In this document: piece after piece, positions 1 through 64,000 of the stretch | Numbering within the stretch: the first letter of the stretch is position 1 | Layout: every line of letters starts with the position of its first letter | Assembly (NCBI GenBank): GCA_963666215.2 | Contig: CAXWPL010000005.1 | Coordinates: 1,504,001-1,568,000, forward strand | Reading direction: 5' to 3' | DNA from: Acidobacteriota bacterium | GTDB lineage: Bacteria; Acidobacteriota; UBA890; WLXD01 | DNA length: 64,000 nt | Position numbers and translations under genes: made by a program | Notes under the pieces: model-generated | Told to the model about the DNA's origin: nothing | Databases searched by the model: none | The model's input: only the letters and a program-made list of their open reading frames with translations

Positions 1-916
1 CGACCAGGCTCTCGGCGAAGAGGTTGTCGCCGAGGCGGTGGCCTCCGTAGAGGTCGTTGGTCGGTGTCGAGATCGGTAGAAAGGCGAGACCGAGCTCTTC
101 GTCGACGGCGATCAGCGACCAGACATTGGTGCTGCCCGTGTACTCCCACGACCGGTTCTCCCAGGTCTCATTGCCTTCCTCGCCCGGCTGGGGAATGGTG
201 TGGAAGACCCACGCCAGCTCCCCGCTCTCCACGTCGTAGGCGCGAACGTAGCCGGGCGGCGCTTTCTGATAGGAGGGCATATCGGACACGATCGAGCCGA
301 CGATCACCGTGTTGCGGCACACCGAGGGCGGCGAGCTGTGGGTCGTCCTCGACTCGGTGATCTCGCGACCCAGGTCTTTGGTCATCTCGACCGCACCGTA
401 TTTGCCGAAGGCGGGGTCGGGCTTGCCGGTTATGGCGTCGAGGGAGAGCAGTCGCCGGTCGTGAGTCGCCATCAGCACTCGTCGCTTGTCGCCGCTCTTC
501 CAGTAGGCCGCGCCACGATGCTGAAAGCCCAGATTGGCCGGCCGCCCGGCTTCCCAGCTCTGAGGGTCGTAGCTCCACAGCGACTCGCCGGTGACGGCAT
601 CGATTGCGGCCACCTGGCCGAGGGCGGTGCTCACGTACATTCGACCGTCGACGACCACCGGAATCGCCTTGAAAGGGCCCGGGCGAACGGCAGCGGGCAG
701 GTCGCGGAGCTCGCCGTCGGGCGACTCCCAGGTCCAAGCCACCTCTACACGGTCGAAGTTGTCGGCGTCGATCTGGTCGAGAGCCGAGTACTTCGTGTTG
801 CCCCCGTCGTTGCCGAAATGCGGCCAGTCGACGTTTTCGGCCGAGGCAGCGGCCCCCGTAAATAGCAAGGCACAGATCCAGATGGACCATGCCAGCGGCC
901 TTCGCGGGTTGTTCAT
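1..916 (-). CDS. PQQ-dependent (quinoprotein glucose-type) dehydrogenase, 5' part; runs off the window
   Basis: Translated by hand (not in the ORF track): ATG at 916, signal peptide MNNPRRPLAWSIWICALLFTGAAASA, then DWPHFGNDGGNTKYSALDQI and PGYVRAYDVESGELAWVFHTIP...YGGHRLGDNLFAESLV. Confidence 0.88.
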   Translation of the reverse strand, partial: MNNPRRPLAWSIWICALLFTGAAASAENVDWPHFGNDGGNTKYSALDQIDADNFDRVEVAWTWESPDGELRDLPAAVRPGPFKAIPVVVDGRMYVSTALGQVAAIDAVTGESLWSYDPQSWEAGRPANLGFQHRGAAYWKSGDKRRVLMATHDRRLLSLDAITGKPDPAFGKYGAVEMTKDLGREITESRTTHSSPPSVCRNTVIVGSIVSDMPSYQKAPPGYVRAYDVESGELAWVFHTIPQPGEEGNETWENRSWEYTGSTNVWSLIAVDEELGLAFLPISTPTNDLYGGHRLGDNLFAESLV

Positions 917-1010
917 CGCCAACGAGGATACCGCGCTCCTGACGCAACTCGAATCGGGTGGTACCTCTCTGGCAGCCGGAGGCTGCCTGGGTCCAGGCTA
1001 GAATGGAGAG

Positions 1011-1484
1011 GTGGACTATCAGAAGACTCGGGAGGTGTTGGCGGCCTTCGAGCGCGAGGGAGTCACTTACGTGATTTTTGGAGCCGTTGCCCTCAACCTT
1101 CAGGGACTGGCGCGGGCAACGGAGGATCTCGACGTCTTCCTCGCTCCGTCAGCCGAGAATGTTTCACGCTTGCGCAGGGCGCTCCGTAGCGTCTTCGATG
1201 ACGACCCACACATCGATGAGATCACCGCCGAAGACCTCCTCGGGGACTATCCGGCGGTGCAGTACGTGCCTCCCGACGGGGACTTTTACATCGACATTCT
1301 GACTCGTTTGGGAGAGGCCTTTCGATTTGAGGATCTCGAATCGGAGCGCGTTGACTTCGATGGTCTGGAAGTTTCGGTCACGACACCGGCTACTCTCTAC
1401 CGCATGAAGAGAGGGACGGTTCGGCCAAGGGACCAGGGGGATGCCGAGCGCCTCCGTCTTAGGTTCGGTTTCGAGGACGACTAG
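1011..1484 (+). CDS. Nucleotidyltransferase family protein (putative TA component)
   Basis: YVIFGAVALNLQGLARATEDLD motif (G-A...R-T-D-D) and C-terminal K...RPRDQGD. TAGAAT lies just upstream. Confidence 0.8.
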   Translation: MDYQKTREVLAAFEREGVTYVIFGAVALNLQGLARATEDLDVFLAPSAENVSRLRRALRSVFDDDPHIDEITAEDLLGDYPAVQYVPPDGDFYIDILTRLGEAFRFEDLESERVDFDGLEVSVTTPATLYRMKRGTVRPRDQGDAERLRLRFGFEDD

Positions 1485-1723
1485 TGCCCGTCTACAAGTA
1501 TCGCGACGTCAGCGAGATGGAAGATCGAACCTGGCGTGAGCCGGGCGATCCCTCGCTTTTCAAGGCGATCTCCGCTACCTGGGACTTCGCTCGACGCACG
1601 ACTCGCCCTCAATTTCCACCCGGTGTGTACAAACACCCGTCTCGCGCCTCTGCCGAAGAGCTCTGTGACGAGTGGGAGCGCCGTAACTTCGAGTCGTTTC
1701 GAGAGCATCGCTCTCGGCGGTGA
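1484..1723 (+). CDS. Small hypothetical protein, partner of the nucleotidyltransferase
   Basis: Start overlaps the upstream stop. The PPGVYKHPSRASAEE motif resembles PRGVHRFTTHEDADK in 33633-33863. Confidence 0.7.
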   Translation: MPVYKYRDVSEMEDRTWREPGDPSLFKAISATWDFARRTTRPQFPPGVYKHPSRASAEELCDEWERRNFESFREHRSRR

Positions 1724-1769
1724 GACGAGCGGCCGTGCGGCCGGGGTTCTGCCGATTAGCCCTGCACTT

Positions 1770-1858
1770 CTAGCGGGGCACTACCCAGATCGGCGATGAC
1801 CAGGCACGCTCCTGGATCGTCGCCGCCAGGTTGGGGTTCGGCGGCGTGCCAGCCGAGA
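1770..1858 (-). pseudogene. 3' remnant of a DUF3604-type gene
   Basis: Reads PPNPNLAATIQERAWSSPIWVVPR*, matching the C-terminus PNPDLPATHQERAWSSPIWYAP of 6585-8396. Confidence 0.75.
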
Positions 1859-1924
1859 CTCCTTCGCATATTCGGGTGGCACCTAGTCGTCGGAACCGTC
1901 GGAACCGGCACCTGGCGTGGTAGC

Positions 1925-4147
1925 TCATGCGATGACCTGTTGATCGAACAACTGATCGACTCGACCTGACTCGTAACCCAGGAGGCCCTCCAGCACGCGC
2001 CGCGTATCGCCGAACAACAGGGGTGCACCGCGCCAGATCGAAGTGCGCAACCCATCCACATGCCACAGCGAGCCACCGATCCTGAGTTTGCTGTCCAGCA
2101 CTTCGGGCGATTCATCCTGAATCCAGAATCCTCGTTTCACCAGGTACTCGTCGTCCAGAACATCGCCACTATGGGCAATCCTCTGCATCGGCAACTCAAC
2201 GGCGGAGAGTCGCGCCAGGAGCTCATTCTCGTCAAGGCGGGCCGCCGCAATCCGAATGGCTTCACTGGAAGCATCCGCTGCGTTGAGGCTTTGCTCTAAC
2301 CGCCGCCAGTCCTCTTTCGTCTCGATGAATAACAAGGCGAAGCGACCGTCACCTGTCTCCACCACCAGATACTCCAGGTCTGGTCCAGAGACATCATCCT
2401 CATCGGCCAAGGCGTCGAGCAGGGGCTCCAGGACGATGGCTGCGGTCATTTCCAGCTCAGACAAATCCACCCGAGCGGGCTTTCCAGTTGCCTGCGCATT
2501 GCGAACAAATGCGGCAATCGCAAATGCGCCGCCAAGCCCTGAAACCGGGTCGGGGTATGCGATGTACATCTGTGAGCAGGTCCGGCCATCCTGGCTGGTG
2601 GCATACCCTGCTCCAGCGGCGGCGTAGACGTGGGTGCCATAGCCGATGTAGTGGGAGCGAGGTCCGGTCTGCCCAAAGGCGGACATCGAGACGTAGACCA
2701 GGCTTGAATTTGACTCGATCAGGTCACCGTAACCAACACCCAAACGATCCACCACACCCGGTGAAAAGTTCTCGACCACGACGTCAGATTCAGCCGCGAG
2801 CGCCTTGACGATCTGCTTGCCTCCGGCGGTCTTCAAATTTACGCCGATCGAGAACTTACCGCGCTGGTTGGCACTCCACCACGCGGCGGTGTTGTTCGAG
2901 TCCTCATTCTCTGCCGCGAAAGGTGGGTTGCGACGCATATTACTCGCCGTCGGCTGCCACTCGACATTGATGACTTCCGCGCCCAGATCTGACAAGAGTG
3001 TGGTCGCGAAAGGTCCGGCCCAAGCCCAGCTCAGGTCTAGTATCCTCAGACCCGCGAGCGGTAGGTCAGAACCACCTTCACGAAGCCGGCCGGCTCGCCG
3101 GTCGGGTCTCGGCTGTGCTGACTGCCCGACCGAATCGCCAACGGCGGCGAGCCAAGGTAGATTGAGCTTCGGAGCCGTCGACGTGGTTCGATCAAAGAAC
3201 TCACGCGCGTTCAAATGAACGTCAACGGCGACTTGAGCAGAGCTGTACACCGGCGCGACGGGGATGTGTTCAGCCTGACACAGATCCGCGATGTCTTCCG
3301 ATGTTCTGTCCTTCGCCCAAGCTCGAATACGGTGATCGATTCGATCGACTGCCTCACTGAGAATCAACGGATTTGCTTCAACCTGCTCGGCAACATCATC
3401 CAGTTCACCCATGAGCCGCAACAAATCCGCCCAATGGCCAGGATTGACAGCACGGACATAAGCCAGGCCATTGGCTGTTTCAACGGTGCCACCGGGCATC
3501 GGACGCACTGGCGCTTGCCCCGCCCCGATGATCCTATTTTCCAACTGCGCAAACGCGACCGGCTGCATCGGCATGATCGCTAACAGTTCGAGCTGATCGA
3601 GCTGAAGGTGACGTGCGCCTGAGTCCTCTCCCAGCAACGCACACATACCCGCCGTGGCGGCGCTGACCCCTGCAAGCAGACTCGCCTGGCGGTTCAGCGG
3701 AATGCAGGGCGTCGTCAGGGCACCGGCGGCGTCCATTTCGCGCGTCAGGTAACCGAGACCAGACCGTGCCCACAGCTTCATATCCTGCACCAATGAAGCC
3801 GAAAAGCTCTCCGCTGGCTCCATCGGCGATGTAATCTCAATCAGCACCGCCGACTCGATCAGCCGGGGTGGAACCTCGCCTCTCAAAGCCAATCCCGCGC
3901 TGTCACAGATGACTAGATCGTACGGTTCGTCTACCGAGAAGTCTGCTGAGGCGACCGAACGGGCCACCTGAGATTCGAATCTTGCTTCTGGCGTCTGGTC
4001 GTCGGGTTCGCGCCATCGCGGTCGGTAGGACATAACACAAGCGCCGCTGTCTGCCAGCCAACCTGCAGCGACTCGCGTCGCAATCGCAACGCCAAGCGTC
4101 AGAACGGATACGTTTGCCAGAGGTGTCGTGTACCGAGACAGCTGCAT
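1925..4147 (-). CDS. CaiB/BaiF family CoA-transferase with two tandem domains
   Basis: PLAGLRILDLSWAWAGPFATTLLSDLGAEVINVE, NQRGKFSIGVNLK, DVVVENFSPG. Start at MQLSRY chosen. Confidence 0.85.
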   Translation of the reverse strand: MQLSRYTTPLANVSVLTLGVAIATRVAAGWLADSGACVMSYRPRWREPDDQTPEARFESQVARSVASADFSVDEPYDLVICDSAGLALRGEVPPRLIESAVLIEITSPMEPAESFSASLVQDMKLWARSGLGYLTREMDAAGALTTPCIPLNRQASLLAGVSAATAGMCALLGEDSGARHLQLDQLELLAIMPMQPVAFAQLENRIIGAGQAPVRPMPGGTVETANGLAYVRAVNPGHWADLLRLMGELDDVAEQVEANPLILSEAVDRIDHRIRAWAKDRTSEDIADLCQAEHIPVAPVYSSAQVAVDVHLNAREFFDRTTSTAPKLNLPWLAAVGDSVGQSAQPRPDRRAGRLREGGSDLPLAGLRILDLSWAWAGPFATTLLSDLGAEVINVEWQPTASNMRRNPPFAAENEDSNNTAAWWSANQRGKFSIGVNLKTAGGKQIVKALAAESDVVVENFSPGVVDRLGVGYGDLIESNSSLVYVSMSAFGQTGPRSHYIGYGTHVYAAAGAGYATSQDGRTCSQMYIAYPDPVSGLGGAFAIAAFVRNAQATGKPARVDLSELEMTAAIVLEPLLDALADEDDVSGPDLEYLVVETGDGRFALLFIETKEDWRRLEQSLNAADASSEAIRIAAARLDENELLARLSAVELPMQRIAHSGDVLDDEYLVKRGFWIQDESPEVLDSKLRIGGSLWHVDGLRTSIWRGAPLLFGDTRRVLEGLLGYESGRVDQLFDQQVIA

Positions 4148-4262
4148 GGGCTCCTCTATCAGACAATGAACTAGGATTTTCACCCAAACCACCCCCCACT
4201 CGCCACTTTTCGTCGTTCGGCTGGTTCAATTGAGCTCCGACCCCGTGCAGGTAGCGACTCAG

Positions 4263-4520
4263 TGGGCCAAGATCGCCGACTGCCGCAAGCCGCTGATCGG
4301 CGCCGGAGGCACCTAGCGCCTCGCGCGCCAAGTCGGCAAATCAAAGGCGATGGAGCTCATCCTCACCGGCCAGGTCAACCGTGTGTACGAGAGCGGCCTC
4401 TCCGATTGGACTGCTCTACGAGCGCCGGCTCTTCTACTCGTCGTTGGCAACCGCAGACAAGGCCGAGGCACGCGCGCCTTCATCGAGAAACAGTCTACCC
4501 CGATTCAGCGACCTCCGTTC
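4263..4520 (+). pseudogene. Degraded enoyl-CoA hydratase remnant
   Basis: Pieces WAKIADCRKPLI / GAGGT*RLARQVGKSKAMELILTG / VNRVYESGL / GLLYERRLFYSSLATADKAE / AFIEK, with internal deletions, a TAG at the conserved Q, and frameshifts. Confidence 0.75.
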
Positions 4521-4675
4521 GCTTCGCTCACGAGGTGCCAGCCTCTTGTTGAGGACCCGCCCGGCGGACCACCCGGGAGCCGATCCCTCTGAATGGAGGG
4601 CAGAATGTTCGGCTGGCACCCTGGCAGCTGAAGGCTGCCGGTGACCACCGCCCCCACTTGGCTTACAATGTGCGA

Positions 4676-5827
4676 ATGGACATCAGAGTAGATACTCGAG
4701 GCCGCGAGTCCGGCCCCCCCGGCTATTTCGAAGACGCCGACAACTTCCTCATGCCGTTGGCTCCGAACACCAAATCTCGTCGCATTCCCGACGGCGACTT
4801 TCCGACCGGTCCCGAGGTTGGCACGCGACTACCCGAGGTGGTCGCGGTCGACCAACACGGTCACTCGGTCGACCTGCATGCGGACCGCGGCGGCCAACCG
4901 GCGGTCTTGGTTTTTTCCCGATCAGCGGTGTGGTGACCCCCCTGTCGAACGCAGCTGGTCGAGCTGCAGCGAGGGATGGACGCTTTCGATGCCGCCGGGG
5001 TCAAGCTCTACACCCTGAGCTATGACGAAGCCGATGCGCTCGCCGACTACTCTAAGGCCATGGGGGCCACTTTCACCATGCTCTCGGACCCGAACAGTGA
5101 CGTGATTCGCGCGTTCGGGATCCTCAACACGCTCATCCCGCCGGACGAGCACCCCTGGTACGGGATCCCCTTTCCCGGGGCCTACGTGATCGATGCCAAC
5201 GGCGTCATCGTCGCCAAGTTCTTCGAGCACAACTTTGGTGCGAGAACCGGACCCGAGCGGCTCCTCGACGCTGCTCTCGGCCGGAGGTTCGAGGTGGAGC
5301 CCGCGGCGAGCCCGGCGGAGCAGGTGAGTGTCGACGTGATCCTCGACGCCGACCGGCTGCTCTCGGGCTCCATTCACGAGATCGTCGCGACCTTCCGGGT
5401 ACCGGAAGGGCAACATCTCTACGGCGAGCCGGTACCGGACGGCCTGGTGGCTGCCACGATCGAAGTCGACGACGTTCTCGGCATCATCACCTTCGCCCTG
5501 GTTGCACCGCCTACTTCCCAGTTGACCCTCGCCGGGTCCGGCGAGACCCTCGAGATCTACGAGGGCGACGTGGTGCTGCGGCTCCCGATCGCACAAAACG
5601 GCAGGACCATGGAGAAGGTCGACGGCAAGCGCTATGTCGACATCAGTGGCAGGGTCCGTTGGCAAGCGTGCGACGACGTGGAGTGCGGCCTACCTCAGTC
5701 GCAGAGCTTCGACTTCCGGATCGAGGCCGGTTTCCCGGTCCTCGGAGACATGGGCCCAGGGGTGGGACGAGTACCGGAAATGAACGGTGCCGCCCACTTC
5801 CAGAAGCTGATAGATCGACGGAAGTAG
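4676..5827 (+). CDS. Probable selenoprotein: AhpC/TSA (peroxiredoxin-like) redoxin domain with UxxC, fused to a DsbD N-terminal-like domain
   Basis: ORFs 4658-4936 and 4976-5827 are in the same frame. The junction reads RSAVW-TGA(4934-4936)-PPCRTQLVELQ. The C-terminal part has WQACDDVECGLP. Confidence 0.85.
4937..4975 (+). promoter_or_regulatory. Bacterial SECIS-like hairpin
   Basis: Stem GCAGCT(4951-56)/AGCTGC(4962-67), loop GGTCG starting 20 nt after the UGA, lower stem CCC..TCG/CGA GGG. Confidence 0.7.
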
Positions 5828-6218
5828 GCTCCCCGACCATCCGACCCCTGCTGAAAGTTCTAGCGCCGGGCTTAGCGCCGGGACGTGGGGAGGGTTGTTT
5901 GTGGCTTCCGAGTGGGTGTCGGTGACCGGATTAAACTCCCGGACTATGCGATCCCTCTACGCACTCGCCATCTTTCTCGGCGCCGTCCTGTCGAGAAACT
6001 CGGCCGACGTCCTGTCCGAAAACAGGATCGCGTTGCAACTTATACTCAGAGAGTGAGTTGCTCGCGGGTAGACTACGCCGATGAGAGCCGACTTCAGACT
6101 CGCCTAAGTGCCTCCCGTCGTGCGACTTGCACGTGGCTGAGTTTTCGGACACTACGGTCCTGCCTCGGTCGCGTGGGCTCCAACTTCTGGGGCGCAACCA
6201 TCCGGAACACGAGTGAGG

Positions 6219-6327
6219 GCGCACGGCATAGCTGCCATAGGGGCGCCATTACCTGCTAATCACGCCCGCTCGGCGCGCGTCGAGCCACGCATTACGGCGG
6301 TGAGCTGCCCATGCCGGCTTGCTCGAG
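6219..6327 (-). repeat. Dispersed repeat module A (inverted copy)
   Basis: Reverse complement matches 52327-52431 and 54451-54503 (GTGATTAGCAGGTAATGGCGCC..CTATGGCAGCTATGCCGTGCG). Confidence 0.85.
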
Positions 6328-6456
6328 CAGCTCTCACAAAGGGTGCTCGCGGCCGATCGTCGGCTGTCGAGTGGTTATCGAAGACGACCTCGACAACGGG
6401 TCACGCCCTGAGCTCGCCGAGCGCTTCGAAGTGCACCGCCTCGCTGTCGTGGAGCT

Positions 6457-6540
6457 GCGGCGCGGCGCACTGGCTGAACTCGGCTGAGCCAGTGCACAGC
6501 TCTGCCACCACGCCGATGGAATGAGGATCAGCTCACTGGC
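6457..6540 (+). repeat. Dispersed repeat module B
   Basis: GCTGAACTCGGCTGAGC.AGTGCACAGCTCTGCCAC..GCCGATGGAATGAGGATCAGCTCACTGGC also occurs at about 52430-52510 and 54513-54589. Confidence 0.85.
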
Positions 6541-6584
6541 GAGGGGTGTTAAAGTCCGACGCTCTCACACCAGAAAGGATCCTC

Positions 6585-8396
6585 ATGCGACTTCATTCGG
6601 CTCTCTCCGTTGGCTGCTTGACTCTGCTACTGGCGGGTGGTTCTCGAGAGGCGGCGGCGGCAGAGCCTGACCCGGCTGCTCGTTCAGCTCTGTTTGGCGA
6701 TACCCACATCCACACCACCTACTCCTTCGACGCGTTCTCAGGCGGCGTGCGTACTACACCGGACCACGCCTACCGATTCGCAAAGGGGGAGGCGATACCC
6801 CATACGAATGGTTCGGCGCTTCGAATATCAGGGCCGCCATTGGATTTTCTCGCCGTCTCCGACCACGGAAGGTACCTGGGTGTCTTTTCTGCGCTGTTGG
6901 ACCCGGGTAGTGCGATTTACAACCATCCGGCGGCCCCTCTGTTGACGGGTGGGGGAGGGCTCAGGGGAAGAGCAAGAATGATCCAGGAGCTGCTCAGGCA
7001 CCCTGATCTCACCGACCGAGCGGTGCTCGTCAGCGCATGGAGGAAGGTCATCGATGCGGCCGAGCGGCATAACGATCCGGGCACTTTCACCACTTTCGTG
7101 GGCTACGAGTTCACACCGAGCGTGGGCGGGCGTCATCTACACCGCAACGTCATCTTTCGCGGTGACGCACCGGAGGTGCCATTCAGCTCCGTCGACTCCC
7201 CCAACCCCGAAGACCTGTGGAATTGGCTCGACGATCTGAGATCGCAGGGCATCGAGGCTCTGGCCATCCCTCATAACACCAACCAAAGTGACGGCCTTGC
7301 ATTCCAGGAGCAGACTTGGGATGGCAAGCCCATCGACGCCGCGTTCGCCGAAAAGCGGATACGCAATGAGCCGCTGGTCGAGATCTCCCAGCAGAAGGGG
7401 ACCTCCGAGACCCATCCCTCGCTGTCGCCGAACGACGAGTGGGCGGAATTTCAGATCGTCCAGTATTTCCTCGACAAGATCGAGAACAAGGACCCCATTT
7501 CCATCTTCAAGGGCGGGTACGTACGTGATGCGCTCAAGATTGGGTTGGAGATGGAGGAGCGAGATGGTTTCAATCCATACAAGTTCGGCTTCATCGGTTC
7601 CAGCGACAGCCATCTTGCGGCCGGATCCTACGAAGAAGACCGCCGCTTCTCGGGGGGTCGGAACACACCGCAGGGGCGTGGATCGGCGCCCGCCAACGGC
7701 GATTCCTGGGAGGGCTTCTGGACCCCGCGCAATGCCACCCACGGCACCGGGGGCCTTGCCGCGGTGTGGGCGGAAGAGAATACTCGCGAGTCGATCTACT
7801 CCGCCTTCCGCCGTAAAGAGACCTTCGGGACCTCGGGCAACCGGATGAAAGTCAGGTTCTTCGGTGGATTCGATCTTTCGAAGGGGCTTCTCGAAAGCGA
7901 GGACCCAATCGCCAAGGCCTATGAGACCGGGGTCCCGATGGGCGGAGAAATGGAAGGCGGTTCGGGCACAGCACCCAGCTTTCTGGTGTGGGCAGTGCGA
8001 GACCCCAACGCCGGCTGGCTGCAGCGCGCCCAGGTCATCAAAGGATGGATGGAGGCCGGTGTCTCAAAAGAGCTGGTCTTCGATGTGGCCTGCTCCGACG
8101 GCCTCGAGCCGGATCCGGAGTCCCATCGATGCCCGGATAACGGCGCCAGGGTCAACCTCTCGGACTGCAGCGTGAGTCGCGACAAGGGGGCGGTCAAGCT
8201 CGAGACGATGTGGACAGACCCCGACTTCGAGCCTACCCAGCGTGCTTTCTACTATGTCCGGGTGCTCGAGAATCCATCCTGTCGATGGTCGACCTGGGAT
8301 GCTCTCGGCCTCGGAATCGAGCCCAATCCCGATCTGCCCGCAACGCATCAGGAGCGCGCCTGGAGCTCTCCCATCTGGTATGCCCCAACAATGTAG
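6585..8396 (+). CDS. DUF3604 family secreted PHP-like metallohydrolase
   Basis: FGDTHIHTTYSFDAF, LDFLAVSDH, HLHRNVIFR, AIPHNTNQSDG, QERAWSSPIWY; signal peptide; AAAGGA before ATG 6585. Confidence 0.88.
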   Translation: MRLHSALSVGCLTLLLAGGSREAAAAEPDPAARSALFGDTHIHTTYSFDAFSGGVRTTPDHAYRFAKGEAIPHTNGSALRISGPPLDFLAVSDHGRYLGVFSALLDPGSAIYNHPAAPLLTGGGGLRGRARMIQELLRHPDLTDRAVLVSAWRKVIDAAERHNDPGTFTTFVGYEFTPSVGGRHLHRNVIFRGDAPEVPFSSVDSPNPEDLWNWLDDLRSQGIEALAIPHNTNQSDGLAFQEQTWDGKPIDAAFAEKRIRNEPLVEISQQKGTSETHPSLSPNDEWAEFQIVQYFLDKIENKDPISIFKGGYVRDALKIGLEMEERDGFNPYKFGFIGSSDSHLAAGSYEEDRRFSGGRNTPQGRGSAPANGDSWEGFWTPRNATHGTGGLAAVWAEENTRESIYSAFRRKETFGTSGNRMKVRFFGGFDLSKGLLESEDPIAKAYETGVPMGGEMEGGSGTAPSFLVWAVRDPNAGWLQRAQVIKGWMEAGVSKELVFDVACSDGLEPDPESHRCPDNGARVNLSDCSVSRDKGAVKLETMWTDPDFEPTQRAFYYVRVLENPSCRWSTWDALGLGIEPNPDLPATHQERAWSSPIWYAPTM

Positions 8397-8500
8397 GGAA
8401 TCCGTGATCTGGAGCGAGTCGGGCTTCTCCAGCGCCTACGGACCGGTCTCGGTGAGGGGCTCTCGATCCGCTCGAGACTGAGCGGCGGCGCCAAAGCCCT

Positions 8501-9655
8501 CTACTCGAGCGCCATGCGAGTGCCGACGCGCGTGAGTCTTCTGCCGAGCTCGATGTCGATCAGATCGGCGCCACCACACTTGGCCAGCAGCTCGCGTCCG
8601 ACCAGGCGATCCACCTCGCTCTGCGCCGCATACCAATCCAGTCCGCGCTGCAGCACCCAAAGCGGATACGTGCCGGCGCCCGACGGTACCGGCACGCCGC
8701 GCAGGGTGTGATCCACGCGGCCGACGACCGCCTCGTCGAATCCGTCGGGCGAAATGATCGAGCCCTGCGGTCGATCGGTGTGGCGGGCTGCCCAGTCGTT
8801 GTAGACCTCGGCGGATCGCACGAGGGCCGGACCGGCGTCGGCGATGCAGAGCCGCAGCAGCGACAACACGGTCTCAGGGATCTCGTCGTCGGGCAGGTAC
8901 TCCATCGGCGCGTCCGCGAACTCCGGTGAGACGATCTCCGGCGTATTCATGTGCTCCGTCCAACGAAAGACGCGCGGCGCGCGGATCTTCATCAGCCGCG
9001 AGGGCTCGGGGTCACGTGCGAGGTGCCCGAACAGCGACCCCATCAGCACGTGGTCCGCGATGCTCGGCAGGCCACCGAAGAAGTAGGGCTGCGTCGTGAA
9101 ATGCTCCTCGAGGATCGCCAACACCTCGAAGTAGATCTTCTCCATCACCGGCCGCAGCGCAACGCTGTCTCCCAACCCAGAGCGCTTGCCCTCCATGCGC
9201 TCGGCGATGACCCCGCCGTAATGGTCGAGCTCGTCGTCCGAGCCCTGTGGCTTGAAGGAGCGACCGAACTCGCGGCCGACGAAACCGTAGTTCTCGTCCA
9301 TGAAGTTCCAGCGGTAGTGCCAGGCGACGCGTCCGAGCTCCGAATCCAGCAGTACCTCGAACAGCCGCGCGACGAGCTGCTGGCGCGGCCCGGGCGGATA
9401 GGCGGCGGGCTCAGGGAATCGCTCTTCGAGGTAGTCATAGATGGCGATGGTGTCCTGCACCACAGTGCCATCCGGCGCCTCGAGCTGCTGGATGCGGTGG
9501 TTCTCGCTCGTCGGTCGCACGTACTCGCGGAAGCGCGGTGACGCGGGCAGACGCTCGACGAACGGGATGCCTTTCTTGCGGAGATAGCTGCGCGATTTCG
9601 CTGTGGCGTACGAGGCGTACGAGCCGTAGAGAACGTAGGGGGTCTCGCTCGGCAT
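8501..9655 (-). CDS. Glutathione S-transferase family protein
   Basis: SYATAKSRSYLRKKGIPFVE, DGTVVQDT, PYFFGGLPSIADH. Start at MPSETP chosen. Confidence 0.8.
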   Translation of the reverse strand: MPSETPYVLYGSYASYATAKSRSYLRKKGIPFVERLPASPRFREYVRPTSENHRIQQLEAPDGTVVQDTIAIYDYLEERFPEPAAYPPGPRQQLVARLFEVLLDSELGRVAWHYRWNFMDENYGFVGREFGRSFKPQGSDDELDHYGGVIAERMEGKRSGLGDSVALRPVMEKIYFEVLAILEEHFTTQPYFFGGLPSIADHVLMGSLFGHLARDPEPSRLMKIRAPRVFRWTEHMNTPEIVSPEFADAPMEYLPDDEIPETVLSLLRLCIADAGPALVRSAEVYNDWAARHTDRPQGSIISPDGFDEAVVGRVDHTLRGVPVPSGAGTYPLWVLQRGLDWYAAQSEVDRLVGRELLAKCGGADLIDIELGRRLTRVGTRMALE

Positions 9656-9809
9656 GGGGGAGGGGCCTTTCGTCTGTGCGTCTTGGATTTGTTGAAGAGC
9701 AGTGCGGCGCGCTTCCAGAAGACTACCCGAATCCGGCACGCTCTTCGGAGAATGAAACGGTGCGTGCTGTAGGGTGGCCGCTCTTTCCATGGTTCGATAA
9801 AGGACGATC

Positions 9810-11291
9810 TTGACGGTCAAAGAACGGTTGAGCGAGTGGCGGGTCGCGTGTTACGCCTCGATGTACATGCCGATCTCGATGGCCCTCTTGCCGGTTGGGA
9901 TTTACGTCCAACCCCACTACGCGGAGCTTGGTGTCAGCCTGATCGGCATGTCCGGCATCATCTTCTTTGCGCGCCTATCCGACGTCTTCACCGATCCGCT
10001 GATCGGGGTTCTCTCGGACCGGACCAAGAGCCGCATCGGCCGGCGCAAGCCGTGGATCATCGCCGGTACGCCGCTGATGATGGTCTCGATGTACATGCTC
10101 TTCATACCGCCGGAGAATCCATCGATCTGGTACTTCGGAGTGTGGATCGTGCTGATCTATCTCGCCTTCACGGTGGTCGATCTACCGTATTTCGCCTGGG
10201 GCGCCGAGCTCACAACCGACTACCACGAGCGCACTCATGTGACCGGGCGGCGAGAGCAGTTCCACTTTCTTGGAACCGTCACCGCGAGCGCCATGCCGCT
10301 AATCGCGGGCACGCTGATCTATCTCAGCGCCAGCGGCAACAGCTTGAATGGCTTGCTATCGAACCCCTCCGAAGAACTTGGCTCGGTGATGGCCACGAGA
10401 GCGGGAAGTCCGGGCGCGATCTTGGAGTGGCTGGCGATTTTCGTGCTGATCGCACTTCCGGTCACAGTGCTGCTGGCGACGGTGTTCGTCAGCGAGCCGG
10501 ACCAAGTGGTCATTCCGCGCCGCCCGCCGAGTTTTCTCGCCAGCATCAAGGTCGTGCGCCGCAACGGCCCCTTTGTCCGTTTGATCGTTTGTTACGGGGT
10601 CAGTATCCTCGGACAATCGATGACCGGAGCGTTGTCGTTCTTCTTCGTCAAGCACGTCATCGAGGCTGGCGAGTGGTACTCGATCTTCGTGCTCGTCTAC
10701 TTCTCGTCGTCGCTGCTTGGTCTGTTTTTCTTCATGCCGTTGGCGAAGCGGATCGGCAAACATCGGGCGTTCATCGCTGCCATCATCTGGTATGGGTTCT
10801 GGGCCTCGTTCATTCCCTTTATTCCTGCGGGATGGTTTGGCGTCTTTCTGATCGTCATGGCATTCAAGGGCTCCTCGGAAGGCGCCATGCTCGCGATTCC
10901 CGCCGCGATGGCCGCCGACGCGGTCGACATCGACAGTGCCAGGACCGGTCAGCAGCGCGCGGGTCTGTACTTCTCGGTGTGGGGCATGCTGAAGAAGGGC
11001 GGCGCCGCCGCTGGCGGCGCGATAGCGCTCTTCGTGATCGCTATCTTCGGCTTCGACGCCACCGCGGATCCTGGCCTGAGAGGTACCGTCGATGGTAATT
11101 CGGGCGTCTCGCTCCTGGTTCTGACGCTGTGCTACTCGATCATTCCGGCCGGGCTCAAATTTCTTGCGCTTCCCTTCATCTGGCGCTACCCGTTGACCGA
11201 GGAACGGCAGGTTCGCATCCGCGAGCGCCTGGAGCGGCGGGGGGTTCGAGTTTCGGCGACGCGAGGTGGCGGCGAGGCCTCGTCGTCATAA
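9810..11291 (+). CDS. MFS transporter, GPH/MelB-like
   Basis: DVFTDPLIGVLSDRTKSRIGRRKPW, WGAELTTDYHERT, AGLYFSVW; many hydrophobic helices. Confidence 0.88.
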   Translation: MTVKERLSEWRVACYASMYMPISMALLPVGIYVQPHYAELGVSLIGMSGIIFFARLSDVFTDPLIGVLSDRTKSRIGRRKPWIIAGTPLMMVSMYMLFIPPENPSIWYFGVWIVLIYLAFTVVDLPYFAWGAELTTDYHERTHVTGRREQFHFLGTVTASAMPLIAGTLIYLSASGNSLNGLLSNPSEELGSVMATRAGSPGAILEWLAIFVLIALPVTVLLATVFVSEPDQVVIPRRPPSFLASIKVVRRNGPFVRLIVCYGVSILGQSMTGALSFFFVKHVIEAGEWYSIFVLVYFSSSLLGLFFFMPLAKRIGKHRAFIAAIIWYGFWASFIPFIPAGWFGVFLIVMAFKGSSEGAMLAIPAAMAADAVDIDSARTGQQRAGLYFSVWGMLKKGGAAAGGAIALFVIAIFGFDATADPGLRGTVDGNSGVSLLVLTLCYSIIPAGLKFLALPFIWRYPLTEERQVRIRERLERRGVRVSATRGGGEASSS

Positions 11292-11528
11292 CAACCTCGC
11301 TGTGGCTTGTTGTGGTTTGAGCGCTCGTGATTGCTATGTGACTGCTGATGGAGGGATGTTCCTACTCGGTGCCACGGGAATTGGCGGCAACAAAAGCTCC
11401 GACCCCAGCAACGTTAGAATCATGCGCGAATGAAAGTGACACAACCGACTGCTAGCAGATCCTCGTGCTCTTTCAACTCGGCGGGAAGACCGAGTCCTTA
11501 CGGCGAGCGATAGAGAGGAGGTTAGATC

Positions 11529-11632
11529 CTGACGAAGCATGACAAGATCCTTCTCACCATCCTCCGCGGTGCGGCCGACACGAAAGCGTCCTGCTGAAAT
11601 ACAAGCTCGGAGGAGACGCCCATGAGGACTGA
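11529..11632 (+). pseudogene. hicA: Internally deleted hicA toxin remnant
   Basis: The N-terminal KHDKILLTILRGAADT is joined out of frame to the C-terminal VLLKYKLGGD. The catalytic GSH core is absent. It overlaps the hicB start. Confidence 0.65.
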
Positions 11633-11840
11633 GCCGCGCTACGAGGTCATCATCTACTGGAGCGGGGACGATGCCGCCTATGTAGCGGAGGTCCCGGAGT
11701 TGCCAGGGTGTGCTGCCGACGGCCAGACCCAAGCAGAAGCACTCGAAAACGCGCAGGCGATCATTCGCGAGTGGATCGAAACGGCCCAAGAGTTGGGTAG
11801 AGCTATTCCTCAGCCGAAGGGCCGCCTCATCTACGCGTAG
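11622..11840 (+). CDS. hicB: HicB family antitoxin
   Basis: YEVIIYWS..D..YVAEVPELPGCAADGQTQAEAL...WIETAQELGRAIPQPKGRL; GGAG RBS. Confidence 0.9.
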   Translation: MRTEPRYEVIIYWSGDDAAYVAEVPELPGCAADGQTQAEALENAQAIIREWIETAQELGRAIPQPKGRLIYA

Positions 11841-12078
11841 GCTTCGGCTCGACGACGAGGGTCTGGGAACACGGGCCTCGGTGCTCCTGCGGCCACTAAC
11901 CTGCGTCGGGTGGGAGTTCTATTGTGGTTTCTTGCTCCGGATAGAACGGAAATTTGAATCTCGTATTCAATAAACTCAAGCATTCGTATCAAGCAGTTGC
12001 ATAACCCTGGTTTTGCGAGTAGCCTTATCGTCGAAAACAAATCGATCTCGGAAGGACCGCGACACAGGAGTGAGCAAA

Positions 12079-13512
12079 ATGAGCGTCGACCCACTGAGAA
12101 TTTTCCGGGACACGACACTAGTTGCTACGCTGATGTGCTTGGCGACTTCGCTGGTGTTTGCGGCGGAGCGCAAGCCGAATATTCTGATCATTGTGGCTGA
12201 CGATCTGGGCTACGGGGATCTCGGTTTCCAAGGTGGGAGGGATATTCCGACGCCGAACCTGGACACGTTGGCCAGAAGCGGAGTGCGTTTCTCGAACGGC
12301 TACGTGTCTGCGGCTTGGTGCGCCCCGACCCGCGCCGGCCTGTTGACGGGGCGTTATCAACAGCGTTTCGGGCACTACCGCGGGATTGGGAGCACAGGCA
12401 GTATCGGGCCAGAGCCCGCCGGCCTGGCTCTGTCGGAGACCACCCTCGCCGATCGTCTGAAGGCGGCCGGGTATGCCACCGGGATTGTCGGAAAATGGCA
12501 TTTGGGAACCTCGCCCGAGTTTCATCCGCAACAACGCGGCTTTGATGAGTTCTTCGGCTTCCTGGGAGGGGCGCACAGCTTCCTGCCCGGTTTGCCGAGC
12601 ATCATCTTTCCGGACCGGACGGGGGCCGGCGAGGACTATGGCAGCCGTATGGCGGGACAGATCCAGCGCGGCACAGAGCGGGTCGGAGAAGAGGAATACC
12701 TGACCGATGCCTTCGCTCGCGAAGCCGTTTCGTTCATCGAACGGCATCAGAAGGCTCCGTTCTTCCTGTATCTGGCGTTCAACGCGGTGCACACGCCGAT
12801 GCACGCTACGGACCAGCGGCTGGAGAAGTTCGCGGCCATCAAGGATCCGGTCCGGCGCATCTATTGTGCGATGACGCTGGCAATGGATGAAGCCGTTGGC
12901 AGGGTGACCGACAAGCTGCGGGAAGCTGGCTTGGAAGAAGACACGCTGATTTTTTTCATCAGCGACAATGGTGGGCCAACCATCCATAAGTTTGCGTACA
13001 ACGCCTCACGAAACACGCCGCTCCGCGGTTCGAAAGGAACCACGCTCGAAGGCGGCATCCGGGTGCCGTTCGTCGTTTCGTGGAAAGGACATCTCCCGGC
13101 CGGTGAGGTTTACGATCCGCCGGTCATCCAGTTGGATTTTCTGCCCACGGCCCTGGCCGCTGCCGGAGTGGAAGCGAAGCCGGAGTGGAAGCTCGACGGC
13201 GTCAATCTTCTGCCCCATATCAAAGGCCAGGCCTCCTCTGGGCCCCACGACGCGCTCTACTGGGGCTCGATCGGACAGACGGCGGTTCGCCAGGGCGACT
13301 GGAAACTGGTCACCTACCTGAGCAACATCGATGAAGGGGATGTCCTTCGCTCTGACCCTTCGCGACTAACTTCTCCCAGACTGTACAACCTGAGCAGCGA
13401 CATTGGCGAAGCCAACGACCTCGCCAGTAGCGAGACGGGAAAGTTCAAAGAGCTCAAGTCGCTTTGGCACAAATGGGCCGCCACGATGAGCGTCAAGATG
13501 GTCGAACCTTAG
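12079..13512 (+). CDS. Arylsulfatase-family sulfatase (Cys-type)
   Basis: KPNILIIVADDLGYGD, CAPTRAGLLTGRY (CxPxR), GKWHLG, SDNG; signal peptide. Confidence 0.92.
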   Translation: MSVDPLRIFRDTTLVATLMCLATSLVFAAERKPNILIIVADDLGYGDLGFQGGRDIPTPNLDTLARSGVRFSNGYVSAAWCAPTRAGLLTGRYQQRFGHYRGIGSTGSIGPEPAGLALSETTLADRLKAAGYATGIVGKWHLGTSPEFHPQQRGFDEFFGFLGGAHSFLPGLPSIIFPDRTGAGEDYGSRMAGQIQRGTERVGEEEYLTDAFAREAVSFIERHQKAPFFLYLAFNAVHTPMHATDQRLEKFAAIKDPVRRIYCAMTLAMDEAVGRVTDKLREAGLEEDTLIFFISDNGGPTIHKFAYNASRNTPLRGSKGTTLEGGIRVPFVVSWKGHLPAGEVYDPPVIQLDFLPTALAAAGVEAKPEWKLDGVNLLPHIKGQASSGPHDALYWGSIGQTAVRQGDWKLVTYLSNIDEGDVLRSDPSRLTSPRLYNLSSDIGEANDLASSETGKFKELKSLWHKWAATMSVKMVEP

Positions 13513-13570
13513 CGGCGCCTCACTCAAACGTGGGTCTGGCCTCGATGGATCTCGATCCCGGAAGGCGCCA

Positions 13571-14320
13571 CTATCTGACGATAGAGACATTAAGGGTCCG
13601 AGCCAAGAAAAACTCGGCCTGGGGTGCTTTCTCCAAGGTGATTGGGGTGATCTCGGGATCACCTCCTGGTGCACTGATCACCAGATCCACCTCAGCCGCT
13701 GAATCCCAGATGAGGATTTCGAATTCGCCGTTCTTCTTGGTCTCTTCGGAGGTGGCGATGAGCTCGCCCCCGTCTCGGATCTCGACTACGGCGCCTTTGA
13801 TGCCTTTGCCGCTCTCTCTGTTCGAAACCGTTCCCACCAGAACAGCGCAAACGCCTTCCAGGGCTGGTTTCTGGCCGGCGGGCGCCAGGATCGGATAGAC
13901 CCTTTCGAAGCCGTTCCTGTTGAGTGGTACCCGCGCCTCCACAGTCTCATAGCCTTCTTTTTCATAGCTGGCTCGGGCGACGATGCCGACCTGATCAATC
14001 CTGGGGTAGAGACCTCCCATTCCGCGCACGAGGTAGTTTCCGGTCTTCCTGCTCTTCGATCGCACCCTGAACGCCCCCGCGTCGTCGTTCACTACCCAGA
14101 TCAACACATCAGACATGGGATTACCTTCGAGGTCGAAAGCTGTTCCCATCAGGCGGGTGTTGTCACCAGCCCCGGCCTCGGGGTCTTCGGTGCCGAGGAA
14201 GCCGCCGGAAGTGTTCTGTGCGTGGGCACCGGAGCTGACCAGGGCGAGTGCGGTGAGGAGTAGCAGGTAGCGCAGACCGAAGAAGCACCAGCGTGCCTTC
14301 CTTGTGCAATGTCGGGTCAT
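13571..14320 (-). CDS. Secreted protein with carboxypeptidase-regulatory-like beta-sandwich domains
   Basis: Signal peptide ending AHA; two G-T-x-x-D/N...G-x-F/Y beta-rich segments. Confidence 0.6.
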   Translation of the reverse strand: MTRHCTRKARWCFFGLRYLLLLTALALVSSGAHAQNTSGGFLGTEDPEAGAGDNTRLMGTAFDLEGNPMSDVLIWVVNDDAGAFRVRSKSRKTGNYLVRGMGGLYPRIDQVGIVARASYEKEGYETVEARVPLNRNGFERVYPILAPAGQKPALEGVCAVLVGTVSNRESGKGIKGAVVEIRDGGELIATSEETKKNGEFEILIWDSAAEVDLVISAPGGDPEITPITLEKAPQAEFFLARTLNVSIVR

Positions 14321-14549
14321 AGTGAAGCTCCCCTGTGATGATCGGGTACGGTACCACTGAGTCTACTCCTCCTCACCTACGGGCCGGCGAGGCCTTCTTC
14401 GTCGCTCTCGTTCGCATGCGTCGACTTTAGCCTGAGAGAAATGGCAGCGAGGGGCGACGTTCTTCGCCGGACACGTTAGTGTGACCGTCCCGGCTCCGCC
14501 GAGGGCACCGCCCCGCGAATCGAGCCTTTACTTTTGAGGAGAGTCCCTG

Positions 14550-15788
14550 ATGAGTGTTTCTTCTGGCGGTTTGCTCGAAGGCATCAAGGTGGTCGAGGCC
14601 GCGGCCATGGTGATGGTGCCGTCGGTCGGGGCGATGCTCAGCGACTACGGCGCGGAGGTGGTGAAGATCGAGTCGCTGGAGGGAGACCTCAACCGGCAGG
14701 GTCATCTCTTTCCGGGCATGCCTAAGCACCCGGAGGAATACGAGTACACCTTCTTGCCCGACAACCGCGGCAAAAGAAGCCTCGCTCTGAATCTCAAGGA
14801 CCCTGCCGGTCACGAGATCCTGATGAAGCTGATCGACGGCGCCGACGTCTTTCTCACCAACACTCGGCAGAAGGCACTGGATCGCCTGGGCCTGGGGTAC
14901 AAAGAGATCTCGGCGAGGAACCCACGCCTGGTCTACGCCCACGGGACCGGCTTCGGAGATCGGGGCCCCGAGGCTGACAAGCCGGGCTTCGACGGCGTCA
15001 CTTACTGGTCTCGCAGTGGGCTCGAGGCCTCCTTGTTTCCTGAACAAGGCTGGCTCGGTTCGACCGGTTACGGTACCGGCGATCACCCCAGCGGCATGTC
15101 TCTCTTCAGTGCGGTGATGCTTGCGCTCTTTGCACGCGAGCGCACCGGAAAGGGAGGGCGGGTCTCGACTTCGCTACTCGCCAATGGCGTCTGGGCGAAC
15201 GCGATCATCATTCAGGCCCGCCTGCTGAATACCCAGTTTCAGGAACGGCGGGCGAGGGAAGACGCTCGCAATTTCACCGGGGTCTACTATCGAGCCGGGG
15301 ACGGCCGCATCTTCAAAATGGCGGTGCCGGACATCGAGCCAGGCTGGCCCAAGGTCTGCCGTGCGATCGGTCGGCCCGACCTGATCGACGATCCGCGCTA
15401 CGCCACTCTGGAAGCTCGCTCCCAGGACGGGCACATGAAGGAGCTCATCGAGCTCTGCGACCAGATCTTCGCGACCAGGCCCGTCGAGCATTGGCAGAAG
15501 ACTCTCGAGAGAGAGGATGTTCCCCACTCCCTCGTTGCCAACTACGACGACGTCGAAGCCGACGAGCAGATGGCCGCCAACGACATCTTTGTCGAGTTTG
15601 ACCATCCAGAGCTCGGCAAGCTTCGCACCGTCAACAGCCCTTTCGAGCTGGACGACCATGCCAAGGTGCGACCGCGTCCGGCGCCTGGCCACGGTGAGCA
15701 CTCGGCCGAAGTCCTGGCAGAGCTCGGTCTCGATGCCGGGCGTATCGAGGAGCTGGTGGAGCGTGGAGTGGTCAAGGCGGGAGCCTAA
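14550..15788 (+). CDS. CaiB/BaiF family CoA-transferase
   Basis: LEGIKVVE, DYGAEVVKIE, NRGKRSLALNLK, ADVFLTN, RNPRLVYA. Confidence 0.9.
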   Translation: MSVSSGGLLEGIKVVEAAAMVMVPSVGAMLSDYGAEVVKIESLEGDLNRQGHLFPGMPKHPEEYEYTFLPDNRGKRSLALNLKDPAGHEILMKLIDGADVFLTNTRQKALDRLGLGYKEISARNPRLVYAHGTGFGDRGPEADKPGFDGVTYWSRSGLEASLFPEQGWLGSTGYGTGDHPSGMSLFSAVMLALFARERTGKGGRVSTSLLANGVWANAIIIQARLLNTQFQERRAREDARNFTGVYYRAGDGRIFKMAVPDIEPGWPKVCRAIGRPDLIDDPRYATLEARSQDGHMKELIELCDQIFATRPVEHWQKTLEREDVPHSLVANYDDVEADEQMAANDIFVEFDHPELGKLRTVNSPFELDDHAKVRPRPAPGHGEHSAEVLAELGLDAGRIEELVERGVVKAGA

Positions 15789-17793
15789 GGGTCGGCGCGG
15801 AAATAAGTTTCCAGTATCTGGGGTGACCATACCACTGCCCCCTTCTTCAGCCACCGCATAATCCTCCGGTACGCGCCTTGTTTGCAAGGTTTAGAGCTAG
15901 CATAGCCCTGCCCGCATTTGGTATAGTTTTCCCTGTCACCTCTTTTGGAAGGGGAACTATACCAAATGGTACGAGCCGAAGATCGTGATGCAACAGTGCG
16001 CGAGCTCTTGATGAGCGAACAAATGGCCACCATGGATGAGCTCAAGGACGCCATGGGAACCCGAGCCACCATGACGGTCTACCGTTCGCTGTCTCGATTG
16101 GGCTATTTGGCCAGCTACTCGGATCGAGGGCGGTTCTATACCTTGAACGAGATTCCCGATTTCGACGATCTGGGTTTGTGGTCGTGCGGTTCGGCGAGGT
16201 TCAGTCGGCATGGCAGCCTCCTCGAAACTGCGGTGGCTGCCGTGGACCGGTCCGCTGCCGGCTATACGGCTTCTGAACTCGAGCTCCTGCTGCAGGTCGA
16301 GGTCAAGCACGCGATGTTGCACCTCGTTCGTCGCAAGAGAATCGTACGATCCAGAGTTGGGAAGAGGTTCGTATACTTGTGCTCGGAAACAGGGCGCCGT
16401 CGTCAGCAGAAGCTGATGCGCAACGAACGGCAGGCTCTCCAGGATGTAGCTGCCAGCCTCGTTCCAGAAGTGCTCCCCGAGGAGCTCAGGGCTGCCATCG
16501 TTTTATTCTTCAGCCTGCTAGACGAACGCCAGCGGCGGCTCTTCGCTGGCCTGGAAGCGACCAAGCTCGGGCATGGCGGCGACCGGAAGATCGCCGATCT
16601 TCTGGACCTGGACCCTCATACAGTCGCAAAAGGACGTCGCGAGCTCTTCGGCGGCTCCGTGGAGCGCGGAAGAGTTCGAAGAGCAGGCGGTGGCAACCAA
16701 CGAGTGGAAAAAAAACGCCCGAGATAGTCGATGGAATCCATTCCATACTCGAGGCCGATATAGCTGGTGATCCCATGTCATCAAAAAGATGGACGCACGA
16801 GACCGCTGCAAAGGTGGCCCAATGCCTTGCCGAACGCCTTGACATCATCGTATCGGCTACGGTGGTGCGTCGATTGCTCGCAGACCTGAACTATTCCCTC
16901 AAGAGCAATAGGAAATGTCTGTCTTCGGGGAACTCCCCAGATCGTGATGCACAGTTCAAGGCCATCAAGCGACTGCGCGAGGATTTCACAAGCGCTGGCG
17001 ACCCGATCATCAGCGTCGATACGAAGAAGAAGGAGCTGATCGGTCGGTTCAAGAACCAGGGACAGACATGGTGCCGCGAGGCCAAGCGGGTCAAGGATCA
17101 CGACTTCCGGTCCGAAGCTCTCGCCATCGCCTCCCCCTATGGGATCTACGATCTTCAGAGGAACTTCGGCGTTCTCGTCCTCGGACAGTCGTCGGACACG
17201 CCGGAGTTCGCTGTCAACAGCATCGCGACCTGGTGGCTCAAATACGGTCGATCTCACTATCCGGCGTCTCAGCGTCTCCTCATTCTTGCCGACAGCGGCG
17301 CAAGCAACGGCGCACGGCTTCGAGCCTGGAAGAAGTACCTCCAGGAGAAGCTCGTAGACAAGTGCGGCCTCATCATCACCGTCGCCCACTATCCAACTGG
17401 CACCAGTAAATGGAATCCCATCGAGCACAGGATGTTCAGCGAGATCAGCAAGAACTGGGCCGGAGTTCCTCTCGAGAGTTTCGAGATCCTCGTCAACCTC
17501 GTCCGCAACACGACGACATCCACCGGACTGCGCGTCGAGCCGTGCCGTGATCAACGCCAATACCAGAAAGGAGTCAGGGTATCGGACAAGGAAATGCTGC
17601 AGCTCGCGGTGGCCAGGAGCGACTTCCTAGGAAAGTGGAACTACACCCTCTCGCCGAGACCGCGAACCGAGCAGGAAGAGCTTGCCCCACAGCCTGGGCT
17701 CAGCTCACCACCACCTCCAATGCAGCGACCGCCCTGTGGCGCCTCGGCCTCACACGCTCCGGCGATAATGTGAAGTTATTTCCGCGCCGACCC
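15789..17793 (+). mobile_element. ISAzo13-family IS
   Basis: Perfect 18-bp TIR GGGTCGGCGCGGAAATAA / TTATTTCCGCGCCGACCC, flanked on both sides by TAA (15786-88, 17794-96). Confidence 0.9.
15966..17773 (+). CDS. ISAzo13 transposase, two ORFs joined by a -1 frameshift at the A8 run 16708-16715
   Basis: LDERQRRLFAG...RVRRAGGG then AGDPM..RWT, PIISVDTKKKELIG, HYPTGTSKWNPIEHRMFS. About 180 aa of N-terminal extension. Confidence 0.85.
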
Positions 17794-18289
17794 TAAGAGG
17801 TGGCGCACATGTACGACATCGATGCCGAGTCCCGTAAGTACGTGCTCATAAGTGAGCTCGCGGTGACGGTCGCGCCTCCGCCGGTTGCTCCAAAGACGGG
17901 GAGGGCTCCACCGCGCGAGCTGGTCGATGCGGCCATCGACCGCCCACCTGTAGAGGCGCAGGGAGAACGGGTCGGCAATGAGCAGAAAGCACTCCCAGGT
18001 GCCCCCCACTTCGCCGAGGAGGTCCCGGGTGGTCTCCGAGACGCCACCCGGGGCCGTCATGTAGGACTAGGAGTAGGCGCTGCCTCAGCGGCTCCTCTGC
18101 TGGCCTCCCCAGAGAAAGATCGCGGCGAGCCCGAGTTAGGGCCGCCCCCTCACTCGGGGGCAGCTGGACACTGCGCTCGCGATGGGTGCGCCAAGTGCGC
18201 ATAGCGTCCCGGCCCGGCTCGACCAGCCAGTGCCGCACAGTGAGCTCTGCCGGTCCCAGAAAGCTGAGCAAGCTACGCCGAGAGCTCAT
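17794..18289 (-). pseudogene. 5' fragment of a probable GT4-type glycosyltransferase, frameshifted near 18060 and cut by ISAzo13
   Basis: ATGA overlap with the GT2 stop. RLLLVLH..GGVSETTRDLL...GIDVVHVRHLL ends at the IS end. Confidence 0.5.
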
Positions 18290-19146
18290 GCCGCTGCGCC
18301 TTCTCGTTCGAGGGCTGCGGCCAGGACCTCCCGCAGTTCGTCAAGGGGGTCGGCGGCCAGCCAGGCGGCCACCTGCCGCTCGTACTCTGGGTACAGTCTC
18401 CGCAACTTGCACGCCCCTCGCCTGACCAGCCACCTCTTCCGCCATCCCAAAGACGCGGAGCCGCGGTGAAAAACGAAGGTCCGATCATCCACCAGGTGAA
18501 CGAAGCCCCGGGCACTCGCCCGCATCGCGAAATCGTTCTCCTCGCCGCACCCTTCTGGAAACGCGTGCTCGTCGAAGAGGCCCACCTCGGTGAGAGCCTC
18601 GCGCCGCACCAGCATGCAGAACCCGTTGCCCGTGGGCACCTGCGGACAGAGCCACGGCGAAACCTCCTCAACCAGTCGCGCCATCCCGTCGACCCCAAGC
18701 GACTCCGGCACAGGGTTTCGCCCGTTGCGCACCGGTACCGAGAACGCACCCGCGGCGTTCGATACGGGAGTGACAGTCGCGACGCGAGGGAGGCTCCGCG
18801 CGGTCGCGCTGAGCTTCTCAAGCCAGCGCTGAGTCACCTGGGTGTCGCTGTTGAGTAAAACCACGTTGTCCTCTCCGGCGAGCCGGCAGCCGTGGTTCAC
18901 AGTCGCAGTATAGCCTCGGCGCCGATCGTGGCGCATAACAGCGATCGAAGTTCCCCGCGCCGTCTCGCGATCCCTGGTCGTCAACAGATATGGCCAGATG
19001 CGCCCGTCGCGGCTCGCGTCGTTCAGCAGCACGATTCGGTGCCGGGCCGCCGTGTGCCGTAGTAGGCTCGCGAGACATTTCCGCAAGTCTTCGAAGGCTC
19101 CGTGGATCGGCACCACCACAGTGACCCCCTCCGCTTCGAACTCCAC
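18286..19146 (-). CDS. Glycosyltransferase family 2
   Basis: VTVVVPIH, LLNDAS, VVLLNSDT (DxD-like), GFCMLVRR, GCGEENDF. Confidence 0.9.
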   Translation of the reverse strand: MEFEAEGVTVVVPIHGAFEDLRKCLASLLRHTAARHRIVLLNDASRDGRIWPYLLTTRDRETARGTSIAVMRHDRRRGYTATVNHGCRLAGEDNVVLLNSDTQVTQRWLEKLSATARSLPRVATVTPVSNAAGAFSVPVRNGRNPVPESLGVDGMARLVEEVSPWLCPQVPTGNGFCMLVRREALTEVGLFDEHAFPEGCGEENDFAMRASARGFVHLVDDRTFVFHRGSASLGWRKRWLVRRGACKLRRLYPEYERQVAAWLAADPLDELREVLAAALEREGAAA

Positions 19147-19532
19147 TGAAGATCGCTCCCCTGGACCGGTCGGATGCTACGGATATCGCACATGTGCCTC
19201 GCCGCGAAGGTAGATCCCAAGCCGAGGATGACTAACACAAAGAGCACCTCGTGGTGAGAGTCTCGACGCACCTCGCGCGGAGGAAGACCTTGCGACGTTG
19301 GCTCCTTAGGACTCTAACGCATGGGCGACACCATCACCAGCCGTACTGACGCCGAAGACACGTCTTGAGACCCGGCGCGACGCTGTTGTTTCCCTCGAGG
19401 GGGTCTCCCTCTGTTACCTGTCGCTCCTCAAAACAGATCCGCCTGTGAAATCAGCAGATTAGAGCGCGAGTCCTCACCCCTGGCGCGATTGGCTGTTGCG
19501 TCCCCGACCCGCTTTCATCAGTCTATACGGCC

Positions 19533-20587
19533 ATGACCAAGCTCTTCCTCATGCTAGTCACGATCGTTCTCCGAGCGCGCCGACTTGTCTTTCGGTCGCG
19601 GTCCGATCTTGTTCTAGAGAACGTCGCCTTGAAACAGCAGGTCGACGCGCTGAAGCAGAAGCGACCTGGCCCGCGACTCGACGACGCCGGTCGGGCCTTC
19701 TGGGTGGCGATGAGAAGAGTGTGGAGCGGCTGGGCCGAACGCCTCGTCATTGTGAAGCCGGAGACCGTAGTGAAGTGGCATCGTGAGCGTTTTCGGCGCT
19801 ACTGGACCGAGATCGCCCGACACAAGCGCTGCCCAGGGCGGCCGAGAGTTGAGGGGGAGATCCGCGAGTTGATCCGTAGGATGGCTCTGGAAAACAACTG
19901 GGGAGCTCCGCGGATTCACGGTGAACTGGAGAAGCTGGGCTTCAGCCTCTCCGAGGCGACCGTCTCCCGGTACATGCCGCGACGGCCGGCAGATCTCGAC
20001 GTCGTCCAACGGTGGTTGAGTTTCCTGCGCAACCACAAGGAATGCATCGCAGCGATGGACTTCTTCACCGTCCCGACCGCCTCGTTCGTGTTCTGTACTG
20101 CTGGTTCGTCATCCACCACGACCGACGACGGATCCTTCACTTCAACGCCACGTATAACCCGAGCTCTGCCTGGGTTATCCAGCAGCTGAGGGAGGCGTTC
20201 CCCTACGACACGGCACCGAGGTATCTGATCTTCGACCGCGACGCCATCTTCAGCAAGGCGGTGGCCGGGTTCGTCCGGTCGATGGGAACCAAGGTGTGTC
20301 GAACTGCCTATCGAAGCCCCTGGCAAAACCCTGTGGCAGAGCGCTGGATCGGTGGGTGCCGCCGCGAGCTCTTCGATCACGTGATCGTGGTCCACGAGCT
20401 GCACGCCATCCGGCTCGCCCGCGCCTACATCGACTACTTCCATGAGGACCGCACCCATCTCGGCCTCGGCAAGGACACGCCGTCTAGGCGACCAGTGACA
20501 CCGCCCCCGGCGCCGACCGCGAAGGTCGTCTCGATGCCTCGTGTCGGAGGGCTCCATCACCGATACGAGTGGCGCGAAGCCGCCTGA
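19533..20587 (+). CDS. Integrase-core DDE transposase, frameshifted near 20085
   Basis: LVLENVALKQQ, WGAPRIHGEL, AMDFFTV | RVLYCWFVIHH, YLIFDRD, SPWQNPVAERWIG. Confidence 0.85.
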
Positions 20588-20913
20588 ACGTGCGGGCCTC
20601 GGAGCGGCTCTCTCCACGGGCTGTCTTGAGGAAACAAAGCCTCACCTGGCCAGCGCTAGCGCACCTGTGAGAGTGATCAGGGTAGTTGATGGGATTCGCC
20701 TCTGTTCTAGTCACGGTAGTCGAGGGAAGAGCGTACTGGTCCCTCGGATAGCGTGATCAAAGCGGGCAAAAGAGCCGGCATCATCCGCGGCCACCGGGCG
20801 CGCCGTTGTTGTGGGGGGGGGAGTGAGGTGCCCTCCGGGGGTTGACGTCCCCTCGGAGGGCGTGTCTTCTTTCGTTGAATTTAAAAACGAAAGGACGAAA
20901 GGAGACAGCCCTC

Positions 20914-21480
20914 TTGTACCAGACCCTGCTTCAGGATGCCAGTTTCTACGATCTACTGCTGCGACTCGACGAGGATCTAGCGGAGAAGACTCGCGCCCTA
21001 GGCTGCGAATGCGGTGGGCGTTTGCACCAGGCTCACTATCCACGTAAGCCTCGCGGAGGGCCCGAGGAGCTGCGCAGAAGGACCTCGTTGCGGCTGAGCT
21101 ATTGCTGCTCGGTGGAGGGGTGCCGTCGTCGTCAGACGCCTGCGTCCTTTCGTTTTCTGGGCCGGAAGGTGTACTTCAGCGTGTTGGTACTTCTGGTCCC
21201 AGTGCTGCGGGAAGGGGCCAAGGGAGAGCGGCTGCATCGTCTACAGGAATTGTTTCAGGTGAGCGCACGTACGGTGCGCCGATGGCAGAGATGGTGGCGA
21301 GAGGACTTCGGTCTCAGCCCGGTCATGACTCGCTTTCAAGGCTTTCATGCCGAGCCGATCCAGCGGCAAGACTTGCCGGGCTCTCTGCTCCTAGTCTTTC
21401 GTCAATTGTCGCCGGCAGGCGAGAGGGTGCTGGCGGTGATTCGCGCCCTATTGGTCGGGCCCTCTGTGCTAGCTGTGTGA
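20914..21480 (+). CDS. Transposon gene 1: Zn-ribbon-like plus HTH hypothetical protein
   Basis: CECGGRLH...YCCSVEGCRRR and VSARTVRRWQRWW; AAGGAG before TTG 20914. Confidence 0.75.
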   Translation: MYQTLLQDASFYDLLLRLDEDLAEKTRALGCECGGRLHQAHYPRKPRGGPEELRRRTSLRLSYCCSVEGCRRRQTPASFRFLGRKVYFSVLVLLVPVLREGAKGERLHRLQELFQVSARTVRRWQRWWREDFGLSPVMTRFQGFHAEPIQRQDLPGSLLLVFRQLSPAGERVLAVIRALLVGPSVLAV

Positions 21481-22071
21481 GGGTCGCCGGAAACCCGCAG
21501 AAGATGCGTCTCGACTCGCCGAGAAGCGGGCCTTAAGGTCTCTGTTCTCGCCGCCGATTGAAGGAATCGGCGCCCAGGAGAGGGAGATGAGCCATCGAGC
21601 CTCGACGCAACAACGCTGGGCGCAGTTTCGCTTCAGTGTGGTGGGTGAGCTGTTGGCTGCGCCTCCCGCACCGGGACATCTGCAGGTGGAATTGTCTCGA
21701 CTCTCCCAGAAGTGTTGATGGCTGCGAGAAAGCGCATCCCGTTGGCTGCGAGCGCAGTTTCCGGGATGGAGTGAGCTGAGGGCTTCGCGACCGCGGGAAA
21801 GCTAGGCCTTCTTCAGGAAGGGCGGCATCATCCCGCCGGAACGGCGGTCCGGGTGCGTGGTCCCGGCGGCGTGTTTGCGGTCGGAAGAGATGCGTGAGTC
21901 GGTGTAGGGCTTTGCAGTGCGGGCTCTGCTCTGATAGAGCAGGCCGACCAGAGACGGCGAGAGCCCGGGAAAGCGAAGTAGAAAACGCCCCGGGCTCTGC
22001 CCCAAACCGCAGCATTAGCTGCGCTTGCAGTATGGCAGAGAGTCGGGGTCGTCGTCGAATGGGAGGCGACG

Positions 22072-22467
22072 ATGCGACCGGACTACCGACTCTTCGACTG
22101 TGCTCGATGCCGTCGGCGTATCTCGCTGTGCTCGCACTGTGACCGTGGCCAGCGTTACTGCCGGGCTTGTGCTCTGGTGGCTCGTCGGGAATCGACTCGG
22201 GCGGCCGGCCATCGGTACCAGCGAAGCCTCCGAGGTCGGCATTGTCATGCCGCCCGTCAGGCCCGCTACCGTCGGCGCCAGCGCGAGCGGGCAGAGAAAG
22301 TGACGCATCAGGGTACCCCAGGCGGTACTTCGGGGAGGACACTGTGTCGGATCGAGACTCCGAGGCGCGAAGTGCGCTACGACCCGAGGAATCCGCGATG
22401 CATGCAGTGTGGAGAGGCCTGCCGAGAGTTTGTGCGAACGAGCTTTCGTCGTTGCCGACGGAGATAG
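22072..22467 (+). CDS. Cys-rich, Arg-rich accessory protein upstream of istA
   Basis: CARC..CSHCDRGQRYCRAC..CMQCGEAC; stops 4 nt before the istA start. Confidence 0.7.
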   Translation: MRPDYRLFDCARCRRRISLCSHCDRGQRYCRACALVARRESTRAAGHRYQRSLRGRHCHAARQARYRRRQRERAEKVTHQGTPGGTSGRTLCRIETPRREVRYDPRNPRCMQCGEACREFVRTSFRRCRRR

Positions 22468-22471
22468 GGGC

Positions 22472-23980
22472 GTGATCGACGCACAGCTGCGCGGGGAGAT
22501 CCGTCGTCTGTTCCTGGTCGAGAAGTGGAAAGTCGGCACGATCGCTCGACAGCTACAGCTGCACCCCTCAACCGTGCGCCGGGCGCTGGAGAAGTCCGGC
22601 GTGCTACCCCAGCAGCGACGAGGGAGGATGATCGATCCTTACCTGCCGTTCATCGAGCAGGTGCTCGGGACCTACCCACGACTGCCGGCGAGCCGTCTCT
22701 ACACCATGGTGGTGGAGCGCGGCTATCCAGGAGGCCCGGATCAGTTTCGCCACCTGGTGGCCTCGATGCGACCGAAGCCCCAGCGCGAGGCGTTTCTCTC
22801 GCTGCGCATGCTGCCAGGAGAGCAGGCGCAGGTCGACTGGGGCCACTTCGGTCGGCTCCGCGTCGGCCGGGCACATCGTCGGCTCTATGCCTTCGTCTTC
22901 GTGCTGTCGTTCTCGCGCACGGTCTTCGTGCACTTCACCCTCGACACTCGTCTCGAAACCTTCTTGCACGCTCACCAGCTGGCCTTCCACTACGTCGACG
23001 GCGTCGTCAGGACCGTTCTGTACGACAACCTGCGAACCGCGGTGATCGAGCGGCAGGGAACCGCGGTGCGCTTCCATCCCGTGCTGCTCGATTTCGCCAG
23101 CCACTACGGCTTCCTTCCCACCGTCGCCGCGGTGGCTCGGGGAAATGAGAAAGGCCGCGTCGAGCGCGCAATCCGCTTCCTGCGAAGCTCGTTCTTCGGC
23201 GCCCGAACGGTGAGCGATTTGGATCGTCTGAATCGGCAGGTCCTGGAATGGTGCCAGAGGTCGCAGCGCAGACCCTGGCCGCAGGACCGACAGCGAACCG
23301 TGAAAAGCGCCCTGGCCCAGGAACGACCTCGACTGCTTGAGCTTCCCGGAGACGACTTCGAAACCGACCTGCGACTGGAGATCAAGGTCAGAAAGACGCC
23401 GATCGTGCGCTTCGACCTCAACGACTACTCGGTGCCGCACAGTCATGTGCAGAGGACCGTCACGCTCCTCGCCAGCGAGCATCGGGTGCGGATCCTCGAT
23501 GGCCAGGAGCTCCTCGCCGAGCACCCTCGCTCGTACTCCCGGGGCGAGCAGATCCTCGATCCTCAACACCTCGAGGAGCTCCTCGCTCACAAACGCAGGG
23601 CCCGACGACACCGGGGCTTCCATCGGCTGTTTTCCGCTGTGCCTCGATGCGAAGAGCTGATGCAGCAGCTCGCCGAGCGAGGCGAGAACCTCGGAACGCA
23701 GACCGCCGGCCTGCTCCGACTCCTGCGCCAGTACGGCCCCCAGCGACTCGACAAAGCCGTGCGCGAAGCGCTCCTGAACCACGCACCGCGATTCCAGTCC
23801 GTCCGGCTCCTACTCGAACGGCACCAGCGCGGCCTCGGTCAGCCCCCGGCTTTACCGGTGCCGCTCAGCCAGGAGCTCCAACAGCGAGATCTCTCCGTGA
23901 GACCGCACAACCTCGAGGACTACGACCAACTTGGAGGCAACGACGATGGCCCGACCCAGGAAGAGTCCAACGATCCCTGA
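22472..23980 (+). CDS. istA: IS21 transposase IstA
   Basis: PGEQAQVDWG, LSFSR, LYDNLRT, NEKGRVERAIRFLR, FDLNDYSVP. Confidence 0.93.
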   Translation: MIDAQLRGEIRRLFLVEKWKVGTIARQLQLHPSTVRRALEKSGVLPQQRRGRMIDPYLPFIEQVLGTYPRLPASRLYTMVVERGYPGGPDQFRHLVASMRPKPQREAFLSLRMLPGEQAQVDWGHFGRLRVGRAHRRLYAFVFVLSFSRTVFVHFTLDTRLETFLHAHQLAFHYVDGVVRTVLYDNLRTAVIERQGTAVRFHPVLLDFASHYGFLPTVAAVARGNEKGRVERAIRFLRSSFFGARTVSDLDRLNRQVLEWCQRSQRRPWPQDRQRTVKSALAQERPRLLELPGDDFETDLRLEIKVRKTPIVRFDLNDYSVPHSHVQRTVTLLASEHRVRILDGQELLAEHPRSYSRGEQILDPQHLEELLAHKRRARRHRGFHRLFSAVPRCEELMQQLAERGENLGTQTAGLLRLLRQYGPQRLDKAVREALLNHAPRFQSVRLLLERHQRGLGQPPALPVPLSQELQQRDLSVRPHNLEDYDQLGGNDDGPTQEESNDP

Positions 23981-24740
23981 CGAACCACTACGAGAGCTCG
24001 CCCGATCCCTCGGCTTCTACGCCCTCGTCGACGACTGGGGCACCTACCGAGAACAGCCCTGGCTCGAACAGCTGCTGCGCAAAGAAGAGGCCGAGCGCAA
24101 ACGGCGCAGCCTCGAACGGCGCATCCGCACCAGCCGCGTCGGGCTCTTCAAGAGCATCGCCGACTTCGACTTCTCCTGGCCCCAGCGCATCGACCGCGAG
24201 CAGATCCAGGATCTGCTCACCCTCCAATTCCTCGACGACATCACCAACGTCATCCTCCTCGGACCCAACGGTGTCGGCAAGACCATGATTGCCAAGAACC
24301 TCCTCTACCAGGCGCTGCAACGAGGGGCCACCGCCAGCTTCGTCACCGCCTCCGACATGCTCAACGATCTCGCCGTCCAGGAAACCCCCTCGGCGCTCCA
24401 GAGAAGGCTCTCCAAATACACCCGACCCTCGCTTTTGGCAATCGATGAGCTCGGCTATCTCTCCTACGACCACCGCCACGCGGATCTCCTCTTCGAGGTC
24501 GTCTCCAGGAGATACGGCAACAAGCCCATTCTTCTCACCACCAACAAGCCCTTCGCCGAATGGGCCGAGGTCTTTCCCAACGCCTCCTGCGTCGTCACTC
24601 TCGTCGATCGACTCACCCACCACGCCGAGATCGTCAAGATCGAGGCTAACTCCTATCGCCGCAAGGAGGCCAAGGAGGCTGCTGAAAAAAAGGCCAAGGA
24701 CCGCGCCAAAAGGCGGAGCGCAGCACGACGACGCTCATGA
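23946..24740 (+). CDS. istB: IS21 helper ATPase IstB
   Basis: DFDFS, GPNGVGKT (Walker A), LAIDELGY (Walker B), TTNKPFAEW, LVDRLTHH. Confidence 0.93.
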   Translation: MARPRKSPTIPDEPLRELARSLGFYALVDDWGTYREQPWLEQLLRKEEAERKRRSLERRIRTSRVGLFKSIADFDFSWPQRIDREQIQDLLTLQFLDDITNVILLGPNGVGKTMIAKNLLYQALQRGATASFVTASDMLNDLAVQETPSALQRRLSKYTRPSLLAIDELGYLSYDHRHADLLFEVVSRRYGNKPILLTTNKPFAEWAEVFPNASCVVTLVDRLTHHAEIVKIEANSYRRKEAKEAAEKKAKDRAKRRSAARRRS

Positions 24741-25093
24741 CCCGAAGCCACTATCGGCGCCAGCTCCTCCGCCTCTATCGACTCCTTCCCGACACCCCGC
24801 ACCGCTTCCACCACGGCGACCGCGTCATCGTCGACCAGCTCTTCGACCAAGACCTGCCTCTCACCGTCCTCCAGGCCGCCCTCCTCCTCGGCTCCGCCCG
24901 ACGCGCATGCCGAGATCCGCGCCTACCAAAGCTCCAGCCCATCCGATCCCTCGCCTACTTTCTCCCCATCCTCCGAGAACTCCCCACGACGCCACCCCCC
25001 GAGGGGTACCTCGACTATCTGCGCCACACCCTGAGTCACGCCTCGCGGGGACAAAAAACCGACTCGCAGCCAACTAAGTGCGCTTTCTCGTAG
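24737..25093 (+). CDS. Unknown 118-aa accessory protein downstream of istB
   Basis: ATGA overlap with istB; homologous to 27242-27589 (LYR..P.T, DR, AALLL..ARR, PI.SL.YFLP..RE, GYL.YL). Confidence 0.82.
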   Translation: MTRSHYRRQLLRLYRLLPDTPHRFHHGDRVIVDQLFDQDLPLTVLQAALLLGSARRACRDPRLPKLQPIRSLAYFLPILRELPTTPPPEGYLDYLRHTLSHASRGQKTDSQPTKCAFS

Positions 25094-26403
25094 CCGGTAA
25101 CACAGAAGGCCTGGCGCCATCCGATCACGGAGAAGGCGGTGTACTTTGCCCGCTCGACGATTGAGCGTTGGTACTACACGGCCCTGGCCGGTCGCGATCC
25201 GATCGGGGCGCTACAACGCCGATCGAGAAGCGACAGCGGCCAAGCGCGCGCCATCCCAACCCGGATCGCCGAGCTGATCCACACGCAATACAAGGCCCAC
25301 CCGACGTGGAGCTACCAGCTCCATTGGGACAATCTGGACGTGGTGCTAAAAGAGCGACCGGAGCCAGGGAAGGTGCCTTCCTACTCCACCCTGCGCCGCT
25401 TCATGATCGCGCACGGTTGGCCCAAACAACGACGCACGAAGGGAAAGGATCGCAGCACTGCCTCCGGTGCCCCTGCGCGCGAGAAGCGCAGCTACGAAGC
25501 CGAGTACGTCAACGGGCTCTGGCACCTCGACTTCCACCACGGCTCGCGCAAGATCCCGAGCTCCGCAGGGACCTGGGAAGTACCGATGCTGCTGGCGATT
25601 CTCGACGATCACTCCCGGCTCACCTGCCATCTGCAGTGGTATCTGCACGAGACCGCCGAGTGTCTGATCCACGCTCTGATCCAAGCCTTCATCAAACGCG
25701 GACTGTGCCGCTCACTGCTCACCGATAACGGCAGCGCCATGATCGCCGACGAGACCACCGAGGGGCTCCTACGCCTCTCCGTCGTCCATCGCACCACATT
25801 GCCCCGGAGCCCCTATCAAAACGGGAAACAAGAAAACTTCTTCTCTCGAGTCGAATCCCGCCTCCTCGCCATGCTCGAAGGACACGCGGATCTCAATCTG
25901 GCATTGCTCAATGAGGCGACGCTGGCTTGGGTGGAGATGGAGTATCACCGCAGCGTCCATTCCGAGACCGGCCAGACGCCGCTCGACCGCTTTCTCGAGG
26001 GTCCCTCCGTCTCTCGGATCTGCCCCAGCCTGGACGAGCTGCGCTTCGCCTTCACCGCCGCTCGAAAGCGCACCCAGCGCCAAAGCGACGGCACCATCAG
26101 TCTTGACGGCACCCGTTTCGAGATCCCCTCTCGTTTCCATCATCTCAACCGGATCTCGGTGCGATACCAGAGCTGGGAGAAAAGCTCCGTCTTCATGGTC
26201 GACGAAAGCTCCGACGTCCCACTCGAGCGCCTCTACCCCATCGACAAGGCAAGAAACGCTTCCGGCATCCGCCGCCCGATCCAACCCCAGAGCACCGACG
26301 AGCCGACAGGCCCGGAGCCTGGCATCGCACCCCTACTCCGCAAACACATGGCGGAGTACGCCGCCACCGGGCTCCCGCCCGCCTACCTCAAAAAGGAGAC
26401 ACC

Positions 26404-27249
26404 GTGAACAACCAGAAACTACTGGCACTCTTCGGACTCAAATGGAACCCCTTTACCCCCAACATCCCCGTCGAAGCGCTGTGGCGACACCCGCATCTCG
26501 ACCACTTCTGCTGGCGCCTGGAGACCCTCGTCCACGACGGTGGCTTCGCATTGATCTCCGGTGATCCCGGCACCGGCAAGTCGGTCGCTCTACGCACCCT
26601 CGCTCACCACCTTCAACACCTGCCCGACCTGCGCACCGGAGTCCTCACGCGGCCACAGAGCAGTCTCGCCGACTTTTACCGTGAGCTCGGACAGCTCTTC
26701 GGGGTCCCGCTCAATCCACACAACCGATGGGCCGGATTCAAAGCCCTCCGACAGACCTGGCTCTCCCATGTCGATGCCACCCATCAAAGACCCGTACTCT
26801 TGATCGACGAAGCACAGGAGCTCGCCGCCAACGTGCTGGCCGAACTGCGCATCCTCGCCTCTGCGGACTTCGACTCACGCTCCATCCTCACCGTCGTCCT
26901 GTGCGGCGACTCCCGACTCACACAGCTCTTCCGACGAGACGATTTCCTACCCGTCGCCAGCCGCATCCGCGTACGCCTCCTCCTCCTCGACTACCTGCCC
27001 CCAGAGACGTTGGCCGAATGGCTCCAGCACTCCCTGACACAAGCCGGAAACCCCAGTCTCCTCGACCACGAGGTCATCACCACTCTCGCCGAGCACGCCG
27101 CCGGAAACCTCAGAGTACTCGCACACATGGCCAACGAGCTCCTCGCCATGGCCGCCAAAGAAGAGCTACCCAACATCGATCAGAAGCTCTACCTCGAGGT
27201 CTTCTCGCCACCTACCTCCCAGCGCTCTCCCAGGAAAGCCCGTGCCTGA
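26404..27249 (+). CDS. ExeA-like AAA+ ATPase (transposition helper)
   Basis: GDPGTGKS, PVLLIDEAQ, VVLCG, ASRI, AGNLR; GTGA overlap with the transposase. Confidence 0.9.
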   Translation: MNNQKLLALFGLKWNPFTPNIPVEALWRHPHLDHFCWRLETLVHDGGFALISGDPGTGKSVALRTLAHHLQHLPDLRTGVLTRPQSSLADFYRELGQLFGVPLNPHNRWAGFKALRQTWLSHVDATHQRPVLLIDEAQELAANVLAELRILASADFDSRSILTVVLCGDSRLTQLFRRDDFLPVASRIRVRLLLLDYLPPETLAEWLQHSLTQAGNPSLLDHEVITTLAEHAAGNLRVLAHMANELLAMAAKEELPNIDQKLYLEVFSPPTSQRSPRKARA

Positions 27250-27589
27250 CTCCCCATCCGCCCAGCAACAACGACGGCACCTCCAGAGCGTCCTCGAGCT
27301 CTATCGACGACATCCCCAAACCACCGGACGAGTCAGAAACGCCGATCGCCGCCTCGCCGTAGACCTCTATCGAAACGGCGTTACCCTCGACACCATCAAC
27401 GCTGCCTTACTACTCGTCGCCGCCAGGAGATGCAACGAGGCACACACCACAACCCCCATCCAGAGTCTCCACTACTTCCTCCCCGTCATCCGAGAGATTC
27501 GCGATAGACCCCTCGATAACGGCTACCTCCGGTACCTTGAAACTCTCATCCGCGACAGCAGCCAAGACCCAGACCATCATTTACTGTGA
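27242..27589 (+). CDS. Unknown 115-aa accessory protein, homologue of 24737-25093
   Basis: Overlaps the ATPase end, stops 33 nt before the element end, shares the motifs listed for 24737-25093. Confidence 0.82.
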   Translation: MPDSPSAQQQRRHLQSVLELYRRHPQTTGRVRNADRRLAVDLYRNGVTLDTINAALLLVAARRCNEAHTTTPIQSLHYFLPVIREIRDRPLDNGYLRYLETLIRDSSQDPDHHLL

Positions 27590-27885
27590 TCAGCCCGCCA
27601 TCGATTACCGTGATCACTCTCACACCTGCACCGCGCGAGAGAATCGTTCACCATATCATTCCTACCGATTCTCGCGGTAGATGAGGCCGACTGCCGTTCT
27701 GAGCGAACCTCCAGCGTCGACCCTGTCGGCAGACGAGTATTGAGGAGGCACAAGTTAGATATCGTAGCTCATGGCTCGGAGGCCTGAGCGAGACACGAAT
27801 TTTCACAGGAAAACCGGACCCGCTAAACGTAGCGGCCCAAAATGCACCTAGTCCTGGATTCCTTACCGCCGGGGCGTCCGCCGTC

Positions 27886-27915
27886 TTGACACTCCTTTCA
27901 AGATTCGGCAAATCT
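27886..27915 (+). promoter_or_regulatory. Possible sigma70-type promoter
   Basis: Consensus TTGACA at 27886-91 upstream of the 27930 gene; the -10 box is weak. Confidence 0.3.
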
Positions 27916-27929
27916 GGTGTCACACAGAC

Positions 27930-29684
27930 TTGATGAAGCTGCTCAAGGCCTCCTATCTCGCCCTCAAGGCTGCGGTGGCGCGCGTCACCAGTAATGACTC
28001 CGCGTATGCCATCTACGCTCTGGTAGTCATACTGTCGGTGCTTGCCGTGAAGTTGTGGCTTGCGTCGAGCGTCGAAGCTTCGGGCTTGTTTGCCGACGAC
28101 TACGACTACCTGAATAAGAGCGTCTCCTACGTTCGCGGAGATTTCGAATTCGCGGACTACCCCTTTTACAACCACGCGGCAGGCATCTTGTATCCGATCC
28201 TCATCTCGTTTTGGCAGCTGGTCTCCGCGCCCGAATGGCGGATGTTCGTGGTCATCGTTGTAAATGGGATCAGCGCTGGGATTGCGGGGCTCGCCATGTG
28301 TGCAACCGTAAAGAAGGTCACGCCGGTCCGTTCTCTGTGGCTACCGCTGGTCGTGGCGACGCTCCCCTGCGTCTTCGTCTTTTCGTTCTTTGCGCTCACC
28401 GAGAATCTCCTCTTCGCCGTCGTGGCCCTCGTCATGCTTCTGATGGTCCATGTTGAGTGTGCATTCGAGACGAAGTGGTGGATTCCACTGGTCGTCATTG
28501 GGGTCGCTGCCGCGCCACTGATACGCGCCCCGGGGCCTGGCCCTCTTGCCCGCCGTGTTGGTTGTATTCGTCCTGCAGCTCAAGCGTTGGGGTCGCGAGA
28601 AGGTTGCCGGCCTCAGCGTCGTAACCATCGTCGTAACCGGCGCCTTCTACGCGTTCCAGGTGAATGCTCTGCCGATGGCAAACGCCGTGTCGACCCGTGA
28701 AGCCTTGTACCTCCAGTCGTTGCCCGATCTGATCGACAGCCCAGCTGACCTCCTGACCCTCATCAAGATGGCTCTCAACCAGGGCACCTATCTGATGATC
28801 AGCACCGGGTTCCTCCCCGCCCTGTTCTTCGTCATGGGTGCGTGGACACGGGACAAGAGCGAGTCGGCCCATCTCCGGCGAGTGGTCGCGGCGTTTGCGG
28901 GAACGACCATCGCCGCATTCGTTGCCTTCGGGATGCTGCACCTGACCCGGAAGTTCGGTATGGACCCTGGGTCCGCAACATTCATCTACGGACGCTACAA
29001 CGACCCGGCGACGCTACCCTTGCTCGTGTCCGGCCTCACCGTGATGATGGGACGACGGGAGTTTTCGAAGCTCCAACAGATCTTCCTGCGGGTCGGAGCC
29101 CCGCTACTCATCGCCTTGGCGTTGGCCCGGGTGTTGGGATCGAGTTGGTGGTCAGTGAACTCCGCCGGGCTGCTGTTTCTCCCAAGTCGCGCGACGTATT
29201 CACTGTACGCCGTCCTTCCACTGCTGGTCGGAGTGGCCGTGTTTCTGCAGCTCCCGGTTCGCAAGCTCGTCAGGTTCGCGCTGCCGGCCATTGTTGTTCT
29301 CAGCGTGGTCGCCATCTGGAACGCGAACAAGCTGGTCCAGTATCGTTCGGAACGGATCGCTTACGCCACCGCAGGAGCGCGTTGGATACATGAAAACGTC
29401 GGAACGGACAGCTGCATAGGCGACGACATCCGCGTCTCACACAGTCCCGCTCCAGGGGCGCTCAAGAGCATGTGCAACGTAAACCGCGCCATGCGCTTTC
29501 TCACACACCCGATCCCCTACGAGACTTTTGATCCGGCCGGCGAGGAATTCCCCTGCCCGTACATCTACACGCTTACGACAGCGCTGCGCTATCGCCACTG
29601 GCAACCTGCGTGGGCGAACGACGACTACGTTCTGTATCGTATAGGAGGCGGCCTGGATCGTTCGCTGAACTTTCCAGACGAACG
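27930..29684 (+). pseudogene. Polytopic membrane protein (GT-C-like), frameshifted near 28540 and truncated by IS30
   Basis: FADDYDY loop after the first TM helix, LYPILIS, LTENL, FIYGRYND; many TM helices split across two ORFs. Confidence 0.6.
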
Positions 29685-31132
29685 GCGGATTCAACTGGTC
29701 GTCGCAACATCTCGTGATGGAGGTGTTTCGATGGGAGTTGGCAAGTGTCAGGGTGCGATTCGAGCGATGCGTGGCCAGATGCGGTTACCTGGCCGGCCCT
29801 CGACAGCGCGGCGCGAGGACCGGATCCGGTTCTGGGAGACGATCGCTCGTGGGGCGTCCAGCGAGGACGCCGCAACAGAGGCTGGGGTGTCGCCGGCTGT
29901 CGGGTCGAGATGGTTCAGGCAAGCTGGTGGAATGCGACCTATCTCGTTGGCTCCGGTGTCGGGGCGTTATCTGTCGTTCGCCGAGCGTGAAGAGATCGCC
30001 ATCCTTCACGCTCAGCATGTTGGGGTACGTGAGATCGCTCGACGCCTGGGTCGTTCACCGTCGACGATTTCGCGGGAGCTGCGCCGCAACGCGTCGACTC
30101 GCAGCCGTGCCGTAACTTATCGGGCAACGACTGCGCAGTGGCACGCGGAGCGGCGCGCCAGCCGTCCGAAGGTCTCCAAGCTTGCCGCGAACGACGCCTT
30201 GCGTGAGTACGTGCAGAACCGCCTCGCCGGCGTGATCGCAAGGCCTGACGGGGAGCTGGTGCCGGGTCCGGATGTGCGTTGGATCGGCCGCCGGCACGGC
30301 CGTCGCCAGGATCGGCGTTGGGCGAAATCCTGGAGTCCGGAGCCGATCTCGAACCGGCTTCGGATGGATTTCCCCCATAATGAGTCGATGCGGATCTCTC
30401 ACGAGGCGATCTACCAAGCGCTCTACATCCAAGGTCAAGGAGCCCTCAAACGCGAGCTCGTCGCGTGCCTGCGAACCGGGCGAGCGCTACGAGTGCCGCA
30501 TGCGCGAACCCGGGGGCGAGGCAAGAAATTTGTGACTCCGGAGATCATGATCAGCGAACGCCCCGCCGAAGCCGGCGACAGGGCCGTGCCGGGTCACTGG
30601 GAAGGCGACCTGATCGTCGGGCTCGAGAGCTCAGCGATCGGGACCCTCGTCGAACGGACTACGCGGTTCACGATGCTGCTGCACCTGCCCCGCATGGAAG
30701 GTCACGGTAGCGAATCGAGGGTGAAGAACGGGCCGGCGCTCGCCGGGCACGGCGCCGAAGCCGTCCGTGACGCGATCGCGGCGTCGATCACCACGCTGCC
30801 CGAGCAGCTCCGCCGGTCCTTGACCTGGGACCAGGGCGCCGAGATGGCGCAACACGCTCAACTCCGCGTCGATACCGGCCTCGCGATCTACTTCTGCGAC
30901 CCGCACAGCCCCTGGCAGCGGGGCACCAACGAGAACACCAACGGACTGCTACGCCAGTACTTCCCGAAGGGCACCGACCTTGTCAGATACTCCTGCGGCG
31001 ACCTCGCCGCGGTCGCGCTCGCCCTCAACGGCCGACCTCGCAAGACCCTCGGCTGGAGAACCCCTGCCGAAGTCTTCGATGAGTTTGTACACTCTGCTCA
31101 CCAAGGCAACGCTGCGACGACTCCTTGAACCT
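29685..31132 (+). mobile_element. IS30-family element (ends approximate)
   Basis: Ends GGATTCAACTGGTCGTCGCAAC / GCTGCGACGACTCCTTGAACC; contains an IS30 transposase. Confidence 0.82.
29731..31128 (+). CDS. IS30 transposase
   Basis: RYLSFAEREEI, RSPSTISRELRRN, ISHEAIYQ, PGHWEGDLI, SLTWDQGAEM, PWQRGTNENTNGLLRQYFPKG. Confidence 0.92.
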   Translation: MGVGKCQGAIRAMRGQMRLPGRPSTARREDRIRFWETIARGASSEDAATEAGVSPAVGSRWFRQAGGMRPISLAPVSGRYLSFAEREEIAILHAQHVGVREIARRLGRSPSTISRELRRNASTRSRAVTYRATTAQWHAERRASRPKVSKLAANDALREYVQNRLAGVIARPDGELVPGPDVRWIGRRHGRRQDRRWAKSWSPEPISNRLRMDFPHNESMRISHEAIYQALYIQGQGALKRELVACLRTGRALRVPHARTRGRGKKFVTPEIMISERPAEAGDRAVPGHWEGDLIVGLESSAIGTLVERTTRFTMLLHLPRMEGHGSESRVKNGPALAGHGAEAVRDAIAASITTLPEQLRRSLTWDQGAEMAQHAQLRVDTGLAIYFCDPHSPWQRGTNENTNGLLRQYFPKGTDLVRYSCGDLAAVALALNGRPRKTLGWRTPAEVFDEFVHSAHQGNAATTP

Positions 31133-31549
31133 AAGCAGTACGCCTCGAAGGCTTACCAGGATCGGCTGGCTGAGCTGCGGTTTCGCTGCAGCATGTCCGG
31201 CGTCGGAAATTGTCATGACAATGCGGTCTTGGAGAGCTTCTTCGACAGTCTCAAGACCGAGATCTGGGACCGACCCTTCGAGACTCGTCAGCGAGCTCAC
31301 GACGAAGCGGTTTCTTACCTCGAAGTGTTCTACGACCTGAGACGCCAGTATTCGACGCTCGGATTCCTCAGCCCCGAGGCCTTCGAAGGGGCAGCGTGAA
31401 CTCACGTGCGACCGGCGGCCGGATCCGAAGGGAGGCTGCGCTCCCCGAACCTCCCACAGCCTCGTCCGAAGCTGACTACCCGAACTGATGCAGAGTAGGA
31501 ACTGCCCCGATGGGGCTTAACTTGGTGTCCACGAAACCGTGACCGCTCA
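31133..31549 (+). pseudogene. IS3-family transposase 3' remnant with right end
   Basis: QYAS..SMSGVGNCHDNAVLESFF..LKTE..YSTLGFLSP; followed by GTGTCCACGAAACCGTGACCGCTCA. Confidence 0.8.
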
Positions 31550-32007
31550 GAACCCCTGCCGAAGTCTTCGATGAGCTTGTACACTCTGCTCACCAAGGCA
31601 ACGTTGCGACGACCCCTTGAACCCAATCAATACGCCTCGAAGGCTTACCAGGATCGCCTGGCTGAGCTGCGGTTTCGCTGCAGCATGTCGGGCGTCGGAA
31701 ACTGTTACGACAATGCGGTCTTGGAGAGCTTTTTCGACACTCTCAAGACCGAGGCCTGGGACCGACCCTTCGAGACTCGGCAGCGAGCTCACGACGAAGC
31801 GGTTTCTTACCTCGAAGGGTTCTACAACCTGAGACGCCAGCACTCGACGCTCGGATTCCTCAGCCCCGCGGCCTTCGAAAGGGCAGCGTGAACTCACGCG
31901 CGACCGGCGGACGGATCCGAAGGGAGGCTGCGCTCCCCGAACCTCGCACAGCCTCGTCCGAACCTGACTACCCGAACTGATGCAGAATAGGAACTGCCCC
32001 GATGGGG
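31549..32007 (+). repeat. Diverged tandem copy of 31057-31516 (IS30 end plus IS3 remnant)
   Basis: Colinear sequence from AGAACCCCTGCCGAAG to GAACTGCCCCGATGGGG with scattered substitutions; cut by IS5. Confidence 0.9.
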
Positions 32008-33123
32008 GGCCTTGTTGCACGATTCAACCCGGAGCGAGTCGGGACCGCTTTCCCAATCCCCTCGCTCAGGACACTACGGCGTAGGACTTCGGTCTGCCGA
32101 GCTCGGCCATCCGGTTGAGGATGTGACACCCGATCATGACTTCTCTCGTCTGCGCCTTGCTGTGCCTCGCCTTCAGGCCGCCTCCCAGCAGCGACTTGTA
32201 TCGGAAGAACCCGTTCTCAACCCGAGCCTGCTGCCGATAGCCCGACTCCTTCTGCCATTCTCGTCGTCCGACGTTGTGGATACTCTGCAAAGCCGCGTCT
32301 CGCTGCGCCCACGGACCGTCCGTGGACTCCGCGGACACCGCCGAGTGACGAGGCGGGATCACGATCAGGACGTCCTCTGTACCGGCCGCCCCGATGCGAT
32401 CGTAGATCGATCTGTGGTCATAGGCTCCGTCCGCCGTGAAACGCCGGATTGGAGCCTCGATCTGGTCGAGGAGATCAGGGAGGGTGGAGGCGTCGCCCTC
32501 GCTGCTCGCCGTGAGCTCGGCCGCCACGATGAAGCCCTCGTCATCCACTCCGATGTGCAGCTTCCGCCAGTCCCGGCGCTTCCTCGATGCCTTGTACTTG
32601 TGCACGTTCCACTCGCCAGAACCCAGGATCTTGAGCCCCGTGGAATCGACGACCAGGTGGATCGGGCCATCGTGGGCTCGGATCAAGGGCGGCACCTCGA
32701 CGTCCTGGTTCCGGCGCGAGAGTGTGGTGTGGTCTGGGGCCTTGAGGTCCAGGCCCATCAAGCTCAGCAGCGAGTCCAGGAATCCCTCGGTCTGGCGAAG
32801 CGGCAGACAGAAGACCATTCTCAGCGTCAACGCAGTCAAGATCGCGAGGTTCGAGTAAAGTCGCTGGCCTCCACGGAGGCCGTTCTTCGGTGGTGTCCAC
32901 GCGGCGATCGCCTCCTCGCTCAGCCAGATCGTGACATCGCCGCGGCTCCTGAGGCCACGCTCGTACTTCCTCCAGTTCCGGACTCTGTACTTTGTCTTGT
33001 ACTCGCGGTTGACTCGGCTCGACTTCCGTGCGGCCATGGCATTGCCCCCTCGATCTCCATGAATGATCGGGCTCCGAACCGATGCTACCGTCGGGGCCAA
33101 AGGCGATTTCATGCACCAACGCC
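32008..33123 (-). mobile_element. IS5-family (IS903-like) element, copy 1; transposase 33037-32066
   Basis: Ends GGCCTTGTTGCA / TGCACCAACGCC; YRVRNW..Y..GL..RGDVTIW, DSTGLKILGSGEW, WRKLH, ADGAYD. Confidence 0.9.
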
Positions 33124-33213
33124 GTGGGGATCAAGAAGCGCGGGTCGGGAGTGCCTAGTACCTCTCACCCAGGGGGCGGGTGCTTCGTGGAAGGTCGGCG
33201 GCGGCTCGTTGCA

Positions 33214-33708
33214 TCAATCCTCTTCGGCGACTCTGGTCTTGAGGTACCCAACGTCGGCTGCGTCGCTCGGGCGAACCGTGTCCTTCATCCGGATGAGCAT
33301 TTCCTTGGTCGCTACAGGTACTGGAACGCCTTCAATCTCGATCGTCTCGACGCCCGCTTCGATGGTTGCCTGGGCGAAGTCGATGCCGCACGCCCTCGCC
33401 ATCAGATCCACGATGATTTCGTCCGCCACCCGCACTACGGCATAGCGCGAGATCTCGTCATCCCTCACCTCTGCGACTGCATTGTCCTCTAGATACGAGA
33501 GCGCCTCGCGAATCCTCTGCACGTTCGCTGGTGTGGTGTCGACCAGAAGGTCGATGTCTTTGGTCCCGCGTACGAACCCATGAAGGATCACCGCGAAACC
33601 CCCGATAAGGATGTAGCGGACCCCGGCTTCGTTTAGCCGCCGGCAGAGCTCGACGAGGTCTTCGAGCTCTGGCGCGCGTGAATACGTGCCATCTGGCGAA
33701 TCAGCCAC
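33214..33708 (-). CDS. Nucleotidyltransferase family protein
   Basis: YILIGGFAVILHGFVRGTKDIDLL, MKDTVRPSDAAD; same family as 1011-1484. Confidence 0.82.
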   Translation of the reverse strand: MADSPDGTYSRAPELEDLVELCRRLNEAGVRYILIGGFAVILHGFVRGTKDIDLLVDTTPANVQRIREALSYLEDNAVAEVRDDEISRYAVVRVADEIIVDLMARACGIDFAQATIEAGVETIEIEGVPVPVATKEMLIRMKDTVRPSDAADVGYLKTRVAEED

Positions 33709-33863
33709 TTGTCCGCATCCTCGTGGGTGGTGAAACGGTGCACACCTCTCGGGGCCAAGCCAACGCCCCGCAACCGGTTGATGAGTCGCTGCATCGCTCG
33801 ACTTTCGGCGATCGGGCTCTGAGAGCCTTTGCGTTTGGTGTGGATTCGTTGATCGTTGCTCAC
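33633..33863 (-). CDS. Small hypothetical partner protein
   Basis: Overlaps the nucleotidyltransferase start; PRGVHRFTTHEDADKW motif. Confidence 0.65.
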   Translation of the reverse strand: MSNDQRIHTKRKGSQSPIAESRAMQRLINRLRGVGLAPRGVHRFTTHEDADKWLIRQMARIHARQSSKTSSSSAGG

Positions 33864-33888
33864 GCGTTCTTCTTCCCGGACTCTAAGT

Positions 33889-34108
33889 CTATCCTTGCCG
33901 GTGCCAGCGGACGACCGTCTCGGGCTGGACGATCACGAGCGCCTGCTTCCAACGACTCCATCGGCGCCGGAGAATGCTCCAGAAGACCCGATCGACGGTG
34001 GTCAACAACGGCCGCTTCGCGGCCTGAAGCACTGAGAGCTGCTGCCGAAGAGCCAGGTTTTCGAGGGCGAGCTCGCGGCGAGTCTGGAAAGCCGCCAGTC
34101 CTGAGCGA
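33889..34108 (-). pseudogene. Fragment of an integrase-core transposase
   Basis: ELALENLALRQQL...LVIVQPETVVRWHR, similar to the N-terminus of the 19533 ORF; cut by IS6. Confidence 0.8.
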
Positions 34109-34913
34109 GGTACTGTCAGGTTGAGCCGATGGGTGGCAGAGTCAGCCCATGAAGAGCAGCACACCCAGCTACCGCGGCCACCGGTTCCCGCCCGAGATCA
34201 TCACTCACGCCGTCTGGCTCTACTATCGCTTCTGCCTGAGCCTTCGCGACGTCGAGGATCTCCTTGCGGAGCGGGGAATCGTCGTCTCCTACGAGACCAT
34301 CCGTCAATGGTGCCGGAAGTTTGGCACCGAGTACGCCCGTAAGCTGAAGCGGCGCGACGGGCGATTGGGCGACACGTGGTTCTTGGACGAAGTCTTCGTG
34401 ACCATCCAGGGCAAGAGGCAGTACCTGTGGCGTGCCGTCGACCAGGACGGCGACGTGATCGACATCCTTGTGCAGCCACGTCGTGATCGAAAGGCAGCCG
34501 AACGCTTCTTCCGCAAGCTGTTGAAGGGCCAAGGAGCAGAGCCGCTACGCCTAGTGACCGACAAGCAGGAGCTACGGCGCGGCGCAGCGGACCATCATGC
34601 CCTCCGTCCGGCACGAAACGAGGCAGTACGCCAACAACCGAGCTGAGGTTTCCCACCAGCCGACGCGTCAGCGAGAGCGACAGATGCGTCGCTTCAAGTC
34701 GCCCGGCCAAGCGCAACGCTTTCTCTCCGCTCACGCAGTCATCCAGAACCTGTTCCGCGTTGGGCGGCACCTCGTCAGCTCAGCCAACCACCGGACGCTG
34801 CGAGATCGCTCCTTCGGCGTCTGGAGGCAGGTGACGTGTGTCTCCTGAATCCGAGCCGGCAGACCCTCGATAACGCCAGATCTCGCCTCGACCAAGGCCA
34901 AGTTGACAATGCC
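34109..34913 (+). mobile_element. IS6-family element, copy 1; transposase 34149-34848 frameshifted near 34566
   Basis: TIR GGTACTGTCA / TGACAATGCC; YRGHRFPPEII, LDEVFV, YLWRAVD, NNRAEVSH. Confidence 0.9.
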
Positions 34914-35160
34914 CCGGCGGGTCCTCGAGAAAGAAGTAGCGGAAGTTATCGCCGAAACTCTCGACGAGGCCGGGCGCCAACGGCTGAGACGAACCGTTCT
35001 CGACCACGATCACCTCGTACTCCCGCGGGCCGACTCTTCGCTGAAAGGCCGCCGACAACGAGTACAGAGTGCGCGGGGCTTCCCGGCGCATGTTGTGGAC
35101 GGCCACGACGATCGAGAGCCTCGGCTCCGCCACCTCGCTCGACCCGCGCTGCCCCGTCAT
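34914..35160 (-). pseudogene. GT2 glycosyltransferase 5' fragment truncated by IS6
   Basis: RLSIVVAVHNMRREAPRTL...YEVIVVENGS; ATGA overlap with the upstream gene. Confidence 0.8.
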
Positions 35161-36554
35161 GGGAGATACCCGAGCGCTCGTAGCTCCTCGATGTCCTCGG
35201 CTTCCAGTTCGCTGGCCGGGGACTCTTGGACGGACAGCCAGTAGGCCGCGAGGAGTCTCACCAACTCTCGATGCCGAGGGTCGTCGGGATCCGGAGCGCC
35301 GCCGTCAAGCTCTTCCGGGTCCTGCACGAGATCGAAGAAGCGAAATGAGCCCTCGCTCCAGATCGCCTTCAGATTGGAGTCGAAGACCGCAAAGTGGTCC
35401 ACGTCCGGGGCCTCGTCAAACTGCTGCTCGCCGAGAGAACGGACCTCGGCGAAGTAGCGGCGGGGCGCAAGCGGCTCGCCCCTCAGGGCAGCGGCCAGCG
35501 AACGCCCCGCGAGGTTCTGCGGAATCGGGACGCCGAGCAAGTCCAGGATCGTCGGCGTGACGTCGATCAAGCCCACCCGGCCTGCGATCCTCTTTGGCGT
35601 ACGAGCTTCAGGCACTCGGATGATCAGGGGGACGTGGAGCACGGGCTGCCAGAGAATCCAGCCGTGGCCTATTGCGTCGTGCTCCCCGAGCGCTTCCCCA
35701 TGGTCCGACGCCAGGACAACGAGAGTGGTGCCCATCAGATCGCGATCGCGCAATTCGGCCAGCACCTGCCCAACGAATCGGTCCACCGCGAGCACTTCGC
35801 CGTCGTAGAGCGCCCTGAGCGCCGCTCGCTCCTCGGCGCTCCAGGGAATCGCATCACCGAGGCCAAGCAGCGCCCCAACCTCGGCACCCTCTGCAAACGG
35901 CCCCTTGTATCCCGCGCTGGCATGTCTCTCCCGAGCATGGGGCGACAGGCGATAGGGAGTGTGAGTGTCAAAGTAGTGAAGCCACTAGAAAAAGGGCTCT
36001 TCCGAGCGAACATCGAGCCAGGACAGGGCTCGTTGGTTGACTTCCTCGCTCGGCAGGGCATGGGGCGACTTCTCCGGCGGATCGATCTGGACGGAGAAGC
36101 CCTGGTGCAAGCCTCCACGGGTCAGCAGGGAACTGACGCTGACGAAGGCGGCCGTCTGATAGCCGCGCTCGGCGAGCGTCTCAGCGAGGGTTGTGAACCC
36201 GTCGCCGAGCCCATCACCGTTCCAGCGCACGCCGTGGTCTCTCGGATAGAGGCCGGTGAGCATGGTGGTATGGGAGGGGAAAGTCGTTCCGATGGCGCTC
36301 ACGGCGTTATCGAAAACCGTCGCCGACGCAGCCAGCGTGTCGATGTGGGGCGAAAGGCCCAAGGGGTTGCCATACGTGCCGAGCGCGTCCGCCCGCAGAG
36401 TGTCGAGCGTTATGAGGACGACATTCAGGGCCTCGGATGGGCGCGAGCACGCACCCAGGCTCGACGTCACGATCAGAGCCGCCCCGACCCGCATCCACCT
36501 CGTCGTTCGCCGGCTCTTCGGGAAGAGTTCGCGAGGCAAGGCGTGCGCAGTCAA
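35157..36554 (-). pseudogene. Sulfatase-like (alkaline phosphatase superfamily, TxPSH type) lipoprotein with an in-frame TAG at 35985-87
   Basis: NVVLITLDTLRAD, TFPSHTTMLTGLYP, EPFF*WLHYFDTH, YDGEV, SDHGE, LRALGYL. Confidence 0.82.
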
Positions 36555-37189
36555 GGGCAGCGCCTCAAGTAGCCGTTGGGGTTGTAAGTCGCGTTGGTCC
36601 CGAACATATCGGTGTAGTCAGTGACTACCTCGAACGACCCTGGCCATCTCTCGAAGAACTCCGCGATCGCGCGGTTGGGCCCACCGGAGTACTTGTCCGA
36701 CAGCCCAAGCTCCGCCAGGACACCGTCTTCGATCACCAGGAGCTCACCGGCGCAAAGGTGACTCCGGAAGAAGTCCAGAGCCGCTAGGCAGCCCGCGTGA
36801 GTATGAGCCGAGTCCTCGACCACCAGCCACGGACGAGGTAAAGAGAAAAGGTCTTGCTGCGTGAACACCTCGTCCAGGTTCCCGACATCACCTTCGAGGA
36901 AGCGGCCGTCACAGTCCGGCGGATTCGTCGGAGTGTTCATGTCGATCGAAACAACGGTGGCGCCGAGGTCGAAAGTCGCGGCAGAGTCACAAAAGAACAA
37001 GGCACTGCCCCCCTCCTTCGAGCCGATTTCGAGAATTGTCTTCGGTTTCTCGGCCCACAGCAGGCGGAGGTAGATCGCCAGATCGATCGGACTCTTGAGA
37101 CAGGGCACGCCCTTGTACGTGTAGCCGAGGGACCCCTGTTGGTAGGCATCCAGGAAGTCCGCGGAAAAGGCGGTCTCAAACGACCTCAT
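36551..37189 (-). CDS. CmcI family (cephalosporin hydroxylase-like) methyltransferase
   Basis: YKGVPCLKSPIDL..Y, ILEIGSKEGGS, VVEDSAH, LVIEDG, TYNPNGYLRR. Confidence 0.85.
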   Translation of the reverse strand: MRSFETAFSADFLDAYQQGSLGYTYKGVPCLKSPIDLAIYLRLLWAEKPKTILEIGSKEGGSALFFCDSAATFDLGATVVSIDMNTPTNPPDCDGRFLEGDVGNLDEVFTQQDLFSLPRPWLVVEDSAHTHAGCLAALDFFRSHLCAGELLVIEDGVLAELGLSDKYSGGPNRAIAEFFERWPGSFEVVTDYTDMFGTNATYNPNGYLRRCP

Positions 37190-37193
37190 CTCC

Positions 37194-38087
37194 CTATCCC
37201 CTACGGCCTTCGCCACCAAACCGCTGTCCAATCGACCTCCTCGTATCGGGCAATGCCTCTCCTCGCCTGCCGAAGAAGTCTTCGACAGCGGCCCGACACT
37301 CGGCGATGTTGTTGAAATCATCGACAATGACAATGCCGCCCGGCACCACATTCTCGTACTGATGGACCAGTGTATCCATCGTCGAGCTGTAGAGATCTCC
37401 GTCGAGTCGCAGGAGCGCGAGCCGATCCACCGGAGCCGCCGGCAGAGTCTCGCTGAACCATCCCTCCAGGAAGATCACCTGCTCGTCCAGTAGATTGTAG
37501 CGCTCGAAGTTGCGCTCGACCTCTTCGCGGCTCACGGCCAGTTCTGGAAACTGGGCCTTGCTGAGGTCAAGGCTATCGCTCTCCATCGGCGTGGGCAGGC
37601 CATCGAAAGAATCCGCCACAAAGACCCGCCGATCGGCCATTGAGAAGGCGCGAAGATAGCCACGCATGAAGATGCAGGCACCTCCTCTCCATACACCGCA
37701 CTCCATCAGGTCGCCTGGAATACCCTCGCGCCGGATCAGCTCCATGCAGTGATGGAGGTTGTCCATTCGTAGCTTGCCGATCATCGAATGGTTGAAGCCC
37801 GAGTTGTGGATGTCCCGATACGGGAACTGACCGATTCGCCGCGAGCGCAGGTACTCCTGGTGGACTTCGGGCGACGCCAGGCTCACGTCATGAAGTGCCC
37901 TGTAGTCGAACTGAGCTTCGCCCCGCAGGCAACGGCATAGGTAAGAGATGCGCTCCTCGTCCTCGAGGTAGAGCGTGTTGATCAACGCCCTCTTCAGCAA
38001 GTCCAGGTAGAGGTCCTGCGACCCGACCGAGTCTCGCTCGGGATCGGTGCGCTCCTCCTCTTCGCTGCAGCTACGTAACTCGGCCAA
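37194..38087 (-). CDS. TylF/MycF/NovP family O-methyltransferase; probable frameshift near 37245
   Basis: SMIG..RMDNL, PGDLMECGVWRGG, DSFDGLP, GWFSETLP, LRLDGDLYSST, IVDDF. The alternative frame gives the expected end EVDWTAVWWRRP*. Confidence 0.88.
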   Translation of the reverse strand: MAELRSCSEEEERTDPERDSVGSQDLYLDLLKRALINTLYLEDEERISYLCRCLRGEAQFDYRALHDVSLASPEVHQEYLRSRRIGQFPYRDIHNSGFNHSMIGKLRMDNLHHCMELIRREGIPGDLMECGVWRGGACIFMRGYLRAFSMADRRVFVADSFDGLPTPMESDSLDLSKAQFPELAVSREEVERNFERYNLLDEQVIFLEGWFSETLPAAPVDRLALLRLDGDLYSSTMDTLVHQYENVVPGGIVIVDDFNNIAECRAAVEDFFGRRGEALPDTRRSIGQRFGGEGRRG

Positions 38088-38385
38088 CTCGCTTCATCTC
38101 CTTCATTGCTTGTTCACCGACGCTACCGGGACTTTACCTCGTTGGCTCGCCACCACTCGAAGATGGCCTGCCCCGCCGCAGCGTATCCGCTTGGCGTCAT
38201 GTGCCCGTCGTAGCTCCAGTAGGTTCGATTGCCCGTACTCTCCAACCGCCGCAGGGACGCTGTCAAGTCGAGGAATGGCAGCGGGTGCACGACACCAGAG
38301 TGATGAGCTGGATCCGGGTTGACGTTCCGTAGGTCTTGGCGATAGTGTTCTGACAGCTCTATAGACTGTCAGAATGGAGGCTGCC

Positions 38386-38805
38386 ATGACCGACACTCCG
38401 CCCCGCCTTGCCGAGCTAGAGAAGCGACGCCGAGAAGTGCGAGAGCTGCTGGGCAATATCGGCGAGATGCGCCCCGGATCTTTGGTCGGACGCTACCGCA
38501 AGTGCGGCAAGCCGGGCTGCCACTGTGCGCGGCCCTCCGAGCCGGGGCATGGCCCGAGCTGGTCACTCACCCGCCGGGTCGAGGGCAAGACTGTGACCAA
38601 GGTCATCCCCCCAGGCCCAGGCGTCGAGCGCACCAGAGCGCAGATTGACGAGTGCCGGCGCTTTCGGCGCCTGGCTCGGGAGCTGATCGAGATCAGCGAG
38701 CAGCTGTGCGACGCGGCACTGCGAAGGGCGGAGGATCCGGAGGAGCAAAAAGGGGGCTCCAGACGATTTTCGAGGCCGAGATCGCGACCGAAGTCGAGGC
38801 GCTGA
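38386..38805 (+). CDS. DUF6788-like Zn-binding ORF of ISKra4
   Basis: MRPGSL..RYRKCGKPGCHC...GHGP; GGAGG RBS. Confidence 0.75.
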   Translation: MTDTPPRLAELEKRRREVRELLGNIGEMRPGSLVGRYRKCGKPGCHCARPSEPGHGPSWSLTRRVEGKTVTKVIPPGPGVERTRAQIDECRRFRRLARELIEISEQLCDAALRRAEDPEEQKGGSRRFSRPRSRPKSRR

Positions 38806-40108
38806 TCAGCCCAGAGGCGCTCGAGGCGCTCGACTTCGAGGCCTTGGAGACGAGCGCGCGCCGGCGGGCCCTCGAGCTGGCGGCACGGGCAGTGGAGCAG
38901 CGGCTCAATTCGGATCACACCGATCACGTCGGTGCGGCGGCGCCGTGCGACTGCGCTCAGACGGCTCGCTACGCCGGTCGTCGGGCCAAACGCTTCGAGA
39001 CCGTCCTCGGATCGATGCACCTGGAGCGGGCGTATTACGACTGTCTGCACTGTCAGAAAGGCTTCTGCCCTCGCGACCGTGTGCTGGGTCTCGAAGGCCG
39101 CTCGCTGTCGCCGGCCGTCACCCGGATGGTGGGCACCGTCGGTGCCCTGGTGAGCTTCCAGGAGGGCAGCGAGCTTCTCTCGGAGCTTTCGGGGATCGAG
39201 GTCGGCGCCAAACAGGTGGAGCGCACCTCGGAGGCCTTGGGGCGCGAGATTGCGGCCTACGAGCAACAGGTCATCGAGCCCGTCGAGTCTTCACACATCC
39301 CGCAGACGCTCTACCTGGGAGTGGACGGCACCGGGGTGCCGATGCGCCGCTGCGAGCTTACCGGCCGCCCGGGCAAGCAGCCCGACGGATCGGCCAAGAC
39401 CCGGGAGGTGAAGCTTTGTACGCTCTGGAGCGCCGAAACCCGCGACGACGAGGACCGCCCGGTGCGCGATCGGGGCTCGGTGAGCTACTCCGCCGCCATC
39501 GAGACGGCGGCTACTCAGGACGTGGACTCAACTCAACCGTGGCTCCCTTCTGGCAGCGAGTCGAGCGCGAAGCGAAGCGTCGAGGCTTCGATCGAGCCCG
39601 ACGCCAGGTCTTCCTCGGCGATGGGGCACTGTGGATCTGGAATCTCGCCGACGAGCTCTTTCCCAAAGCGACCCAGATCGTCGACCTCTTCCACGCCATG
39701 GAGCACCTCAGCGAGGTGGCGCGGGCGATCTATGGAGCCTCCAGCGACCTCGCCACCGCCTGGGCTCGGCAGCGCTATGACGAGCTCGAGGCCGGAGACC
39801 TCGACGCCCTTCTCGGAGTCCTCCGTACGCACCAGACCAGCTGTGAGGAGGCTCGCAAGGCGGCGGCGTACTTCCAACGCAACCAACACCGTATGCGCTA
39901 CGATCGCTTCCGCGCCAAAGGGCTCTGCACCTCGACCGGCGTCGTTGAAGCCGGGTGCAAGGTCGTCGTCGGCCACCGCCTCAAGCGCGCTGGGATGCAC
40001 TGGAGCCTCAACGGCGCTAACGCCATCCTGGCTCTGCGCTGTGCGAGGCTCAGCGGCCGATTCGAGATGTTCTGGAACTCCACACACCGCTGCCGACACA
40101 CTGCGTAA
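38750..40108 (+). pseudogene. ISKra4 transposase, frameshifted by a 5-bp duplication at 39526-35
   Basis: LERAYYDC..C..GFCPRD, GVDGTGVP, KTREVK | LGDGALWIW, IVDLFHAMEHL, RMRY, GVVEAGCK..RLKRAGMHW. Confidence 0.85.
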
Positions 40109-41384
40109 CAGCCGCACCCAACCACCTCATCTCACAAATCTGACGTACGCCCAATGGCAGCGAGAGTTCTCGTGTGGTCGCCTCGAGGCTTCGCGCCTGG
40201 GCTTGGTACCGCTCATCGAGCAGCGACTCTCCACTACCTTCCGAGAACTCGAGCTGATGCGGCAAGTAGCCATCCCAAACCTGGAGCAACGTCGGCAGGT
40301 AGACGACCCAGAGACGGCACGAGTAACCGGCCACGTAGTCCCTGACGGAGGTGAGATACTCGCCCAACTCAGCCGGCTTTTGAAGGGTTTCCCTCATGCG
40401 CGCATAGTGATTCGCCACGAAGGCGTTGAAACGGCCCATCCTCATCGCCTCGGCGATGTCGGGGCGCACGTACTGCTCCATCTCGGACGCTCTCCGGCCG
40501 TCCGACCACGGATTCCGAGGATCCGGAACGGCCGCGACGAAAGACGCCGGCTCCCCTCGCCAGCGGGGAGCGATCGGCCTGCCCCGTGCCAGCCCACGCA
40601 CCAGGTAGTAGAACCGCGGGATCCACCACCGTGAGACCTCTGGCTCCACGGCGCCCTCCTGCCAGCCGGGGCCCAGCTCGAACGGGGCGATAAGGTCATT
40701 CGGATAGAGAACGAGAATGAGATGGTCTGGACGGAAAAGCGGGACGGAGTCTCGGACCAGCATCGAGTACTCGCGCAAGCCGGCTGCTCCAACTCCCATG
40801 TTCAGGACTTCGCCACCCCGATCGCGATCGAGCTCAGCCTCGAATGCCGCCGGAATCGTGTCGGACGCGCCGGCCATGAATCCCTCCACCATACTGTCCC
40901 CGACGATGGCGATGCGCGGCCCGTTCACTGGCTTGGGGCGCCAATTGTGGTCCCGGAAGCCATAGAGGCTGAGCCGGTGAGTGATGTCGACGCCGTCCGG
41001 ATCGGAGATCCATCGAATCCGCGCGTTGGCCCGCGACGACCGCGGCTCGAGGGCCCCGGCGGTTACCGCCAGACTGTAGGTGCCGCGGTCGAAGTTGAGA
41101 ATCTCGGGGACCGGGAAGACCAGACGAAGAAGACTCTCGAGCAAAACAAGACCGTAGACGGTCACGCCGATCCAGCGGCGGTTCTTCCGGTTCACCATGT
41201 TGCGAGTCTCGAGAGGACGCAGTGCCCTATCGCCATCGTTCGATGCGCCCGGCGCGGCTCCGGCCCGCAAGACGCACGGCGATGATACGTCAGCCAACCC
41301 GAGAATCCAGGCAATGAACTCTGACCAGCCCGGCGGTCCGATGTTGCCTGGGCGCGGCGGAGTGAAAACCCGGGTCGGCCGGGC

Positions 41385-41419
41385 AACAAAGAAAGGGAGC
41401 GGCCCGAAAGCCGCTCCCT
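41385..41419 (-). terminator. Rho-independent terminator-like hairpin
   Basis: AGGGAGCGGC/GCCGCTCCCT 10-bp stem followed by TTCTTTGTT on the minus strand. Confidence 0.65.
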
Positions 41420-41453
41420 GGTTGTCCTCTCGACCGCTGCTCTGCCGGCTAGG

Positions 41454-42826
41454 TGTCGCTCCTCAAAACAGATCCGCCTGTGAAATCAGCAGATTAGAGC
41501 GCGAGTCCTCACCCCTGGCGCGATTGGCTGTTGCGTCCCCGAACCGCTTCCGTCAGTCTATACGGCCATGACCAAGCTCTTCCTCATGCTAGTCACGATC
41601 GTTCTCCGAGCGCGCCGACTTGTCTTTCGGTCGCGGTCCGATCTTGTTCTAGAGAACGTCGCCTTGAAACAGCAGGTCGACGCGCTGAAGCAGAAGCGAC
41701 CTGGCCCGCGACTCGACGACGCCGGTCGGGCCTTCTGGGTGGCGATGAGAAGAGTGTGGAGCGGCTGGGCCGAACGCCTCGTCATTGTGAAGCCGGAGAC
41801 CGTAGTGAAGTGGCATCGTGAGCGTTTTCGGCGCTACTGGACCGAGATCTCCCGACACAAGCGCTGCCCAGGGCGGCCGAGAGTTGAGGGGGAGATCCGC
41901 GAGTTGATCCGTAGGATGGCTCTGGAAAACAACTGGGGAGCTCCGCGGATTCACGGTGAACTGGAGAAGCTGGGCTTCAGCCTCTCCGAGGCGACCGTCT
42001 CCCGGTACATGCCGCGACGGCCGGCAGATCTCGACGTCGTCCAACGGTGGTTGAGTTTCCTGCGCAACCACAAGGAATGCATCGCAGCGATGGACTTCTT
42101 CACCGTCCCGACCGCCTCGTTCGTGTTCTGTACTGCTGGTTCGTCATCCACCACGACCGACGACGGATCCTTCACTTCAACGCCACGTATAACCCGAGCT
42201 CTGCCTGGGTTATCCAGCAGCTGAGGGAGGCGTTCCCCTACGACACGGCACCGAGGTATCTGATCTTCGACCGCGACGCCATCTTCAGCAAGGCGGTGGC
42301 CGGGTTCGTCCGGTCGATGGGAACCAAGGTGTGTCGAACTGCCTATCGAAGCCCCTGGCAAAACCCTGTGGCAGAGCGCTGGATCGGTGGGTGCCGCCGC
42401 GAGCTCTTCGATCACGTGATCGTGGTCCACGAGCTGCACGCCATCCGGCTCGCCCGCGCCTACATCGACTACTTCCATGAGGACCGCACCCATCTCGGCC
42501 TCGGCAAGGACACGCCGTCTAGGCGACCAGTGACACCGCCCCCGGCGCCGACCGCGAAGGTCGTCTCGATGCCTCGTGTCGGAGGGCTCCATCACCGATA
42601 CGAGTGGCGCGAAGCCGCCTGAACGTGCGGGCCTCGGAGCGGCTCTCTCCACGGGCTGTCTTGAGGAAACAAAGCCTCACCTGGCCAGCGCTAGCGCACC
42701 TGCACCGCGCGAGAGAATCGTTCACCATATCATTCCTACCGATTCTCGCGGTAGATGAGGCCGACTGCCGTTCTGAGCGAACCTCCAGCGTCGACCCTGT
42801 CGGCAGACGAGTATTGAGGAGGCACA
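41454..42826 (+). mobile_element. Integrase-core IS, copy 2 (1373 bp, uninterrupted); transposase 41568-42622 with the same frameshift
   Basis: Near-identical to copy 1 at 19419. Confidence 0.9.
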
Positions 42827-42912
42827 AGGTTGCCTTGAAGAGAATTGAGAGAAACGCACCACCCCGGTGTAATCAAGCGGTGTATACTAGTGGTGACTTC
42901 AAAGGCACGCCC

Positions 42913-43119
42913 ATGAGCCGTATGACGATCACGGTCGACCCTGAGCTGTTGGAGCAAGCGAAAGTAGCTCTCGAAGCGCCGACAAAAGCGGAGACCATCC
43001 GCATTGCCCTGTCGGAGGTCGTACGTAGGCGCCGCCTCAGAGCCGCCTTGACGCACCGGGGGCGGATCCAGTTGGATCTCGACCAGGAGGCCTTGCAGCA
43101 GCTCCGGCGAGATCCATGA
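42913..43119 (+). CDS. vapB: VapB-family antitoxin
   Basis: RMTITVDPELLEQA.....TKAETIRIAL; ATGA overlap with the PIN gene; TATACT upstream. Confidence 0.82.
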   Translation: MSRMTITVDPELLEQAKVALEAPTKAETIRIALSEVVRRRRLRAALTHRGRIQLDLDQEALQQLRRDP

Positions 43120-43511
43120 TCGTCGTGGATAGCTCGGCTTTCATAGAGTACTACCGGAGCTCCGGTTTGCGGAGCGTCCAGGATGCCGTTGCAAACGTGA
43201 TCGCCGCGGATCAGGTCGCTGTCAACGGCGTCATCCAGGTTGAGATCTGCTCCTACGCGTCAGGGGACTCGGAGCGTCGGCAACTGGAGGCGGATTTTCA
43301 GGGTTTCCACTGGCTCGACCTCGGGCCTCCAGATTTTGATCTCGCCACCGATCTCGGATTTCAGCTTCGGCGGCTAGGGCTCACCATTCCAGCCACCGAC
43401 CTGATAATCGCAGCCTCTACGATCCTCGCCAACGCGCGCCTCCTTCATCGGGATGCGCACTTCGACCTGCTGGCACAGCACTCGAAGCTTCAGGGCTTTT
43501 CCACAGATTGA
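43116..43511 (+). CDS. vapC: VapC PIN-domain toxin
   Basis: IVVDSSAFI, E, TDLIIAA, LLHRDAHF. Confidence 0.9.
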   Translation: MIVVDSSAFIEYYRSSGLRSVQDAVANVIAADQVAVNGVIQVEICSYASGDSERRQLEADFQGFHWLDLGPPDFDLATDLGFQLRRLGLTIPATDLIIAASTILANARLLHRDAHFDLLAQHSKLQGFSTD

Positions 43512-43689
43512 CGAGACGGGAGTAGGAGCCGGAGGGCGTTGAGACGCGGCCCCACGGAGAATACGACGATCAGGCCGAGCCCCAGTCGTCGTAGATAGAG
43601 GAGGCCGCCGGCGAGGGCCGAAGCGGGGCGCTGAGAGGAGAAGGCTCAGGCCCTGGCTACTCCGGGCTTTCCCGGATGTCGCCCTTCAA

Positions 43690-43731
43690 GCTGAAGTTGG
43701 GGCTCGCTCCGCAGACGCAGCAGATCTTCAT
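43690..43731 (-). pseudogene. Very short 5' remnant of a UDP-GlcNAc 2-epimerase (WecB-like) gene
   Basis: MKICCVCGASPNF resembles the G-A-R-P-N-F start motif and lies right after the nucleotide-sugar dehydrogenase. Confidence 0.5.
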
Positions 43732-43754
43732 ATTGGAGATCCGACCCTATGCCT

Positions 43755-44247
43755 TCACACACGGGCATCGACGGAGCTGGGGTCCGAGAAGACGTTGCGC
43801 GTATCTACGACCAGCCCGGCGAGCTTGCCGACGCTCTCCCAGTCAATCGCACGGTGGTCGGTGACGATCAAGACACAGTCCTGCGATCGCAAAAAGTGCT
43901 CGCTCAGAGGCTCCGATGTCAACTCGATGTCGTACCTTCGCATCGGCGGGAAAACGGGGACATGGGGGTCGTGGTACGAAACCTCGGCTCCCTCCGCTAA
44001 AAGGCGCTTGATGATTTCGGCCGCCGGCGTCTCCCGAACGTCCGCTACGTCGGCCTTGTAGGCGATACCGCAGATGAGGATTCGGGCTCCCCGCAGTGCC
44101 TTACCCTCATCGTTGAGGGCCGTGGCCACGCGGGAGATTACAAAGTTGGGCATCCACGCGTTGATCGCCCCGGCCAGCTCGATGAAACGTGTGTTGAGGC
44201 CCACCTCTTTCGCCTTCCAGGTCAGATAGAAGGGATCGATGGGAATG
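43755..44247 (-). pseudogene. Nucleotide-sugar dehydrogenase (WbpA/WecC-like) 3' half, truncated by IS5
   Basis: IPIDPFYLTWKA, GIAYKADVADVRETPA, YHDPHV, IVTDH, VDTRN; cut just after the catalytic GGHC. Confidence 0.88.
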
Positions 44248-45357
44248 GGCGTTGGTGCATGAATCGACTTCGGCCCCGACGGTAGCATTGGCTCGGGATC
44301 CCGACCATTCATGGAGGGGGGCGATGCCATGGCCGCACGCAAGTCGAGCCGAGTCAACCGCGAGTACAAGACGAAGTACAGGGTCAGAAACTGGAGCGAG
44401 TACGAGTGTGGCCTCAGGAGCCGTGGCGATGTCACGATCTGGTTGAGCGAGGAGGCGATCGCTGCGTGGACGCCACAGAAGAACGGTCTGCGCGGAGGGC
44501 AGCGACGATACTCGAACCTCGCGATCTTGACCGGGTTGACGCTGCGCGCCGTGTTCCGCCTACCGCTTCGCCAGACCGAGGGATTCCTGGACTCGCTGCT
44601 GAGCTTGATGGGCCTGGACCTCAAGGCCCCAGACCACACCACACTCTCGCGCCGGAACCAGGACGTCGAGGTGCCACCCCTGACCCGAGCCCAGGACGGC
44701 CCGATGCACCTGGTGGTCGATTCCACGGGGCTCAAGATCCTGGGTTCTGGCGAGTGGAACCAGCACAAGTACAAGGCATCGAGGAAGCGCCGGGACTGGC
44801 GGAAGCTGCACAGCGGAGTGGATGACGAGGGCTTCATCGTGGCGGCCGAGCTCACGGCGAGCAGCGAGGGCGACGCCTCCACGCTCCCTGATCTCCTCGC
44901 CCAGATCGAGGTTCCAATCCGGCGTTTCACGGCAGACGGGGCCTATGACCACAGGTCGATCTACGATCGGGTCGCGGCGGCCGGTACAGAGGACATCATG
45001 ATCGTGATCCCACCTCGTCGCTCGGCGGTGTGTGCGGGGCCCACGGACGGCCCGTGGGCGCAGCGAGAAGCGGCTCTTCAGAGGATTCGTGAGGTCGGAC
45101 GACGAGAGTGGCAGAAGGAGTCGGGTTACCGACAGCAGGCTCGCGTTGAGAACGGGTTCTTCCGATACAAGTCACGGCTCGGAGGCGACCTGAAGGCGAG
45201 CAACAGCAAGGCGCAGACGAGAGAGGCCATGATCGGGTGTTTCACATCCTTAACCGGATGGCAGGGCTCGGCAGGCCAGAGTCCTACGCTGTGTCGTGAC
45301 GGAATGGCTGGGAAAAGCGGCCCAGGCTCGCTCTGGGTCGAATCGTGCAACAGCGCC
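44248..45357 (+). mobile_element. IS5-family element, copy 2; transposase from 44329 with a frameshift near 45240
   Basis: Ends GGCGTTGGTGCA / TGCAACAGCGCC; close homologue of copy 1. Confidence 0.9.
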
Positions 45358-46104
45358 CTAACGCGGTAACAGACGACCGACGAACGACTCGGCGAAGGAC
45401 CCAGGAGGCGACGGCGTCAGCTGCTCCGGGGCACAGATCTGTCGGATCGTGCCACCTTCGAGGATGGCTACCCGGTCGGCCAGGGCGCCGGCCTCGTCGG
45501 GATCGTGGGTGACCAGAAGCGTCGGCACCTGGCGCTCGGCAAGCAGCTCACGCACCAAACCGATGAGCTGTTCCTTCAGCGCGATGTCCAGACTCCCAAA
45601 AGGCTCGTCAAGCAGCAGAGCTGTTGGCTCGTAGACCAAAGCGCGCGCCAGAGCTACCCGCTGACGCTCGCCTCCAGACAAGTCTCCAGGGTAGGCGCGA
45701 CCTCGGTCGCCCAGGCCCACTCTTTCCAGCCACTCATCCACCAGCACGTGTCGATCGGACCTCTTGAAGCCCTTGGCCGAGAGCACGAACCCGAGATTGC
45801 GCGCGACGGTGAGGTGCGGCCACAGAGCCAGATCCTGAAAGACGACGGCGAGGTTCCTCTCCTCCGGAGGAACGAGAATCCGCGCGCCTCGGCTCACCTC
45901 GCGTCCCGCGATACGGACGACACCCTGGCGCGGCCGAGCTAGACCGAGCACGGCACGCAAGAGAGTCGTCTTGCCAGTTCCCGAGGCTCCCGCCACCGCG
46001 ACCACCTCGCCTTGCGCGACGGCGAGCGAGAGATCGTGGACGACGGCCCTAGTGCCGAATGCGAGCTCGAGGCCCTCGATCTGGAGAACGGTCGATTCTT
46101 TCAC
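45358..46104 (-). CDS. ABC transporter ATP-binding protein (Fe3+/FbpC-like)
   Basis: GASGTGKT, VFQDLALWPHLTV, LSGGERQR, LLDEP, VTHD. Confidence 0.9.
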   Translation of the reverse strand: MKESTVLQIEGLELAFGTRAVVHDLSLAVAQGEVVAVAGASGTGKTTLLRAVLGLARPRQGVVRIAGREVSRGARILVPPEERNLAVVFQDLALWPHLTVARNLGFVLSAKGFKRSDRHVLVDEWLERVGLGDRGRAYPGDLSGGERQRVALARALVYEPTALLLDEPFGSLDIALKEQLIGLVRELLAERQVPTLLVTHDPDEAGALADRVAILEGGTIRQICAPEQLTPSPPGSFAESFVGRLLPR

Positions 46105-47723
46105 CGGCGTCGAGCCCCCAACGACAGCAGCAGCGAGCCCACGGTCACCGCCCCGGCTACCAGCACCACTTGAACCAGCGCCAGTGCGGCCACGAGCCGC
46201 GGAGGTCCGTTGGCTTCGAGGGTGAAGAGGCGCACCGTTAGCGGCTCTGCGCCAGGCGGATAGAAGAGGACGACGGTATCGAGGTCTCGCATACAGAAGA
46301 CAAGAGTGAGCAGAAAGGCCAGCGCCAACCCCCGCCAGTGGGGCCGTAGCACTAACATGACGAGCCGGCGCAAGAAAGACGCGCCGGCAACCTGGCCGCC
46401 CTCCTCCAGCTGCGGCGAAGACTGCGCGAACGCAACGGCCGAGGAGCGGACCGCCAGAATCGCGTACCGACCACAGCCGGCGATCACCAGAATCGCGGTC
46501 GTTGTATACACCCACTGAGTCGCCGGCCGGTTCCAGGCCGAGATCAACCCCACGCCGAGCACAGCCGACGGCATCACGAAAGCGAGAAAGAGACAGCCGT
46601 CCAAGATCGACGCAATCCTCGACCTCCGCACCAGGGCGTGCCCGACAACGCAAGCGATCGCGGTGGCAGCGGCGGCCGCTATAAACGCCGTCGACAGGCT
46701 CGTCCAAAGACTGTCGCCCAACGCCAGCTTCTGCCCTGGCCGAATCGGGCCTACCATCGCACGCCAGACCAGGCCCGCGAGCGGAGCCACCCCCGCTGCC
46801 GCCAATGCGAGCACGACCGCTGTCGCAAGGCTCCGCCAACGTCCCAGCTCTATCGGCTGTCGTGACTCGCGAAGGCCGAGCAGATCGAAGCGGCGCCGAC
46901 CGAAGAGTCGGCGCTCGGCGACGACCAGGAGAAGACCGGCGACAAGCAGCGGCGTCGCCAGTGCGACCGCCTCGCCGGGGTTGAAGTCGATCCCCGCCAA
47001 GCGGGAAAACACGACTTCGCTGTAGGCGCGCGTGCCAAAAAACAGAGGCACCCCGAGCTCGGAGATGGCCAGCGAAAAGACGACGACAGAGGCGAGGGCG
47101 ACGGCAGGCGCGGCGCCCGGGAGCAGGACCGAGCGGAACACGTGCAGCGGCCTAGCCACCACCAGAGCCGCCTCTTCGAGAGAAGGCTCGATGCCGCGCA
47201 GCGCAAACGCGGTCAGGGTGGTCACGATCGGCGCCAGCGCGAAGGTCAGCACCCAAGTCACGGCCGGCTCACCAGAGAGCGAACGACCGCCGATACCGGC
47301 GCCGGCCACACCGCTCAGATCGACGAGGTGAAACCAACCCAGTGCCAGTAGGAAAGGCGGCAGAAAGAGCGGGAAGGCATGGACCAGCCACAGTATGCGC
47401 CGCAGCGGAAGATCACTGCGGCCGAAAAGGCACCCCAGCGGGATGCCGACGGCCAGGGAAAGGAGGGTCACGAGGAGAGCTCGTGCTGCAGAGCGAAGAA
47501 AAAGCGCCCACAGATCCCACCGCTGAAGAAGGCTGAGACTGTCGACAGTAGACGAAGTCAGCTCGGCCACGAGGGCGAGAAGAGGCAGGGAGGCGACGAG
47601 CGCGACGCAGACCGTCGCGAGCACGAGCGCGCCGACTCGCTGGTAACGTCGCCAGCGTTCGTGCACGGCCGTGTGCAGCCAGCCGTGACCGACCCCAGCG
47701 CCAAGGCTCAGAGACCGACCCAT
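46101..47723 (-). CDS. ABC transporter permease (FbpB-like, two EAA domains)
   Basis: LEEAALV, LEEGGQVAGAS; many TM helices. Confidence 0.85.
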   Translation of the reverse strand: MGRSLSLGAGVGHGWLHTAVHERWRRYQRVGALVLATVCVALVASLPLLALVAELTSSTVDSLSLLQRWDLWALFLRSAARALLVTLLSLAVGIPLGCLFGRSDLPLRRILWLVHAFPLFLPPFLLALGWFHLVDLSGVAGAGIGGRSLSGEPAVTWVLTFALAPIVTTLTAFALRGIEPSLEEAALVVARPLHVFRSVLLPGAAPAVALASVVVFSLAISELGVPLFFGTRAYSEVVFSRLAGIDFNPGEAVALATPLLVAGLLLVVAERRLFGRRRFDLLGLRESRQPIELGRWRSLATAVVLALAAAGVAPLAGLVWRAMVGPIRPGQKLALGDSLWTSLSTAFIAAAAATAIACVVGHALVRRSRIASILDGCLFLAFVMPSAVLGVGLISAWNRPATQWVYTTTAILVIAGCGRYAILAVRSSAVAFAQSSPQLEEGGQVAGASFLRRLVMLVLRPHWRGLALAFLLTLVFCMRDLDTVVLFYPPGAEPLTVRLFTLEANGPPRLVAALALVQVVLVAGAVTVGSLLLSLGARRR

Positions 47724-48730
47724 TCGCGGAGCCACGGTTGCAAGCTCTCCATCGTTTTCGCTACTTCGGCGTAGTCGACCTGCATCGCGTTCAGGCTCGA
47801 CACCGCTGGTACCGAAGCAGGGGCCACCGTGTCGTCGCGGAGCGGCATGTGAGCGGCGCTCATTGCCAACAGACGTTCGCTTGTGGCAGAGAGAAGACAG
47901 TCGACGAGGCGTCTGCCCGCAGCAGGATGTGGCGCACCCGCGATCAGCACCACGGAGGTCGGCATCACCAGGGTTCCGATGCCGTCCTGGTCCGGGTAGG
48001 CAACCTCGACGGGATCACCTTCCGAGAGCGCGACGAACGCATCGTCGGTGTCAGTCAGTCCGAAAGCCACCTGCCCAGAAGCGACGAGACGTCTCACCTC
48101 ACCGTTCGAGCTGGCGACGCGCACCTGGTTGTCCTGAAGGGCCTCGAGGAAGGCGCGTGCCTCATCTACGCCCCAGATCACCGCCAGCGCGGCGACGTGC
48201 ATGGTGGTGGTGCCGAAGAGCGGATTGGCGATGGCGCTCTGCCCACGCCAGCGCGGATCGGCAAGATCGCGGATCGAGTCGGGGCGATCCCCCTCGGAGA
48301 GGAGCTCACGATTCACCAGCAAGACGCGGGCCCGCGCCGCGATGCCAGTCCAGGTTCCGTCCTCGGCGCGGAACCCCACCGGCACGGCAGCCGCCTCCGG
48401 AGAGACGTAGGGGTCGATGAGACCACGTTCGTCGAGCAGAAACGGCCGCACCGGGTCTCCGGACCAGAAGACGTCGGCCTGCGGATGGTCGGCCTCGGCG
48501 AGGAGACGATTGAGAATGCCGGTGCTCTTCGTCTCCTCGGTGTCGAAGACGCCCCTGACTCGGAGCCCGAGGCGCTCCTCGCACGAGCGGAAGACGGGCT
48601 CGGAGAACACCTGATCGACTGAGGTGTAGACCACGACTTCGCCCTCGCCACTGCCAGAGCCACATCCGAGGGCGAAGACGGAAACTAGCGCGAAGCCGAG
48701 CAGGGCACAGTTGCTGACAGGTTTCCTCAT
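47708..48730 (-). CDS. ABC substrate-binding lipoprotein (iron/FbpA-AfuA-like)
   Basis: Lipobox ALGC; VVVYTS, PQADVFW, DLADPRWRG, GLTDTDD. Confidence 0.85.
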   Translation of the reverse strand: MRKPVSNCALLGFALVSVFALGCGSGSGEGEVVVYTSVDQVFSEPVFRSCEERLGLRVRGVFDTEETKSTGILNRLLAEADHPQADVFWSGDPVRPFLLDERGLIDPYVSPEAAAVPVGFRAEDGTWTGIAARARVLLVNRELLSEGDRPDSIRDLADPRWRGQSAIANPLFGTTTMHVAALAVIWGVDEARAFLEALQDNQVRVASSNGEVRRLVASGQVAFGLTDTDDAFVALSEGDPVEVAYPDQDGIGTLVMPTSVVLIAGAPHPAAGRRLVDCLLSATSERLLAMSAAHMPLRDDTVAPASVPAVSSLNAMQVDYAEVAKTMESLQPWLREWVGL

Positions 48731-48734
48731 GGCA

Positions 48735-49526
48735 TCAGTCGCCTTCGGTCAGATCGGCGGCCTCGCCGCTTGCCCCTTCATCGAAGGTCGCCAAGCGCAG
48801 ATCGTCGAACCAGGTGACGCTGTCGGCTTTGGTCCACAGGCCCACGCGCCCCGGGTTCTGGAAAGTCTCGTCAGTCACCTGGAACAGCTCGCGACCGTCG
48901 AGAAAGGCAGTGAAGAGCTGCCCCTCTGCGCGCACGCCGAGCTTCGACCAGGACCGCAACGGCACGTCGACGTCTATGCCGTAGGAACGTCCCTTGCCGA
49001 GGAGAGGAAGATCTGTCCGCTCGCCGTTCTCCATCTTGTAGAGGACCACATTGTCTTCGAGAGCGTTCGCCCGCAGGACATAGTAGTTGTCGGGGTCCTG
49101 GTACCTCCATATCAAGCCGATGGCCTGGTCCTTTGTGCCCGAGACTGGATGGCCCATCACCGACAGCTCCACATCGCGCGCCCGAGGCGCGTCGAGCACC
49201 AACAGCGGAAAGCGGTAGTTGGTGCGATCGACGTCGAGCTGCGCGACTGCGAGGTGGCCGGACGGAGCGGGTCCGGCCTCGATCACCTCCCACCGGCCCT
49301 CGGCACCGCGACCTGAGTGGGCCGCTGAGAAGCCGTGGGGAAGCATGCCGAGCGGATCCCCCTCGAAATCGTAGAGCTGTGAAGACGGCACGTTTTCCAG
49401 GCCAGCCTGCTCGCCTGCGGCGGCCCCTGCACTCGCGGCCGCCGGGTCATCTTTTCCCCTGGGCTCACCGCAGGCGACAGCCCAGAGCAGCAATAGGACG
49501 GTCGGGCCGAGCGTTCTGTGTTTCAT
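48735..49526 (-). CDS. DUF1080/LamG-like beta-sandwich lipoprotein
   Basis: Lipobox AVAC; GLIWRYQDPDNYY, GRVGLWTKADSVTWFDD. Confidence 0.72.
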   Translation of the reverse strand: MKHRTLGPTVLLLLWAVACGEPRGKDDPAAASAGAAAGEQAGLENVPSSQLYDFEGDPLGMLPHGFSAAHSGRGAEGRWEVIEAGPAPSGHLAVAQLDVDRTNYRFPLLVLDAPRARDVELSVMGHPVSGTKDQAIGLIWRYQDPDNYYVLRANALEDNVVLYKMENGERTDLPLLGKGRSYGIDVDVPLRSWSKLGVRAEGQLFTAFLDGRELFQVTDETFQNPGRVGLWTKADSVTWFDDLRLATFDEGASGEAADLTEGD

Positions 49527-49680
49527 GCAGGGCACCTTTCTGGCCAACAAGGCTACCGCTAGCTAGTTGTAACACGATCATCTCGCTCCGAGTGTCATTA
49601 CTCCTTCTACGCCCTTCAGGTATTAGCCTCCGCGGATTGATGGCAGCTGCGAAGGGAGATTACGGAAGAGCCCTTGGGAG

Positions 49681-50487
49681 AGCATTGTCAACTTGGCCTT
49701 GGCCGAGGCGAGATCTGGCGTCATCAAGGGTTGGTCGGCTCGGATTCAGCGGGCGCACGTCACCTGCCGCCAGACGCCGAAAGAACGATCTCTCAGCGTA
49801 CGGTGGTCGCCTGCGCTCACGAGATGCCGCCCGACGCGGAAAAGGTTCCGGATGACTCCGTGAGCGGAGAGGAATCGCTGCGCCTGGCCGGGCGACTTGA
49901 AGCGGCGCATCTTTCGCTCTCGCTGCCGGGTCGGCTGATGGGAGACCTCAGCCCGATTGTTCGCGTACTGGCTCGTATCGTGCCTGACGGAGGGCATGGT
50001 GGTCCGATGCGCTGCGCCATAACTCCTCAGCTTGTCGGTCACCAGGAGCACCGGTTCTGCCCCTTGGCCCTTCAAGAGCTTGCGGAAGAAGCGTTCCGCT
50101 GCTTTTCGATCACGGCGTGGCTGCACGAGGATGTCGATCACACCTCCGTCCTGATCGATGGCACGCCAAAGATACTGCCGCTGGCCCTGGATATTCACGA
50201 AGACTTCGTCCAAGAACCACGTGTCACCGAGTCGGCCGCCTCGCCGCTTCAAGTTGCGGGCGTACTCGGTGCCGAACTTCCGGCACCATTGACGGATGGT
50301 CTCGTAGGAGACGACGATTCCTCGCTCCGCCAGAAGATCCTCGACGTCGCGAAGGCTCAGGCAGAAGCGATGATAGAGCCAGACTGCGTGAGTGATGATC
50401 TCGGGCGGAAACCGGTGACCGCGGTAGCTGGGCGTGCTGCTTTTCATGGGCCGACTCTGCCACCCATCGGCTCAACCTGACAGTACC
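49681..50487 (-). mobile_element. IS6-family element, copy 2; intact transposase 50447-49746
   Basis: Same ends and protein as copy 1; 233-aa ORF. Confidence 0.9.
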
Positions 50488-50605
50488 GTCCTGAGGCCTC
50501 GAGATCAGATTCTCCTTGACGCCCTGGGCAAGGATGTAGTCCATGCGCCCGAGCGGCGCCGCTTCTTCCTGCTCACCACGATCGCTTGGTAGCGCCGTCC
50601 CCAGA
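50488..50605 (-). pseudogene. Fragment resembling an IS200/RAYT-type Y1 transposase
   Basis: WGRRYQAIVVS / MDYILAQGVKENLISRPQD across a frameshift. Confidence 0.45.
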
Positions 50606-50606
50606 A

Positions 50607-50660
50607 TATTGGCAACGGTTGGAAAGTGAGCCACTCACCGTTTTAGAAGTGAGCCACCCT
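50607..50660 (+). mobile_element. Solitary IS21-like end
   Basis: Tandem AAGTGAGCCAC repeats, typical of IS21 terminal binding sites; no istAB follows. Confidence 0.5.
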
Positions 50661-50814
50661 CGGCAAGTTTGAGTGTACGAGAATTCTCTCCGTTTCTCCT
50701 TTTCTTCAGTTCTTTAGATCGAGCTCGTCGTCGCGGCTACGGTAGCCAGCCTAGCTGCCGCCGCTCTCGTTCAGGGCGCGGCCAGCATCGCCAGCCTCGG
50801 CAGCCGGGCTCGGT

Positions 50815-51963
50815 CTACAGATCGAAGGGCGCCAGGAAGTGCCACTTGTCCCGAGTCTCGCCGGCATTCTTGATCGCTTCGCGCGAATCCAGAATCGCCT
50901 TGCCGGCAAGCGTCTTATGGAAGAACCAGCGTGTCGCCTCGTACGCTTCCGGCGTGTGGTCGGCAAGCGCGATGGCGGCCATCTCGTAGTAGCCGCGGAT
51001 ATCCTGGGCGACACGGGCGGGAATGCCCGGGATACCCGCTTTCTTCCAGTGGGTTCCCTCGGCGCAGCGGGCAAAGGCCCCGACCGCCTCGGGGATCTGG
51101 TCGGCGTCCACCGTCCGACCGGTGCCCACCGCGTTTCCCCAGTCCGAGACGGCGCGATCGTAGGCGCCGCGAATGCCGAGTGCCTCGTCGACCGCGGGGT
51201 GCGCGTCGGGGTCGTGGCGCGGCGGCAGCGGGCACGCCAACGCGGTCTCGCCGTCATCGATGATCGTGTCGGGAAAGTCCTCGATGGTCTGCTCGCTGAC
51301 GCGATCAACCATGCTCAGCGCCTGCCATAGAACGTGGTGCTGGAATTCGGCATCATTGGGCCGCCCCAGAGGACGGCCGAGCGGGAAGTTGCAGTAGAGA
51401 CCGCGCGGCGCCGCGGTGCCCTCGAGCTGAGCTCGGATCGAGCCCAGAGTCACGGTTGCCATTCCGGCCGCTTCGAAGGCGTGTGCCAGCGTACTCACGG
51501 TACGCGTACAGATCTGTCAGACAGGGGTCAGCAGCACGACGTCGACGCCGGCCTCTCGCAGGATCTTCGCCCCGGCCGGTCCGCTGTCGAGCTGGATGCC
51601 CGAGAGCTGAGGTTGGTTGCCGGCAAACGCCATGTGCACATCCGAGACATGCCCGATCTTGCCCTCGGACTCGAGCTCGCGAAGGCGATCGATGGGGAAA
51701 ACCACGTTGTGGTCCAGAGCGAAGCCGGTGCTATCGAGGCCGGGACTCCAGTGGCTCAGCACCAGATCATCGCGACGGCCGTCGAGCAACCGGAACGAGA
51801 TGTCGTGAGGGGCGTAGTTGTCCTGGTCCGGATGCCGCAATGTCGCCGAGGAGACGATCGCGACCGTGGACTCGGAAAGTGGCTTCGCTGTCGTGAAAAC
51901 TGGATTCTCGGGGGGCAGGCACTCCAGCCCCGCCGTCATCGCCTTGAGCTCTTGATCTCCCAT
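50815..51963 (-). CDS. Probable selenoprotein of the GrdB/PrdB (glycine/betaine/sarcosine/D-proline reductase B) family with a C-terminal extension
   Basis: ORFs 52041-51517 and 51498-50815 are in frame: GVDVVLLTPV-TGA(51519-17)-QICTRTVSTLAHAFEAAG. Also DHNVVFPIDRLREL and PRGLYCNFPLGRPLG. Confidence 0.88.
51489..51505 (-). promoter_or_regulatory. SECIS-like hairpin
   Basis: GCGTAC-CGTGA-GTACGC on the minus strand, beginning 11 nt after the UGA. Confidence 0.68.
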
Positions 51964-52031
51964 GGCACTAGCTATAGCTAGTCTACTCCTCGGGAGGGGC
52001 TCGACGCTAGTAGGTAGAATCGCCCAGCAGC

Positions 52032-52280
52032 ATGACTTCATCGAGGCGACACACTTTCACCGCCTTCGCGCTGGCGCCGCTTCTCGCCGCGACCGTCTTC
52101 GCCTATGAGCCACCACGAACCGCCGACGGCAGACCCGACCTGCAGGGAGTCTGGACCAACTCGTCTCTGACCGGATTGTCGCGCCCGCGAGGGATCGACA
52201 AACGGGTGCTGAGCCCAGACCAGGCCGAGCAGTTGGCTGCTGGCCATTTTCACAACCTCCGCCTGGCCAAAGAGCTCGAG
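52032..52280 (+). pseudogene. 5' fragment of a secreted protein (PRTADGRPDLQGVW type)
   Basis: Signal peptide plus motif, then runs into the repeat modules. Confidence 0.55.
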
Positions 52281-52326
52281 AAAGGGATAGGCGTTTCCTT
52301 GGGCGCCAGGCATCGTATCGGTTTGG

Positions 52327-52636
52327 TCGAGCGAACGCATGGGCAGCTCGACGCCGTAATGCGCGGCTCGACGCGCGCCGAGCGGCGTGATTAGCAGGTA
52401 ATGGCGCCGCTATGGCAGCTATGCCGTGCGCGGCGCGGCGCATTGGCTGAACTCGGCTGAGCTAGTGCACAGCTCTGCCACGCCGATGGAATGAGGATCA
52501 GCTCACTGGCTAGGGAGTCGTGCGGTCGCTGCCGGCGCCGATGACCTTCGAGCACGAGGGCAAACAGTACATCGTCGTGGCCTTCGGCGACCGCACGACG
52601 AAGCCCGAGTTCATCGCCTTCGTGCTCAGGACCTAG
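52327..52636 (+). repeat. Composite repeat A-B-C, copy 1
   Basis: 52378-52636 is repeated at 54451-54715. Module C encodes PMTFEHEGKQYIVVAFG (a PQQ dehydrogenase C-terminus). Confidence 0.9.
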
Positions 52637-52771
52637 TAGGCGTCTGCGCGGCAGGAAACGAAACCGCACCAGTGCCCCCACTCTTCCGCCTTCCCGCGTG
52701 GTTTCTAGAATACCCATCCCTATCGCTACGTCGCCCTTCTTGCCTCGCGCCCAGGCTCATATAATCCAGCG

Positions 52772-54223
52772 ATGCCATTCTATCTCCAGGTCCACTCAGC
52801 GAAGCGCGCGAGTGGATCGCGACTCGCCTGTCTCGCACTGCTCTTCATCGCACTTCTAGGCGCCTCGTGCTCTACAGAGCCGGCGGTCGACAAGCCAAAC
52901 GTGCTGCTCATTACTCTCGACACCTTGCGAGCCGACCACCTTTCTTGCTACGGCTACGAGAAGGAGACCAGCCCCTTCCTGGACAGCCTGGCGGCAACGG
53001 GAACTCGGTTCGACGCGGCCTATGCAGCCAGCAACATCACCAAGCCATCGCACGCCTCCATTCTGACCGGCCTTTACCCGAAAAACCACGGCCTCCTGAG
53101 TAACAGCGAGGGGCTGCTCAATGATGCCATCACCACCTTGGCGGAATCGTTCAAAGATAGCGGCTACTTCACCTTCGCCGTCGTCGGTACCGATCTGCTG
53201 AACGACCGTCGTAGCGGCCTCGGGCAAGGATTCGACATTTTCGAAAACTCACCCCAACCTCAGCGCCGAGCGGAGGCAGTCACCCAGCTGGCGGTGGACC
53301 AGCTACACGAGTTGCCGAACAAACCGTTTTTCGCCTGGATTCATTTCTACGACCCCCACATCCCGTACAACCCGCCAAAGGTTTTGGTAGAGCATTTTTC
53401 ATCGCCAACACCCAACTCCGTGCCGACCAATCTGGAGGTAAGGCCATTTCGCGAGGACCAGATGGTCAAGGGAGCCATCCCTGCTTCATCGAGTCTGCCA
53501 GGCGTCACCGATCCAAGCGTTTACTCGGCGGCCTATGACGGTGAAATCGCCTACCTGGACTATGCCCTCAAGATCTTGTTTAACAACCTGGAACTTGTCG
53601 GTCGGCGCAACAACACAATCGTCGGTATCACGGCAGACCACGGCGAGATGCTCGGCGAGCGCGGAATTTTCTACAACCACGCCTCCCTCTACGAGCCCGT
53701 GATAAGAGTGCCCATGATCCTCGTGGCAACCGACCATCGACTGCCTCCGGTAGTCGAAACGGTAGTCGAGAACATCGACCTCGGGCTGACCTTGCTGGAG
53801 CTCGCCGGGCTGGAAGCGCCGAGCAATCTCGACGCCAAGAGCCTTATTCCCGCCTTGGCCGGCCGAGCATCACCAGCAACAAATCGAGCCTTCTCGCAGC
53901 ACTCCTACGACCTGTTGATCTCGCTACGCACCTCAACCGACACGCTAGTTCTTCCCATCCCATCGGCGGAAAAGATCATCGTGACCCCCTTCTCACGCTT
54001 CGATCGATCGACCTATCTACAATACGTCAGCGGCGAGCTGCCCATTCTCATAAGTAGCTCCGAGCCCGGCCAAAACATCTACTCAAAGAATCCCGAGCGA
54101 GCGCAGAGCTTGCAGGCAGACCTGGAAGACTGGTATGCGGAACGCCGGCAAACTCCAGCACCAATTCGGGGAAACCTGAGCGAAGAGGAAAAACGACAGC
54201 TGGAAGCTCTCGGCTATCTGTAG
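52772..54223 (+). CDS. Sulfatase-like lipoprotein (TxPSH type)
   Basis: GASC lipobox, PNVLLITLDTLRAD, TKPSHASILTGLYP, WIHFYDPH, ADHGE, LEALGYL. Confidence 0.88.
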   Translation: MPFYLQVHSAKRASGSRLACLALLFIALLGASCSTEPAVDKPNVLLITLDTLRADHLSCYGYEKETSPFLDSLAATGTRFDAAYAASNITKPSHASILTGLYPKNHGLLSNSEGLLNDAITTLAESFKDSGYFTFAVVGTDLLNDRRSGLGQGFDIFENSPQPQRRAEAVTQLAVDQLHELPNKPFFAWIHFYDPHIPYNPPKVLVEHFSSPTPNSVPTNLEVRPFREDQMVKGAIPASSSLPGVTDPSVYSAAYDGEIAYLDYALKILFNNLELVGRRNNTIVGITADHGEMLGERGIFYNHASLYEPVIRVPMILVATDHRLPPVVETVVENIDLGLTLLELAGLEAPSNLDAKSLIPALAGRASPATNRAFSQHSYDLLISLRTSTDTLVLPIPSAEKIIVTPFSRFDRSTYLQYVSGELPILISSSEPGQNIYSKNPERAQSLQADLEDWYAERRQTPAPIRGNLSEEEKRQLEALGYL

Positions 54224-54450
54224 CGCTCTCAGGGCCTAGCCCTGGGCAGAGGTTGGACGCACTCGACAACCGTGACACCGCGGTGTCGATGACGACCGGC
54301 GGGAACTGAGTCGGGCAGCAAGTCCGCTAGCGGCAGGAGCTGAACCTCGCACAGCCTCCTCTCTGACGACCGCCGCTGACTACCGGAACGGATCACACCT
54401 GAGGAGCACCAAGGCCAGAAATCCGATTGCAGAACTTGACGCACACAACT

Positions 54451-54715
54451 CCGAGCGGCGTGATTAGCAGGTAATGGCGCCGCTATGGCAGCTATGCCGT
54501 GCGCGTCGCGTCGCACTCGCTGAACTCGGCTGAGCTAGTGCTAGTGCACAGCTCTGCCACGCCGATGGAATGAGGATCAGCTCACTGGCTAGGGAGTCGT
54601 GCGGTCGCTGCCGGCGCCGATGACCTTCGAGCACGAGGGCAAACAGTACATCGTCGTGGCCTTCGGCGACCGCACGACGAAGCCCGAGCTCATCGGCTTC
54701 GTGCTCGGGACCTAG
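54451..54715 (+). repeat. Composite repeat A-B-C, copy 2
   Basis: Direct repeat of 52378-52636. Confidence 0.9.
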
Positions 54716-54716
54716 A

Positions 54717-54859
54717 GGAGCGTGTCCGAGTGTTCCTTCTGAGCCGTTCCCCGGAGCGAATAGGAAGCACCGCCCGGGTGCGCCGTCCTCGGCGCCAAAA
54801 GGCAACTAGCCGGGGCGCGCCTAGCGCAGGAAATGATAGCCATCATTTCCTGCGCTAGG
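54717..54859. repeat. Repeat module D plus perfect palindrome E
   Basis: 54717-54811 matches the reverse complement of 61851-61945. 54820-54859 is CCTAGCGCAGGAAATGAT-agcc-ATCATTTCCTGCGCTAGG. Confidence 0.88.
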
Positions 54860-56545
54860 CTAGTTCTCGAAGCCGATCGGCTCGATGTTGCAGATCGAGT
54901 AGGTCAACGGCGGGCGAGGACCCCAAAGCGGCTCGACCGTGATCGATCGCCAGTCTTCGATCTCCTCCTCGAGCGACTGGATCACCTCGGGGCGCTCACC
55001 CGCGAGGTTGTTCTGTTCGCGCACGTCCACAGATAGGTCGTAGAGGAAGCCCAGGGGCTCATCCTGGTTGGGCTTGATGAGCTTCATATCGCCCTGGCGA
55101 ACCGCAATGGCCGGAGACATGCGGAATACCAGACGGTCGTGATGCGAACCCCCACCCCCTTCCTCGAACAGCGGCAGGAGATTGTGACCGTCGAGGGCGA
55201 GACCCTCGGGCGCGGTCTGCCCCGCGGCGGCGATTGCGGTTGGCAGGATGTCGAGTGAAGACACCGGCGTGCTCACCCGGCTACCCGCTTCGATCGCCTG
55301 TGGCCACCGCATCAAGAACGGCACTCGCACGCCGCCCTCGTAGAAGGTGGCCTTGCCGCCCGAAAGCGGCTCGCAAGAGCACAGTCCCGGGACATAGCCT
55401 GCGCAGCCGTTATCGCCGAGGAAAACGACGAGGGTGTTGTCGGCAAGACCGTTCTCCTCGAGAGTGTCGAGGATGCGCCCGACCGCATCGTCGAGGGCAG
55501 CGATCATCCCGAAGTAGATGCGCAGGAGCTCGTTTTTCTGGTCCGGAAAGCGGTCGTAGTGCTCCTGGGTGACTTGAAAGGGCGAATGCGGCGCATTGAA
55601 CGCGGACTAAAGAAAAAAGGGCTCGTCTTTGTGCCGGCTGATGAAGTCGACCGATCTCTCACCGAATACGTCGGTGATGTACTCCGCCACTTCGCGGACC
55701 GTCCTCTCGGGCCCTTCGACGATTTGGTTGCCTCCGCTTCGGTTGGGCGGAGAGAGGGGCTCGCTTCCACGAACGAGGAGATCAGTGCGCGGGTCTTCAG
55801 GCGGTCTGGCACGAAGTTCGTCGTCGAACGCCATCGAATGAACCCCTTGCGAGAGCACATTGACGAATTGCGTTGCTCCCGAGAGATGACCGTAGAACTC
55901 GTCGAAGCCGCGATGGGTCGGATAGTGTTCGTCTTTGAAACCGAGGTGCCACTTGCCAACGATGCCGGTCGCGTAGCCGGCGCGCTTGAGATGATCGGCG
56001 ATCGTCAGCTCACCGGCGATGAGGCCGACATCAGGCACCTCGGGTGACTCGCGAGCGTTGTGCTCGAAGCCATAGCGCTGCTGGTAACGACCGGTCATGA
56101 GGGCCGCGCGCGAAGGCGAGCAAACCGGCGTGGTCACATAGCCCTGCTCGAAGATCGCGCCCTCTTTGCCGATGCGATCGATGTTGGGTGTCGCCACCCG
56201 GTCGCCGTAGGTCGAGATGTCGGCATAGCCGAGATCGTCGGCGAGGATCACGATGATGTTCGGTTGACGTGCCGGCTCCGGAGCCTGGGCTCTCTCCGCC
56301 GCTGAGGGATCCGACCCCTCGTTTGCGCAGGCGCTCAAGGCCAACGCGACAAGACATATCAACCCTAGACCAGCGTTTCCGAAGTTCGCGCCACCTATCT
56401 CGGCCCCTTCTGCCCGCTGGCAGCGTTGCACCTCCTCGACAGATTCCCAATATGCCTGCGTCGGCGCGCCTTGCCAGCGAACAGAATGACCTCGAGCTAT
56501 GCGACTCGAACTTCGGAAACGCTGGTCTACTGTCAGCGTTCTCAT
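54860..56545 (-). pseudogene. Cys-type arylsulfatase lipoprotein with a MITE in the signal peptide and an in-frame TAG at 55607-09
   Basis: PNIIVILADDLGY, CSPSRAALMTGRY, GKWHLG, PFFL*SAFNAPH, GDNG, YEGGVRVP. Confidence 0.88.
56368..56527. mobile_element. 160-bp MITE with a TA target duplication (IS630-like)
   Basis: Perfect 21-bp TIR GACCAGCGTTTCCGAAGTTCG; TA on both sides. Confidence 0.9.
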
Positions 56546-56650
56546 TTACAGTGCCTCCGCCAAATCCGCCAGGGGTCTACAGCCTCGGTGCGCTCATCGC
56601 GGGCCGCGCTTCTTTGAGTATACTACCGGCAACAGAGGAGAGGAGATCTG

Positions 56651-57199
56651 ATGTCGACCTTCACGCAGAGAGTGATCGGAGCCGCGAAACTCGACGTCGA
56701 TATCTACGAAGAGGTCGAGGCGGACACCAGCGCCATGGGTCAGGCGATGACCCTGGTGGTTCTGTCGAGCTTGGCGGCCGGCGTCGTGAGCTTCCGCGAG
56801 GTCGGCATTGTCGGTGTCCTAATCACCAGCATACTTTCCCTCCTTGGCTGGTTCATTTGGGCGGGTGTGACCTACCTGATCGGCACGAAGATCCTCCCCG
56901 AGCCGCAGACCGATTCGAACGTCGGCGAGCTGTTGCGCACCATCGGCTTCGCGTCGAGTCCCGGCTTGCTTCGCGTCTTCGGGTTCCTGCCGGCCGTCGG
57001 CTCCATCATCAACTTCGTCGTGGGCATCTGGATGCTGGTCGCGATGGTGGTGGCGGTACGACAGGCTCTCGACTACAAGGGCACCGGTCGAGCGATCGGA
57101 GTTTGTCTGATCGGCTGGCTCTTCTACTTTCTTGTGGGGGTCTTTGCCATCTTCATCCTGGCCGGCCTGGGTCTCGTCGCCGGGGACTCCGCCGGCTGA
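56651..57199 (+). CDS. YIP1-family membrane protein
   Basis: YEEVEAD, LLRTIGFASSPG, VAVRQALD; about 5 TM helices; strong RBS. Confidence 0.75.
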   Translation: MSTFTQRVIGAAKLDVDIYEEVEADTSAMGQAMTLVVLSSLAAGVVSFREVGIVGVLITSILSLLGWFIWAGVTYLIGTKILPEPQTDSNVGELLRTIGFASSPGLLRVFGFLPAVGSIINFVVGIWMLVAMVVAVRQALDYKGTGRAIGVCLIGWLFYFLVGVFAIFILAGLGLVAGDSAG

Positions 57200-57467
57200 A
57201 TAGCGCCGCCGATGGCCTGACGGCACCGGCCCTCGCTTACCGCGGGCGCTAGCGCCAACTCACGAAAGAACGCGCCGAGGAAGCGGTCCGCTGGATCGAG
57301 CTCCTGGCACAACTGGTTCCAGGATCGCGAAAGTCTCGTGCCGATCGATCGGGATGTCGCCTTCTTCATGGACGCAACACGGAGAGAGGCCTGGTGCCAC
57401 TTGCGAGGCCGACTGTGATAAACAGTCCACGACCTAACGACAATCTCAATCTCGAGGAGGGAACGCT

Positions 57468-58292
57468 ATGACAAGCATGGTGAAGGGGCAGGCCCGTTCC
57501 AAAAGCAGCGTGCTGGGCTGGGTAGGGGTTTCGATCGTGATCGCGGTGGTGCTTGCACTCGGCTGTGGCGGCGGCGGGGCGCCGGACGAGGGCGAGGCAG
57601 CCGCCGACGCCGAGGCGGCCGCCGACGTCGAGGCGCCGGTATCGTACCCGGATGCGGTGACCGCCGATCCGGATCACTACTCGGTGGAGTTCGAGAACGA
57701 TGCGGTGCGGGTGCTGCGCATCCGCTACGGCGCCGGCGAGTCGTCGGTGATGCACCATCACCCCCCGAACTGCGCGGTGTTCCTGTCGGACCAGCCGACG
57801 ACGTTCGAGCTGCCGTCAGGAGAGGTCGTGGAGCAGCCGCAGGGCGAGACCGGTCAGGTGACGTGCACGGACGGTGAGGACCATCTGCCGACCAACACCG
57901 GCGACGAGGGCCTCGAGCTTATCCTGGTAGAGATGAGTGACAGCGCGATGGCCGGCACGGACGCGATGCCGGAGTACCCGGATGCGGTGACCGCCGATCC
58001 GGATCACTACTCGGTGGAGTTCGAGAACGACACGGTAAGGCTGGTGAGGATTCGCTACGGGCCGGGCGAGACGTCGGTGATGCACCACCATCCGGCGAAC
58101 TGCGTGATCTTCCTGAAGGACCAGCCGACGACGTTCGAGTTGCCGTCGGGAGAGGTCGTGGAGCAGCCGCAGGGCGAGACCGGTCAGGTGGCCTGCGACG
58201 ACGCGGAGGCGCACCTGCCGACGAACACCGGCGACGAGGGGCTCGAGGTATTGCTGGTGGAGATGAAGGGGCGCGCGGCGGCCGGCGGGTGA
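57468..58292 (+). CDS. Lipoprotein with two tandem cupin-like domains
   Basis: Lipobox ALGC; the FENDxVRxxRIRYGxGExSVMHHHP...HLPTN unit occurs twice (DNA repeat 57644-57936 / 57974-58266). Confidence 0.8.
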   Translation: MTSMVKGQARSKSSVLGWVGVSIVIAVVLALGCGGGGAPDEGEAAADAEAAADVEAPVSYPDAVTADPDHYSVEFENDAVRVLRIRYGAGESSVMHHHPPNCAVFLSDQPTTFELPSGEVVEQPQGETGQVTCTDGEDHLPTNTGDEGLELILVEMSDSAMAGTDAMPEYPDAVTADPDHYSVEFENDTVRLVRIRYGPGETSVMHHHPANCVIFLKDQPTTFELPSGEVVEQPQGETGQVACDDAEAHLPTNTGDEGLEVLLVEMKGRAAAGG

Positions 58293-58460
58293 GGCTCGGC
58301 GCGCGTTCTGGCGCGCTGTGTAGGCAGGCTAGCCCCGACAGATGCTTGCCGCAGTGCCGTAAAGCATCACCTTCCTTCGTCGTCGTCGGGGTGACCGGGG
58401 GGATACTAGGAAAATACAAGCCCTGTGTGGCACGATGAGGCTATCAACCGGGGGAGTACC

Positions 58461-59738
58461 ATGGACCAGCGCAAGGTCATCGCGAATCAAATTGCAGCGG
58501 TTGGGGAGACAGTCTTGTCGGCTTATGTGCCTCCCCCGCAACGCACGAAAGGGCAGCCGGCACCCATCGCTGCGAACGGAGGTTTGTCCTACATGTCGCT
58601 CGATCGGGGCGGGGATGCAGGAACTGCGGCGGCGACGGAGGCGGCGTTCACCCAGATTGCCGAGGGGCACGGGCGGGCGGTTATCGACATGCTCGACAAC
58701 GCTCCCCCCGGACCCATCGAGACCAAGTGGGGCGCCGGGTTTCGTCGCTACGCAGAGTGCCTGGAATATATTAGGGCGAACAACATCGAAGCTCCTGAAG
58801 GCGGCCTCGCTCTTCCGCTGCGCTACACCGTCCACGAGCAGCCGTCCTACTCCATCGTCTCGTCCAACGCCCTCTGGCGGGACCCGGCGCGTGAGGCCGA
58901 GGCAGAAGCATTGCGCAAGGAGGAGAAGGACATCGGGCGGCGATGCCTCTATTTTCCGCAGGTGATGCGCGATGCTCGACGAGTGGAGGAGTACTACCCA
59001 GGTCTGAAGCCGACCAGCCCCGAGTGTATGGACAAGCTTGGCCTCTCGCTGGCGCACTGCGAGTCCGAGTGCGCGAACTTCTACGACGCAGCGGAGGTGG
59101 AGCGCGTGTTCTACCCGGAGATCGAGAAGCTCCTGCTGGAGTTTTTCCCGGGCGCGACGGATGCGTTCGTGTACAACCACGACGTATTCGACAAGGACTA
59201 CCAGGGAGACCGCACCGAGGACCAGGACAACAAGAACCCCGGTGTGAACGCCAACTACGCCAACCTCGTGCACAACGACTTGAACGACAACAGTGGTCGC
59301 ATGCGCTGCCGCGAGCTGCTAACCAAGAACCTGCGAAACTTCGGGCGCGAGCAGCGCTATACGGAAGAGCAGGCCGACGCGAAGATGTCGCGGCGCTTCA
59401 TGTCGATCAACCTCGCCAAGCCGATAGAGACTGTGCGTCAGAACCCTTTCGTGCTCTGCGCCTGGCCCTCTTTCGTCGACCAGCCGTACATCACCAACTA
59501 CCGCGTCTACGATGACCGCGTCGGCGAGACCACCCGCTTCACCTACCACCCAGACCACGAGTGGTACTGGTTCCCCCAGCAGACGCCCAGCGAGGTCTCG
59601 ATGCTCAAGTGCTACGACTCTGTCACCGACGGCTCCGTCTCGCGCTGGTCTTTCCACACTGCCTGCATCGACCCGACCGCGCCCGACGATGCTCCCTGCC
59701 GCAGGAACGTCGTGGTCCGATCCTACGTCTTCTTCTAG
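58461..59738 (+). CDS. CmcJ/NvfI-like oxidoreductase with an N-terminal extension
   Basis: FYPEIEKLL, VHND, HEWYWFP.QTPSEV..LKCYDS, FHTACIDP...CRRNVVVR. Confidence 0.72.
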   Translation: MDQRKVIANQIAAVGETVLSAYVPPPQRTKGQPAPIAANGGLSYMSLDRGGDAGTAAATEAAFTQIAEGHGRAVIDMLDNAPPGPIETKWGAGFRRYAECLEYIRANNIEAPEGGLALPLRYTVHEQPSYSIVSSNALWRDPAREAEAEALRKEEKDIGRRCLYFPQVMRDARRVEEYYPGLKPTSPECMDKLGLSLAHCESECANFYDAAEVERVFYPEIEKLLLEFFPGATDAFVYNHDVFDKDYQGDRTEDQDNKNPGVNANYANLVHNDLNDNSGRMRCRELLTKNLRNFGREQRYTEEQADAKMSRRFMSINLAKPIETVRQNPFVLCAWPSFVDQPYITNYRVYDDRVGETTRFTYHPDHEWYWFPQQTPSEVSMLKCYDSVTDGSVSRWSFHTACIDPTAPDDAPCRRNVVVRSYVFF

Positions 59739-59865
59739 GCGCGATAGACGCGCGCGGCGATGCCGTAGAACATCGCCTGCTTCTCTCGTCCTCCGAGAAG
59801 CCAGCCACGATCTTCCTTAAGCCGTTCCACAGCACGGGGTAGGAGATCGAGAGTTTGTCGACCGC

Positions 59866-59945
59866 GATTCGGACTTCTCGGCGGCAGTTTCACCGTGTGC
59901 ACACCGCTGCACTCGAGGATCTCCTTGAACATGTGGGCGTCGCGC
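59866..59945 (-). pseudogene. Short integrase-core transposase remnant
   Basis: RDAHMFKEILECSGVHTVKLPPRSPN. Confidence 0.6.
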
Positions 59946-60017
59946 CAGCGGAGCCTCGACCTTGAACTCTCTCTAGGGTACTGTCGAATTAGACCTCTGG
60001 GCGCCAGAGTCGACAAA

Positions 60018-61751
60018 ATGGACGACGGCCGTAGACCACCGCTTCCTCGGAAGCCGCTCAGGCTGTGGCCCGGCGTGCTCGCCGCGGCTCTGCTGTGTCT
60101 GTTCAGGTTCGTGGTCCCTTTCGTCTGGCCCGAAACCATGATTTTCGGGATCCTTGGCGGAGCCATCTGCTCGTTGGCGATCATCGTGTGGTGGGCACTC
60201 TTGAGTCGGGCACCAGGGCTCGAGCGTTGGGGGACACTCGGCCTCATGGTGATCACCCTCTTCGCGACGCGGCCCCTCCTCCACGAATCACTGGCGCAGG
60301 CGGGTCAGGGGATCTTGTTTTTCGTCTACGCTGTCCCTGCTCTGGTCCTCGGCCTCGTAGCGGGGGCGATGGCCGGCCGTCGCCTTTCCACCGGGGGTCG
60401 GCGCGCGACGATGGTCGCGACGATCCTGATCGCGAGTGGAGTGTGGATCCTCCTTCGGACTGGTGGCGTCAGTGGCAGCGGCGCATCGGACTTCGCTTGG
60501 CGCTGGTCGCCGACCCCCGAAGAGCGATTGCTTGCTGCAGCCGACGAGGATATGGCCCGGGTGTCGCCGACTCCGCCGGAGGGGGTTGCGGGCGCCGATT
60601 GGCCCGGCTTTCGCGGGCCGCATCGCAACGGCATCATCCGGGGTGTTCGAGTCAAAACGGACTGGTCCGCTTCGCCGCCGGTCGAGCTCTGGCGCCGGCC
60701 CGTCGGACCGGGCTGGTCGTCTTTCGCCGTCTATGGCGACCTGTTCTACACCCAAGAGCAGAGAGGCGGCGATGAGGTCGTGGCCGCCTACCGTCTAGCC
60801 AGCGGCGAGCCGGTATGGAGACATAGCGATTCGGCTCGGTTCTGGGAGGCGAACGGCGGCGCGGGTCCGCGCGCAACACCGACTGTCAGCAACGGTCGCG
60901 TCTACACCTTCGGCGCGACGGGCATCGTGAACGCACTCGATGCCGCTGACGGCACCCTCTTGTGGTCGCGCAGCGCAGCGGCCGACACGGGAGCCGAGGC
61001 CCCGTTCTGGGGCTTTTCGAGCTCGCCGCTGCTGGTCGGCGACATCGTGGTCATCTCCGCGGACGACGCGCTCGTCGCCTACGAGCTCGCCTCCGGCGAT
61101 CCGCGTTGGTTCGGCCCGAGACCGGTGGGGAGCGAGAGCTATAGCTCCCCACATCTGGCGACGATCGACGGGATCGAGCAGATCCTGCTGATCAGCGGAG
61201 CCGGAGCGGTCGGCGTAGCGCCGGCCGACGGCACGCTGCTCTGGCAGCACCCCTGGCCCGGTAGCCCCATCGTACAGCCGGCCCTGACCGCCGACGGCGA
61301 TGTCCTGATAACCATTCCCGGTGCCAGTGGTTCGCTCGGTATGCGCCGCATCGGTGTCGCTTACGCATCCGGCCGATGGAGCATCGAAGAGCGCTGGACC
61401 TCGAACCGGCTGAAGCCGTTCTTCAATGATTTCGTCATCCACAAGGGCCACGTTTACGGCTTCGACGGTGGCATTCTCGCCTGCATCGACATCGAGGACG
61501 GCACTCGTCAATGGAAAGGTGGGCGCTACGGTCACGGCCAGCTCGTCTTGCTGGCCGACCAGGACGTGCTGCTGGTGTTGTCTGAGCGCGGCGAGCTCGC
61601 GCTGGTCGGCGCGACCCCGGACGAGTTCACAGAGCTCGGGCGCTTCCCGGCGATCGAGAGCAAGACGTGGAACCATCCGGCGCTGGTCGGCGACATCCTT
61701 CTGGTACGCAACGCCCAGGAGATGGCCGCCTTCCGGCTGGCCCTCGAGTAG
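60018..61751 (+). CDS. Membrane-anchored PQQ-binding-like beta-propeller protein
   Basis: N-terminal TM helices, DWPGFRGP, GPRATP, SSPLLV, YSSP, TWNHPAL. Confidence 0.88.
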   Translation: MDDGRRPPLPRKPLRLWPGVLAAALLCLFRFVVPFVWPETMIFGILGGAICSLAIIVWWALLSRAPGLERWGTLGLMVITLFATRPLLHESLAQAGQGILFFVYAVPALVLGLVAGAMAGRRLSTGGRRATMVATILIASGVWILLRTGGVSGSGASDFAWRWSPTPEERLLAAADEDMARVSPTPPEGVAGADWPGFRGPHRNGIIRGVRVKTDWSASPPVELWRRPVGPGWSSFAVYGDLFYTQEQRGGDEVVAAYRLASGEPVWRHSDSARFWEANGGAGPRATPTVSNGRVYTFGATGIVNALDAADGTLLWSRSAAADTGAEAPFWGFSSSPLLVGDIVVISADDALVAYELASGDPRWFGPRPVGSESYSSPHLATIDGIEQILLISGAGAVGVAPADGTLLWQHPWPGSPIVQPALTADGDVLITIPGASGSLGMRRIGVAYASGRWSIEERWTSNRLKPFFNDFVIHKGHVYGFDGGILACIDIEDGTRQWKGGRYGHGQLVLLADQDVLLVLSERGELALVGATPDEFTELGRFPAIESKTWNHPALVGDILLVRNAQEMAAFRLALE

Positions 61752-61815
61752 AGCGCTCGCTCCGGGCGCATGATGAGTGGGAACCAGCTCACTCAGCCGC
61801 TCCCCCAGCAGCACG

Positions 61816-61945
61816 CCTAGCCTCCAGAAATGATTCCTATCATTTCCTGCGGCTAGTTGTCCTTTGGCGCCGAGGACGGCGCACTCAGGCGTTGCTTCCT
61901 ATTCGCTCACGGAAACGGCTCAGGAAGAATACTCGGAACGCTCCT
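61816..61945. repeat. Degenerate palindrome E plus module D (inverted relative to 54717-54859)
   Basis: CCTAGC..AGAAATGATTCCTATCATTTCCTGCGGCTAG followed by the D sequence. Confidence 0.85.
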
Positions 61946-62058
61946 GGCCCAGTCAAAGCGACGCAGTCCGTGTCCGTCTGGGGCCGCTGGTATTGCGGTC
62001 TCGAGTCGGTTCATGGGAGGTAGAATGCTCGACGCGAACCACCACCAAGGAGAGAACC

Positions 62059-63153
62059 ATGAAGGCCGCAGTGCTCCGAGAAGTAGGAAAGCCCCTTGCC
62101 ATCGAAAACGTCGAGATTGACAAGCCGGGCCCCTTGGAGGTGCTCATCCGCACCGCCGCTGCCGGGGTCTGCCACAGCGACCTCCATTTCGTCGACGGGC
62201 TGTGGCCGACTCAGCTCCCGATCATTCTCGGCCACGAATCAGCCGGTATCGTCGAGCAGGTGGGTGAGCTCGTGCGCCACGTTCAGCCGGGCGATCACGT
62301 CATCACCTGCCTTTCCGTCTTCTGCGGTCACTGCGATCACTGTCTCAGCGGGTCCCCGGCCCGCTGCGGTGGACGGGAAACGGACCGTTCTTCTACGGAG
62401 CCCGCACGCCTGCGCCGCGGCGAGGAGAGCATCGGGCAGTTCGCCCATCTCTCGTCTTTCGCGGAGCAGATGCTGGTGCACGAGAACGCCGTAGTGAAGA
62501 TCCGTGAAGACATGCCGCTGGACAAAGCCGCCCTCATCGGCTGTGGCGTCATGACGGGTGTCGGCTCGGTCTTTCGTACCGCCGCCGTCGAGCCTGGCAG
62601 CACCGTGGCGGTGATCGGCTGCGGCGGCGTTGGCCTTTCGACGATCAACGGCGCCGACCTGGCAGGTGCCAGCAGAGTGATTGCGGTCGACGTGGTGCCG
62701 TCGAAGCTCGAGCTGGCTCGGGTCTTCGGAGCTACTGATGTGGTCAATGCAAAAGAGTGCGACGCGGTGCAGGCCGTAAAGGAGCTCACGAGCGGGGGCG
62801 TGCATTACTCCTTCGAGGCGATCGGTTTGAAGCAGACCGCGGAGCAGGCCTGGTCGATGCTTCGGCCCGGGGGAACTGCCACCATCATCGGCATGATCCC
62901 CTTCGGGATCAAGATCGAGATCACCGGGCATCAGCTGCTGGCGGAGCGCAAGCTACAGGGCTCGAGCATGGGCTCGAACCGCTTCCGCATCGACATGCCT
63001 CGCTTCGTCGACTTTTATCTCGCAGGGAAGCTCCGCCTCGACGATCTGCTTTCGGCTCACATCGAGCTGCCTCAAGTGAACGAGGCGCTGCAGAATCTGA
63101 AGACGGGGGAGGTGGCTTGTCAAGTCATTCTCTTCGACGGTGCTGAAGCTTGA
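62059..63153 (+). CDS. Zn-dependent alcohol dehydrogenase (class III-like)
   Basis: GVCHSD, GHE, CGHCDHC...C, GCGVMTG, GCGGVG. Confidence 0.92.
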   Translation: MKAAVLREVGKPLAIENVEIDKPGPLEVLIRTAAAGVCHSDLHFVDGLWPTQLPIILGHESAGIVEQVGELVRHVQPGDHVITCLSVFCGHCDHCLSGSPARCGGRETDRSSTEPARLRRGEESIGQFAHLSSFAEQMLVHENAVVKIREDMPLDKAALIGCGVMTGVGSVFRTAAVEPGSTVAVIGCGGVGLSTINGADLAGASRVIAVDVVPSKLELARVFGATDVVNAKECDAVQAVKELTSGGVHYSFEAIGLKQTAEQAWSMLRPGGTATIIGMIPFGIKIEITGHQLLAERKLQGSSMGSNRFRIDMPRFVDFYLAGKLRLDDLLSAHIELPQVNEALQNLKTGEVACQVILFDGAEA

Positions 63154-63229
63154 AGGAGTGCCTACCCTCGACCCGGACAACCTCTCATCCCTCGATCGCA
63201 GGCAGGATGAACTTCTCGACGGGAAGCCA

Positions 63230-63849
63230 GGGATCGCCTTCATCCCGAGAGGTCGGAACAGACGCTCGTTGGCGAGCTCTCGCGCCGACATCCCGGTGGT
63301 GCGTGTGAGGATCGCGGAGAGCAGGTGGGGACAGACGCTGCTGTACTGGAACCGCCCAAGCTCGCCGCTTCGGCCCAGTAGATCCAGGCCGTACTGGACC
63401 CAGTCCCGCTGCCTGCGCAGGCGATTGAGCGGCTCGGCTCCCCAGGCTCCCGTCTTCCAGGCTACCGGCGCGGTCATCGTGAGAAGGTGCCGGAGGGTGA
63501 GGATGCGCTTCTGCGTCTCATCGGCTCCAGGGACGTACTCGGGAAAGAACTCGAGGACCTCCTGATCCACACTATCGATGCAGCCGTCCTCGATGGCGAT
63601 CCCGACCAGGGCGGAAAGGAAGCTCTTGGTCACCGAGGCGACGTTGTGGGTGTCGGTGAGACCCCATCCCGCGCCATATCGCTCGAAGACCACATACCCT
63701 CTCCTGACGACTACGATGCCGTTCATGTGGCGGTACCGGGAGCCGAGGGCCCTATCGAGCTCGTCAAGAGGGTGGGCGCACATGCCCACCGCTTCGGGCT
63801 CGGCCGTCCGCCAGCTCTCCGTCGGCCAGTAGTCGCGCGCATCGATCAT
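63230..63849 (-). pseudogene. Serine hydrolase (beta-lactamase class C/NylB-like), 3'-truncated
   Basis: SVTK (SxxK), LRHLLTMT, FQYSS, LFRPLGM; family-like sequence then stops and the ORF runs into the adh antisense strand. Confidence 0.72.
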
Positions 63850-64000
63850 GCGTGTTGTTTCAGAAATCGATCGGCAGATACCTGCCGGTGATCGAGTCCG
63901 GATCTCTCCGCAGGTTTGCTGGTGTCCCCTGTGCGATGATCCGACCTCCGTTCGCGCCTCCTTCCGGACCGAGCTCTATGATCCAGTCACATCTCGAAAG

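Follow-up and report, generated by a model that had tools for sequence, protein, structure and literature searches.

A small protein encoded last in two unrelated classes of transposon and sharing its domain with a chromosomal protein of Acidobacteriota

Why should two transposons of different classes, one inserted into the other, both end in a homologous small gene, and what might the product of that gene do? The question arises at positions 20668-27622 of the window, by which we mean the whole 64,000-nucleotide stretch of an Acidobacteriota genome that was analyzed. IS21 serves as a structural model of transposition aided by an ATPase, and IstA and IstB are assumed to be all that it needs; a widespread, active IS21 sub-lineage that keeps two more genes would be a notable exception. 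A small gene common to that sub-lineage, an unrelated transposon family, and a chromosomal protein points to transposition control or host coupling that is absent from current models. The reading that we favor, with a probability of roughly 0.55, is that the gene encodes a selected five-helix accessory protein of two transposon classes, with a chromosomal relative and a putative role as an adaptor.

The sequence-only reading had described a transposon at 20668-27622 interrupted by an IS21 element at 21713-25102, each with four genes, and both the coordinates and the gene order were confirmed. Inverted-repeat detection gave an outer repeat pair at 20661-20692 and 27598-27629, and comparison with five intact copies from another genome sets the true termini at 20668 and 27622, with CACCTG on both sides (20662-20667 and the identical six bases at 27623-27628) as the target duplication. 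The left terminal inverted repeat (20668-20692, forward strand), which starts TGAGAGTGATCA, has its end set by these intact copies (L005 to L009), and the right one (27598-27622, reverse strand) is given by both repeat detection and the intact copies. All of the genes described below lie on the forward strand. The first is a 212-amino-acid open reading frame for a Cys-rich helix-turn-helix protein (20842-21480), whose real start is possibly further in; its match to HTH_23 (E = 2.6e-5) is slightly below the Pfam cutoff, and homologues are found at L005, L015, L058, and L061.

The outer transposase is split by the IS21 element. Its first 42 codons, severed by the insertion (21587-21712), are identical at 42/42 positions to residues 39 to 80 of the intact L005 open frame, and the window resumes from 25109 at residue 81 of that frame, with 428 of 431 residues identical. 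This remaining part (25109-26407) carries the rve core of a DDE transposase (E = 2.1e-9). It is followed by an AAA_22/ExeA-like ATPase (26404-27249; PF13401, E = 2e-22), which in the Pfam scan matches the general AAA_22 model only and which scores 83.8 bits against TIGR03015, under the cutoff of that model. The last gene (27242-27589) encodes the outer small protein, of 115 amino acids; its GTG start precedes the stop of the ATPase gene by 8 nt, and its own stop is 9 nt short of the right repeat.

The inner element is bounded by an imperfect 41-nt repeat pair (80%; 21712-21752 and 25063-25103) with TGT...ACA ends, so that the terminal inverted repeats are at 21713-21752 (forward strand) and 25063-25102 (reverse strand), flanked by the target duplication CAGAAG at 21707-21712 and 25103-25108. 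Its first gene (22072-22467), supported by a 22-sequence family alignment, encodes a 131-amino-acid Cys-rich protein with the motifs CxxC...CxxCDRGQxYC, an arginine-rich stretch, and a second CxxCG, for which no match was found in Pfam or NCBIfam. The frame of the IstA transposase (22409-23980; rve and Mu-transpos_C_2), whose real start is probably right after the Cys-rich stop, scores 244.8 bits against the IS21 transposase model NF033546 (cutoff, 160), and the IstB helper ATPase (23931-24740; PF01695, E = 1.8e-62) scores 210.6 bits against NF038214 (cutoff, 200). The inner small protein, of 118 amino acids (24737-25093), has an ATG that overlaps the IstB stop (ATGA). The translational coupling of each last gene to its ATPase that was proposed earlier is thus borne out at both junctions. 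As to the accompanying claim that both genes end at the right terminal repeat, the inner frame stops within that repeat and the outer one shortly before its own.

Both elements therefore share the order Cys-rich protein, DDE transposase, ATPase, and protein of about 115 amino acids. The homology claimed for the two small proteins was upheld by BLASTP, which aligns them with 37 of 95 positions matching (E = 4e-17). No likeness was detected by the same method between the transposases (E = 1.2) or the ATPases (E = 0.29), which had earlier been assigned to different groups, or between the Cys-rich proteins (E = 2.9).

The small protein is a genuine accessory protein under selection. An exhaustive profile search places it in a family of 1,437 clusters (defined at 50% identity) at E <= 1e-3 and 652 at E <= 1e-10; the family has no match in Pfam, NCBIfam, or PHROG, and a description of it was not found in the literature. 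The findings offer an entry point to this unnamed family, with its more than 1,000 sequence clusters, and to a conserved Acidobacteriota host protein. Pairs of small genes within subgroups have a dN/dS of 0.10 to 0.48, values between subgroups reach 0.4 to 1.09 with synonymous sites saturating, and the full set of 406 pairs has a median pN/pS of 0.57.

Among 71 public loci from 45 assemblies, the gene directly upstream encodes IstB in 49 and an AAA_22 ATPase in 9; the others have a truncated form of IstB (2 loci), a Cys-rich gene (2), a contig edge (4), or nothing (5). An even sample of the phylum added 21 loci, with IstB upstream in 17, IstA in 1, and nothing in 3. The main carriers of the family are four-gene IS21 elements from soil bacteria. 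In this IS21 sub-lineage the genes run Zn-ribbon-like Cys-rich protein, IstA, IstB, and small protein, with the small gene at the end and translationally coupled. It is also last in an unrelated transposon family, with a Cys-rich helix-turn-helix protein, an IS481-like DDE transposase, and an AAA_22 ATPase before it. The proposal of a conserved accessory module for ATPase-dependent transposons therefore stands in that the gene accompanies transposons far beyond the window, inside their repeats. However, it is not restricted to ATPase-dependent ones, since at L024 and L053 the small gene comes after a Cys-rich gene and before a tyrosine recombinase, and since a chromosomal homologue exists.

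Transposition moves all four genes together as a single unit. The source genome holds three copies of 3,390 bp that are 100% identical and have differing duplications of 5 to 6 bp (3/3 copies), other genomes hold 8, 4, and 3 near-identical four-gene copies of 3.39 to 3.43 kb, and one genome holds five copies of the 3,555-bp outer type. The small gene is located between the inverted repeats and is carried along when the element moves. Duplications of 4 to 6 bp with unrelated sequences were found for 10 of 15 IS21-type copies, 5/5 outer-type copies, and 3/3 copies in the source genome. Because the duplicated target site and the flanking DNA vary across all of the copies compared, the target-selector role suggested by the sequence-only reading is without support where it is taken as sequence specific. 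A TniQ-like selector made jointly with the Cys-rich protein is accordingly very improbable, even though Zn-ribbon-like CxxC pairs occur in the Cys-rich proteins and the layout is reminiscent of Tn7 and Tn5053 (transposase, ATPase, and Cys-rich selector). The Pfam scans gave no match to the TniQ family, nor any row for TniQ or TniB at E <= 0.1.

The same loci bear on whether the gene is cargo, serving the element or the host outside the transposition reaction, for example in counter-defense or by mimicry of the host relative. Its occurrence with two kinds of DDE/AAA+ transposons and with tyrosine recombinases would fit, as would the host paralogue as a possible target of mimicry or antagonism, but the fixed last position, the coupling to the ATPase, and the overlap with the terminal repeat, seen at almost every locus, make this explanation quite improbable. 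A regulator, in which the small protein with or without the Cys-rich protein represses or times transposase expression or activity (as an inhibitor, immunity factor, or operon regulator), is somewhat less improbable. The protein is small, basic, helical, and made last in the operon; it is accompanied by three different recombination machineries, which fits generic control; and weak Pfam hints to three-helix nucleic-acid-binding domains recur, with RecX_HTH2 in 7 of 77 members and RepB_primase_C (PF22448) in 8 of 77 at E <= 1 (best E = 8e-4). However, none of the latter reaches the curated cutoff (the small protein of the window scores 14.2 bits against 26.1), no known repressor or helix-turn-helix family is matched at curated thresholds, and the 8 to 11 copies of these elements per genome are not expected under a strong inhibitor.

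The AlphaFold model of the outer small protein is a five-helix bundle (pLDDT, 89.8; pTM, 0.80), and in Foldseek neither solved nor viral structures yielded a relative with an E value under 0.29. The VIA Z-scores never exceed 8, which for this tool is a range common for helical bundles and hence unspecific. Within that range, AAA+ lid domains rank highest among the neighbors of the small protein (3thg_A, Z = 7.1, rmsd 2.9, 78 aligned; 4w5w_A, Z = 7.0; 7upr_C, Z = 6.6), and TnsC is also present (Z = 5.0 and 4.7). This resemblance is consistent with an ATPase cofactor, that is, a lid-like helical domain supplied in trans or an adaptor on the helper ATPase that tunes oligomerization or ATP turnover. 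ATPases of the IstB/DnaC type are not known to have a full lid. Among the 62 public loci with a neighbor that could be judged, 58 have an ATPase gene ahead of the small gene, the start of the small gene overlaps the ATPase stop, and 6 of 19 longer relatives are fusions of IstB with the small domain. However, we consider this role unlikely, given that frameshifts or read-through seem to account for some of these fusions, that the small gene is not accompanied by an ATPase at L024 and L053, that the chromosomal relative does not adjoin an ATPase gene, that BLAST shows no relationship between the two ATPases concerned, and that the Z-scores are unspecific.

An earlier hint at DnaD/DnaB_2 domains found modest support. 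The structural neighbors include C-terminal domains of DnaD, which align across nearly the full length, both with the small protein (2i5u_A, Z = 5.3; 2zc2_B, Z = 5.8) and with the host protein (2i5u_A, Z = 7.0, rmsd 2.3, 68/77; 2zc2_B, Z = 6.9, rmsd 2.9, 72/75), in a tie with many AAA+ lids. A conserved Y78-x3-V82-I83-x2-I/L86 sits in the penultimate helix of the small protein, the helix in which DnaD has its DNA-binding motif YxxxIxxxW according to PMC2978336. The position of the motif tryptophan (+8) is L or I in the mobile family, and in the host family the Y...W spacing is +9, displaced by one residue. However, the DnaB_2 model (PF07261) matches nothing in the source genome at E <= 10 and 0/77 and 0/28 family members at E <= 1, and the AAA+ lid scores (Z = 7.1 and 8.0) equal or exceed those of DnaD.

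A chromosomal protein conserved in Acidobacteriota, about 225 amino acids long, begins with the small domain as well (hhalign, 97.6%, E = 4e-12, 77 columns), a link that is new here. This protein is encoded by a single copy in the source genome. It is conceivable, if unlikely, that this host protein is an unrecognized Acidobacteriota replication/repair factor, with a DnaD-like N-terminal domain and a disordered tail terminating in an invariant LPxLSLF that may resemble a sliding-clamp-binding peptide, and that the small protein is its counterpart on transposons, the domain having been captured by IS21-type, IS481-like/AAA_22-type, and tyrosine-recombinase elements to couple integration products to the host replisome.

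We return to the favored reading of a selected accessory protein. More specifically, and more tentatively, the small protein may be an adaptor that binds DNA or a partner, has a DnaD C-terminal-like helical domain, and works in the transposition complex; we rate this part well below even odds. In such a mechanism the protein would enter the nucleoprotein complex of transposition, probably alongside the Cys-rich protein of the element, and would help to pass the product of strand transfer on to replication or repair factors of the host, or would tune assembly in some other way, without reading a specific target sequence. The partner links counted for an adaptor are P0092, one protein with a Cys-rich domain fused to the small domain, and the IstB fusions noted above. 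Counted on the other side are two strong IstB genes in the source genome without a small gene and the ability of canonical IS21 to function with IstA and IstB alone, as stated in PMC11208146.

Compared with known systems, the inner element is like IS21 in that IstA and IstB score above the NCBI curated cutoffs, IstB directly follows istA, and the element has TGT...ACA ends, internal repeats, target duplications of 5 to 6 bp, and no evident target sequence. The same duplication length without strong specificity is given for IS21 in PMC11208146. It differs from canonical IS21, which according to PMC12486865 and PMC11208146 encodes IstA and IstB only, as the sequence-only reading had also held, in having four genes instead of two: istA is preceded by a Cys-rich gene, and istB is followed by the small one. 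These two genes are conserved across many genomes, and because there are four conserved genes, not two, we regard the element as a variant of the IS21 family; a further subgroup carries an added ParB-like gene.

The outer transposase scores best with an IS481-type model, although under its cutoff (NF033577, 123.4 bits against 224), and the element is not single-gene but has four genes, including an ATPase. It resembles Tn7 and Tn5053 in combining an rve transposase and an AAA_22-type ATPase with extra small proteins, one of them Cys-rich, and is unlike them in its gene order, in giving no TniQ match, and in showing no site preference over six insertions. The small protein resembles the AAA+ lid (C-terminal helical) subdomain by its best structural scores (Z = 7.1 to 8.0, in the unspecific range for helical bundles), but it is free-standing, with no ATPase base attached save in six fused forms. 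Its resemblance to the DnaD/DnaB C-terminal domain (DDBH2) is one of helical character, similar size and topology, and an aromatic-aliphatic motif in the penultimate helix, although the motif tryptophan is not conserved and there is no profile match. Finally, the small protein belongs to transposons of Acidobacteriota and other soil phyla, whereas DnaD/DnaB is a chromosomal initiator of Firmicutes that acts in replication initiation and restart.

The two nested mobile elements that the sequence-only reading proposed lie exactly where it placed them. The 3390-bp inner element (21713-25102) has imperfect inverted ends of 41 nt, starts with TGT, finishes with ACA, and is flanked on both sides by CAGAAG. 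It is an IS21 element, with IstA scoring 244.8 bits (cut-off 160) and IstB 210.6 bits (cut-off 200). The true ends of the outer element, set by five intact copies from another genome, are at 20668 and 27622, with 32-nt inverted ends and CACCTG at both flanks. Its transposase has an rve core, for which an IS481-type model scored best at a value far under that model's cut-off. Its ATPase matches the general AAA_22 model, and no solved relative of either protein was found by sequence. The outer element is broken in the window because the IS21 inserted into its transposase gene: the 5′ part at 21587-21712 is identical to residues 39 to 80 of the open frame of an intact relative (L005), and the frame resumes at residue 81 from 25109. 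Only one copy of the outer element is present in this genome. Immediately to its left, two overlapping ORFs (19533-20587) resemble, by eye, a frameshifted DDE transposase from another insertion sequence. An 860-aa open frame at 28546-31128, with a first half like a membrane protein and a second half like an IS30-type transposase when read by eye, possibly represents a further insertion with in-frame read-through.

In both elements, the first gene encodes a Cys-rich protein and the last encodes a small protein of ~115 aa (inner, 24737-25093; outer, 27242-27589), and in each case this small gene starts before the ATPase gene has ended. Aligned with each other, the small proteins match at 37/95 positions with an E value of 4e-17, whereas the other gene pairs show no detectable likeness between the elements (ATPases, E 0.29; transposases, E 1.2; Cys-rich proteins, E 2.9). 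The core of the sequence-only reading, that one homologous gene is common to otherwise unrelated modules, therefore holds.

This is a real gene of a large family. A word-indexed search returned only 13 relatives; an exhaustive profile search, counted in clusters of 50% identity, recovered 1437 when the threshold was E<=1e-3 and 652 when it was 1e-10. Neither small protein matched any Pfam, NCBIfam, or PHROG model, and PHROGs gave no consistent family among 77 members (75 of the 150 representatives listed plus the two window proteins, chosen at ~99-129 aa with longer ones omitted). A protein atlas search with the small proteins returned unnamed clusters only. Among 29 locus sequences, dN/dS was 0.10 to 0.48 for pairs within subgroups and 0.4 to 1.09, approaching saturation, for pairs between them; across all 406 pairs, pN/pS had a median of 0.57. 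In full-text literature searches, neither a four-gene IS21 nor the small-protein family was found described, although an earlier description may exist in ISfinder or in supplementary material.

A pattern scan with one genome per species gave 71 loci in 45 assemblies, and their neighbors were scored with the window's own proteins. Most loci are from Acidobacteriota; single loci are labelled Solirubrobacteraceae, Gemmatimonadaceae, Nitrospiraceae, Hyphomicrobium, Nocardioides, and Binataceae. The gene directly upstream encodes IstB at 49 of the 71 loci, an AAA_22 ATPase at 9, IstA at 2 (with IstB truncated), and a Cys-rich protein at 2, and the rest have a contig edge (4) or nothing recognisable (5) in that position. 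An even sample of the phylum gave matches at E<=1e-5 in 43/401 genomes, one unpublished genome (G049) included, and the 21 loci taken from its strong matches had IstB upstream in 17 cases, IstA in 1, and nothing directly upstream in 3. These loci are not independent, since many are copies of one element. No relative of the inner small protein was found among 72,556 plasmids by tblastn, and none of the small protein was found in viral contigs by pattern scan. This genome also carries two strong IstB genes (G000:C2:759212-759907 and G000:C1:484891-485586) that lack a small-protein match nearby. Canonical and four-gene IS21 thus coexist in it, and the latter make up only a sub-lineage of the IS21 family. 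In the tree, small genes of the outer class fall at three separate places on weak deep branches, a pattern compatible with one origin or several.

The presence of IstB or AAA_22 upstream at most loci agrees with the earlier idea of a module for ATPase-dependent transposons, but two loci depart from it. In L024 (3764-5834) and L053 (3676-5974), the small gene stands between a Cys-rich gene, which immediately precedes it, and a tyrosine recombinase gene, and there is no IstA or IstB. The first set of loci speaks for, and these two loci against, the rival reading in which the small protein is an ATPase cofactor. The two recombinases match Phage_integrase (E 1.1e-16 and 8e-8, respectively) and are unlike each other; in L024, the stop of the small gene is overlapped by the recombinase start. 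In the tree, the two small proteins lie within the IS21 group at separate places. Upstream of the Cys-rich/small pair, L024 carries a Gp49/ParE-like toxin gene and L053 carries an AAA_22-type ATPase fragment missing its N-terminal part (2521-3132), possibly the remnant of another transposon.

Domain fusions were also found. One database protein (P0092) joins a Cys-rich domain to the small domain, and IstB is fused to the small domain in 6 of 19 longer relatives, at least one of which looks like a damaged gene. A Cys-rich, arginine-rich protein is thus the recurring partner as much as an ATPase. A complex prediction for the inner Cys-rich and small proteins (A5, the Cys-rich family alignment, and A6) scored 0.02 against a mark of 0.32, which weighs neither way. 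In a divergent IS21 subgroup, a ParB-like gene (HTH_ParB) lies ahead of istA (L017:952-2520, L020:2320-4219, and L012:1256-2100). A different Cys-rich gene precedes it in L017 and L020, giving five-gene elements in which the small gene is still last, and P0289 is a ParB-like/small fusion. A further protein of the representative library (P0150, 878 aa) has no family match and carries two tandem small-domain copies at its C terminus. In a comparison of the IS21 with one DNA run and three metatranscriptome runs, the sole exact contig from an RNA library (247 nt) lay within istB; no contig covered the small gene, and the contigs tell neither presence nor absence of its transcript.

The search across the phylum also gave weak single-copy matches, which pointed to a chromosomal protein of ~225 aa in Acidobacteriota. 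This protein is called hypothetical wherever it is labelled, has at least 537 relatives, and has no Pfam match. The small protein and this host protein share a common ancestry; the N-terminal 90 residues of the latter are homologous to the former (hhalign 97.6%, E 4e-12, 77 columns). The single copy in this genome lies beyond the window, on contig C3 (L118:1492-2235), with phosphatase-like and ComEC-like genes on either side, judged from their translations by eye. A further member of the host family lies at L100:1486-2169. In another genus, the host gene follows valS-like and birA-like genes. In the host model (pLDDT 88.1), the shared domain is joined by another helical domain and by a disordered C-terminal tail ending in a family-invariant LPxLSLF, which we take to resemble a sliding-clamp-binding peptide.

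AlphaFold predicts a five-helix bundle for the small protein from the 77-row alignment (mean pLDDT 89.8, pTM 0.80). Foldseek searches of solved structures and of viral models reached only E 0.29 at best, and a profile search of solved-structure sequences gave chance-level rows only. By exhaustive structural alignment, the small protein aligns with lid domains of AAA+ proteins (Z 7.1, 7.0, and 6.6) and with the DnaD-like structures 2zc2_B (Z 5.8, rmsd 3.0, 73/75) and 2i5u_A (Z 5.3, rmsd 2.7, 66/77); the host protein likewise aligns with AAA+ lids (Z 8.0, 7.7, and 7.5) and with the DnaD domains 2i5u_A (Z 7.0, rmsd 2.3, 68/77) and 2zc2_B (Z 6.9, rmsd 2.9, 72/75). All of these Z values are middling, in a range that the tool warns is common for helical bundles. 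The only recurrent Pfam hints are weak, RepB_primase_C in 8/77 members and RecX_HTH2 in 7/77. Acidobacterial DnaB_2 matches are themselves marginal (21-27 bits in ~600-aa frames), and the replisome organiser of phage 80alpha carries Phg_2220_C, not DnaB_2. The strongest family motif, S-L-H-Y-F-L-P-V-I-x-E, is located in the penultimate helix, the position also described for the DNA-binding YxxxIxxxW of DnaD (PMC2978336); the family shares the tyrosine and the aliphatic pair of that motif but not its tryptophan. The DnaD likeness raised by the sequence-only reading thus gains from the structural scores and the motif and loses from the missing tryptophan and the lack of a match to the Pfam DnaB_2 model, and it survives as the best lead, not as an established relationship.

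Several genomes carry the elements in multiple near-identical copies, which transpose as complete units. This genome holds three IS21 copies of 3390 bp that are 100% identical with differing duplications; near-identical copies of 3.39-3.43 kb number 8, 4, and 3 in other genomes, and one genome has 5 outer-type copies of 3555 bp. Among the copies compared, all four genes always lie inside the element boundaries. The small protein is under selection as an accessory protein; it moves together with complete transposons of two unrelated classes and is predicted to be coexpressed from them. Rival readings would make it a regulator or cargo unrelated to the transposition reaction. We favor a DNA- or partner-binding adaptor within the transposition complex, which would probably work with the Cys-rich protein and would not read a target sequence. 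Its link to a host protein with a putative role in replication suggests that such an adaptor could connect the products of integration with replication or repair in the host. Direct repeats of 4 to 6 bp flank 10/15 IS21-type copies (the remaining 5 have none), 5/5 outer-type copies, and 3/3 copies in this genome, and both repeats and flanks differ in every copy, leaving a sequence-specific form of the proposed target selector unsupported. In this respect the elements are like canonical IS21, which is described as having 5-bp repeats and no strong specificity (PMC11208146).
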